DNA of 63,882 bases, filler included, from Cercozoa sp. M6MM (GCA_040357565.1; 11 parts of 11 records of this genome joined end to end with filler, not necessarily neighbours in it); one strand, 5' to 3'. Counted from the first letter of the whole stretch, positions 1 to 63,882 are shown. Numbers and translations: made by a program. Notes: generated by a model from the letters alone, not told the origin.

Positions 1-1727
1 AAACCTCTCCAAATCGCGTTTCTGCAGCTGCAGTTCGTCCAAGAGATTTCGCAGCTCGAGCTGCGCGTGATGACTCGTTTCGCGCAGCTGCGTCGATCTC
101 GCTTTTTCTTCCTCCAACTGACGCTTCAACTCGTCCAACTCCTCTCTGGGGCAAGGGGTACAGGGCAAGGTTAAAGGGGGAAGGGTAAAAGGGAGGGGTA
201 GAGGGGAAAGGGTAGGGGGTAGAGGGGTGGAATAAAGGTGTATAAGACTACCTCGAGATCTCCGGAATCACCGGCGTTGGAGGCGCTTGCAACGCGCGCA
301 TTCGCGAGTGTTGCCGGAAGAAACTCACGTCTGTTGGGGGGGGGGGGTAAGGGGGGTAAAGGGGGTATGGGCAGAGTAAAGGCACATGTGATGACGGAGA
401 GTTTGTCGGGCGACCGCGCGACCAACGCAGCGTCCAGCAGCGCCGGAATTTGCAACAACTCGTCTGGGGGAGGGGGGTAAAAAGGGGGGTAAAAAGGGGG
501 GGGGGGGTAAAAAGGGAATAAGGGGAAAGGGGGATGGGTAGGGGTAAGGAAGGGTTAGGGTAGGGGGCAAAACACCAGCCTTGCCAAACGCGTGCGACAG
601 AGCGCACTCGAACCGACGCGACGTTTCTTCCGTGTCGGGTCGATCGCCGTCCTCATCGCATGGCACCTGGGTCAGGAAGTACAAATTTAAGGAAGTGAAT
701 CAAGAGCAAAAGGAAATAGCCGCGTAAATACGCGGATAAATTAAGGGTAAAGTCGGTAAAAAGAGCAGGGAAAACTGCAGGTAAAACAGGAAAAATTAGC
801 AGCACAACCACCCTACCCGAAAGGCATCGACGTCAACGCGTTCCTCGGGAGTGTCCAACAATCCGTGCTGCCTGTCCTCGTCCAACAGAGCGTTCGTGAG
901 CTGCATGAACGCCACGCCGTCGCGGAAACTGGAATTTTTTAATTTTCTAAGTTTCAAACCCGCATCATGGGTCAACAGCAAACTGTACTGCTGATCGAAG
1001 TTGCGCACTTGCTCGTCGGCAGGGAGTCGCTGATTGACCCACTCAAGCAGTTCCTTGGCGCTGCCATCGTTGCCGCTGCTGTTGCCGCTGTTTTGATCGG
1101 GGTCAGTGCCCGCGTCACGCGCTGTGATCGCATTCACGTGGAAGAACAAAATGTTCTGCCACAGTAGGCCTGTCCACAGACATCAGTTGGGTTAGTTTAG
1201 TCTTCTGACAGAGGAAGAAATGTACCGAGCAAGGCGCGCAGGTTTTGACGACCCGTGACCATTGGGGCGTCGATGTTCACCAGTGGTCTGTATTTGTTCA
1301 GTTTCGGAAAATACGAAAATACACGATCTGCGATATGTTGGTACCGCTTGGTGGCACGCACAAACGCGTCCATTGCGTTCTGTACGTTGATGTTGGCCTC
1401 GAAAATCCTGCAAAAAAAAAACAAATACAGTTGAAAAAACTGGACAGGATTTTCGCTACGATCTGGGAGGCTCCGAGTAGCGAGGAGGCGCTACATTGGC
1501 CGGGAGCAATGTCTCCATCAGCTTGCAGATCACTACACCATCCGCGAGGTCCTCTTGCAGACCGCTGGCATCAGTTCGCACCGAGATATCGCGGGGCGAC
1601 AACTGCACATTGATCCAGCCTGCGCGTTTCGGGTATCAACACACAAACGAAGTTTAGTGCCTGAACTGCGAAAGAAAGTACCAGCAAATGTGTGCACTTG
1701 CTGCTGCACCCACAGCGGCAGATCCAT
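1..1727 (-). CDS. Tandem calponin-homology actin-binding protein with following coiled coil (alpha-actinin/filamin-type ABD, cortexillin-like layout); 3' end runs off the window
   Basis: Spliced translation WVQQQVHTFAGWINVQL...EDLADGVVICKLME (CH1), LVNIDAPMV...LWQNILFFHV, SAKELLEWVNQRLP...SFRDGVAF...IPALLDA...PDKLSVITYVSFF (CH2), then heptad-rich ELDELKRQLEEEK; GT-AG introns. Confidence 0.85.
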
Positions 1728-2128
1728 TCGTCAACTGGAAAAACGCGATCACGAAAGCAAAAAAAGCAGAAAAAAGGAGGCATCAACACACTGGATGAAG
1801 CGATTAATGGCTCAAGCCGATGTGTTAGATGCTAAAGAATGGCCGGAACACGTGTAAAAATCGTTTGCTTGAGCAAGAAACGCGCGGGCTCGCTAACGCT
1901 TTTCGGCCAAAATCGGCTCCTGTGGTCCTGCTCTCGGTAAAGATTAAAGAAAAGCCCAGTGATCGTGCACGTAGAGGCTGGCTCAGCTGTTCTCCTGTGT
2001 GTTGGATCTGCAGGCATGGCTGCAGTGTTGCCAAAGCCAGACGTAAGCAACGCTAGGCGTTATTGCTGAGTGTTTGATTGCTGGAGTGTGCCCTGTGGCG
2101 TGCTCAAAAAAGCTAATTGGGCACACTA

Positions 2129-3018
2129 ATGCCGGAGCAGCTTTTAGGAACTTTATGGGTGTGATGGGGGAATTTGATCGGCATAATCACGTGTTTTTGG
2201 CACACTGGGATCATTCGGAGTGTGGTCTGCCACGTGGCCACGCATGTGTGTCCCAAACACTTGAGTTTGTTGCGCAGTGGCAGAAGGGCGACCTGCTGCT
2301 GGCGTCGCTGGAGGTGGCACAGTCGGCGTCGCGACTAAAGGATGTCACGCTGGCGTGCTTCGCTCTGTCGCGAGGCGACAAGGCCATTGTGAGGTACTGC
2401 AGGGCTGTTGTTTGGAGCTCTCGATTGGTCCAACTGAGAGTCCATCTGTACAGACCACTAGACCCAGCGAGTCAGAAGCAAGGCCGACCGACGACGGTGC
2501 CGCAGACGGCGCTGCAAGCTATCTCGCCGGCCTTGCTGCCGGTCGTTAATCGGCGCTCGCGACTCGACGTGTCGCTCCTGTCGACCGAGGAGGTGCTTTC
2601 CCCCTTCTCTTCAGCTTCTTCGCCTCCTCTTTACCCTCTTTACCTCTTTACCCCCCCCTTTTTACCTCCTCTTTACCTTATCTTTACCCCTACTCCGTGC
2701 AGTTGACCGAGGCAGACACGGCGCTGGTGGCGCAACTGGCGCAGGCACACAAAGTGGCGTCGCTGCTGTGCGGACGCTCGCTGCTGCACACGCCTGCTGT
2801 ACCTCTTAGCCCTTAGTCTCTGCTCTCTACCTTTCTTACTTCCTACCCTTGCTCCTTCTCCCTACCCTTGCTCCTTCTCCCCAGGGCAACAAAAAAGACA
2901 CGGCGTTAAGTGAGTTCTGCCGCATCGTGGCACGGCAGGCACGCGTGGCCGAGCGTCCGCAGGTGCTTTACCCCGCCCTCTTTCTCCCTTCCTATCTTGC
3001 CTTACCCACCCCCCCCCC
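2129..3018 (+). CDS. Uncharacterised multi-exon protein, 5' part, truncated by contig end
   Basis: GC-rich exons join in frame across GT-AG introns (WQKGDLLLASLEV...LSTEE|LTEADTALV...|GNKKDTALSEF); no motif recognised; start uncertain. Confidence 0.55.
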
Positions 3019-3118
3019 NNNNNNNNNNNNNNNNNNNNNNNNNNNNNNNNNNNNNNNNNNNNTTAATTAATTAANNNNNNNNNNNNNNNNNNNNNNNNNN
3101 NNNNNNNNNNNNNNNNNN
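3019..3118. other. Artificial contig-joining spacer (N-run + TTAATTAATTAA + N-run, 100 nt); also at 6271-6370, 13869-13968, 19737-19836, 22203-22302, 46455-46554, 49859-49958, 54193-54292, 59859-59958, 61033-61132
   Basis: Identical 12-mer giving stops in all six frames, centred in N-runs; most contig ends are poly-C, (CA)n, (TA)n or similar simple repeats. Confidence 0.97.
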
Positions 3119-5311
3119 TGACTGCCCATGAGTTGAGCGGCACTTGCTGCAAACAGGCCATTGTCTCGACTGTCACCCTGAGAAACAACAATACCAAACA
3201 TACAGAGGGACGGCAACGCTATGTTATTTTAATACCACAAAAGAATGCACGAGATTGACGACCTCGACAGGAACCGCGCCTTCTCCAAACGCATCGTCGC
3301 ACATGTTCAACAACAGTGTGTGCGTATCCTTTAGAAGGCGTGTCGTCACCTGCTGCGCAAGTTGCAGTAGCAGGCTCTGCACCAGGACACACTGTGCGTT
3401 CTCAAGGGTATCTGGTTGCGACCTCTGTTTCGTCCCCGTGACACCTACAAAACGTACATGCAAAAGTACCAATTAACTGTACTCTAGTACTGGAGGTACC
3501 GGAAAGAACAAACATCCACAGCAGTGCGTGCACTTCTTGCAGAGCTTTCGATGACATGAAGACATGCTCGCGACGGCATGACCTTGGAAACAACAGGCGC
3601 TGTACAGGAAAGACGCTCAGTCGGGCACCTTGACTCGACAGGACGGACGGGATCGTGCCAAGCACTTTCGCGAGCCCATGAAGCGATCGACGCAGCTGAG
3701 ATGAGTAGCGGAACTCGCATGTTTCACCGAGAATCCACAGCTTGACGGGCTGCAGTTCCACGCTACCTCCTATTTGAGTGAGACAATAAATGTAGACTTT
3801 GGTGGCAACCGTGTGTTAAGAACACAAGTACGCAACATTCGAAGCACTTGCATGGCACGATCGACGTCATCTGCTGAGGCATCGGCACACTGCGAGATGA
3901 AAGACTTTGCCATTTCCGGCAGTGATGCCAAGGGAGCGTGGATTCTGCCCTTGCCCTCCTCTGCACACACACAACATCATGCGCTCTTATGCTAATCTAC
4001 CATGCGCCATACCAAGGAACGGCAGCAAGTGCGCCCACTCGGACAATGGTTGCGATCGCACACTCGTCAAGACTCCCTGGATATTAACGACTCCCGTGTG
4101 CATCCTCATCACTACGCATCAACTTGAAAATTAAGTGCAGCGTAGGCGTGCAGTGAGATGTGAATACCGTCGACGAGAGAACCTCCAAGCGACAGATGAT
4201 GCGCACACCTGCCACTCACGTAGGAGCCAAAGTCAAAGGACTGCACGACCTCGTGCGCCATCAGGAGGCCTGCACGCACAGACAATATACACCTGACCCG
4301 ACTGGTAGTGAAGAACCGAAACTCACGCGCGAAAGGCGATGTGTTGCGAACGATTTTGGAGTGCACGCGCGCATTGATCCGCTCTAGCATGCGCGTGTAG
4401 TCCACACGACTGTCTTGAATGTTGAACATCACTTGCATCTCGTTGAACAAGTCTAGTTTTAACGCAAGGCCACGATACATTGAGAATACAAAACCGACAG
4501 AGGCAAATACCAGAGTAATCTGGGCTCTCCATGCAGAGTGACGGTTTCACAAGCATGCACGGCAGCCACTCTTGCAGACACAGGGTGCCACCCTTTCGTC
4601 GCACCATTTCCATCGCGTACTTGACACGCGTGCGGACAAAGGTCGCCAGTTTGTTCTAAATAAAGTCTGAGTGAACTTGGATGCACAACGCGAAATCCAA
4701 GACACCGGACAAGGCGACTCCTCAATGAACTCCCAGCACGTGCTCGCTGCCTTCAAGCACAATTCGGCAACAATGAGAACGTCTCTGGCATCACTTGGCA
4801 GCAATACCAGTTTCAGTTTCGGTGACAGTGAGAATTCGAACTGCATGTCGAATTCCTCCAAGCAGTGAATGAAATCCGGGTCACAGGCACCTGTTCAGGT
4901 TTCACTGATTCAACAAGTGCAACTCGGGAGTATCGAGAATTCACACCGGACAGCGGGTCGTATAGTTTTGCCTCGCACCACAGAAGGTACACCAGTGCGT
5001 TGGATATCGCGTAGTTGGTCTACACAGAACACAGACAGACACAGAGACACACACACACACACATACATTATGCCGTGCACATTCGTGTTCGAACAGAATG
5101 AATTCAGACCAATACCTCAGTGCTGACTGTTGCCACTCTGCGAAGCGCTCGCAAAGTGTAGCTCTAAATCAAGTGAAGCGCAAGCATCACAACTCGTGCA
5201 AATGCAAGCATGAACAAATACTGTAATGTCGTCGGAGTGTTCGATCGAAGTTTGCACTCGTAACATACGGTTCGGATGTCCTTTCACTGCAACAGCGGCG
5301 ACCACTTTCAT
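3119..5311 (-). CDS. Uncharacterised multi-exon protein, truncated at contig end
   Basis: Series of open exon-like blocks with GT-AG borders (MKVVAAVAVKGHPNRML..., LKLVLLPSDARDVLIVAEL..., LDLFNEMQVMFNIQ..., VQSLLLQLAQQV...); no family recognised. Confidence 0.5.
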
Positions 5312-5598
5312 TCGTGGTGTGCTCACAAAAAACACAGCAGAGTTTCGAACCGAAGGCCTTCGCCAGCATCGAGATGCATGTCCCAACGTCATATTTGTAC
5401 TTGTAAAGCGGCATTGAGCTAAAAACTGAGCTTAAACCCCAAAATAGTGACTAGAAACAGCCACAACGTCTTGAAAGTGCTCGACTTTTTCGACTTGAGA
5501 CGAACCGACCGTGCGCTGTTTTACGGTATTAGCACGTACGGTACATGTGCTTTAGTAGCTAGCAGGTGGCATGAGTCGAGTCCAGGCGGGAGCAGAGG

Positions 5599-6150
5599 CT
5601 AGAGGAAGAGCTGCACAGTCTGGCGCACCCGTGCCTCGTCCTGCGGCGACAGAGGCTCGCGCGCGTGCACGGCGTGGCACAGCAGATCGACGGTGTCGAC
5701 GCCGAGCAGTTCAACGCAGCGGTGCAGCAGGTTGAAGTCGGAGAACATGCGGTGTACGGGTGAGGACTGGTAGCGCCGCAGGTGGTCCAGCACAACGGCA
5801 GGTGCTGCGTCGCTCGGGCCTGGGGGGGGGCGGGAGTGAGGAGGGTAGAGAAGGGTAGAGTAGGTAGTGATACACGAGTGCCGCTCGAACAATGGTTGTG
5901 CCGTCGAAGACACCGTGACTGGGAAAGTCACGATCAACTCATCCGGCAGGAAGCCTTCGCCGGGCTGGAGCATCCTGGGGGTATGAGGGGTAGGGGATAA
6001 GAGGGGGGACAAGAGGACGCAGTACTTGTTCTTGTAGACAACGCGAGAAACCATCTCGCCGTCGCTGCCTTGACGAGAGCTCAGAAGGAAGGGATCCTTG
6101 TGCGCAGCCAGCACGTGATCGCGCTCCATCGCAACGCACTGGTCGCTCAC
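5599..6150 (-). CDS. NPL4: NPL4 (Cdc48/p97 cofactor), C-terminal exons
   Basis: (Q)VSDQCVAMERDHVL, VVYKNK, FLPDELIVTFP and FSDFNLLH match the Npl4 motifs QVSNQCMALVRD / LPVEYLI / SDFHLL. Confidence 0.8.
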   Translation of the reverse strand: MSDQCVAMERDHVLAAHKDPFLLSSRQGSDGEMVSRVVYKNKYCVLLSPLLSPTPHTPRMLQPGEGFLPDELIVTFPVTVSSTAQPLFERHSCITTYSTLLYPPHSRPPPGPSDAAPAVVLDHLRRYQSSPVHRMFSDFNLLHRCVELLGVDTVDLLCHAVHAREPLSPQDEARVRQTVQLFL

Positions 6151-6172
6151 CTGTTGGCACGTGTCAAGTTGA

Positions 6173-6213
<41 letters not shown>

Positions 6214-6218
6214 CGCAC

Positions 6219-6270
<52 letters not shown>

Positions 6271-6430
6271 NNNNNNNNNNNNNNNNNNNNNNNNNNNNNN
6301 NNNNNNNNNNNNNNTTAATTAATTAANNNNNNNNNNNNNNNNNNNNNNNNNNNNNNNNNNNNNNNNNNNNCCCCCCCCCCCCCCCACCACCACCAGACCT
6401 ATTTTTCTGTACTTGGTTGCACTTGGTAGG

Positions 6431-6520
6431 CGGTGAACTGTCGCCTCTGCAGTCGCGTCTGTCGCCGCGTGCCGTCGCAGGCCTGGGACCTGTACTGCTT
6501 CTATATATCTATATATCTAT

Positions 6521-6555
<35 letters not shown>

Positions 6556-7031
6556 TTTGTTTATTTGTTTATTTGTTTATTTATTTAATTTTTTTAAATT
6601 GTTATTTATTGATATATTAACCTAGTGTATCCATGTAGCTTTTTATATATACATCTGTATATCTGTGTGGGTAGACGGTGTCGCCACTGGCGCTGTCATC
6701 GACGGCGATGGTGCCGCAGTCGCCGCTGCAGTCGCAGTCGCAGCCGCCGCTGACGCGCGTGCGCTCCTCCTCCTCTGCCTCTCGGTAGTGTTACCTTAAG
6801 TGTGTTCTCTCAGAAGTGTTACCTCAGGGTGGTAAGGAGGGAGGTGAGATGGCTATGATATCGCTGTGTTTATGTGTGTGCAGAAGGGCGTCGCTGCAGC
6901 CGCACAAGCACCACCACCACCGACACCACGCGCACAAGGCGCGCTCGAACTCCAAGACTCCGCCGCGCTCCAGCACAACCGACATGGGCACGCCGCGCTC
7001 CAACACTGTCACTGCCACTGCCGCCAAGTGA
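6431..7031 (+). CDS. Low-complexity Ser/Pro/His-rich C-terminal exons of an unknown gene
   Basis: Three GC-rich exons separated by GT-AG introns, ending ...TVTATAAK*. Confidence 0.5.
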
Positions 7032-7711
7032 GCCGACGCGCCTTTTGCTTTCCATTCGAAACGGTTGACCTTCGCCTGCCACACGACAGCACGAGCAGGC
7101 GAGGAGCTTGTTTTCCAGTGTCACAAGACTGTATTTATCCGACCTACCGTACGCTCGCGCTACGAATTTTTCACAGTCTGCTACTAACGTATGTCGTTGC
7201 TGCGTCTTTCGCTTGACGCGGTGCTACGCTACAAAAATGTTACAACATGAGAGCTACTGTACCCGCGCGGAAGAAACCCAACAATCTGGGAGGGGCAGTC
7301 GAAAATCCCTCGTCTGCGCGCAAATCACATAGTAGAGCAGGCGACAAAGTGGATTTGGAATTAGAAGGAAACGGTCAGTGCCTTTCCAATAGCAAGAGCA
7401 AATATAGGGCAACAGTTACGACAGGCCCAGTGTTTGCAAATTAGCACCTTCTCAAAAGCAGAGCCATAAAACACCAAACTTTAAACAGAAACTGTTCCAA
7501 CTGAGGTCATTTTCCGCGTGAAAGTGGTAGTTTTCTTTTAATTGCAGCCTTCGGGCTTTCGGCGACCTTTTCCACAAGGTCGTCTTCAATACCTTAGTTA
7601 CTGGTTCTCCATATCGTAACACTTGGTCGCACTTACAAGTTAAAGCACTTGTTTAAATTTAGTACAGTAAAATTTTTTTACATCAAGTGCGTTGTACTAG
7701 CAGTCCCAGTG

Positions 7712-9538
7712 TCAGTACTGCTGCATGAGAGTGAGTCCGAAGCCAACTAGCAGCGACAGGCCGTAACTGGCAGCAGCAGCGGAGTCAGTCAAGCCCCGGT
7801 TGGGTGTGTCATCTTGGGTCGTGTTGGTGGCCTCTAAGCAGTTAAAAGTTAAGCAATCAAAATTGGGTGGCAGTGTTGGTACCGAGCAGAGAGAGACGCG
7901 CATCCAGAAGCGCAACGGTGGCATTGAGAGCGGCCACCTGAGCTTGCAGCTGGGCCGTCGAGTCGCTGTTGCTGCCGACGGAGACGTTGAGCGAGTCGAT
8001 GCGATCGTTGACGGCCGTGTCGTTGCTGCCGCCCTGTAGACCACTGAGACTCGCGTTGAGTGACTCGATACTGCTGGTGTGGGTGGCCACAACGGCACTC
8101 AGCGTGCTGTTTACTGTGTTGAGATTGTTCTCATTGTCACTCACACCCGAACTCAGTGAGTTGAGTGTGCTGTTCAAACTGTCAATGTTGCTGCTAGTGT
8201 CAGTAGACAGTGTGCTCACTGTCGAACTAAGTGAGTTGAGTGTGCTGTTCAAACTGTCAATGTTGCTGCTAGTGTCATCAAGCATAGAACTCACACTGGC
8301 ACCGAGATTTTGCAGACTGCTGTTCAAGCTGTTGATGTCACTGGACAGGCCACTCACTGTAGAACTCAGCGAGTTGACACTGCTGTTGACCGAGCTGAGA
8401 TTGTCACTGACTGTTCCCAGAGTCGTGTTGAGCGAGTTGATGTTGCTGGTGGTGTCACTGGACAGAGTGCTCACGGTCGAACTGAGAGCATTGAGACTGT
8501 TGTTGACTGAAGTGATGTCGCTTGTGACTGAACTGATGTCAAGACCACTCACTGTGGAATTGAGCGACACCACCGTGCTGTTAAGCGCGTCAAAGTCGCT
8601 CTGCGAGGCGTAGCCATTCACTGCTGCTGTGATCGCGGTCTCCCACCTGCTCACCACGAGCCAAATGTCCAATCTAAGTTTACATGTCAGTCAGAAAGAA
8701 GCCCAAAACGCACTCGCCAACGGCTTTATCGACTTGGCTCTGTACAGAATGCACATGTACAATCTCAACCGAAACTAAATAGCCAGTGAGCTAACCGCAA
8801 ACAGCGTGGTGGTGGCGTACTGAAAGTTAACAGCCGTGTTGGTGGCCGTTTTGCCGTAGCACGTCACCAGCACCTTCATGTCATAGTCGGGTACGCAACT
8901 GCCGGTGTTGGCCTCGTCCGGGAACACGACGTGCATAATACTCGCTACAGTAGCAGTCGTAAATCCACACAAAAATGGGCACCCCCACCGTAAACAACTC
9001 ACAACTGTTGACGTAGGTGACCGTGGCCTCGAGCCCGGTGTTCGAGCGTCCGCAGCGACACTCCAGATCAGTCTCTCTCAGCAGGAAACCAAAAGGCACG
9101 GTGGTGTCAAAGACTTGCGCCCTGGAGGTTAAGTTTATATTAAACCAATCAATGCAGATTCGTCAAGGACTACTGGGTAGTACCAAAAGGGGTTAGGCTG
9201 CGACATGAGATGTGTGCTCTGCGCATCGTTGGTGAGCAACTGGAAGAAGGAAGTGTCGGTCTCGAAAGCCGTGGGAGCCGTCGTTCCACCCCCGCAGGTG
9301 TTTTCGCCCGAGCCCACGCAAAAGTAGAAGCCCTGCCTGGTGTAAAATTAGAATTAAAACGGAAGTCACACTATTTTTTCTCCTGGAGAGTACAACTATT
9401 GACAGTATGTGTAAGCTGTACCCGCGCGGCAGTGGGTGCCGATGTGTCCACGAAAGTGGACGGACGCGTGAGCGAAAGTGCCGCTGCGGCAGAGCGCACT
9501 GCACACAGCGAAAGCAACGCGACAGCCACTTGCAGCAT
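7712..9538 (-). CDS. Predicted GPI-anchored surface protein: signal peptide, Cys-containing head, long Ser/Asn/Thr-rich coiled-coil stalk
   Basis: MLQVAVALLSLCAVRSAAA signal; about 7 exons; heptads INSLNTT-LGTVSDN-LSSVNSS-VNSLSST...; many N-x-S/T sequons; C-terminus DSAAAASYGLSLLVGFGLTLMQQY*. Confidence 0.8.
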
Positions 9539-9883
9539 CTTGTTCCTCTGGTAGAATGTAACTTCACCGCGAGTAACTGTCAGGCAACTCCAACGCCGCA
9601 ACACGGACCCTTTGTCACAAGTGTGTTTGGGTCCCCACCCACGGACGGATCAACAGCAAAACGGTTGAGTCGGCGGCTTGTGTCCTACTGTAGGATCAGC
9701 AGATTGAGTCCGAGTCAAGCCGATCGATCAAGCGCAGGCACGTGCACGCGCTACTGTATCGGGACTCTTGCACTCTGTTGCAAGTGCGTTCCGCCGCACT
9801 TCCGCTTGAAGAAACCGGAACTCTGCAATCGTTTTCCACCAGCACCAGTTCAGCACCTTGCAGCTACCACAGGAGCCATCTCG

Positions 9884-10955
9884 ATGTCTGAGCCCTTCCT
9901 CGTATGTTCATTTTCACGGTCAGTCATTTTGGTGTGACTTCACTTCTTTCTGGCCAGGGAGAGATCAAGCTGTTCGCAGGCAACTTTGCTCCGCGCGGAT
10001 ACGACATCTGCGACGGCAGGCTGCTGCCGATTTCGCAATTCTCGGTAAAACTCAGGCCCACTCCAGAAAACGAAAATACGAAAATACGGGCTTTTAATTT
10101 ACTTCCGTGGGACTGCAGGCACTGTACAGTATCCTTGGCACCGCGTACGGCGGCGACGGTCGCAGCACGTTCGGTCTGCCGGACCTGCGCGCGCGCGTGC
10201 CGATGGGCATCGGTGCCGCACCCGGATTGTCGCGTATGTTTGCTTTAATCTCCAAAATGACTGCAGTTGACATCGAAAGCTGAAACACTTTGGGGTGTGG
10301 ACATTGCAGCCGTTACGTGGGGTGAGAAGAAGGGCATGGAGGTAGTGACTACGCAGGTGCAGGTCTCATCGACGCAGCAGGAACTGGACGTCCCGGTGCC
10401 GGCCACGGCGGTGCCGTCCTTCACGCCCGAACTACAGATCGCCGCCGCCAGCAGCAACCCGCGCAGTAGGCTCTTCTCTATTCTCTACGATTTGTATAGG
10501 AATAGATAGATGTATGTATATCTATATATTTCTTTCTGATATCATAGTAAACCACTACAGTATGTATGTTATATAAATTTATATGTAGGCGACTTTGCGC
10601 CGGGTCGCATCCTGCTGAAGGACAACCTCAAGTTCACCGATGTGTAAGTTGGGCTGGCAGCACCACTCAAAGTACAGTAGTACCGGTACCTTTGATGTGT
10701 GCAGTGCGGACGGCATCAACGTGCAGTCCATGAGTCTCGGCACCTTCCCGGGCGTGCAGCCCTCTGGCGACGCAGCTCCCACGACCGTGAAGGTACCATA
10801 GAGACTCCTATACTGTTCAGTACATGACGTAAACTGTGACTAAACAGGTGCCGCTCAACGTGGAAGCCGGCACTGCCCGGGTGCCGACGACGCAGCCTTC
10901 GCTCGGCCTGACTTACATCATCGCCGTCACGGGCATCTACCCGTCGCGCGACTAG
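9884..10955 (+). CDS. Phage tail-collar domain protein (bacterial microcystin-dependent/MdpB-like), 7 exons, 208 aa
   Basis: Exons 9884-9901, 9958-10044, 10119-10233, 10310-10465, 10589-10643, 10705-10792, 10848-10955 (627 nt) give MSEPFLGEIKLFAGNFAPRGYDICDGRLLPISQFSALYSILGTAYGGDGRSTFGLPDLRARVPMG...QPSLGLTYIIAVTGIYPSRD*. Confidence 0.93.
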
Positions 10956-11326
10956 TACTGTCTGTACTACTGCGACCTCGGGCTCAAACAAAACTGATCC
11001 GCGTTTTAAAAAGTCGATCCATTGTTTCTCTAACCAGCGCTAATTTCAACTTGTTCAAATGAACATTGGTCTCACCGGGCAAATTTTACTACAGTAGTTT
11101 GAATGTACAGTATCTATCTTTGTGGCATTGCGCAGAAGCTATTTTTTGTTTGAGTTTTGAGTTTTTCGAGCGACTTTAGAGTGCTACAATTGCCAATCAA
11201 GTGTGTGCACGGGTGTGCCCAGCGTATTCTGTAAGCAGTGTAGGCGCCAAATCGCTCACGTGCAGGTAGAAGTTTGAATGAATGACGGGTCAGAATCGGC
11301 GCAGCAGACACGTGCGTCAGGCACGA

Positions 11327-13868
11327 TGAGCGGCCGTTTGGACGACGCCGCGGACGTGTTTGGTCCGTTGACGGGTTCTACCACGTCTGTGGAAGCTTTT
11401 GTAGATGTCAGTTTTGTCCTTATGTCTCCTTTTCCTTGCTACATCTTTTACTTACCCCTTGCACCTTGCACCTTGCCCCTTGCCCCTTGCCCCTTGCCCT
11501 TGCCCCTTGCCCCTTGCCCCTTGCCCCTTGCCCCTTGCCCCTTGCCCTTGCCCCTTGCCCTTGCCCCTTGCCCCTTGCCCCGTCCTCCCATTTGCCCTTT
11601 TTACCCCCCCCCCCCCGATCGTCCTATCAGGCACTAGAGTCGGCAGAGTCGCTGCACGAGGTGTCGCTGCGATCGGCGCTGCACGGTGTCGTCGTGTGCT
11701 GGGGGCAACTGCTGCGCCGCCGAGTGTCACCGTCAGTGTCAGCGTCAGTGTCACCTTCAGTGTCAGTGAGCGACGGTGAGATCGAGGCGTTTCTCGCACG
11801 TGCCGCACGCTGCGTGATCGCGCGGTGGCAGCAGCGACTGGAGTCACCTGTCGCCGTGGCGCGTGCCATTGTGGCCGTGCTGGGCACGCGCGACGTGCCG
11901 CCGCTCGACCGCGCGGACACCGAGGACGGCGAGGCGCCGCTCTGGGTCACCTCGCGTTTCTCACCCAAAGTGCTCAATCAGCACGTGCCCTACCTGCCGC
12001 GCGGCATTGGTACCTCCGCTTTTTCCGCTTCCCGCTACTGGCCTCCGCGCGGACCGTGTTTTTTTTTTGCTTCCGCGCGGATGGATTTTGCTTCCGCGGG
12101 GATGGATTTTGCTTTCGCGCGGAAGATTTTTTTGTCCGCGTGGATGACTTTTTCATATGTGTGTCCGCGCGGATGTAGACGAATACAGCGGCGACGATGG
12201 GGACGAGTCGAAAGAGTCGGCGACGGTGCAGAAACTGCGCCGACGCGGCGTGAACCTGTATCGGCAAAAACACGCGCGCGCCGCCGCCGACCACTTCTCG
12301 GCGGCATTGGTAGCTTGGCAATAAAAAACAACAAGGAAAACAACAAAAAACAACCAAACCAACAAAAAACAACAAAAAACAACAAAAAAACAACAAAAAG
12401 TGCAGGAGCTGCAGCCGCGCAACGCGCGCGTGCGCAGCAGCCGTGCGCTGGCGCTGCTGGCGCTGGGCCACGTGGACGATGCGCTGCGCGACTGCGACTT
12501 CCTACTGGCCATGTACTATTGTTGTTTTTTCCTGTCCGCGCGGAGGCGGACGAAAACCGTGCGCAGGAATCCGCGCGACAAGAAGGCGGCGCACCTGCGC
12601 GCCATCGCTCTGGGCAAGAAGGCGCAGTTTGCGTAGGTTGTCACGTGTGTCAAGTGTCACGTGTGTCAGTGTCAGTGGTGCGATCAATGTTTGGTACCAC
12701 TTGGCACGTGTGTGTGACTGACAGCGAGGCAGTGGCGACCTTGGCACCATTCGACAGCGACAGTGATGGCGATCAGCGCGGCGTGTCGCAGCGTATTCGA
12801 CAGGCACGTGCGCACATCGAGCAGAGTGAAAAGGTACCACTTGGCACGTGCTCAGTGAGAAGGGTCACTCAGGAGAACCCCCACGTGCCACTCAGGAGAA
12901 ACGCGAGCGAGTGGCGCGGTGTCGCGTGGCACGTGCCCTGCTGCTGGCGTCGCCGCTGCTGACCGACGTGCTGAGCGAGTTGTCGACGCTCGTGCGACGG
13001 TTTACCCCCCCTGTTTACCCCCCTGTTTACCCCCTGTTTACCCCTTGTTTACCCCCCTGAGGCAGTCTGCTGGCGTGTGACGCCAGTGCGGCCAACGACG
13101 GGCCGCTGCGCGCCTTTTTCGAGTGTGGTCACTTTTCGCAGAGCACGTGTGGTCAGCCAGAGTGGTCGGTTTGAGTGATCAGTTTGTGTGGTCACTTAGG
13201 GACGGTTTGGAGGATGATCGACCGCAGAGTGATCTCGAAGTACTCAATACAGAGACTGGTACTTTCTGCACGTGTGTGACTGGCATGCCAATTGATCACG
13301 ACTGATTTCTGAGCACGGTTTCAGCTCTGCGCAACCGAGTGTTTCCCGTGTACACGCTGCTGCTGACACGTGCCGCTGCGACCCTGCTTTCCGACCCTGT
13401 GCTGTTCCGACGGTGGGCACTTTACCCCCCCCCCCCCCATTTTACCCCCATCTTACCCCCCAATAAACTCCATCTTACCCCCCTTTCTGACCCCACATTA
13501 CCCTCCATCTTACCCCCCATCTTACCCCCTATACCCCCCATCTTACCCCCCCCCCCAGGATAGTGACGGAGCACCCGCACTACGTAGTGCCGTCGGTGAT
13601 CAAAGGCGACATGTGTGCCACGGATACACTCGTGGTACACTTTTTACCCCCCATTTTACCCCCATTTTACCCCCTTTACCCCCCTTTTTACCCCCCCTTT
13701 TACCCCCCCCCCCTTTTTACCTCCCCCTTTTACCCCCTTTTTACCTCTCCCTTTTACCCCCCCCCCCCATTTTACCCCCTTTTTACCCCCCCTACCCCCT
13801 TTACCCCTTATACCACCCATTTTACACCCCATTTTACCCCCATTTTACCCCCCATTTTACCCCCCCCC
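11327..13868 (+). CDS. TPR-containing protein, truncated by contig end
   Basis: KLRRRGVNLYRQKHARAAADHFSAAL / QPRNARVRSSRALALLALGHVDDALRDCDFLL / NPRDKKAAHLRAIAL form a typical TPR triplet; introns are filled with simple repeats. Confidence 0.75.
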
Positions 13869-13996
13869 NNNNNNNNNNNNNNNNNNNNNNNNNNNNNNNN
13901 NNNNNNNNNNNNTTAATTAATTAANNNNNNNNNNNNNNNNNNNNNNNNNNNNNNNNNNNNNNNNNNNNTCATGCCCTCTTTGCCCCTCCCTCCAGG

Positions 13997-14847
13997 GCAT
14001 GACCCGACAGCGGCACATCCGTCCGGTGACGGCGGCCAAGATTCCGGACACGCGCATGCGCGATGTGGTCGAGTGCATGACCGAGTGGCGGCCGGAGGAC
14101 CGCTGCAGTATCGAGGTAGGCTTCTTCTTTACCCCTCCAATATACCCCTCTTTACCTCCCTCTTTACCCCTCCTCTTTACCCCCCGGGGGGCCCGGGCTA
14201 TGGCCCCGCTTTGCCCCCCCCCATTATACCCCTCTATACCCCCTTTACCTCTCTCTTTACACCCCTCTGTACCCCCTCAATACCCCTCGTCTTTACCCCC
14301 GTCTATACCCCCTCAATACCCCTCGAACAGGAGGTGATCGTGCGACTGGAACACATCCTGGGCATCTTTGGCACCAGTATGCACTATGCCAAGGACAGTC
14401 ACTACTTCAGTCGACTGCTGCGACGACACGTGCCTGACGGAGACGACGCTGAGAACGCTGCCGTCGACGTTGACGCCATTGCGCCGCCTCGTATGCTTTT
14501 ACCCCCTGACCCCCTTTTTACCCCCTACCCCTACTCGTCGCAGTGATCAGTACGGCCAAGAGCGTCGACGCTGCGACGCAGACCAAGGTAGTTTTCAGCT
14601 GTTACTGTCTTCTTGACCTATAACCCTATACCCCTTTACCCCTTTACCCCTTTACCCCTTTACCCCTTTGACCCTTGATCCCTTTGACCCCTTTGGCCCC
14701 TTTGACCCTGTACCCCCCCCAGAAACACAAGCGTCGCAGCAGTCGCAACGTCGCCAAATCCGCCGCGAACTGAAACGACTCGTTCCAGAAACAACGACCG
14801 AACTTAGTGCACAACTTGTCGACATATTGTTATGCAACTCAAACTGA
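13997..14847 (+). CDS. Protein kinase C-terminal exons (subdomain XI and tail), partial
   Basis: RPVTAAKIPDTRMRDVVECMTEWRPEDRCSIE|EVIVRLEHIL resembles kinase subdomains X-XI. Confidence 0.6.
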
Positions 14848-15027
14848 ACATCACGGAACATGAGCTTAGATTAGTGTCCTGCACTTAAATTACATACGGC
14901 TAACCAGTTTAATGGCTTATACGCGATATGATCGACTCTTGGGCAAGTCACAAAAAATATGAAACCCCCCGAACCTTGAAGTTTAGAGGCTGACGCGTCG
15001 GCACACGTGTGCCAACAGAACATAGAG

Positions 15028-16374
15028 ATGATTGCGCGCAGTTTCAAGGTGATTCAGCGAGTGCGGCAGTCGCGAATGGCGGGCCATTCGCACTGGCAGA
15101 ACATTCAGCACAAGAAGAAGGCCAACGATGTAATCGTAGAGCGCTTCGAATCCACCAAAAGCACAACAATCGAACAATGCACAGGCCAAGAAGAGCGCCG
15201 CGCGGGAACAACTGATGCGGCCGCTGGTGTCTGCCATCGCACGTCTGCCAGTGAGAGCTGTCACAACATATGTGTACCTCTCACCCCGACTGGTTCGGTC
15301 GTGTAGCGACAAGGCGGTGCAGACCCCGAGACGAATGTTCCGTTGAGTCTCGCCATCAAGGAGGCCGTGCGTGGTGGCGTCGTACCGTTGCCTTATGTCT
15401 AGTCTCCCCTTACTCTGTGCCCTTCCGTACCCCCTGCCTTGTCCAACCAATTGACACCGACAGCCGAAAAAGAACGTGGAGCGCGCCTTGCAGCGAGCGG
15501 CCGATGCCATCCAGAACAGTCGCGACTACAACTTCGAACTGCGCGCGCCCAACAGTGTGCTGCTGCGCCTGGAGTTCTTCACGCCCAACCAACCGCGCAC
15601 CTTTTCCGATATCATGGTGCTGTGCCTCTTCTTGCACTCTACCGGAAGCAAATATTGGCAATTTCTGTTGCAGGCGGCCATCAAGAAACTGGATGGCGTG
15701 GAGGAAACCAAGGCCGCGTTCGCCTTTGATCACGTCGGCGTTTTCGTCTTCTCGTCCGAGGACGTCGGTAGCCTGCGTTTGTGTGTTTGCGTTGGCAGTG
15801 TTGCATGTGGGGGCATTGGGCAGAACTGGAGACAGTGGAGGAAGTCGCGATCGATTCCGGTGCTGAGGATGTGTTTGAGGTGCCGTTTCCTTGTGTGTGT
15901 GTATGCCCTGCCCTCGCTGACAAAGCTGACTTTTTATTGACAGGAGGACGGCGACATTGTGGTCCAGTGTGCGGTACACTTTTCTTTTGGCATTTGTGCG
16001 CACACTGTTTGACCATCGTCGTTGTTTTTGAATCGTAGGCCGACGACTTCTACCCGCTGCAGCAAGCTCTTGTCGACGCCAATTTGGCGTGGTATGCGTC
16101 GCTCTTCTCCAACGCACGCACTCACTTCAGTTGTATTGCTGTGTCTTTCAGGCGAAGTGCCGAGACGACCTGGCTCCCACAAGAGGTAGCTCTATGCTAT
16201 GTGTCGTTCGTTGTTGCTGTTGCTGTGGTTGTTGTGCATACGTGTGGGCTCGCGCAGGCGCACCAGACGTCGCTGGAGACGCAAGAGCAGCGCGACGACT
16301 TTGAGCGAATCATCGAGCGACTCGACCAGATCGAATACCTCGAGAACATTCACCACAACGTCGCGCCGTATTAA
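15028..16374 (+). CDS. TACO1: YebC/TACO1 family protein with mitochondrial-type presequence
   Basis: MIARSFKVIQRVRQSR-MAGHSHWQNIQHKKKAND, GGADPETNVPL, PKKNVERAL, VAIDSGAEDV, LDQIEYLENIHHNV*. Confidence 0.92.
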
Positions 16375-16859
16375 ATTGAATCCAATACGATATATGTACT
16401 GTGTACGTATAGCAGAGTATACGTATCGGCACAATAGTCCGTACATCCGTCGTTGACGCACCAGACAGTATGCGCTACAGTACTGGAAGTGTCTACGTAC
16501 TACCACCTGCGCTGTACCAACCTGGAGGAAGGAAGAGTCCTGGGAACTTCTGCGCAAAACTGAAAGAGTATAGCCAAATCCGACACGGGCGGAGAACTAC
16601 TGTATGTTCCTGCGCTTACGACCCACCCAGGACTGGTGTCGCGGAACGACATAGTTGGTTTCTAGTACGAACTAATTGTATGTGGAAATACTGTACACTA
16701 GATTAGATTTCACGGATCAGTTTGCTACGCTACGCAGCTACTGCGCTGGTTTTACATTGTGCAGTCGACCGGTCGACTACATTTACGGGCAGTACACGCG
16801 GCTGCAGTACCGAGTGTACTGTACTGTACAACTGCTGTCCCGAAAAAGACCGCGCTTCA

Positions 16860-18071
16860 GTCAGACCGAGCGAGAAGTGTCCAATTGCAAAGCGCGATCA
16901 TCCAGTGTCTCTCGAAAGCGAACCTGCCAGAACAATCGTACATGTGCCCCACGGTAAACTACGAAAAAGCCTGGTAAACCTGCTTGTTTGCAGTCGCAAA
17001 AAGGTTCGAGGCTTTCGCTTCATCAGAGGCAAACACGAGAGACGCCAGTCGATGCAGTCGCTGTGCGTACTCGTGGGTTTGCTGAGCTAGCTCTTTCAGT
17101 GCTTTGGAGTTGTCTTCGGCGCTTGTTGCCGGCAGGGAACCTGCTCAGACAATAAAACACTGGATATTCCAAGTTTCCAACTTGCAGTTTATTGAATCAA
17201 AGGTTAGTTTAATGTTAATGTGTGATCATACTGCGACGAGGCGCGAAGTTTCGAGTCGGTTTCATAAAGCTCGGCATCTGCAAAAGAGTCAAGCAATATC
17301 ATGATTGCACAACGACCAAAAATGTCATTGCTTTGGGATAAGTTAGAGCAGACAGAAGTATCCGAGTTGCGTCTTCTCCATTGGTGTCGCGCGTCGGAGA
17401 TGAGTGCCTTTTGCAGCACCTATAACCCAATGTTAGTGCATCATTGCGCAACCGTATATTTAGAACAAAACACCTTTGATATGCGCGTATCTAATCGGTC
17501 CAAATCTGTCATCATCGACAGAATTTCTTCCGGCACTTCGGCCCCCATTTTCTTCTGTCCCACATGAAAGTAGTTTGTTGTTTACTAACATACCAAAGAT
17601 TTATTCGCACAGTAGGCTACAAGAATGGAGATGGGCGCTTTGTCATATTGCACTTTCAGCGGGCACGGTATGCGAGGCTGTGACAATTTGAGAAACTGAA
17701 CACCCGGTTCTGTTCTTTACTGTGTCGGATACTGTACAGCAGGTTGACGTCTCAAAGTAGCACGCCCACTCGCCAGCGTCTGAGCTCGACTCTCGCGCTT
17801 GTCGCAATCGCTGAGACAAGAGCAGAAACCACAGTCAACTTTGCTGACAAACCTGCAACGCAAACTGTAAACTACTGACAGTACAGCTGGAATCCGTGTA
17901 ATTCTGCAAGTGTCTCATACACTAGAAGCACTCAAAATTATTCATATACAAGCTCAACAAAGTAAATTTACTTGCAGCGGATGCGTTAACATCTTTCTTG
18001 TCGGGCGTGGCAGTAGCAACGACGAAGGCAAAGGCCAAGGCAAGCAGCACGAAACTGCTGACGAGAGCCAT
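16860..18071 (-). CDS. Putative secreted protein of unknown function
   Basis: Signal peptide MALVSSFVLLALAFAFVVATA followed by a GT donor and several exon-like blocks; downstream exon structure and stop uncertain. Confidence 0.45.
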
Positions 18072-18460
18072 CGCGCTTTTCGGTATGCGACCCAACGCCC
18101 GCAACGGTCCCCTATCAACCTGCGAGAACACTGACTCTCTATGGCATGTGTGCGGCATGACTTCGCTTTATCCGCCATCAGCCACAGGCAATCAATTGGT
18201 CACGTCCTGGCACCTCATGATCGTGCACGTAGCATTCAATCCGCGAGGATGCAGACGAAAACACACTGCGCTCATACGTGCTCAACCTTGTGGTGATTGG
18301 GTGAACTCGTTTAACTGCAAGGTGACGTGTGCCTGGTGTGCTGGTGCAGTGAGTTATTTGAGTTCGTTTTGTGATTTCTCGAGACCTCCCTTTTCATCAT
18401 TTGTTTTGCAAAGATCGCGTTGCTGGGGACACTGAGTTATTTGAATTTTGATTTACCGCC

Positions 18461-19129
18461 ATGTCAGAGTCCCGTGCTGTGCAGTGGTACCGCACTTATG
18501 TCCAGCACTGTCAATTGCTCTCACAGCACAACTTTTTACAATTTACCCTGATTGCTGGCTGGGCAGTAAAGCGGATTTTGAAGCGTATTTGCAAAGATCT
18601 GGAGTCATAGGTGCGCCCTGTACTCGCCATGCCCCTGCTTAACGAATTTACTCTGCTATGGCCACAGATGCATTGACACGGTCGCTTTGCACGCTGTATC
18701 AGTGCGAAGACAGGCAGTCTCAGTCGGCCATGGATCTCCTACGTGTAAGTTTGTCCACTGTTTGTCGCTCGACGCTGGGCTAATTCAGGTAAACTTATGA
18801 ACAGGAGCAACTCAGTGCAACACCTGAACACCTTTCGACAGAGCTGTCGCGTCTGCGGAAGGAAAACGAAAAGCTCAAACAAGAGGTTGCCAGGGTACTG
18901 TAAATTTAGTTTTTCCCTTTCTGCCAACGTTTTAATTGACGAATGCCGACTTGTTGTGGTCCTTTCTGATGCCTGCGTTTAGCTGCAAGAACAACTCGGC
19001 GAAATATCGGCTGACTCTCTGCAAGAAGCGCGAGCAGCGACGTCTGGTCACCTTGGTGAACGAGAAGACTACGTCGACTCAGCGTCGCTGCAAAACGAAG
19101 ACACAGACTCAACTAAGGCAGAAGCCTAG
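18461..19129 (+). CDS. MYCBP: c-Myc-binding protein (MYCBP/AMY-1) homologue
   Basis: Spliced MSESRAVQCKADFEAYLQRSGVIDALTRSLCTLYQ...SAMDLLREQL...RLRKENEKLKQEVARL matches the family pattern FRRYLEKSGVLDTLTKVLVALYE. Confidence 0.85.
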
Positions 19130-19138
19130 TTACGTATG

Positions 19139-19617
19139 TGTTACTGCGGCTCAATGGCCCAATCAGTAAGGGAAAGGAGAGACTAAATAAATCATTCAAT
19201 TAGATAAGTCGTCACTCAGTTGAGTCAACGTTAGAACTGTAGGTGAAATACCCCTACTGGGTCTCGAAGTGATCCACTGGATCTCGACCGAAGGCAGACG
19301 TCCTTGGTCGTAACAATGCGTTTATGGAAGAAAAACTCCGCCTGTGAACACACGACGAAGTGAGTGGAATGGAAACCAGCCAATGAGCTAACTGACCAGG
19401 CTGAAGCCGTGACGGAGCTTTCTGCTTCTCTGCAAGGACTCTGTCCAGGCAAGATCTACAGCAACAGCAATCCACTGAGTCAGTAGTTAGGTCTCAGAGC
19501 AAGGTACCAATCCAAAACACTCTTAAACTTCTTCCTTTCTCAAACTTGCTTGAGACATAGGTTATGACCTCCACGCGGACGGGTCAGAGCAATGATTGCT
19601 GAAAATGTGCAGTAACA
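19139..19617. mobile_element. Solo-LTR-like element, copy 1 (479 bp)
   Basis: Ends TGTTACTGC...GCAGTAACA (TG..CA, 9-bp inverted repeat), flanked by a perfect 4-bp direct repeat TATG; homologous to 42766-43182. Confidence 0.85.
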
Positions 19618-19837
19618 TATGGCGCTGTAATTTGTATGGTATGCAATTGTGAGTACAGTCAAGTACTGTACAGTACGTATAGATACGGTATCAAACGGAT
19701 AGTACGTGCTGCGCTGTGATTTTCTGTCCAGTCCTTNNNNNNNNNNNNNNNNNNNNNNNNNNNNNNNNNNNNNNNNNNNNTTAATTAATTAANNNNNNNN
19801 NNNNNNNNNNNNNNNNNNNNNNNNNNNNNNNNNNNNT

Positions 19838-19896
<59 letters not shown>

Positions 19897-19941
19897 GTTT
19901 GGATAAAATCCTGCCAGAGAAGCCGATGCACCCGTGCGTAG

Positions 19942-21566
19942 GTACCCTGACTACGATACCGACGCACACTAGCACGCCCACTGGTGCATACTTCTTGCGT
20001 ATACCCTTGGAATGTCTGAGTTGACTCTCGATATAGGTTTTCATGTGCAGGCACGCCAACATCAACTGAGTCAGCCACCAGCACCCCTTCGGGTATTATA
20101 ATTTAATTTTTGGGCATGACCTTACGTCTTCTGATCTCAGGTACACCGACGTTTACGCCGACGCCAAGTCGTACCTCATTCAAGAATGACACACATGTGT
20201 CAAAATGTTCTTTTAAGACTAATTTGTTTCATGCGACTCTTGCTGGCAGCAACAGTGACTGGTAGGCTTCGTGTATCTTTGAAGTGTGTTTGTTGTCACG
20301 TTGTGCTAACGTTTAGCTTCAGGGTCTCCTACTCCGACACCGTCGCCTACGTGTAGCATCAAATAAACTTGCATGACCTTCAGCAAAATGCGAGAGTGGT
20401 TGATCAGCAACGTCGACTGCCAGCAGCACTCCCTCGCGTATCCAAGTTTTCGTCTCAGTACAACATACACATCAATACTCGAATGCTTGAATGTGAGAGC
20501 AGCATCACCGACGTCGACTGCGACGTCTTCGCCGACAGAGAGCTCCACAGGTTCGCGCACAACAGCACCATCAAGTATGTTATCCAGTTGAGTGTCTGCA
20601 ACTTTGAGTATAGGTACGCTGACTACGATACCGACGCACACCAGCACAGTCACAGGTGCTTCATCTGTGACTCTTGACTGGTCAATAACTACTTTTCTGT
20701 GCAGCAACACCGACGTCGACACAGACTGCAACTCCTACAGGTACCTGATTTCGCCTCGATATGCACAAGCTAATTTACTCAATCATGTTTGCGAAGTCAC
20801 GGGTACCTCCACGCCGACTCCGTCGGGTACCTTTTTTTTTGGTATAGCTTGTCCGTTATGACGACCGGACATTGAACCCGGGCAGGCACTCCGACACAAA
20901 CTTCTACTCCGTCGCAGACTCGTACACCGACATCGATAAACCTTTTGTGCATTTGGGTGATGGTAATGTGTGATGCACAGCCACAGCGACACCTACGCCG
21001 ACCGGTTCAAACACAGGTTCGATAGGTCACAAAGGAGTTGAATAAATTTACAAGATGTGGAAAGTTTGTGATGCAAAGGGACTCCTACAAGTACTCCAAC
21101 CGGCACGACGACTGGTACTCCAACAAGTACTCCAACCGGCACGGCGACTGGTACTCCAACAAGTACTCCAACCTGCACGACGACAGGCACTCCGACTCCG
21201 ACCGGTCAAACTGAACTTTATAAATATACCGGTACCTTTCTGTTTGCTTAGCCACGACAACAGGGTCAACAACCAGCACAGGCACTCCTACTGGTACACG
21301 TCGCACCGTCTGTTTGAAAACACCGATCCACACTACCTACAGGAACACCAACGCAAACACCGACGCCAACACAAACGCCAACACAAACACCTACAACTAC
21401 AGGTATATAATGTGACTCGTCCGTTACTTGCATGCTATGCGTCACTCAAATGTACACTGAAAAAGGAACTACGACTTCCACGGGCACTGCTTCTGCCACT
21501 CCGACCGACACGCCGTCTCCGACTCCAACAGGAACAAACACACCAACCCCGAATCTTCTGCCATGA
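19942..21566 (+). CDS. Micro-exon gene encoding a Thr/Ser/Pro-rich (X-T)n mucin-like region; 5' part missing
   Basis: 16 exons with AG/GT borders, all phase 1, translating GTLTTIPTHTSTPT|GTPTSTESATSTPS|GTPTFTPTPS|PTVT|...PTPNLLP*. Confidence 0.85.
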
Positions 21567-21816
21567 TAGTGAGATGCCGCGACCGATCATTTTCCTTCAG
21601 CAATGGTCTGGTCGGGTTGAGTGGATATAATTCGATTACTTTCGTTTTAATTGAATGTAAAAACTGCAGCTAAACGATAGCAAGCGTCCCGTAGGCAGAC
21701 GGACTCGCCATCATCGCATACGCGGCGCAGGCGACTAAGAGCCGCTCTCGCTCAGCAGCGTCGAATGCTCATCGTGAACATTCGAGTCCGACTGAGCCTC
21801 CAAGTCTACCAAAACA

Positions 21817-22108
21817 TCATTCAGTTTGAGACACTGACAGATCCTGCAGGTGACGAACAAAGCACGTACCGACATAATGTGTCTGTGCTCGCATTTCAAC
21901 GGAACGTTGTGCATTAACGTCGACTTGACCCTGGTTTTCTTGTCGCTGATGGGTCGGGTGCATGCTGAAAGATGACTGTCGCGTGATGGGCGGCAGTTTA
22001 AACTCAAAGCCCGTTCCGACCAGAGGGTTCCGCGAGGAGTCGTGGAACTGCATCGGAAGAAGCCACTGCCACCAGTGCTGACCAAAGACTGCGCGAAAAT
22101 TCGCACCT
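21817..22108 (-). CDS. Terminal exons of an unknown gene
   Basis: Exon-like blocks with GT-AG borders next to the contig end; frame and stop uncertain. Confidence 0.3.
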
Positions 22109-22132
22109 GCGGCCACAGCACAGACAATAAAA

Positions 22133-22202
<70 letters not shown>

Positions 22203-22302
22203 NNNNNNNNNNNNNNNNNNNNNNNNNNNNNNNNNNNNNNNNNNNNTTAATTAATTAANNNNNNNNNNNNNNNNNNNNNNNNNNNNNNNNNNNNNNNNNN
22301 NN

Positions 22303-22350
<48 letters not shown>

Positions 22351-22381
22351 GACACACAGCAGGGAGTAGGGTAGGGTGGTA

Positions 22382-22842
22382 CCTCCATGCGTGCGCGCAC
22401 TTCGTCCGGCTCGCCGAGAATTGAGGTTCTCTGCGTATCGATCGACGTCAGTACCTAGATAACATTTCACAAGACTCATTGTGTATTGATACATACAAGA
22501 GACACACCAACATAGAAAAGCGAGAGTGGAGAGGGTACCTGGTACGGGGCGTGCTGCGGGTCCAGCGGGCTGCGGAACAACACGATGTTCTCCATAAGCT
22601 TGACATCGATGTCCTCCTCGTCGTACTCCGGGTTTTCCTCGTCCTCTTGCTCGTTAATGAGCGCCATTCGCAGCGTCTCGTACGCCTCATCGGCCGCTTC
22701 CTGTTTGGCATGTCGTATCACTGTCTCACCCAACAAAAACACAGACACAATACCTTCTCAGCAAAGTACTTGTTGGCGGCATCACGCATGCTTCTGGCCT
22801 GCTCATACCCCACACATTATACGTATACACATAAACTACGAA

Positions 22843-22884
<42 letters not shown>

Positions 22885-23700
22885 GACAGCTACCGTCTCG
22901 AGCATCTCGGGCTTGAGCGAGATACGCGCGTACTTGCTGGTCGTGAGCGAGGTACGGCGCACCGGGTTGTGCGCGTAGTTGATGCGCACGAGGCCGACCT
23001 TGCGCAGGCGGCGCACGGCGCGCTTGAAGTCCTTGGTACCGCGGAAGATGCCGAACGGCTTCATGAGCTCATAGAGCGACCTGTAGGTCGGCAGCGGCGC
23101 CTCGTCCTCGGCCAGGTGCAGCAGCACTCGCAGCAGGATCTCGGTCGGCCGCTCGAACGGCGCATCCGTGTAGGTGGCGCGCGGCGCGAGCTCCCATTTG
23201 TACTTCCACTTCGCCGGGTCAGGATGGTGCGTCTCCGGCTCCGTGTGTCCCGTCTCCTTCGGCGAGTACTCCGAGTAGCCGAAGCGCGCCTTGTGCTTGC
23301 GTCGGATGCGCACCGGCAGTCGCTCCAGTCTGTCGAGCGCCTGCTCTCATTGACACCGCGCAAATGCATACTCCTTCGCAGGCCAGACAAACAGAGCAGG
23401 TACATCAATTTGGTTGTTCGTGGTGTTTGAACCGTCGACCGTCAGCGGCACCCTGACAAGACGCAAAAACGGCACAATCGCATCCAAACAAACCTGATCG
23501 TCACACAAAATCCAATCGATTGAGGCCTACCAATTATCCTTCAGATTGAAACGCAATCTTGCGCGCGCGATTCGGTGCAACTTCTTGCGCGTCTTTGCAC
23601 GGAGATCCTCCGGCATCTGAATCAGCGCCATGCTGCGTGTCTGATTGGCACAAGCCATCCGCGCCAACTTGGCGCGCGAACCGGCGCCACTGGCGAGCAT
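22382..23700 (-). CDS. Uncharacterised protein with probable mitochondrial presequence, truncated at contig end
   Basis: MLASGAGSRAKLARMACANQTRSM- (basic, ends in R-S-M); strongly codon-biased exons (...LYELMKPFGIFRGTKDFKRAVRRLRKVGLV...). Confidence 0.6.
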
Positions 23701-23853
23701 TGGCGTTGTTTACACGCGTGGAAACGCACACAGCACCAGTGCACAACACAGGGCTGTCTCCGCGCTCCGGCTCAAAAGAGCCAGGGCGTCCAAACAGTGG
23801 TGAAGGACAGTGCCTTAGGCTGCTCTGACAATTTGGTTTTAGGGGCAAGTCGT

Positions 23854-25958
23854 ATGTCTAGTACTAGGTGCGTTAAGCGATAAGACTTTTTCATTATGAT
23901 TTCCAAGCGACACCGCGCCATGAATATCACGCTCATCTCTTGTAGCGGCGAGTTGCTGGACGAGAACGACGAAGTGCAGCAGGACGCCGACCTGTTCGGC
24001 GACGACGATGATGTTCTCGATGATTTCGGACAGGATGACGACGAAGGCAAGGGCGACGAGGACGATGCCATGCTCGGCGACGAGGCAGACAAAATGATCG
24101 ACGAAGAGGACGCGAACGATGATGTACCAGCAGTCCCTGATTGCCCTACGACTGTAGTACCAGTTGTATGCGCAACGACAGGCCGCTTTGTTCGGAGGTG
24201 ACATCGCCGATATCGACAAGATCGACGAGGATGCTGAGGTGTGTTGCCATGTATTATCACCTTGGTCCAGTTGGACAGCTGCCGAGACGGACAAATTGGA
24301 CAGGAAGCCCTGGACGAAGCGGACGAGTACCGAACCGAGGAAGTGTTCTGCATGCCTGAGATGTCGGTGATGTCGGTCCAGTCGACCCAGAAGGCGCTGC
24401 ACGCCGAGTCGGACGACCTGCGGCCGCGCATCGACGAGGTGCTGCTGGAGGAGGGCTCGCAGTGCTACCTGCTGACGCTGCCGCCCTTCATCGCCGTGGA
24501 ACACGAAGAATTCGACGTCGAGTCCTACACTCGCAAGTAAACACACACCCCACATCCACACCGATACAAACGCATGCTTGCACGCTTATTTTGTGGTGTA
24601 CCTTCAGGGTTGAGAACATGTCGGACGAGGAGCGCGAAGTCGAAGCGCAACGGTGGACGGTAACTGCTGTTGCCTGTCCTGTATCTTACTGATCGATGTT
24701 GCACCTTGACGCAGATCAGATGGCGTCGGGGAGACGACGGATCGGCCGAAAGCAACACACAGCTTGGTATTTTATACTGTGTGTAGATTTATATATATAT
24801 ATATATATATTATTGTACCCGATGCCCCAGTGCCCAAGGGCGACAAATGGTGCCTCCACGTCGGTGAGACCGTCTTTGAACTGCGCGTGCTGCCGATGGC
24901 GAACTCGGAGAAGTACGAGTCCAGCAAGTCCAAGTCGAGTGCGTCTGCCTTCGACCGGCCCGACGTCGATCTGGAGGCGCCTATCATTGGTAACACGCGC
25001 AGCACCGACCTGCATGCTGCCGTGCAGTGCGAGGTGCCACTGCTCGAGGCTCACACACTCGTGAGTCAGTACGTGCCCGACAGCTCGCCTGTAGACCTTC
25101 TCTATAATACACATACACACACCTTCTCTTCCTCCATGCGTTTGATGTTATGAAGGAGGAACTGGCACTCGACGAGACGGCACCCAAAGTGCGCGTGATT
25201 GCTGCCGGTGCGCCCATCTACTCGCGTCTTGAGGTCGTGCCAACACCGGCGCAGCAGATGCGCGCCCAGAGACTGTACCTTTTGTTTGTTTCTTGACTGT
25301 TTGACTCTAGGTAATCCACACACACACGCACATTGCTTCGCAGCTTTGCCGCCGAGAGAAAACTCAAAAAGATGGCCAAAGTGGTGGCCAAGGTCGACTT
25401 TGAAGTTGTGTGTTTTGATGACTTGTTCTTCTTCTATTGTTCTCTGTCTGCTGATTGACTTGACTATGGCGAGATCAGGCAGGCGAGGACTTTGAACAGA
25501 CAGCCAAGGAGGCGCGTAGGGTGCTGCCTTTTTACCTTTCTCTCGTTGCCAATTTTACTGTGCTGGAACGACGGTCCTTTGTTGTTGCAGCAAGCCGAGC
25601 GACCCGACCGGAAGAAGCGAACACCGACAAAGCGCAAGAAGCGCAAGAAGACAATGTCCTTCGATCGCGAATTCCTCGAGGACGAACTCGTCGGCGACGC
25701 CGAACTCGACGATGCCGTATCGAGACTTTTTGCACTTGTCCCCCTGGCGGTTTGCGAGTTTGCTTGTGTGTTGTTTGCGCAGGAGTACGATCTCGACGGC
25801 GACATTCTCGAGGTACGTTGTGTTTGTTGATGTTCCGTGTCTACTTGTTGCATAATGTTTGCTTGCCTGATCAGGACGACGACGACGACGACGCACTCTT
25901 GGCGGCCAAAGATCCGTTTGCCAACGATAGTGAAGACGACGAGGAGGAAATTATTTGA
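23854..25958 (+). CDS. LEO1: LEO1, Paf1 complex subunit
   Basis: Acidic N-terminus with DLFGD motifs, LPPFIAVEHEEFD, IRWR...ESNTQL, WCLHVGETVFEL; acidic tail. Confidence 0.85.
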
Positions 25959-26211
25959 GTGTCAACGTCGGGTAGTATTGTGTTTGGTACGTATCAAACG
26001 AAAGTGCTCTACGCTACTCCATTAGTCTCAATTGCGGTGCAACATCCGCTGTGTCCAGGCGTACAACCAATTCTTTAGTCGAGTTCCGTTCGTTCAACTC
26101 ATCTTCCACATCAGACAGGAAAGTAGAATTGCTGGTGTTTTACATTTAGAGTGCCAGCTGTGTGCAGTCGCGTGTTACTGTAGAGATCAGCAACTTCTCC
26201 TTTCAGAAATA

Positions 26212-26828
26212 ATGCAGCTGACGCGCGCAAAACCAACCGAGCTTGAAGAGCGTAGTGTTTTAGTCTGCGCTTGAGTTTGGTGTGCCACGCAGTAGGTTGC
26301 GTGTTGTGTGCAGTGTACGAGCTGGAGGTCGCTAGTTTCCCTGCTGATGAGGCCGCGTCGCGCGAGGGCTTGGAGCAGAGACTGACGCAGGCGGGCGAGT
26401 TCTTCTACGTGTACCGCAAGGAGGCAGACGGTCCCATTGTCGGTTTTATCAACGGCACCTTGTCGCACGGCGACCGCGTGACTCACGAGGCAATGGAAGG
26501 GCACGACAGCAACGGCAGCAACCTTTGCATTCACGGCGTTGTTGTGCGCGAGTCGTGCCGAGGACAGGGAGTCGGCACTGCCATGATGCGTACGCACTGC
26601 CCTGTGCGGATTGCGATGTCAATCGATGTTGTTGTTTTTATGTCGACAGGCGAGTACTGCAAGCAGGTGCAGCAAGACGCGCGACTCAAGCACATCTCGC
26701 TGCTGGCCAAGGCGGCCAAGCGCGCCTTCTACGAGCGAGTTGGCTTCGCGTGTCTCGGCGAGAGTCACGTCACGCACGGACAGGACACCTGGCTCGACTT
26801 TGTCCTTGAGTGCTCTGGCCTGAACTAA
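26212..26828 (+). CDS. GNAT N-acetyltransferase (arylalkylamine/polyamine, Paa1-like)
   Basis: LEVASFPADEAASRE, IVGFING, LCIHGVVVRESCRGQGVGTAMM, FYERVGF, HGQDTW; two introns. Confidence 0.9.
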
Positions 26829-26948
26829 CGTAGCTGCAGTACGCTAACGACGTGCACGCATAGGCCCGGACCGCTAGGTATTCTACGTTAAGTAAACCTA
26901 CGCCAACGACGCGGACGGAAAAGCCCGCGAACGGAAGGCCAGGTGCGA

Positions 26949-29900
26949 TTACGGCTGGCCCAGGCGCAGTCGATCCCGGTCGCGCAGCGCTTTGATCAAC
27001 TCTGCCTTGGGTAACAAGGTGCCACGAGCACACGCTCTGAGCACGTGCCAAATACACATAAAACAGTCGGTCGTAAGGACAAGGGAAATAGAAGTGGCCG
27101 TACCGCTCTAACGCAGGCGCAACGTGCCTATCCAGCGACGAGCACACCGTGGTGTCGGTGTCGACGAGTTCCCACATGCCGCTCTCCTGACTAAACATAA
27201 AGCGAGCCAGCCCGAGGTTGTCCAGAGCAGCTTGCACGACACGCGGCTTGCGTCTGCACTTGCCGATCGGCACGAGGATGGTGTGTCCCTCGGCAGTGCA
27301 TGCCTCAGCAAAGAGCTGCAGCTGCTCTTGTTCCTGTTGGTGGCGTCGAAACTGCGTCTGGTCCTCGATGCGCACCGACACCATTACACTGTACTGCCGG
27401 TACACGAGGTGCCGCCTCCTCGGCACTGACGTCATTCGTCGACGCTTCTGGCCAATGGCGCCATCCGACGCGTATTCGCCTGTCTCGGCCGCGGCAAAGA
27501 CCGAAACGCCGTCCATCGCAAAGGCCAGACCGTCCTCCGACTCGAACTCGCGAAGAACGACATCTCGCGACGACACACGATTCCTGTCTGTGCCCAGCAC
27601 GCTGACGACGTTCTGCGGCCGCTCCTCCATACAAGCACGTGCCAGAATGCCGAACGGAAACACTAGCGGGGCCTTGCGCATCTCGGCTCGTTTCTTGTTC
27701 GCCATGTCCTCTGTGATAAGTCATACATCAACACCCTTACATATATCTATATACACACAAAGATATATCTATCATATATGTAAGCAGGTAGAGAGGGTAT
27801 GAAGAGAAAAACGTACTGTAAGTGACAAAGGCCTCTTGCACAGCTTCGCATGGTCCGTTGACGGGATCGGTGAGTTTGAGGTTCGGGAACTTGGCTGGCA
27901 ACTCAGCAGCAGCGTAGCCAGAGAGCTGCATGCAGTGCTCGAGAATGAACGTGAGTGCCGGCCGGTCCTCGCTGGCTGAGAAGGGCACGGCGCCCTTGTC
28001 GTCGATCGTGGCCTGTCTGGCGCGATTCCACGTGAACACACCGCCCAGCAGTGTGCCTCCCTTGTGTCTCACCTGTAAGACTGATGTTTCCAAAAAGAAA
28101 CCACAGCAATGGCAAAAGTACACCCACCATCCAGGGCAGCAGCAGTCTGCGCAAAGCACTGCTGACAACGTCGACTCGAATGCCGGAATCCGTGCTGTGA
28201 CCGCAGCCTTTGGTCGGCACGCCCACTGGCCGCAGAAAGAACAAATCGCTCTTGTGCGCGTACATTAGCACCTCAATCCCACAAAAATGCGGCGCCACTG
28301 CCACGACATCGCGCAACTGGTCATGCCGACTGACAGCCTCCTCCGCGCGGAAGTAGTCACTCACCGGACAGCCCAGCATCTCGCTCGCATGTGCAACGAT
28401 CTTGTCGCAGTGCTCACTGTGAGAATTTGGGTTCGAAGCGGTACACACTGGTTATAAGAACATTGAGGTACACAAAGGCAGGCGAGACAGGTGCACTCGA
28501 GAGCAGCTCGCCGTAGTGCACCTCGATGTGGTCCATCGGGTCAATGTCTCTCACCTGCAAGTCATGAGACACTTCGTGTGCATGTTCAATCTGCTCCACC
28601 GTGCTCAGCGCTTTCGCGTGTGTCTGTTGAACTCAAAAACAGACACACACAAATCGGAAGGCCCTGAACATAGCAACAGTCAGTTTACAGCGACATCGTC
28701 GTCCCACGGCAGGTGCAGCGGCATTTCGATTTGATCCAGCACTTTCACGACACAACGCTCCTTGCGCAGCTGCCCATGTTACAAAACCAAAATCAAAGCT
28801 TGCACATTCCCAACAAAGTTAGGCAGATATATATACCTCACGAGCCAGCTCTTGGAACTTGGTTTGAAAAGTGACCTGAGATCCACACAAGTTGAGTCAA
28901 CTCATGTTTCACACGAAAGAGAGAGCTACGATTTGAGTACATCATTGCGCCAGAAGTCGAGCACAACTAGGATCCACTTTCGCATTCGGACCTGTTGAAC
29001 AAGACACCTTCTTTAAGCATACATGAGGAGGTAGTAGGTAACCTAAAGTACCTCAAGACCACGGCAGCCTTTCAAGTGACGCTGCAAGTCCGCCAGGTCA
29101 ATGTTCTTTGGCAGTTTCAAAGCCACGATCTGCACACCAGCACAGACGTGCAGAAATTCACTGAAAGCTAATTAAAACATACTTGCAACTCAGGCGCTGC
29201 AGTTTTCGCGTTCATGATGCAGTCACCAAGGTGTCTAATTGCACAAGTCCGAGTAAAAGCATCAGAAAAATGATAAAACGTATCATACTTTGAGCCGAGT
29301 CGGAGGACGAGCTTTTTGGATTTGAGGTAATCCTCGCCACCCCAAGGTGGATCCAAGAAAAGAATCTAAAACAGAAGCTTCAACAACCCCGACAAAAAAG
29401 AAAGACGAACAGCGAAAAGAAAACGGCACCTGCTGTCTGAGTTGTCCACTGGCGACGAGTGCGTTGAAATCGCCCGTCAGAAATGACACCTTCTGCAAGT
29501 TTTCCTGCAAGCCAAACAGTTTCTCGCAACCTCAAAATTATCAAAGCTTTAAACGCAAAGTTACTGGAGACAGGGCGACCTTGAGGTTGTTCTGAAGCAT
29601 GTCGTATCGACTGCGATCGTACTCGACCGAGTTCAACTTGCTGCAGCAACCAAAATATAAAAACAAAGAAGGAGAACTGCAAACGAAAGCACAAAGTACG
29701 CGAAGACAGCAGCAAGCGCAAGTGAGTCACCGCCAACACACGCGGTGCCGTCTGTCACCGACGCGCCGGCCTTGTCCTTGCTGAGGTCGCAGATGAAGCG
29801 CGCTTGCCACATGGCATCCTTGTAGTTTGACACAGAAAACAACGCCTCCGCATCGACCTGTACGAACAAAGAAGTGGCTTCAAGGAACAACAAAAAAAAG

Positions 29901-30027
29901 AAAGGGCCAGCACCTGCATTTTGCTGCGCTTGTCGACGGGGAGATGGGGCCAGAAATAATCTCTCTTGTCGCCGACCTTCTCATCTTCAGGTCGGCGCGA
30001 GGACACCTCCTCGGGCGCATCTGACAT
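26949..30027 (-). CDS. TGS1-type RNA cap guanine-N2 methyltransferase with long C-terminal region resembling a degenerate mRNA-capping guanylyltransferase
   Basis: VDAEALFSVS, VTDGTACVGGDSLAL, NSVEYDRSRYDMLQNN, ILFLDPPWGGEDY, ALKLPKN. The frame can be followed through GT-AG introns to ...PKAELIKALRDRDRLRLGQP*. The MTase call is strong; the C-terminal fold is inference. Confidence 0.8.
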
Positions 30028-30202
30028 GACCACACTCCAATTAAGTGCACCTGGAACCTCAAAATGCTCGCGGCACTGGAGCGCCGGGCGCGATAAAAGA
30101 ATACCGGTCCTTCAAAACCACACCAGGCACTCTATACTAGGGCTTAAACAGGGATCCAGGTGCATCTGGCATCTCGTGTATGCTTGGAAGTGCAAAAACC
30201 AA

Positions 30203-32528
30203 ATGCTCAGCGTCTCTAATGTACAACATGTTCAAGCAACTTGCTTCAGTTGGATCGTGCTCGACCACAAGTGATTGAATAAAATTGCAGGTGAAGCGCA
30301 TTTTAATTGTCGAAGCTGGTGAGAGATTCTGCTGGTACGGTTTGAGCGGCATCTTCGTTCTGTTTCTAACGGAGGTAGAGTATTTCTTGTCACTTGCTGT
30401 GCCCTCGCTGATCCTCCTATAGGCGCTCGGGTACTCCGAGTCGCATGCGACGGCAGTCTTTTCTACGGTGGGCGCTATTGCCTACCTGAGTCCTATTTTG
30501 GGAGGCTACCTGTCCGATCAGCGCTGGAAGTCGAAATACAACACGATTGTGCGCTTTGCGTCTGTCTACTGGCTTGGGAGTACCTTATGTTTGACGTTCC
30601 TTTCAGCTGTTACCATGGTTTATACAAGCAGACATTGCAATCGTGCTGGCTGGTTTCACCGAGTCGAGGTACAGCACAAGTCATATAGACTGCTTTAATG
30701 CTTTCAGTTAAAAAATAATTGTTTTTTAGATGGATTACCTGGCTGGCGATTGTGCTGGTTGCATCGGGCAATGGCGGCATCAAGCCGCTTGTGTCGCCTT
30801 TCGGTGCCGAGCAGCTGCCGGAAGGCACGAGTACTACGTCTTACTACACTTCATTCTACGCCTCCATTAATCTCGGCTCCATTGGCGCCCTGCTAGCAGT
30901 CCCTGCGTACTCGCTCTGTTGCAAGTTTGTATGGTTTGTTAAAAATCTACGTTTGATGGTGCGCAGCTTGGCACAGAGTGCAGGCTTTGCGAGTGGCTTT
31001 CTCCTGTCCTCCGTCTTCTTTAGTACGTCTGTGCTAAAATGCATTGTCTATTATACAAGTGCATGAGCAGCATTTGCCATGCTGGTCTTCCTGAGTGGAC
31101 GCAACGGGTACGTCAAGCTGCGACCGAAAGGACAGCCGCTGGTTGATGTGAGTTCACTCTACTCTGCCTCTTTTCTTTAAATATGCCCTTCGTTTAGTTC
31201 TATCACGTACTACGCGACTGGGTGCGACTACGGATGGGTCGTTCCGTGCAAGGCTTCAATGCACTGAACGAAGACGCCAGCGAAGAAGACAATGAGGACA
31301 TCCTGCAGCCTGAGCCGTCACCTGTCAGCAGCGATAATGCCGACAGCAGCATGTATGTGTACGAGAGGTATAAAGACACTTGATTGTTCAGTGCATATCG
31401 TAAGTGTGCCTGAACGATACTAGTGACAAGTGGGCTCACTTGCAGCAAGTACACGGTCCCACCAAGGTGGTGCAGTGTCGCAAAGTATTGGCCGCCTGTC
31501 GCGTCTTCCTGCTGCTGCCTCTCTTCTGGGCACTCTAGTACACCTTGCTTTCACTTTCTGCGTCTGGCTGGAGGTATTGTTTTGTATATGGGCAGTGGAC
31601 AGAACGCGTCGACGTGGATCCTGCAGGCTAAAGCGATGAATCGGCGCGTGCGTGTGCTTGGGCATGAGTACGAGGTGTCTCCGGGAAACATCCAGGTGCT
31701 AAATCCGCTGGTGGTGCTGCTGCTGCTGCCTCTGTTCGATCGAGTCATCTATCGCCGCATTGCATGGCTTCGAGAGTCGCTGTTGAAACGTATGACAGGT
31801 GAGGACTCTTCTTTTTGTGCACTGTGTTTATAGTTTGTTTACATGTGTATCAGTCGGTATGTTCCTCTGTGCACTCGCCTTCTTCGTGAGTGCGCTGGCG
31901 GAGGACGCCAACACGCGCGCCATTGAGAGGAACAATGACGACACCGGTGTCTCCTTCCTGTGGCAATTGCCGCAGTACCTCGTGGTACATGCGATCTCAA
32001 CTCAATTTAGTTAATCTGCTGTAGTGTACTGGACTGGTCCGGACAGATGGGCATGGCTGAGGTGCTAGTTTCGGTCACTGGACTCGAGTTCGCGTACCAG
32101 AGAGCACCTGCCGACATGCGAGGCATCGTGCAGGCTTTCTTCTTGGCCAGTATGGTATGCATTTTCGCTAAAGCTGGATCAGGTCCCAGTGCGTCAATTG
32201 TACCTCGTTACAGGCATTCGGACACGTGATTTCGGGCGTCTTGTTCTCGGCACTGCATGACACCTCGCGCAACAAGATGCTCTACCTCTTTGCCATCCTA
32301 CAAGCCGTCAACTCATGTCTCTTCGCGTGGATGTTCTTCTCGGACTCGTACAGTCCGGGTGCAGGCAGTGTTAATAACGCCGAGGTGCTTGAACTGGCGA
32401 ACGTCGAGGACTCCGGCACGCCCGGTGCGCTGGCTGTTGATGACGGCGGCTTAAACGAAGCTGACCCAGACGCGCGCTTTCTTGTCGATTCCGACGAGAT
32501 TCGGGGGGATTTCGACGACATGCCGTGA
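30203..32528 (+). CDS. Proton-dependent oligopeptide transporter (POT/PTR, SLC15 family)
   Basis: EAGERFCWYG (ExxER motif), GGYLSDQRW, GNGGIKPLVSPFGAEQ, FYASINLGS, WQLPQYLV, GLEFAYQRAP. Confidence 0.93.
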
Positions 32529-32751
32529 CTCTAGCTTGTTTGTATACATCGCATGCCGGTCCAAGTCGGTCATTTAAAACAATCGAATACCAGACCGTGA
32601 GACGCGAGTCGAGTCACGTCATTCTGTTTTATCGCAACCAACGCCGGAAGCTATCAGAAACAACACCGACGCGGCTCAATGGTGCACAATTAAAGACATA
32701 CCGGCCAACCCTGAGAACCTAGCAACACTCAAAAGAATGCACCAAGATCTC

Positions 32752-32840
32752 TGGGACGAGGAAGCAACTGTCGAAGGACAACCAGCCTCCCAGCAGGCAC
32801 TGGACCGAGAAGTCCCCGACATAATTTAGACTAGGCCACC
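32752..32840 (+). repeat. Dispersed ~90-bp intergenic repeat; second copy at about 61469-61550
   Basis: Shared blocks TGGGACGAG..AGCAACTGT.GAAGG..CCAGCCTCCCAGCAGGCAC..ACCGAGA..CCCGACATA..AGACT.GGCCACC on two contigs. Confidence 0.8.
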
Positions 32841-33207
32841 CCACTCATTGCAGTGGTGGCCCAAAGTCTATGTCCGTTTGTTTGTTTTGTTAGTTATCGA
32901 GTGGAGAGACGGGAGGACGACGACGGGACGACCCGACGCCGCCTGCGACGCCTTTACTTGTAGCCCGCTGTGCAGGGGAACTAAATTACATAGTTGGTTT
33001 CCTAGAAGGGTCAACTAACTAAAGCAGCCAACGCAAGTTTCATTCAGCTCGCGGCCAGTCACATCGACCGACATTCCGTTTTTAGGCAACCGTCGCGTAC
33101 AGCCAGGCAGTTGCGTTGGTTTGCAACGCAAATGCTCTGGCTGACGTGAAATTCAAACGAAACTGAGGTATCTCTGCCGATCGTACGCGATCAGATGTCA
33201 TCCATAA

Positions 33208-35056
33208 TTAATTAGTTTTTTTGGTGTCATTCTCCTTGTCCTTCGCCTTCTTGGAATGCTTAGACTCCAGGTTCTCAGAAAACGGCACTGTCTTGCCCTG
33301 GCACGGCTTTGAGTGCTTGGACTCACGCCTGCCGCAGCATCGGTACAGCACGCACAGCAGGAGCACCGATGCACCGCTGAAGGCAATCTGGAGGGTTCGG
33401 TTTTGGTACCACGGCTTGCGACGACGCTCGATCTCGGTGGCCATCCAGTTGGCTACACAACACACCAAAATCAACTTCATCTGTTCTCAACTGTCTAAGC
33501 AGAAGCCTCACCGATTTCCACAGCGTTGGTGAACTTGCTGGCAGCATAGATTAGTGCCGAAACTTCATCGCGCTCGAAATCCTCCGCCAGAGGAACGTCG
33601 TGACTCCAGAGCACCTTCATGGCCGTGCCTGCATTGAACGCCAGCCTCAAGTATATATATATATATATAGGAAGGACAAAGAAGATGATGTACCAATGCC
33701 GAGGAACTGCAGTTTGCCGTGCAAGCGACACGTGTCGCAATCGACGCAGTTCATGATGCGCGAGATCTCGCGGAACACTTGGCGCAACTCGTTCTTCTTG
33801 ACCTGCAGCAAGCATGTCATTCATCATAGATAATTTTTAAATCGACACAGAGACGAATCCACCTGGTCGGTAAAAAGCGCCCTCTCGTTGAACAATGATG
33901 TGTCGGAGCAGTCCTGCAGCATCGGGTGTCCCAGCAACTGCTCGAGTTTCTGTTGTGCCATTCGGTCCTCCTGCTCGCTCACACCGGCACGCGTGTCGAA
34001 CGACAGCAGCATCTGGCGAGCCTTGGCCAGCGCACGCAGCATCAGCGCTGTTGCAAAGTACCTGAGCACGGGGGGGGGGGGGGGGTTAAACACATAAGGA
34101 TAGAGCAGAAAAGAAACGATACAAGTTGCCAAGTCGATCCGGAAACTGCTGCAAGTCGTACACAAAGCCTTTGTCGTGCGCAACGTGCAGATTCGTCATC
34201 TACATATTAGCACATAATCTATACATGTACAAGCCATCGTAAGAACAGACTGACCAAGTGAAAACCTGACGTGACTCGGTAAAGCGCTCTCTCTTCAACA
34301 CACATCTCGTCCAGACCCTTGGTGAAACAATTGTTGGACTGCATGCCAGGAAGGGTAAAACGGATGAGTGAACGAGGTAAGATAAGGTAAAACGTAGTTA
34401 CGTAGATGGCCTGCCACATGCGACGCGGACCGTCGCCAACGTAGCCAGTATCCTTCTCGGGATTTCTACCAAGGTCGATGTAGATGCGCTTGTCATCGGC
34501 ATCGGGTGCGATCCACATATCGTCACTGACACATCAGGTGGTAAAGCAAAGGAACAAAACAAGGCGGCAAGTGAACACACTTGTTGGGCACCCATGGTGC
34601 ATGCGATCCCACGAACAGATCGACGGCGGCCCTCCTGCGCATGCCTTCCTCGTCGGCCTGCTGGAACAGCGGTGGCACCTCGCACTCGTCGCACACGGCG
34701 CAGCCATTGCTGCCGCACGCCTGCGGTCCCTGGTCCAGCGGACAGTCGTCCGAGTACAGGTCGAGTTTGAAGATCCGAAAGAACGTGAAGTTGCTCACTC
34801 TGCCGTTGCAACACCCAGTATCACTCTGGCCCAAGACATTTACGATGAGGCAAATCGAGTTTACTGCTTGAACGCCTCGTTGAGTGAGCCATAGTGCTGG
34901 TCGAGAACCGAGGAGTCACAACAACATTCTTCTACGCTCGTTCCGACAACTGCCCACAAAATCGGTGAACACGCTATATTATGTCACATGCGCTGGAAAC
35001 GGCGAACCTAGTAGCGTGACGCAGAAAAAAAGACACAAGAACGCTGTTCGAGGCAT
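33208..35056 (-). CDS. ERO1: ER oxidoreductin ERO1 with C-terminal transmembrane helix and KKxx tail
   Basis: Signal peptide; FFRIFKLDLYSDDCP...CGSNGCAV; YIDLGRNPEKDTGY; CVEERALYRVTSGFH; ISRIMNCVDCDTCRLHGKLQ; ends TLQIAFSGASVLLLCVLY...DTKKTN*. Confidence 0.93.
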
Positions 35057-35241
35057 CTGGCGCTCCCCAGCGAATCAAAACAGCCTTAAAACTATCGTAC
35101 ACCGTATAATAGCGTAGATGACGTGCGTTTGAGCGACTGTAGCCAGGACGAAAAAACGTGCCCTTATTCAAAATCTGAACTGGTCGACGAGGGCTTCGAC
35201 AGACTTTCTAGAGCGCGCTGGTGCACCGCAGCGTCTGCGCG

Positions 35242-38200
35242 ATGGTTCGTAAAAACGCGCGGAAGCGGTCTAAGCGACCGCAGAGCAGCGAACCCGATGT
35301 CGCTGAGTTGCCGCGGTCGGCCGCCGATCTCGGGTGCGCTGTGTTCTCTTGTGGACTCGTTGTTGTGCTTTAGTTTGATTTATTGCACGTATGTTCTGTA
35401 CGCATATGTGCAGTGTCCTTTTTGGCCGCAAGGGTGGCCCGAAGGACGCCAACGCCGAAGCACTGAAGGAGGCGCGTGAGGTCGAAACAGCTGGCGGTAT
35501 GCGTGTGTCTGTTGGTTGAACTGGTAACTTGGGGGAGAAACTCTCTGGTATTTGTGTGTGTGTTTTATGTGCAGAGCCGTCGAAGAAGAAGCGCAAGGGC
35601 AAGAAGAAGCAGGCCATTGCGGTTGTTGAGGAGCAGAACGAGAAGGAGACTCTGGTGCCGCTCACGTACGGCACGCTGCGCGAGGGTTCCCTGGTGCTCG
35701 GTGTCGTCAAGGTACCGAGTCCTCGATCCGTGTGTCTTTTGTTGCTTGTATTTAAACATTCAAAGGACGTGACTGATGTCGATGTGCGCGTGTCGCTGCC
35801 GAACTCGATGACGGGCTACCTGGCACTGCACGAGGTTAGCGAGCACGCCAAGAAGATGGTCGAGAGCTACGTCGATGACGACAACGATGAGGGTGTGATG
35901 TGTTCTCTTGTCCCATCTACCCATTTACCCTTCGACTTCACCGAAACAGAAGCCACGCTGCCGAGCCTCAAGGCGATGTTCAAGCCGGGCCAGTCGCTGT
36001 GCTGCGCCGTGCGTCGCCTCGACGAGAAGAAGCGCCGTCTCGAGCTCTCGCTGCTGCCTTCGGTATCCTCGCTGCGTTTCTTGTCCTTGACGGTTTCGTG
36101 TTTCAGTGAGTATCGGTTGTGAGTGTGCGCAGTTGATCAATGCGACAGTGGGTCAGCCGGAGCTGCAGGAGATCGCCGACACGAACACGCCGGTGCTGGG
36201 CCAAATCAGCAGCGTCGAGGAGCACGGCTACTCGGTGTCGCTGGGCGCTCTCACGGGCTTCCTGCCGTTCGACAAGGCCGCCATGACCGACGACGAGGAC
36301 GAAGAGGCAGACAAGAGCAAGCCGGCCAAGCTGCAGGTGGGCGATTCGGTCGAGTGCCTGGTGCGCAAGGTGTCGGCCAAGATGGTGCAGCTCACGCGAC
36401 TCACGGAGCAGCCGGTGCTGCAGACGATCGACTCGCTGCACACGCTGAAGCCTGGCATGCGCGTCAAGGGCGTCGTCAAGAGCACGCTGCACAACGGCGT
36501 CATCCTCGTGCTGCCGCCCTTCACGGCGCAGGTCATGGTGCGACACGCCACTCGCATGCCTGGTCAGCGCTGGCGCGACCTCGTTGATGTCGGTACCATC
36601 CTCTGTCCTCTCTGTAACCTTATAGATATATCCTTACATACACCTTCAGGCCAGGAAGTGATGGCCACGATCCTGCACGTCAACGTGGCGCAGAAGCGCA
36701 TCGACGCCTCGCTGCTCGACCTGCCGATCACTCTGCCTGTACCCTCTATGCTTGTACAGGTCGATAGATTCACATCCCACTGCAGAAGGTGCGCCGCGGT
36801 GACATCTTGGAGGGCTGCCGCGTGCGTCGCGTGGTGCAGAAGCTCGGCGTGTTCCTCGACTTCAATCAGGAGGGTGGCCTGGAGGCCTGCAGTGCCGACC
36901 AAGTGTCGCCGGGCAGCACGGAGGCCGGTGTGAGTGCCGCGTTCTGCCACGTGTCGATGCTCAAGGACGGTGCCAAGGTCACTCGCATCGACAAGGACTA
37001 CGCACCGGGCACGGTGCACACGGCTCGTGTGCTGGACGTGCACCCGCTGGACGGACACGTCGTGGTGACACTGCAGCCGTCGATGCTGGCGGCGCGTGCC
37101 ATGTCGCTGCGCGATGTGCAGGTCGGCGACGTCTTCGAAAAGGCCGAGATTGTGGCGCAGCTCTCGTCCAAGAAGGCTGCCGGCACTCTCACCGGCGTGA
37201 TTGTACCGTCCACACTTTGTCCAGTGTGGGGTCCACTTTGTACCTCTGGATATGTAGGTCCGTCTGGGCGACAAGGTCAAGGCGCTGGTCAAGGCGCGAC
37301 ACCTCTCCGATGTCGCACAGTCCGATATCCGACGTCGATGCCGTGTTGGCCAGGTAGCCTTTACACTTGTCTGCCTTTGAAGTTACTCCCTCCTCCCTGT
37401 TGCAGCACCTCAAGGTGCGCGTCCTGCGCGTCGATGCGAACCGCAAGCAGGTGGACGCGACGGCCAAGAAGTCGCTCGTGGAAGCCAGCGACGCCGAGTG
37501 GGTCAGCTCGTGGGACGACGTCACTCGCGATCGCGTGCTGCTCGGCGTCGTTGATCAGATCCGCAAGGAGATGTGTGTTGCACTTGACCCCCTGCCCTCT
37601 ACCTCCCGTATCCCGTGTGTGTACAGTGAAGACGACGAGCGCCGTCAGGGTGCCGTGGTTATCACCTTTGCCGGTGGTGTCAAGGTAGTCTATACCACTG
37701 TCCTGAAGCAGATTGCCCTTCCTTTGTACCGCTGTGTATGTGCAGGGTGTCCTGCCCAAGAAGGAGGTCGTCAAGGCCGGTGTAACGGACGATCTGCGTC
37801 GTGCCTACCGCAAGGTACCTTCCTGCCAATATCTACCTCTGGTACCGTACCGCCTTATGTGTGACACCTTGCTGACAGGGCCAGCTGCTGCGTGTGCGCG
37901 TGGCCAACGTCAACCGAGAGGAGCGACGCATGCTGCTGTCGCTGGACCTGCTGCCGCCGAGTCTGCACAAGGACAAGGCGCTTAACAAGAAGGAGCGACA
38001 GCGCCTGCGTGAGCAGCTGCAGGGCCTCGATCTCCGCGAGGGTACGCCCTGAACATCTGTCCGTCCGTCTGTACCACACACTGTACATCAACCTGTACAC
38101 AGGCCAGATCGTTAAGGGCGTGGTGCACAAGCGTCGCGAGGACCACTCGGTCGTGCTGGTGGAGGTGAGCGACTCCAAGACGATTGAGTGCGAGCTGCCG

Positions 38201-38845
38201 CACACGCACGTGGCCGACTCGCCGATTGCCAGTGCGTTTCTCCCTGCCCATCCCTTGTGTGTGTGGTTACCCCTGTCCATCTGTACGTGTGATAGGTGCC
38301 GCTGCGGCGGCCCTGCTGACGACGGGCATGCCGCTGACTCAGCTGGTGCTGCTGCAGGTGCGACAGGGCGCGCAGCGACCGCTGCTGTCGATGAAGCCGC
38401 TGTTGCTGGCGCAGGCGCTGGCCGACGATCCCGACTGCGTCAAGAAGGTGCACAAGAAGAAGCAGAAGGTGCTGCCGCCCATCCCACCCACCTTACCAAC
38501 AACATGATATTCATTTCACACACAGCAACTGCACGCGCTGGTGCAGCGCTTCAAGAAGGACGAGCTGCACTGGCCGACGAGCTACGCCGACCTGCTGCGT
38601 CGTCGCAACACCACGGTGGCCTGCACGGTGCGCCGCGTCGACCCGGCCATTGGTGTCTTTGTGGCCGGTCTCGGCAACACCGTACCATCGCTGCTTAACC
38701 ACACATTTGACGTGTCCGTAATTAGCGATGTTCTGTGTGTAGGTGCTCGTGGCGCCCAAGTCGAACCTCAGCGACGCCTTTGTGTCGCAGGAGGCCGCTC
38801 AGCAGCGCTTCCCGGAGGGCGCCACTGTGCTCACGCGTGTGGTAC

Positions 38846-38877
<32 letters not shown>

Positions 38878-41800
38878 GTGCACGCTATCTTATCTCGTTT
38901 ATCCGGGTGGTACAATATACACTACTCTCCGTGCTTGTAGATGAGCGATGTGCATGTCGACAAGCAACGTGCCGTTGCTTCCTTCCGCGTAAGTCACTTG
39001 TAGCCATGTGATCCCCACACACTATCCCCCTGACTTATGGCCTGTGTAGAGTTCGGAACTGCCGCGTGGCAAGCGCCGCATCTTTGCCGAGGCCATGCGT
39101 CTGTCGCTCGATGTAACATTCGCATAGCATACCATAACCTTAATAAAGGCCAGATGTCCGTGTATGCACTATCGGTATGTGTACAGGCCACGCGAGTCGC
39201 TCTCAACGTCGCTCAGATCGCTGACGATGCCAAAAAGTCTGCTGATGGTACACCGGCTCTCTTGTCCAAATTGATGCGTACTTGACCTGTCCAAACGGTA
39301 TGTTTCCCCAGGCAAGGAGACCAAGCGACTGCGTCGTGTCGAAGTTGTGCTCAAGGCACTCGCCGAGGAGGAGGTACTCACTGAGCGACTGGTTATTGTG
39401 TTTGTGGAGTGGCTACTTAACCCTGAGAGTGTATGTATCTAAACGGACAGGCCCGTCTGGACCGAGAGGTGGCCAAGCTGATGCAGACCAAGCAGGCCAG
39501 CGAGGACGCCAAGGCGCTGCGTGCTGGTCAGAAGGTCAAGGCCACCGTGCTCCGTGCCGTCGAGGGTTCGCACCTCTTTGTTGGTGACTCCAAGGGCCGT
39601 GTCGGCCGTGTTCACATTGCTGAGGTACTCTCGCACAGTCCAAAACTCTCTTTCGGACTCAAACTGGTTTCCGTATCAGGTCAATGAGGAATTCGTGCCG
39701 CTTTCGCTGAACAAGGAATTCCGCGTGCGCTCGAAACTGCTCGTGAAATGTCTCGGCCGCAGACGCGACAAGAGCGACGAGTACGAGTTCTCGCTTCTCA
39801 ACGTGCGTTTTTGACTTTTTGAGCCCCATACAGTTTTGTTTTTAACAAACGATGGTACAAATGTGCAGATGGATTCCAAGGAGCGCGTCGAGGCAGAGGA
39901 AGACGGCAGTGCGCTGCCGAGTGCGCTGCCGGCTGTGGGCAGTGTTGTGCCGCTCTATGTCAAGCGCATCACGAAATCGGGTGCTTTCCTGTCGCTGTCG
40001 CGCGACGCGGAGGCACGCTGTATGCTCAAGGTGCGTTTTTCTGTGTACATTCATACTGTCCGTTTGTACTTTGAAACTGGTGTTGCTGTACAGGACCTGA
40101 GCGACAGTTTCGTGCGTCAACCGGCGAAGCTCTTCCGCATCGGCAAGCTTGTGCTCGGCCGCGTCCAGTCTGTCAAGTGCGTTTCTCTACACCTGTATGT
40201 ACACGTGTCTATATGTACACATGTCTACGCAGCGAGGAGAAACGCACTGTGAGTGTGTCGCTGCGTCAAAGCGATGTGGCCGGCGAGACGCGTCGTCGCG
40301 TGCTGTCGCGTCTCAGTGGTACGCCGTGTGATATTTACCCCCCCCCCCTATCTTCCTCCCATATCTCCGTGTGTTCAGTTGGCGATTGCGTGGCTGCCAC
40401 GGTGACGAACGTCAACCCGAAACTCGGCGTCTTTGTGTCGATCGACGGCTCTGCTGTACCGTCATGTGTAACTTGCTACCTGGTAGTAAACAACCTTACT
40501 CCCCTCCTCTCTGCCTGCAGGACGAGAAGGGTCGTCCGTTGAGCGGCCTGGCACACATCTCGTGCGTGTCGGACGACGTGCCGGTGGAGACGCTGCAGCA
40601 GTCGCTCGGCGAGCACTTTGACGTGGGCGACAAGGTGCGCGTCGTCGTCACCAAGATCGACACGGACAAGTGTCGCGTCTCGCTGTCGCTCAAGCCGAGC
40701 GACGTCGAAGAGGTACTGCCTGCTGCTGCTTGCTACTGCCTGCTACTCCTACTGTCTGCTGTGTGCATGAATAAACTGGTCCGCGTATGTCTGTGCAGGC
40801 ACTTAACAACGAGCGTTTCCTGGACGAATCGCAGCTGCGACCCGAGGTGGAACGCGGCGACGCCGAGGTGGCCGACGTCGACGTCGAGGACTACCTGGTC
40901 GACGAGGACAGCGACGAGGAGGAGTCCTCCTCCTCCGACGAGGATGCTGACGAGGAAGAGGAGGAGGAGGATGCCGATGAGGACAGCGAGGACAGCGAGG
41001 ACGACGAGAATGACGAGGGTCCCAAGGGCTTCTTCTCCAAGACCCTGCTGGCTCAGGACGACTCTGATTCGGACGAGGACTCGGACGCCGATTCTGGCTC
41101 GGACGACGACGACGAGGACACCAAGCTGTCGGCCAAGGCACTGCGACGACAGAAGAAGGTTCGCTCCCTTGCCCCTGTGACCTTCACTACACCTCCACTC
41201 TTTACCCCCCTCCCCTGTGTTGTAGGCGCAGAAGGACAAGCGCATGCGCGAAGCTCTGCGACGAGAAGAGGCGCTGGCGCGAGGCGAGGCTGCTCCCGAG
41301 ACGGTAGCCACTTTCCCTCTTTCGTAGCCGTGGCTACATCTGTATGTACGTGTGTACGGTACAACTGGACAGGAGGCCGACCTGCAACGTCTGTTGGCGA
41401 CGTCGCCGAACTCGTCGTTCCTGTGGACGCGTCTGATGGCCTTCCACGCTGCCGTAGCCTTAATCAATAATGTCCTGTCCAATTGTGTTTTGTACATTGG
41501 TACCATGGGAGTGTGTGCAGAGACACGAGTTCGACAAGGCACGCGAGACGGGTCGCAACGCTCTGGACCGCATCAACTTCCGCGAGGGCCAGGAGCGACT
41601 CAACGTTTGGATGGCCCTCCTGGCACTTGAGGTGGCCCATGGCGACGCCTACACGCGCGACACCGTGCTCAAGGAGGTCGAGAAGGCCAACGACCGTGCA
41701 CAGGGTACCGAACCTATACTCCGTCCATACCCAGGCCTACACCTAGGCTTATACTTCCGTCCTTTATCTCTGACTGTATGTGTGAATAGTGCTGCGTCGC

Positions 41801-42669
41801 ACGGCGCAGCTGTACGCGCAGGCGGCGGCCGAGGAGCAGCCGGTGCGACCAAGTGCGCAAGGCGGCAGCAACAAGCCGTACCGACAGCTCGCTGCCGACG
41901 TGCTGGCTCGTCTCACCAAGCACTTCCCGGGTACCACTTGTACACTGTGTGTGTATATGTGTGTGTGTGTGTGTCTGGGTGGGTATGCATGTATGGGGTA
42001 TGTATGTGTGTTTGCACAGAGGACGTGTCATCGTGGGTCACGCACGCCGAGTACCTGTACAAGGAAGCCAAGCGTATTAGCGAGGACAGCAACCTGCCGC
42101 CGGCCAAGCGTGCCAAGGCTGCCAGCACTGCCTACAAGCGGGCACGTGCCCTGCAGGTACCTCCTTCCTGTGAGGATTCGTGTATTGATATTGCTGTACT
42201 AACGTGTCGCTTGCAGACCCGCGCACTCCAGGCGCTCTCCTTCAAGAAGAAGCTGCAGGTGGACGCGTCGCTCAAGTTGGCGCTGCTGGAGCACCGGCAC
42301 GGCGACGCCGAGCGTGCGCGCACGTCGTTCGAGACGCTGCTGAGCGGCTACCCGCGTCGATTGGACATCTGGACCACGTACGCCGACGCCGAGGCCAAGC
42401 TCGGTGAGGTCAAGCGTGCGCGACGCGTCTACGAACGCATGTGCTCGGGAACGACCTCGTGGTCGGTGCGCCGCATGCAATACGTATTCCGCCGCTTCCT
42501 GGCCTTTGAGCAGAAGCACGGCGACGAGGCCGGCGTGGCTGCCGTGCAGAAGAAGGCCGTGCAGTGGGTCAAGGAACACACCGCTGGCGACAACGACGAC
42601 AGCAGCGGCAGCAGCGATGAGAGCGACAACGACGCCATGCGCGACGACGACGACGAGGAGTCAGAGTAA
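35242..42669 (+). CDS. RRP5: RRP5/PDCD11 rRNA biogenesis protein (S1 repeats + HAT repeats)
   Basis: LREGSLVLGVVK...VSLPNSMTGYL, many S1 repeats, acidic linker, SPNSSFLWTRLMAFH, ALDRINFREGQERLNVWMALLALE, GDAERARTSFETLLSGYPRRLDIW; many short GT-AG introns. Confidence 0.96.
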
Positions 42670-42765
42670 CTTTCGCTTCGCTTTCTTCCGTTTCCTCCCG
42701 CGCAGACGTGGGGCCCGGTCTACGCTAGTCGGTCCAGTTGTATCTACTAACTGCCAGTATCTATA

Positions 42766-43182
42766 TGTTACTGCGGCTCAATGGCCCAATCAGAAACGGA
42801 AAGAAGATAAGTCGTCACTCAGTTGAGTCAACGTTAGAACTGAAGGTGAAGTACCACTACTGTAACCCGAGGTGATCCCACTGGATTTCTATGCGTTTAA
42901 GAAAAACTCCGCCTGTGAACACACGCACGACGAAGTGAGTGGAATGGAAACCAGCCAATGAGCTAACTGAAACAGGCTGAAGCCGTGACGGAGCTTTCTG
43001 ATTCTTTGCAAGGACTCTGTCCAGGCAACAGCAATCCTGAGTCAGTAGTCAGGTCTCAGAGCAAGGCTCCAAGCCAAAACACTCTTAAAACTTCTCTCCA
43101 GTCTCAACACTTGGTTGAGACATGAATTGTGACCTCCACGCGGACGGGTCAGAGCAATGACTACTGAAAGTGTGCAGTAACA
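42766..43182. mobile_element. Solo-LTR-like element, copy 2 (417 bp)
   Basis: Same TGTTACTGC...GCAGTAACA ends; flanks TATA/CATA (one mismatch); internal deletions relative to copy 1. Confidence 0.8.
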
Positions 43183-43305
43183 CATAAACTACCAAACAGA
43201 ACAAGGCTAAGCGACGCGAAGCACGAGCATAACGCCGCGGTGCAAACCGAGTTCTTGCCTGAAAGGACCAAAAAAATGCATACACAGGACCCAAGTCAGG
43301 TAGAA

Positions 43306-44943
43306 CTAGACAACGAGGTGTACAGTGACTGAGTCCACTGCTGCGACGTAAAGGCTGGAGTCGGCGGCGAACGTAGCGTGAGTTTCTTGACTGACACCGG
43401 CAGCAGCGACGGCACTTGCTGACACACGGCAGCGAGCACGTCCAGCAACGTACTGGAAACCGGCAGCGTGAGCGAGATCGGAGCCTGTGCAGACCACTAA
43501 CTCTGAAGAACATGGACAGTCAAAAAGGACACACCTTGACCGACGACACGCCATTGATTCGTACTCGCACGCGAGTCTGCGCTTCACTCGTTTCGTCTGC
43601 AACTTTGCGCAACTGGAGCATTTTTTCGACAGTCACGCCTTCGCTTTCGCTTTCAGCGACGGCCTCTTCAGTTTCGGCAGCTTCAGTTGTGGCAGCTTCA
43701 GTTTCCGTCGTGTCAGCGAGTGTTTGTTTCTTTTGCTGTAGCCGCATGTCGACAAACTTTGGCGAAACGCGCTGTGGTCCAAGTTCGCCGAGCATGCGTC
43801 TCAAGACTTCCTTTCGTAATTCTCTGTGAACAGCTCAGTGTAAAGGCAGTGTATTTAGAAAGAAACAAAAATAGAGGGTACGCTTCGTCCTGATTGGTCT
43901 TGCTTGCGATGTTTGGAGAAGCAGCAGGAACGGCAGAAACCGAAGCTGGCGTCGTCGCAGTTTTGCGCGTCGAATGCGGTCGCGCCGACGGCAAAACGAA
44001 AGGTTTCTTCTCCTGTGAATGTGGTGAAGTGTCTTTGGACTTGACTGGTGTCTGTAGTTTCTGCTGCTGTTGTTTCTGCTGCTGTTGCTGTTGTTTGAGG
44101 CGACGCTGTCGTTGACGATGGCGACGTTCCTGCCGCATCAGTTCGATATCGTTCTGCACATCGGCGGCAGCGGTGGCATCCTCGTTGTGCTGCGACTCGG
44201 GCTTGCGTGCTAGGTGGGCAAACACGTCGCGTTTCTCCTGCTTCTCCTGGAAGGCCAGGTAGGCACGCATCGTATCGACGTCCTCTTCAGCTGCACAAAG
44301 TCAAAGCACAGAATCCAGTCAAAGAGAGATAAAAGGTGAAGCAGTAACGAGTCAAAGCAAACGAACTGGAGGTGCCGTCTCTAGCTCGCTGCAGCAGCTG
44401 CAGCATTTCAGAAGCACGCGGTACGCCCTGCAAGCAACACACGTACACATGCTTTCTTTGAGAGAACATGCATTATTTTGAGAAAGTGACTACAGGATAG
44501 TTCTCCTCGTGAAAGCCGGGTTGCTCTTGTTCAATGAGGTCTTCGACGCGCGCGACGCGGCGCAGCTTTTTCTCAAAGTCGCTGAAGCGGTCTCGCTTCG
44601 GCTTCTTCTCGCTCGATGCAAAGGCTTCCGGGTTTCGCGCGATTCTGGCACCCGCCAAGATTCGGTTCACCATGTGCTCTGCACAAATACAAAAAAACCG
44701 AGGTGAAGACAACTCGCGAATAGCTCGAAATGTACGCTTGATGTCTGGCTCGAGATCGGAGTGTTCGACACGCTCGAGCGACTCTTCCAGCGACAAGAAC
44801 GCGCCCTCCTGTGCGGCTTCGTCGTGCTGCTGCAACTCAGTGCTCAGCTGCACCTCTTCTTCCTCGTCATCACTTTTTCTGTCATCATCTGAGTCGCTCA
44901 GATTTTGCAACAGCTCTTCAATTCCTCGCTGTGGTGTCCTCAT
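43306..44943 (-). CDS. Uncharacterised charged/low-complexity protein
   Basis: MRTPQRGIEELLQNLSDSDDD... through about 6 exons with a poly-Q tract to ...DSVTVHLVV*. Confidence 0.65.
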
Positions 44944-45123
44944 ACTGCACCCACAATAACTAGCACACGTGTGCTCACTGTGATGTCACTATGTTGTGGC
45001 TGTCGGACTGCAGCTGGGTCTAGATTTTTCTACAGCAATTCGCGAACTTAGAGCCGAGACCAACGGATTTAAGCCGGACAGAACTGTAAGAATGGACTAA
45101 AAAGCTTAAAATCGGGATGAGGT

Positions 45124-46290
45124 CTACGGCATCTGAAGCGATTCAGTCACGAGTCGCGTCACCACCTGGCAATCAACGTCGCCGCCGTTCTCGTCGGTCT
45201 GCGCAGATGCATCAAACACAAGAACCAAAATTTGAGACGAGGGTAGACTACCACTTGGGCGCACAAGATTCCAGAGAGCGTGGTGTTGGCGCTGAGCGAC
45301 ACGTGCACCGGGTGGAACATCTCGCTATCGTGTCGCGGCAGCTTAAGCTCAAGCATGCCTTGTGCATTGGCCTCCACTACACACAACAGAAAGTGCAAAC
45401 TATCCAGGGAGCCAAACGGCAGACTGAAGGCACACACATACACAAAGACTCACCTTGCGGCACAGTCCAGACGACTGAGCGACGCGCCAGGTCGAACTTA
45501 GCGTCACCGGCGTCGCACATGGACACTTCCCTGTGCAGTTTAATCTTAATAATCTTAATACAACTGTCTACACCCGACAAGGAAAAGAGGTGTGTCACAT
45601 GTCATTCTGTGAGCGGCAGCGCGGCAGCGGAATCTCGATGCGCAACTCGTCGAACGACGATTCCTCGGTTCTGTGACAAGAGAGAGTACCGTGCCGATGG
45701 ACGGACACATTCCGTGTTGGAAGAAAAAGGAGGTACGTGAATTCGACAGTGAGCGAGGAGCCGCTGCCTTCGTCGCCAGGCCAGACCAGCACCGACACGG
45801 GCGGGGAGCAGTCACTCGACGAGCGTCGCCAGCGCACCAGCTGCACCGGCTTGCGACCGACTGGCAACTGCACACGTACACACATGCATATCACAATAAG
45901 AAGTACACACGAGGGCACCTGCTTGTTGTCACGCAGCTGCAGCAGACGGCGTTTCTTCCACGCCATTCTATCCAGCACAGGACGTGCCATGAGTCGGAAA
46001 CCTCGCTCCTGCACATACAGAGAATACGCAGAGCACAGACCGACATTAACAAGAAGAGTTTACTTCGGCCAGATCGACGCCGGCGACTTGCACTTGCACG
46101 CGTGCAAAGTCGGGGTCTCGTACCTGCGTTTAGTGAGCTGTGTGGACAGCTTGACAAACAGCAAGAGACAGCTGTACCAGCACACACAGATCGCCAGTGA
46201 CATCAAGTTGCTTAAGCGCACCGTCGCGTTCCAGTGTGCCGGAGAGACGTTCCTGTAGTTGCACAACGAGCGGGCCCGCTGGCTGCACAC
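45124..46290 (-). CDS. Coatomer delta-like mu-homology domain protein, C-terminal exons
   Basis: FRLMARPVLDRMAW...LPVGRKPVQLVRWR...PPVSVLVWPGDEG...IEIPLP...VVWTVP...GMLEL...FHPVHVSLSANTTLSGI parallels the delta-COP MHD pattern (HPNIDK...LKWR...PLTINCWP...FFPVQVSF). Confidence 0.75.
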
Positions 46291-46406
46291 CAAGGGACAA
46301 TGAGGCAGTTTGGTTAGACTAAAGAACACACAGGGATTGGTACCAGTTCGACAGGTTCCGGTGCCACAGGTTTCGGTGCTTGGAACTGTTGTCACAAGTG
46401 AAGTTG

Positions 46407-46454
<48 letters not shown>

Positions 46455-47119
46455 NNNNNNNNNNNNNNNNNNNNNNNNNNNNNNNNNNNNNNNNNNNNTT
46501 AATTAATTAANNNNNNNNNNNNNNNNNNNNNNNNNNNNNNNNNNNNNNNNNNNNATATATATATATATATATATATATATAGATCTATATATAACATATA
46601 TGTTTGTATATATGCATTATCTCTATATCTGTATCTGTAGATCTATATCTTGATTTAGAACTATAACTTTGTCTGTATATCTATACATGTATATATTTAT
46701 ATATGTATATGTATCTGTCTATATTATATGTAGATATATATCTATAGATATATATATATATAGATATAGATATGTATATATATACATATGTGTCCCTATA
46801 ATTATGCTTGCCTGATGTTTCTAGCATCGGCGACCGCATCATGGAGCGACATCTCATCGCACTCAACGGACGACCGGCCTTTGCGGTCTCTCTTTCTTGG
46901 GGGAACGGGTAAAGGAGGGAGGTTAAAGTGGTGTGCGCAGGATTTCCGTCCGCGTCGTCCGCGCAACATTTTGACGAATTCCTCGCAGCTGCGCTGGTGC
47001 GTTTCTACTCTTTGTATTAAGGGGGCACAACAGTAATTATTGTTAAGTTGGTGCAACACTACTGATAGTTAAAAGGGCGGTATGGTAGAATCAGTGATTA
47101 AGGCTGCGTTGTTGTTAGG

Positions 47120-47934
47120 ATGCGCGATGGCAGACCGGATCTGCGCAATCTGTTCGACTTGTTCGGCGACATGCCGGGCGACCCGATCGGCACTGTGCTG
47201 GTCTTACGTCCTTATAGCCCCCTTATACCCCCCTCTTACTCCCCTCTTACCTACTTAACCCCTCCTGTTTTGTAGACTTTCCTGCAAGAGCAAATCGAAA
47301 TGGATCGGCGAATCTGCCGCCAACGTGAAGTGTGGTAAGTGGGCTGTGTAAAGAGGGTAGAGGGTAGAGGGTAGAGGGTAGAGGAGAGGGTAGAGGGTAG
47401 AGGGTAGAGGGTAGGGGGGTGAGTCTATTGCACATCTGTCCCCACAGGCTGCTGCGACACTGCACGCGATCTGCGCTGACCATGCAGGTGCCTTACTTGC
47501 CTGGGGGTACTGGGGGGTAAAGGACGGACTTTACTCGTTTCCTGCAGCTGCGGCAGGCCAACCAACTGCGCGTCTCGGTGCCGAAATCAGCGACGGTGTC
47601 TCTCGACACTCTGCGCAACCTCGCCGAGGCACTCGAATGTAGGCACTTTGAGGAGGTGGGGGGGGGGTATAACTGAATAGCATCGTTTTGTGTCGCTAAT
47701 AGGTCCCATCTGCTGCGACCGGCCAGTCAACCTGTTCGTCCTTCCGTGCGGACACGGCGGCTTTTGCGACTCGTGCTTCTGCCGGTGTGTTGTCCCCGAC
47801 CCTCACTTCTTCCTTTACCCCCCCCCCCCCCCGTTCTCTGTGGCAGAGAGGAGAACTCGGACAGCGTGTGCTACTACTGCCGCGAGCCGCTCTCTGTGCA
47901 CTACCGCATCTCCTTCCCGCGCGCTGGCGACTAG
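47120..47934 (+). CDS. Small C3HC4 RING-finger protein
   Basis: ECPICCDRPVNLFVLPCGHGGFCDSCFCREENSDSVCYYCR across 6 exons. Confidence 0.88.
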
Positions 47935-48320
47935 GCGTCTGGGTTGATTGCTTTACGCTTCTATTTAAACACCTAAGCGGCGGATGCCTCGTCGTTAGGG
48001 TCGGAGATATTTAAAAGCCAGCTTTCAACGACTGGATGACGGATCGTTCAAAGACGGTCCGGTCCGCACGGGTTAGCCCGGGAGGGGTGGCGATCAGACG
48101 CTAGCGCCCCAGCACTAAGAGGCAACGACGGCGGAGGGACCCTAGTGAAAGTTGTATCTTAGTGAGGTTCGAGCACTTCAGCGTGGGCGAGGCTGTACGC
48201 GCCAAACCTCCAAAAACTCGAAAGAAAATATGAAGGGGGCATATTTTCGTGGATTAGACCTGCCAGGCACTAGATTAGGCTGCATTTTGCTTGGAGAAGT
48301 GTGGTCTTGCGACACAGCGC

Positions 48321-49858
48321 ATGTCGATTTCGGAGCAGGAACGGCAGCAGCAGCGCGACAATCTGTGCGTTTTTTTTTGTGCATCCGCGCGGTTGTAATC
48401 TTCTGAAGCAAGTGTGTCCTTAGCGCACGCACAGCAATAAAACACGGAACGCCCGATGTAGCGGCGATGCAATGGGCCACCAAGGCCGAGAAGTGCGTTT
48501 CTCTCAGCCTGCGTGGTCAAGCAGTTCCCTGTACATTGCTTTGACTCAGGAAGGCGTTTGAAAATTGCCAGGGCGAGCGAAGGACGTACATTTCGCAACT
48601 CACGCGTACTCGAAAAAAGCTGGTCAAGCATGCGCGTGCTGTGAGGGTGCGTTTCCATTATTTGTTTTTTTGTTTTTTTTATTTCGACATAGTTTTGCTT
48701 TGCTTTGAGATGCTTTGTGCTTTGCTTTGAGATGTATTTTGTTTTGTTTCAAAATCGTTTTGCTTTGTTTAAAGATTGGTTGGTTTCGTTTCGAATTGGC
48801 GAAAACGCTTTGCTTTTTCGATGTTCTCGCTTTGGATGTTGTTTGCTTTGTTTGGCAGTTGTGGTGTGCGCTTTGTGAAAACCAGGGGGTGTGGTGAAAG
48901 GAGTGTTGTGTGTGTTGTGTGTTGGCAGGAGAAGCAGCGTTCGCAGCAAGGAACGCCGGTGGCAGCGGCAGCAGCAGCAGCGACAGGCGGCGGCTTTGTG
49001 CAGACAGGATCGCTGCCGTCGTCGACGACGAGTTCGGCGAGTGCGTCGTCTGCGTCGTCGCGCCGATCGTCGCGCATGGGCACACCGGTAGTTTTGCCTT
49101 TTTCTTGTCCCGCTTGACTTGCTTCTTACTCCCCTTTTACCTTATCCCTATTTACTGCATACTTACTCCCTATACTCCCTATTTACCCCTCTATTTACTC
49201 CCTATTTACCCCTCTATTTAGTCCCTATTTACTCCCTATTTACCCCTCTATTTACCCCTCTATTTACCCCCCTGTTTACCCCCCTGTTTACTCCTCTATT
49301 TTCCCCTCTATATACCCTTCTATATACCCCCTATTTACCCCTCTATATACCCCTCTATATACCCCTCTATATACCCCTCTATANNNNNNNNNNACCCCTC
49401 TATATACCCCTCTATATACCCCTCTATATACCCCTCTATACCCCTATTTTATTTACCCCCTATTTTACCCCCCTATTTTACCCCCCTATTTACCACCCAT
49501 CTAACCACCCATTTAGCCTTCTTGTTAAGTCCACTTAAACCCCTCCCGAATTACGCTTCGCTCCAGCAGATGCAGACGCCGGTGCGGCAGGTGCAGTCGC
49601 AGCCGCAGCAGATGCAGCAGATCGGCGTGACGACGGAGCCGTCGTTCCTGAAGGAGGAGGTGCTGCGCGTGCAGGAGCGAGTGCAGGAGGTGGCGCAGCA
49701 GTGTCAGGAACCACTGGAGAAAACGCTGCGATTGGAGCCGCTGCTGTCGCTGTGTCGACGGACACTCTGCAGCATTGCGAGACTGCCTCCGAGTGCTGTA
49801 CGGCACGTGTTTACCCCCCTGTTTACCCCCCCCCCCTGTTTACCCCCCTGTTTACCCC
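48321..49858 (+). CDS. KIX-domain, Gln-rich protein (Med15-like), truncated
   Basis: Spliced MSISEQERQQQRDNLARTAIKHGTPDVAAMQWATKAEKKAFENCQGERRTYISQLTR resembles a KIX three-helix bundle; followed by S/A- and Q/P-rich exons. Confidence 0.55.
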
Positions 49859-49958
49859 NNNNNNNNNNNNNNNNNNNNNNNNNNNNNNNNNNNNNNNNNN
49901 NNTTAATTAATTAANNNNNNNNNNNNNNNNNNNNNNNNNNNNNNNNNNNNNNNNNNNN

Positions 49959-52900
49959 AGGAAGGGTCTGAAAGGAAGAAAAGGGCAGAAGCTACAGGCA
50001 GCGAGGCAGCAGGCGTCGACTTGACCGACTGCCGCACCAGCGAGAGCACACCCTGCGGTGCCCTGCCACTGCAGCTGCTGTTGTTGTTGTTGCTGTTGTT
50101 GTTTCTCTTGTTGTTGCCGCCGCCATCGCTCGAGTGCAGCGACACTCCGCGCGGAGGCGACAGCCACACGGCGGCGCCCTCGTTCTGATTGGCCTGCTTG
50201 CTGACCGCGTGCTGCTTGTTGTGTGCCACTCTGGGGGGAGGTAAGAGGTAAGATGGGGTAAGATGGGGGTAGATGGGGAGTAAGATGAGGGTAAGATGGG
50301 GTAAGACTACCGTCGCACGTGCAGACGACACAGAATCGCCATGCGATCGAGTTCCACGAAGAACGGTTTCGCCTCGACACTCACCAGGTGCGCGAACACA
50401 CGTCTCGCTGATAAGAGGGGGCAGGGACGGGTAAAGGAGATAGGGGAAAAAAGGGGGGAGGTAACAAAGCTACCAGGCACACGCGCCGTGGCCGTGACAG
50501 TGCTGTCGCCGGAGGGAGTGTCACCGCCAAGGTTGTTCTTGTAGGACACGGTGAGCGCAATGTCCGGCAGTGCACGCCAGTCGTGATTACTGCGAATCTG
50601 TCCACCGTGTACACAATGTACCGTTCAACGTACACATGGACCGTACACATGGACCGTACACATGGACCGTACATATGGACCGTACACATGGACCGTACAC
50701 ATGGACCGTACACATGACCGTATACCAGGAGAGGCGCCAGACGCGACTGCAGCGCCGGCGTCAGGAACATGCCGCTGCTGTCGGTGTCGCGGCGACACCG
50801 CACCGCCTGCGACACGGCGCCGAAACTCACGCGCACCTGCACCTCGTCCTGTCCATATGTACTGTCCATATGTACTGTTCACAAGTACTGTCCATATGTA
50901 CTGTTCACAAGTACTGTCCATATGTACTGTCCATATGGACAGAGGTACACATGAGATCGGCAGTTCGACGTCGACACCGGCCACGTCGCAGCACAGCGCG
51001 AAGCAGTGCGACATCGAACGCGCCGACACGCGCTCTGCGTCCGCACGCGACAGCGCGCAGTTCTGCTCACACGTGGCCCCCATCTTACCCTCATGTCACC
51101 CCTCTACTCCCCGTGTTACCCCCTCCCCCAAAGTGACAGACCTGAGGCGCCGGCAGACTGCTGCGCAGCTGTCCGAAATCCGAAGCAAGAGCCGACACGA
51201 AAACGCGGCCTTCCAGAACGTCGTGGTGCTATTGGACAAGGAGAGTACTGGGGGGGGGNNNNNNNNNNNNNNNNNNNNNNNNNNNNNNNNNNNNNNNNNN
51301 NNNNNNNNNNNNNNNNNNNNNNNNNNNNNNNNNNNNNNNNNNNNNNNNNNNNNNNNNNGGGAAAGGGAGGTTAAGGGGTAAAGGGAGGTTAAGGGGTAAA
51401 GGGAGGTTAAGGGTAAAGGGAGGTTAAGGGGTAAAGGGAGGTTAAGGGGTAAAGGGGAGTAAAGGGGAGCTAAAGGATTAAGCTACCCCAGCCATGAGGA
51501 CGAGCGCGACACGCGCGTGTCGGAAGGCGTCCTGACGCAGCGCCAGTGGCAGACACACGAAGCGCATCGCCTCCGTCACTCGCACTGCTTACATTTTGCG
51601 CCCCCTTAATCATAACTCCCCGCCTGTCCAAGGAGGCTACAAACGTACCGCAGGCCAACGTATTGGTCGCCTCGGTTGCAAAGGCCACCAATTGCAGACT
51701 GTAGCCTTTATTCGCTGTCGGGACGGGGAGGGGGTAAAGTAGGGGTAGAAGGGTAAAGGGTAAAGGGGGGGGGGGGGGGGTAAAACCGAGGAATTGAGAC
51801 GTACCATTGACCAGTAGGTCGCCAATGACGACGTCGACATTGACACGACGTCGGTCCTCGTCCTCGTCCTTGCTGTCCTTGTCCTTGTCTTTGCTGTCCT
51901 TGTCCTTGCTGTCCTTGTTCTTGTCCTTGCTGTCCCTGTTGCCTGCCGTGCCTGCCTCCTCCTCCGACTGCAGGTCGACCCGATGCCGATCCTCGGGCAC
52001 CTCCTGCAGGATGCGACGCGGCACCAGCTCCATCTCGCCTGGGAGAGGGAACAAAGGGAGTAAGGAGAGGGAACAAAGGGAGTAAGAAGAGGGAACAAAG
52101 GGAGTAAGGAGAGGGAACAAAGGGAGTAAGGAAGGGGTGGAGGGGGGGGGCAAAACACACCAGCACTGCTGCCAGCGGCACTGCCTCCACCGAATGCGAT
52201 CTACACCGGGGAGGGGTAAAGGGAAGGAAGCGGGGGGGGGGGGGGGTAAAACGTCTTGCCTGCATGAAGGAGCGACGCGTTTTCGTCTTGGAGCGCGGCG
52301 TTTCTGCCTTGTTCTCCTGTGCATGTGTACACACGGACAGGTACAAATGGATCTCCCACAGGGACAGGTACAAATGGACCTCCCCACAGGGACAGGTACA
52401 AATGGACCGCACTACCTGACCGGGCGACAGGGCGACGGCCGACTGACGCCGACTGCGCCGACGTCCGTGTACGTCCGTCTGCCCATACAGATCCTCGGTC
52501 CAAATGGTCTATTTGGACAAGGACAAGGTGGTCCATGTGGACACAAGGACTGTACCGGTGCAACGAACGACAGACGTCGCAGCGTGTTGAATCGACTCGG
52601 TTCTGTCGCACACAAGTATACACATATATACATGTACATATAAATACACACACATATGTGTATGAGAACATAGGTACTGCTGCTGTCCTGCAATCGACGC
52701 GCCTCCTTCAGCAGCACCTCCGGCACCAGAGTCTCACGCCGCAGCATCACTGCAGGGGGACGGGTAAACAGGGGGGTAAACAGGGGGTAAACAGGGGGGA
52801 GGGGGTAAAACAGCCACTGTACACGTGGTGGTGGCATGCGCCGACTCGTGCACCTCAGCGCAGTACGACGCCAGTGTCTGCACAAACACAAGCTTGTTCA

Positions 52901-54095
52901 TTTTTCTTGGTATACTATCTAGTTGGAGAAATACATACATTCCAAAAGGCGGCGCTGCTCTCGGCACGACGCGCTTGCTTTCTCTGAGGGGAGGAGGTAA
53001 GAACGAGACAGGGGACAACGGGGGGGGGGGGGAAGGGGGAAAAAGGAGGGAGTGGGGGGGGGGGGTAAAGCTGCACCTGCATGTGCCGATCGGCGCGCGT
53101 GTACTCGAGCACACTCAGCATGTCATTGACGCGTACACTGTTCTCCCACTAAGTTGCACACAAACAAGCTTGGATTCGGGCAAGGGGTTGAATTCGTATC
53201 ATTGCCTGCACTGTGTGGTACAAGTGAAGAAGCCAACTGCGCCAGTTTGAACGTTCGCTCGTTCTTGGACATCTCCGCGCACACCACGTGCGCCTCCTGA
53301 GGGGTAGAGGGGAGGGGTAAACAGGGGTGAACGGAGGGGTTAAAGGGGTAAAATAGGTAAGGGGGTAAAGCTACAGTGGTGCGCAGCAGGAGTTCGCGGC
53401 GCGGCGACTCGTGCGAAAAGACGAAACTGCGCGCTTCGTCCAGCACTCCCTAAACAGGTAGAAAGGGGGTAAAGGGCAAGGGGTTAGGGGGTAAACGGGA
53501 GATACATGGAGCGACTCCCACTGCGGTGCGTGCCAGTCGCTGCGCCAGCGCGGTGCCGTCGCCGTCACGTGCGACAGCAAGGCACCTGTGCACATACACA
53601 CACATACACCACGCAAGAATACATGTAGTGTGTTCGTGTAGAGGGCGGGATACTCCGCATGCGGAAACCGAAACGCGTTGCCGTGCTTTCCTCTGCTCAT
53701 AGGGTAGAGGTAGACGGTAGGGTAGGGAAGGGTAGGGTAGGGTAGGGTAGGGTAGGGTAGGGTAGGGTAGGGTAGGGTAGGGTAGGGTAGGGTAGGGTAG
53801 GGTAGGGTGGATAGAGGGTAGGTAGGGCAGAGGGTAGGATCGGTAGGTGAATATCGCACCAGCGGCATCAAAGTCGACGTTGCCAGGCTCATGCAGACTC
53901 ATCTGCAACTCGCGCGACGTCAGTTTCAGCGAGTTCACCAGTGCAGCCTGTCCAAAGTTCGGGAGGAGGGGTGTTAGGGCATCACAGAATCTGACCGTGA
54001 GGGATCAGGGGTCACAAGGGATACATGGGCTCGTGGTACCACGTAGCCATTGTCGAACAAGTGCGCATGCCGTGCATTCACGACCGCAAGTCTAC
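49959..54095 (-). CDS. Internal part of a large uncharacterised protein; introns packed with minisatellites
   Basis: More than 15 GT-AG-bounded exons; beta-rich segments (VNVDVVIGDLLVN, LVSVEAKPFFVELD) weakly suggest a VPS13/ATG2-like repeating beta-groove protein, not established. Confidence 0.55.
50631..50940. repeat. Two oppositely oriented 13-bp intronic minisatellite arrays
   Basis: (TACACATGGACCG)n at about 50631-50721 and (CTGTCCATATGTA)n at about 50849-50937. Confidence 0.9.
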
Positions 54096-54292
54096 GGACA
54101 TCAATGGTAGGTAGGTAGAGGTAAGTAAGTAGGTAGGTAGGTAGATAGGTAGGTAGGTAGGTAGGTAGGTAGGTAGGTAGGTAGGTAGGTAGNNNNNNNN
54201 NNNNNNNNNNNNNNNNNNNNNNNNNNNNNNNNNNNNTTAATTAATTAANNNNNNNNNNNNNNNNNNNNNNNNNNNNNNNNNNNNNNNNNNNN

Positions 54293-57200
54293 AAACGTGC
54301 CTGTGCAGGCGAATGCGCCGTGCGGCAGTCGGGCATTTTTTCGTCGGCGCACGCGCTGAGCGACCTCGAGGTGCGATTTGTTGTTTCTTGTTGTTGTTTC
54401 TTGTTTGTTGTTGTTGTTTCTTGTTTTTGTTGTTGTTGTTGTTTTTGTTGTTGTTGTTTTTGTTGTTGTTGTTATTGTTGTAGTTGTTTTTGTTGTGTTT
54501 TGTCGTGTGTGTTTTGTTGTGTGTTTTGTTGTGTGTGTTTTGTTGTGTGTATTGTTGTGTCTCGATAGTTATTGTTTTTGTGGTTTGTGTTCTTGCTGGT
54601 GCTGCGTTGTTGTCTGAGCTTCCGCGTGGACAGGCGGGAGAGACGCCGTTCGTGCCGCTGGTGGCATGGTTGCAGCAACATGAAAAGACGCGCGGCGGCG
54701 TCCGCGCGGACAGAGGGCGGGAGAAACGCGGCGTGCGCAGCGTGCAGCGCGGCGTTCTGCGCAGTAACTGCGTCGACTCGCTGGACCGCACTGGTGTTTT
54801 GCCCCCCTGTTTACCCCCTGTTTACTCCCTGTTACACCCGCCGTACCCCCTGTTACACCCCTCGTTCACCCCCTGTTTACCCCCCTGTTTACCCCCCTGT
54901 TTACCCCTGTTTATCCCCCCCCGGCAGGCGCGGCGCAGGGCGTGGTGGCGCAGGTGGCGCTGCAGCAGCAGTGTCGTTGTCTGGGCGTGCCGACGACGCC
55001 GTCGTTGTCGCGACAGCTGCAGCTGCTGCTGGATCGATGTGGAGACACTCTGGCCTGGCAGTACGGGTAGGCTTGAGTTAAGCCCCTCTACACCCTCCCT
55101 TCTACCCTCTCTTTACCCCTCCCCTACCCTTGTGTAGTGGATCGCAGATGCACCGCCAGTTGCGCAAGGAGCAGAAGGAGCAGACGCAGCAAGAAGGCAG
55201 CAGCAAACTGATCACGTCGGTGCGACGACACCTGGCCAATGCCTTCACCGACAAGGTTGTTTCTTGTGTCTCAACAGGGCGGGAGGCTTTTTGAAAGATA
55301 CGTTTCTGCAGGAGAAACAAGACGGCATGGATCTCTTTTTAGGCGCCTGGCTACCGCTCCCTGTTGCCTTGGACGAGAATTCTACGGGCGATGTGAGTGT
55401 TACCCCTCCCCCAACCTCTTGTATTTTGCTGTTTGACCCCTGCTTCCGCGAGGACAGAGATACATTTTCCGAGGCGACGAGAACCGTCGGCGACCGTTCG
55501 TGGTGCCGCCAGATCCGTCGCGCACCGTGTTCGATGACGCGCTGCTGTGCCTCGCCTGCGGTGCCGCCAATGTTCAGAATCGTCGCTTTTGTCGCAGTGA
55601 TGCGTCGCTACTCCTATCTGCACAGTCCAAGCTACGTTGTTCGCCTGTCAGTGTACGTCCGTGCGGATTCCTCGTTTTTCGCTTTGTGCTTTGTGAATTT
55701 TTCTTTTTGACTTTACCAGCAACTGACGCATTTCGACGAATTGATCGCTCGGATGCGCTTTCATCACGCCGAAGGAACCGGTAGATTTTCTTGGGGGCCT
55801 TTAGAGACTCTCTGAGAGTCGTTTATGCATTCTTTTTCAATCAGCTGTGGCAGCGAGTCTCTGGAATCCGAAAAACCTCCTCCGCGCGGAAGATGATGGT
55901 CAGTTTTCTCGCTGGTTTAACAAAAATTGAACTGATCTGTGTTTGCTCAGGCCTCCCAGTGAAAGCAAGCCACGAGAATGCTCTTGAGAGCAACGAGAGA
56001 GTACCAACCACATGTTTCGACCCAGTTGAGAATTGGGTAGCTTTAATTCACAGGTGCGCGAAGTTTTTGTTGAGCGTGACGTGCACTTGAAGCCAGAGAC
56101 TGCTTCGAAGGCATCCGAGCAGTTTTCAACACTCCGGGAACTCGGCGTTGTGCGTGAAATCGGTTTTAATGCTGCTTGAAACGTAAAGCAATCCATCTTG
56201 CTTTACTTTTTTGTTTTTTCCAGGCCCGAGCGGAAGCTCGTTTTTCCCCGACCATGCATCAGACGAGTATTGCACAGACGTTCTGTTGTACCAAACTTGC
56301 ATTGTGTGCTGTGGTGTGTCCCACCGCATTTGATATTCTGTGTGTGATATCCCAGCAAGGATGACTCGACAAGGCGTCGAAATGCTCCGAATTCTGCTTC
56401 GTGCCCGCGAAGGTACATGAGTCAAACCAATGCCCCGTGTTCAAATTTCCGTCACTGAATAGCAGCAAACGCGACCTGAAACACCGTCGACGCCGTGCCA
56501 TGTCCTTCTCGGTACAGGCGTGCCCTGGAAGCTGAAAGCTGGGATACGGTAGAATTGATACTTACGTGCGCATGTGTGCTTTTAAAGCCAACGCTGCCGA
56601 ATCGGGAGATCTCGATGCACACGCCGAATGCTTGGAGGTACAGGTCTTGTCGAACTCGGTGTGCTGCCTTTGCTCTTTGTGCACACTCAACTACCTCGAA
56701 CTGACTGATTGAAGCACTGACACCAACACGGAGATGGACAGCGACAGCGACGTCGACAGCGACCACACGAAACAGAGCGACAGCGGAAGCAGCGGCTGGC
56801 GGCGATTCTTCGTAGCTTTTGCTTTTTTCGTTGTTGCTGTTTCTGTCCGCTCCTTTTCGCAGCGGAGAATAGCCACAACGAAAGCGATTGCTGTGTTTGC
56901 AGAAAAGCATGTCGTCGCAGTTGTTTCCGAGTCGCTCGGTGCGTCCGTCGATGGACACGCCTGTTCCGAGTGGTGTGTTTTCTCTTTACTGATCTAACCG
57001 ATGAGTCTGTTGACACGCGTAGAGGAGAGCGACACGGACGGGCTGAGTGCGCGCGTGCCAATGCGACGCTGGGTGCGCGGTGTGCTCGATCATCCGTACT
57101 AGCACCTCTACCCCTCCTCACCTTCCCCTTACCTTCCGCTTAACCCTGTAGTGACGACGGTTATATCACTGAGGCGTACGACGGTTCCAACACGACTCAG

Positions 57201-57642
57201 GCGCCATCGGTGAGCGAGCATGACAGCGAGTACAGCGACAACGAGAGTCTCGTCGGCGACGCCGCCTCTGAGGAAGACGAGGCCACCACGCGCTCCTTTT
57301 ACGCGGCCTACCTGTCGCACCAGGCTCCCTACGAATTGATCCGACATGTCACACCGCCGTCGGTACTCTCTACTTGCTTCTCTACTCTATACTCCCATAC
57401 ATCGCCATGTATTTCCCTCGGTAGGCGCTGACGCCAAAGCAGCACGTACAGTCGTTACGTCGTTACTGCGTCGCACCTGCTTGGTACGGACTCCTTATCC
57501 CCGCTCTTCTTTTGATCTCTGATGGCGTGAGTGGCAACGCAGCGAGGAGCAGCTGTCGGAACGCGCACTGCGACACGCCGAGCGACTGCGACAGGAGTGT
57601 CATGGCCAGGCCACGTGCGGTCAGTGGCCCGATCGCGACTGA
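54293..57642 (+). CDS. FIG4: FIG4/Sac3 phosphoinositide phosphatase, 3' part with long tail
   Basis: QRGVLRSNCVDSLDRT (CX5R), GDTLAWQY.GSQ, ITSVRRHLANAFTDKEKQDGMDLFLG; exon chain after about 55650 is less certain. Confidence 0.8.
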
Positions 57643-57726
57643 CGTGGCATCCTGTCAGCTGCAGTATTGAAAAAATAGTGTTTTAGTTTTAACTCGCCGC
57701 GCACGACGATGAAAAAGCGAGCGCAC

Positions 57727-58707
57727 TTAGGCCGGCGCCACCGACGGGTGCAGCAGGTGGTGGTACCGCTCGGTGAGCATCTCTGGTCGCACATAGGCTG
57801 GCAGCGGCCGCGGTTGGAAGCCTCCGTCCTAGCACACGCAATTGTAAAAGGGCAGGCGGGAGGGGGGAGGGGGGTAAAGCAAGAATACAATGCCATTTCG
57901 CACGACCGACTCGGAGGTTTCGACCTCGTCGAGTTCGCGGTTAAACTCTACGCAGGGGTAGGGGTGGGGGTAGGGAGGTAGGGTAAAGGGGAAGGGGTGA
58001 AAGGAGGTACCCTTGGGAACCTCGTGCAAACGCAGGAAGAAGTCCTTCTCGGGCAGAGGCACAACGTTGCCGTGCAGCGTGACACGCTGGCCGTCCTTCC
58101 ACTGCGCCGGCGTCGGCTTGCCCGTGACAGGGTCGATGAGAGCGAGCACGTAGTAACTCACCGGGAGTTCCTCCGGGTCGGCGGACCAGGGCACCTTCTG
58201 CGCGTTGAGACCGGCCACCTTGAGTTCCATGCGCGCGTAGTCCACGGCCGTCACGACGCCCTCGGCGTACAGGATCTTCTGCTTCTCCCACTTGTCCTCG
58301 TCCTCGTCAGTATCCACCCTACCCAGGGGGGGGGGGGGGGTAAGGGAGCGGATAGAGTGCAACAGGACTTACTTGACCATGTGTTTGGCCTTCTTGTGCA
58401 CACACGCCACGCGATCACCCACACGGAAGAGCCACTTCTCTGTGGGAGGAAGGTAGAGAGCAAGGGGGGGGGTAAGGGGTAAAGAGATAAAGACCAGGCA
58501 TGACACGTCGCATACGCGACGGCAGCGCGAAACGGCCGCCGGTGTTGAAGGCGAGACCGGCGTTGCGTCGGATGTTCTACCACAAAGACACGAGGACATA
58601 GAGACATCTCGACATAGATACACACGATGGACAGGCCTACAGTCTCGCTCTTGGTGCTGCGGATCAGCGTCTTCTTGCCGGAGAACTTGCTTGCTGTCAA
58701 ACACACA

Positions 58708-58750
<43 letters not shown>

Positions 58751-58920
58751 AAACAGGGAAGGGAGGGGACGGAAGGAGGGGTACCGAAGCGCGCCTCCAT
58801 CAGCACATTGTTCATGCCATGTGCCGTGCGACCCAGCAGACCCTGACGCGTCAGGGCGTCCTTGGTACGCAACGACAGCTCCGTCACGGAGCGTTGCACC
58901 ACTCGCTTGCGTCCGCCCAT
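57727..58920 (-). CDS. MRPL24: Mitochondrial ribosomal protein uL24m
   Basis: KWLFRVGDRV, GVVTAVDYARMELKVAGLN, LALIDPVTGKPT, GQRVTLHGNVVPLP; basic N-terminal extension. Confidence 0.8.
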
Positions 58921-59167
58921 GCTTCTGTTCTGTGCGTTTGCGTCGAAAAGATATCTCCCCTAAGCTGCACTGCCAGCACTGCCTAGAGCACCAAACACTG
59001 TGACACACGCGTGTGGATACGCTGTGACTCCTGGCGTGCACTAGTGCTCAAGATATTAAAATAATTAAGGAATACTCGATCAATCAGCGCAGCGTTAACA
59101 TTGTGCACGTTGTGGCCTCCAGCCCCAGACTTGGTCACTGTGAGTGCACACGCAAGCTGGTAGTGCG

Positions 59168-59858
59168 ATGAGTGGCAGCAGCGGTGTCAAGTGGCTGTAC
59201 GAAGCGATTCGGCGCGAGGCATCGTGGCAGCGTCAGCCCTTGTCGGCCGGCGCCAAGGTTTTTTGACCACTTGTTTTGACGATTTGGTTTTTCGTATTTT
59301 ACATCGTGTCCGCGCGGATGCGTCCGTTGATATCTTTCGCTGATTTCTGGTGTAGCAATGGCTCTACGAACGCGAGTTGGAGGAGCGTTCGGAAACGATC
59401 GAATCCACGACAGTATGAGTGTTTACCCCGTGTATACCCCGTGTACCCCCTGTTTACCCCCTCCTTTTGTCGGCAGGTGCAGCGCCTGATAAGTGGGCGC
59501 AAGGTCGGTCTGGCCAGCAGTGCGGCCGCCACTCTGGGCGTCGACATCGACGACGTGTCGATCGACATGTCGCAGGTCTGGGATCGACCCGACTTTCGCG
59601 AACTCTTCCACGAGTACACCTTGCTTAAAAGGGTAGGGGGGGGGGGGGGGTAAACAGAGGGGTAAACAGGGGGGTAAACTGCGCGGTATGTGCAGGTACA
59701 TGAGTCGGTCGGGTCATGCCAATGCCTTGTTGTTCCTGGAGCGAGCACAGGCATACGCCGCCGGCGATGACGACGACGACGACGACGTTGAGTGCGTTTT
59801 TACCCCCCTGTTTACCCCCCTATTTACCCCCCTGTTTACCCCCCTATTTACCCCCCTA
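59168..59858 (+). CDS. RGS-domain-containing protein, 5' part
   Basis: VWDRPDFRELFHE|YMSRSGHANALLFLERAQAY resembles the N-terminal RGS helices (GRELFREFL...ENLLFW). Confidence 0.6.
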
Positions 59859-59975
59859 NNNNNNNNNNNNNNNNNNNNNNNNNNNNNNNNNNNNNNNNNN
59901 NNTTAATTAATTAANNNNNNNNNNNNNNNNNNNNNNNNNNNNNNNNNNNNNNNNNNNNCCCCCCCCCCCCCCCAG

Positions 59976-60525
59976 GGAGCAGCAGCAGCAGACGGCGCTG
60001 TCGTGGCGCGAGACGCTCGGCGCGGCGTGTCGCCTGGCGACGGCCCTGCGCGCCGTCCACGCGGCCGGCGTGGTCCATTTGGACGTCAAGCCGGACAACG
60101 TCATGTGCGTCGGCCGCGTCCGCGCGGACGTCGGCGTCACTGGCGTCGACTTGGCACGTGGCCGACTCGCGACACGGCACGACGATGCACTGCTGCCGAC
60201 CTACAGGCCTGCCGACGATTTGACCGACGGTTTGACCGACGGTTTGACCGATGATCCCACTGACGGTGCTCCCACTGACGCTGATCCCACTGACGGTTCG
60301 ATCGATGATGCCACGGACGGTGTCACTGCGAGTGAGCACGTGACCGATCTGGACTTCCGTCTCTGCGACTTTGGACTGGCGTGCCGCTTCGACCGCGCGC
60401 GCTGGCGTCGCCGACACCGCGTCCGCGCGGACGGGCGGCCTGTCCACTCCGTCCCCGTTGGTACACACCTCGGCCCATCTGTACATGTGTACAGGTACAT
60501 GTGTACACGTATATGTATGTGCATA

Positions 60526-60560
<35 letters not shown>

Positions 60561-60869
60561 ATATCATGTATTTATGTATTGTCTATATTATATATTATCT
60601 ATTTGTGTGTTAACTATTTGTACATTAGATATTTATATAGTATCTATATTGTATTATTTATTTATTGTCTATTGTATATGATCTATTTATGTGTTATCTA
60701 TGTATACATTAGATATTTATATATTATTATATACATATATATATATATTTTTTTTAAAATATTTTATTTTCTCTATTTGTGCAGTATTTATTTCTATTTT
60801 ATCTGTTATATTATCTATTTATATTTTAACTTTATGTATATTATCTATATTATATGCTATTTATATATC

Positions 60870-60903
<34 letters not shown>

Positions 60904-61006
60904 CTTTGTATATGTATATATGTACACAGACCAGGAGGACGAGCGACTCTTGTCGTCACTCGTCGAAGGCGACAAACGCTACTTGGCCGCCGAGATGCTC
61001 TCGGCT
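59976..61006 (+). CDS. Wee1/Myt1-like protein kinase, internal fragment
   Basis: VHAAGVVHLDVKPDNVM, LCDFGLA, EGDKRYLAAEML. Confidence 0.8.
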
Positions 61007-61135
61007 GTGTGTTGCATCCTTACCCCCCCCCANNNNNNNNNNNNNNNNNNNNNNNNNNNNNNNNNNNNNNNNNNNNTTAATTAATTAANNNNNNNNNNNN
61101 NNNNNNNNNNNNNNNNNNNNNNNNNNNNNNNNGTG

Positions 61136-61166
<31 letters not shown>

Positions 61167-62355
61167 TGTGTGTGTGTGCGTGTGCGTGTGTGCGTGTGTG
61201 AGTGTGTGTGTGTGTGTGTGGCCCACGATCATCTACAGTTCAATTGTTTTTTGAGTCCTTCGACCAAGAAGCTGCTTGACTCGCAACTGCGACAGGTGCG
61301 CCTGTCGTGCTTGCCCCCACAGCGTGTTTAGCGGCCCAGTGGAGTCATTGAACAGTGCAGCGGCGTCAATGCACAGGACTATGACGGCCATCAGGGTGCG
61401 TTAGCCGAAGTAGCGCAGTTCCCGTCCGTGCACTGACATTTTCACTATTTTTAATTTTAGTCACCACATGGGACGAGACAGCAACTGTAGAAGGTCAGCC
61501 AGCCTCCCAGCAGGCACCACACCGAGAGCCCGACATAGACTGGGCCACCAGCCACAACCGCTATGTGCGATAATAAAACTCCAGCGTGCGGCACAGTGGA
61601 TCTGCTTTAAAATCTTAGAAAAATGGTTAGGGGCAACCTAGCCCCGTCAATGTAAGTGCTAAGTTCCCAAGTAAGTACAACGCCAACCGAAAGAGAACGC
61701 GTTCAGCTTGCACTGGCATTCTAAATTTAAATTTACAACTTAGTCGAATGCAAACGCGCTCTTTTGCCAAGATTTCTTGTCTTGGTGGCGGAAGCTCAGT
61801 TGCCGTCGCGCTTTGTGCATGGATCGAGGGACACCGCTGGCTACTGGGCCGGACTCTGAATTTTCTGTTAGGTTCACAGTCGCAGTCAGTTGCAATTGGT
61901 TTTGGTTTCGTTTCTTCAATTTCTTTTCGGCCCGCTAAATTTAGAAAGAACGGAAATATACAAGCTGCTTACTAGCAGGCGTTTCTCTGAGTGACAACCG
62001 ACTGCTGCAAACTCGCGACAAAAACGCCAAACTGCGCGCGGAAACGCCAAACTGCGCACAGAAACGCCAAACTGCGCGTGAAACGGCAAGAAACGACATG
62101 TGCTGTGCGCAACTCGGGCAGAGTCACCTCACTTTTGTTTTGTTCGTTAGTACAGAGTTTAGACGTCAGTTTCCCTCGGGACACACCTCCTTGAACGGAC
62201 CTATTAAGAGAAAGGTACAGTGTACTTCAGTTGACTGACGCGATGAGTTGGTTGTAAGAGGTTCAGTTGCGTTTACCCCGGGTGGTATGTGTTTTTTTTT
62301 TTTTTGCAGAACACCACACAACTGAAGCAGCTCAAAGCAACTGAAGCATCACATC

Positions 62356-63829
62356 ATGAAGTTCACCGCTGCTGTTCTTGTCGCCGCCTCGAGTACCAAC
62401 GCTGCTGCCTCGGCTTACTACGAGCCTCCGACGGCCAATAGCTACCGCTATGTGTGCACTGCGACGCACCCCCGGCCGACTTTGCCAAGTGCGCCGACCT
62501 GAGTCACATGGCCTCGCATCTCGACCTGAGCGAAGGCACCTCGCTGCACGACCTCTCGTGCGCCACGCCGGCCAAGGTCGAGTGTCTCGACATCGTGACC
62601 AATCATGGTAAAGTTACAAGGGTTAAACAGGTACAGTACGGGGGGAGTATGTAAACTTTGTATGGAATAAATGAAAAAAAACAGTGGTCGATGAGAGTAA
62701 GTGCGGCACCAAGTGCCACGACATCGCCTTTGCCTGCCCTTCGTCGCTGTGCAAGGTCCCCTACAAGCCGACGCCGACCTCGGGTCCCTACAAGCCGGCG
62801 CCTACCACCGGTCCCTACGAGCCGATGCCCTCGGATCACCATGGCGTACAAGTTTTTCATTTACATCAACATTTTATCTTGTTAAATTTGCTATCTTGAT
62901 TTGATGGTGCTACACTAAAGGCCCCGTACGCTACGATGACACTCGAGGAGGCGACGTTGCAACTCAAGACGCTTAGCAAGAAGGTGGCCGATCTCGAGCA
63001 TGTCGACAGCGCTCCCTCGGCTGGTGTGGGCTGTGCCTCGCAGTGCCAGTCGGCCATGGCGGCCAAGGTGCCGCACTTGTGTCCCAAGGTGCCGCACTTT
63101 AGAATTCTAAAGTTGCACACTGCAGATTCTCAGCTGCACTGTATCATATCAGACACTGTATGATTGTGAGTGCAGTGGTGCACGGGCATCTCGAGCAAGC
63201 CCTCGCTCGCTCTGTCGGTGCTCGATGACAACGACAACCTCGCGGCAGACACGACCACCTGCTTGTTCAGCGGCATCTTCCAGGCCATCGGAGACGATGC
63301 AGCTCTGGGCTTGGAGCACAGCGTTCTGCTCGGCTTCCGCATGCCAATCGTGAAGAAGGCCGGCAAGGTGCGTGCCTCGCTGCGGATCGGTGTCGAAGGT
63401 GTTGTCGAAGATGACGACATCGCCAAGTTCTGGATGGCTAACGTGGACGATGACTCGCTGCCCAAACTTATCAGAGACACTGCTGCAGGCACGCCGCTGG
63501 CTCCCGTTCCCAAAAACTGCGCCGCCGACGGATACATTGTGGGCAAGCTGCTCAACAAAGGTCTGGTTGGCGAAGACAAGACTCTGGTCAAGTCGCATGT
63601 CGAGGGTGCTCTGCTCGACATTGACATGTCGGCCGACGTGCAGAAACTCGTCAACGGTCAGCACTGGCAGTTCAATAACATGGTGATGATTTTGCTCACT
63701 TTCATGGACGCTGCCGGAGACTTGGCGCGAACGCCACCCGGAGACGGTCCCTTCCCGGTGGCAATTCCGTCTGAAATGCTCATCAAGTTCACGCGTCCTC
63801 ACGTGGCCAACAAGAAGTGGAGCTACGGG
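62356..63829 (+). CDS. Secreted modular protein (Cys-rich region, Pro/Thr linker, beta-rich domain) with apparent 2-nt frameshift near 62452; truncated
   Basis: MKFTAAVLVAA signal; the frame switches at TATGTGTGCAC; GPYKP repeats; long open exon 63176-63829. Confidence 0.65.
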
Positions 63830-63833
63830 TACC

Positions 63834-63882
<49 letters not shown>

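Follow-up and report, generated by a model that had tools for sequence, protein, structure and literature searches.

Does a run of very small, symmetric exons in the genome of a marine amoeba form a set of cassettes from which variable surface stalks are spliced, or is it the 3′ part of a constitutively spliced gene for one disordered, mucin-like tail? The question arises from one piece of a window of 63,882 nt (the whole stretch of DNA analysed, in which 11 parts of 11 records of the Cercozoa sp. M6MM genome, GCA_040357565.1, are joined end to end with filler), where a first-pass annotation had proposed a micro-exon cassette gene rich in Thr. The piece, at positions 19837-22202, is a complete contig of the short-read draft assembly, 2366 nt long with a GC content of about 50%, and is bounded by simple repeats: a (GT)28 at its left end (19840-19895, + strand; period 2 and 28 copies in a tandem repeat scan) and its reverse complement, a (CA)34, at its right end (22135-22202). 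The left repeat lies inside an intron, about 45 nt before the first exon of our model, and the Thr-rich gene is therefore truncated on its 5′ side.

Cercozoa sp. M6MM has since been described as Lemnamoeba sinaloensis (Apofilosa, Rhizaria), a marine, amphizoic amoeba isolated from the gills of triggerfish (PMC11069148, PMC13746701). Its genome has a GC content of 52.8%, and 99.5% of its introns are of the GT/AG type (PMC11069148, PMC13746701). The draft gives 10 introns per mRNA and a mean CDS of 1182 nt (PMC11069148); the long-read assembly gives 13 introns per gene with a mean intron length of 82 nt, a load reported as exceptional for a 27-Mb genome, which lacks an Introner signal and for which a cause has yet to be established (PMC13746701). 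The median intergenic distance is 162-176 bp (PMC13746701, PMC11069148). AC:GT repeats make up about 2% of the genome (PMC11069148, PMC13746701), and the short-read contigs start and stop in them (PMC13746701), with which the repeat ends of our piece agree. The piece thus matches these published traits in its GC content, its short GT-AG introns, its intergenic spacing and its AC:GT contig ends.

The gene model lies on the + strand and opens with the 3′ end of the upstream intron (19896-19941), whose acceptor reads GCGTAG|GT. It continues with exon 1 (19942-19983, 42 nt, (G)TLTTIPTHTSTPT), exon 2 (20051-20092, 42 nt, GTPTSTESATSTPS), exon 3 (20141-20170, 30 nt, GTPTFTPTPS), exon 4 (20250-20261, 12 nt, PTVT), exon 5 (20323-20352, 30 nt, GSPTPTPSPT, with T as its last base), exon 6 (20408-20437, 30 nt, STSTASSTPS) and exon 7 (20503-20550, 48 nt, PSPTSTATSSPTESST). 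Exon 8 (20614-20655, 42 nt, GTLTTIPTHTSTVT), a duplicate of exon 1, is followed by exon 9 (20705-20740, 36 nt, ATPTSTQTATPT), exon 10 (20797-20826, 30 nt, VTGTSTPTPS), which has the weakest acceptor (GCGAAG|TC), exon 11 (20886-20921, 36 nt, GTPTQTSTPSQT) and exon 12 (20981-21004, 24 nt, PTATPTPT), for which an in-phase donor 12 nt downstream is possible. Exon 13 (21079-21204, 126 nt, 42 residues) contains a 36-nt tandem repeat; it is followed by exon 14 (21252-21293, 42 nt, ATTTGSTTSTGTPT) and by exon 15 (21343-21402, 60 nt, GTPTQTPTPTQTPTQTPTTT), which contains a 12-nt repeat. The terminal exon (21466-21566, GTTTSTGTASATPTDTPSPTPTGTNTPTPNLLP) is entered in phase 1 and closes with three consecutive stop codons, the TGA at 21564-21566 being followed at once by TAG and TGA.

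All 15 internal exons were confirmed base for base where the first-pass annotation had placed them, each preceded by AG and followed by GT. That annotation had described them as phase 1-1 and multiples of 6 nt, with a terminal exon behind them, and both statements hold: every internal exon is symmetric in this phase and 15 of 15 have a length divisible by six, over a range of 12 to 126 nt (median 36 nt; eight are at most 36 nt long and 13 at most 51 nt).

On the strength of its sequence, the model is very likely real. The introns measure 47-79 nt (mean 60). Reading through them shifts the frame in 12 of 15 cases and meets a stop in nine; none of the 15 escapes both, and no long + strand open reading frame is found in the piece without splicing. 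Exons and introns also differ in composition, the former with 13% T and 40% C, the latter with 32% T and 20% C. With six positions allowed per boundary, and with dinucleotide frequencies of 6.2% for GT and 4.9% for AG, the chance of finding AG or GT as needed at all 31 boundaries is about 1e-15. A frame-blind scan of the + strand counted 149 X-[T/S] dyads in runs of at least three, compared to 26 ± 9 (maximum 58) in shuffled sequences, and these runs coincide with the exons of the model. We rejected a gene on the minus strand, where the boundaries would read CT..AC and few dyad runs occur.

The exons share a strict register at the level of the protein. At the 121 even codon positions the residue is Thr or Ser in 117 cases (Thr alone in 102), bearing out the earlier observation of such a residue at nearly every second position. 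The alternate residues, X (n = 106), are mostly Pro (44), Ser (17) and Gly (10), then Ala, Thr and Gln, with few others. All four Thr codons are in use (35 ACT, 13 ACC, 32 ACA and 30 ACG), indicating that the constraint acts on the protein rather than reflecting a DNA repeat. The introns obey the same register: all 16 split an X codon behind its first base, and each time the codon before it is one for Thr or Ser. This fixed placement within the dyad accounts at once for symmetry in phase 1-1, for lengths of 6n and for a dyad register that continues without a break. Intron density is high as well, with 16 introns in 731 coding nt, about 2.4 times the genome average (Poisson p ~0.002) when that average is taken as about one intron for every 107 nt of coding sequence (10 introns in a mean CDS of 1182 nt; PMC11069148). 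In part, small exons are a habit of the L. sinaloensis genome, which carries 13 introns per gene; the uniformity of those seen here remains special.

Splice signals and coding dyads coincide in this gene. The donor consensus is G|GTAC, with A as the +3 base of 10 of the 15 introns and C as the +4 base of nine, and the codon at the junction encodes Gly in eight of 15 cases, compared to 10 of 106 internal X codons (p = 1.7e-4). Read in frame, G|GTAC is the Gly-Thr codon pair GGT ACN; the splice signals and the dyads consequently share one register. Donor look-alikes of the form G|GTAC occur within exons 10 and 13, at 20802, 21114 and 21150, in the register of the real donors. The common register of donor consensus and repeat explains both these look-alikes and the many alternative sites at 6n offsets. 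The first-pass annotation had seen alternative sites shifting by 6, 12 or 24 nt; among frame-keeping pairs, 41 of 61 do shift by a multiple of six, and the remainder follow no such rule. Several acceptors and donors are weak. A later in-phase donor for exon 7 (A|GTATGT, 24 nt downstream), which would lengthen that exon to 72 nt as had been suggested, would leave an intron of 39 nt, shorter than any other in the gene, and we do not favor it.

The available 3′ part of the product, about 243 codons, is composed of approximately 45% Thr, 18% Pro and 13% Ser. It contains two Glu, one Asp and two His, no Lys or Arg, a single Cys and very few hydrophobic residues. Its C-terminus (...PTPNLLP) has no hydrophobic tail and no membrane or GPI signal; any anchoring must accordingly reside in the missing N-terminal part. 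AlphaFold2 predicted no secondary structure for exon 13 (mean pLDDT 57, pTM 0.17), which is weak evidence, the input being a single sequence and a 41-residue fragment. Two features typical of mucin-like PTS domains are present, namely a long stretch dominated by Thr, Ser and Pro, and tandem repeats (36 nt, 3.1 copies; 12 nt, 3.8 copies). O-glycosylation is not documented for L. sinaloensis in PMC11069148 or PMC13746701.

Database searches returned likeness in composition only. In Pfam (hmmscan with exon 13, the terminal exon and four flanking open reading frames) there was no match, and for exon 13 and the terminal exon none even at E <= 1; Rfam gave only sub-threshold noise. A phmmer search with exon 13 against 1.84 billion cluster representatives returned seven weak matches (E 3e-7 to 2e-4) to stretches of low complexity, for the most part TPTxTPT linkers, within proteins that are unrelated elsewhere. 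We do not regard these as relatives, since the likeness is confined to the linker. No protein holding exon 13 was found in this set, in which the protein of the neighboring gene is present. Look-alikes of exon 13 in the ESM Atlas all score below 0.9, and all are unnamed viral clusters. JGI metagenome contigs, scanned with exact and degenerate DNA patterns of the motif in exons 1 and 8, yielded no relative and one chance match, at 979-1007 on the minus strand of PJEL010187101.1; this fits the degenerate GTLTTIPTH pattern and was dismissed as it has neither a Thr-rich context nor introns.

Two modes of growth have left traces in the gene. Exons 1 and 8, noted earlier as near-duplicates, are identical at 36 of 42 nt (86%), with four synonymous codon changes and one non-synonymous. 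In exon 13, a 36-nt unit that codes for TPTSTPTGT(T/A)TG is repeated in tandem at 21081-21193 (3.1 copies with 92% matches), and exon 15 has a 12-nt repeat (21344-21388, 3.8 copies); outside these two repeats the domain is degenerate. The sequence thus indicates that exon duplication and slippage within exons have both acted, in line with the alternative that the first-pass annotation itself had offered, a history of exon duplication. Outside a few splice-site bases, the introns flanking exons 1 and 8 resemble each other no better than shuffled sequences do (z = 2.6 and -0.8), which is odd, as it would not be expected for a plain tandem duplication of exon plus intron at such exon divergence, and points to constraint or gene conversion limited to the exon. 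Exon pairs 2/9 and 3/10 are marginally similar, and their introns do not align.

Three other origins were considered and set aside. Duplication of exons 1-7 as a block into exons 8-14 was rejected because only one pair (1/8) is clearly similar, and the introns of the marginal pairs do not align. An Introner or transposon origin of the introns is contradicted by their dissimilarity to one another (best z = 4.7) and by the absence of an Introner signal in the genome (PMC13746701). A recent origin of the X-Thr repeat from (AC)n, which would be read as (Thr-His)n, does not agree with the scarcity of His (only two of 106 X residues) or with the fact that ACA is not the dominant Thr codon.

The public protein set seems to lack the Thr-rich gene, which was probably missed in annotation due to its low complexity. 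During annotation repeats were masked, and models that lay in repeats or lacked RNA support were discarded (PMC11069148); either cause, repeat masking or lack of RNA support, would fit; if the gene was dropped for lack of RNA support, the case for its expression in culture would be weaker. The only annotated gene on the contig is MHM6MM_009155, an 84-aa hypothetical protein encoded on the minus strand in two exons (22053-21870 and 21805-21735), which we identified through the protein match of a flanking open reading frame. Upstream of the annotated ATG its frame runs on without a stop up to the (CA)n repeat, and the real start may lie elsewhere. Its single intron (phase 1, 64 nt, G|GTACGT...TAG|AC) has the donor type of the Thr-rich gene. 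The two genes converge, with 168 nt (21567-21734) between their stops, and this gap must contain both 3′ UTRs. The gap holds no AATAAA; a TGTAA lies at 21655-21659, 89 nt past the stop codon of the Thr-rich gene.

We consider the locus to be, with a probability of about 0.62, the 3′ part of a constitutively spliced gene for a disordered, mucin-like tail that grew by exon duplication and slippage. The transcript would be spliced by intron definition, and the product would be an extended, disordered Pro/Thr/Ser stalk or linker, presumably densely O-glycosylated and extracellular, attached through the missing N-terminal part. Its architecture would have arisen by repeated duplication of a phase 1-1 exon unit, together with replication slippage inside exons, and would be maintained because G|GTAC, the donor consensus, doubles as the Gly-Thr codon pair. 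Splicing would be a less likely source of length variation than the tandem repeats of 36 and 12 nt.

This reading has to be weighed against the one proposed at the outset, in which the micro-exons are cassettes, and skipping or the use of in-register alternative donors yields stalks that vary in length and sequence, as in the micro-exon genes (MEGs) of schistosomes. The claim that any subset of exons could be skipped is sound as far as frame is concerned, given that all internal exons are symmetric, and 118 of 120 ordered exon pairs join without a stop; it fails for the joining of exon 5 to exon 15 or 16, which creates a TGA because exon 5 ends in T. The weak acceptors and donors, the donor look-alikes within exons 10 and 13 and the preponderance of 6n shifts among alternative sites could all serve such a system, and varied stalks might be of use to an amphizoic amoeba of fish gills (PMC11069148, PMC13746701). 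Against this stand the introns, which measure 47-79 nt in a genome with a mean of 82 nt. Across 65 eukaryotes surveyed, skipped exons are more frequent where introns are longer, and retention of introns is regarded as the most frequent mode outside animals (PMC6142364); skipping with introns of this size is a priori unlikely. Furthermore, exon symmetry and the 6n rule follow from the duplication of one exon type, so that selection for skipping is not needed to explain them, and the parts skipped would differ little within a low-complexity stalk. We therefore regard the use of these exons as cassettes as unlikely.

A different doubt concerns whether the gene works at all. The locus could be a paralogue that is in decay or not expressed, or a low-complexity stretch that only resembles a gene, and it is compatible with this that exon 13 is absent from the 1.84 billion cluster representatives in which the neighboring gene is present, and that the annotators removed models in repeats or without transcript support (PMC11069148). 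Masking of low-complexity sequence accounts equally well for the missed model, however, and decay is difficult to reconcile with 16 exons in one frame, with AG and GT intact at all 31 boundaries, with a dyad register maintained at 117 of 121 positions despite mixed synonymous codons, with changes between exons 1 and 8 that are mostly synonymous, or with a clean terminal stop; a non-working gene is thus decidedly unlikely. The product could instead fold into a beta-solenoid with a Thr ladder (TxT-type), for example that of an ice-binding or adhesive repeat protein, in which Thr at every second residue would place the Thr side chains on one face of a beta-strand. The first-pass annotation had named a TxT-type surface protein among its options, an idea that finds no support here. 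Pro fills 44 of 106 X positions and recurs every two to four residues, a spacing incompatible with regular beta-sheet hydrogen bonding. The sequence has no coil period of 12-15 residues, no Cys ladder and almost no hydrophobic core residues, and the AlphaFold2 model of exon 13 contains no strand, although a single-sequence prediction for so short a fragment carries little weight. A beta-solenoid is accordingly very improbable, and a disordered, mucin-like tail encoded by constitutively joined exons remains the reading that we prefer.

Several known systems share parts of this architecture. In schistosome MEGs, as in the Thr-rich gene, very small symmetric exons make up the greater part of the coding sequence, and skipping is safe for the frame (PMC4350168, PMC10526429). 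The analogy that the first-pass annotation drew to them is apt for architecture and does not extend to sequence kinship or intron length: MEG introns are long, up to 5 kb (by the MEG definition in PMC10526429), whereas those found here measure 47-79 nt with a mean of 60. All MEGs encode a signal peptide, and their alternative splicing is documented (PMC4350168, PMC10526429). MEG families appear to be restricted to flatworms, while the Thr-rich gene belongs to a rhizarian amoeba and has no sequence similarity to them, its exon 13 having matched only linker-type stretches by composition in the phmmer search; it also holds all of its exons to one phase and a 6-nt register, neither of which MEGs require. 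Human symmetric exons of a single phase that originated by tandem duplication are typical of disordered proteins (PMC3632108), and elastin, the titin PEVK region and collagens resemble the Thr-rich gene in having runs of such exons that encode extended or disordered repeats (PMC3632108). Those genes come from animals, have long introns and are known to use exons alternatively, whereas the gene described here has a unicellular host, introns of about 60 nt and a dipeptide instead of a longer repeat unit.

With respect to the product, the closest parallels are mucin PTS domains and gp72 of Trypanosoma cruzi, which likewise consist largely of Thr, Pro and Ser, contain short tandem repeats and are predicted to be disordered. 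The Thr/Pro domain of gp72 (PTVTPTP...) is taken to carry about 30 phosphoglycan units (PMC3630849), providing a protist precedent for a Thr/Pro stretch as a carrier of sugars. Animal mucins have their repeat domain in a single large exon (PMC13345508), in contrast to the 16 exons (median 36 nt) of the Thr-rich domain. Linkers of the TPTx or PT type (Pfam PT repeat, PF04886) have the X-T dyad in common with it, along with Pro at many X positions; neither exon 13 nor the terminal exon matches the PF04886 profile, and this resemblance is one of composition only.

If it is indeed a missed low-complexity gene, the locus would be a warning for inventories of surface glycoproteins in such genomes. 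Were its exons used as cassettes, it would represent a generator of isoforms, MEG-like by convergence, in a free-living amoeba associated with fish, varying a glycosylated surface stalk combinatorially in length and sequence, an outcome to which we likewise give little chance. The locus is an extreme and very regular sample of the intron load of L. sinaloensis, and a compact test case both for whether a protist with short introns can skip symmetric exons and for how introns multiply with repeats in this lineage. Since GGT ACN pairs are themselves the donor consensus, one possibility is that X-Thr repeats are sites at which new introns originate; if such repeats do gain introns, this would bear on the unexplained intron richness of the L. 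sinaloensis genome.
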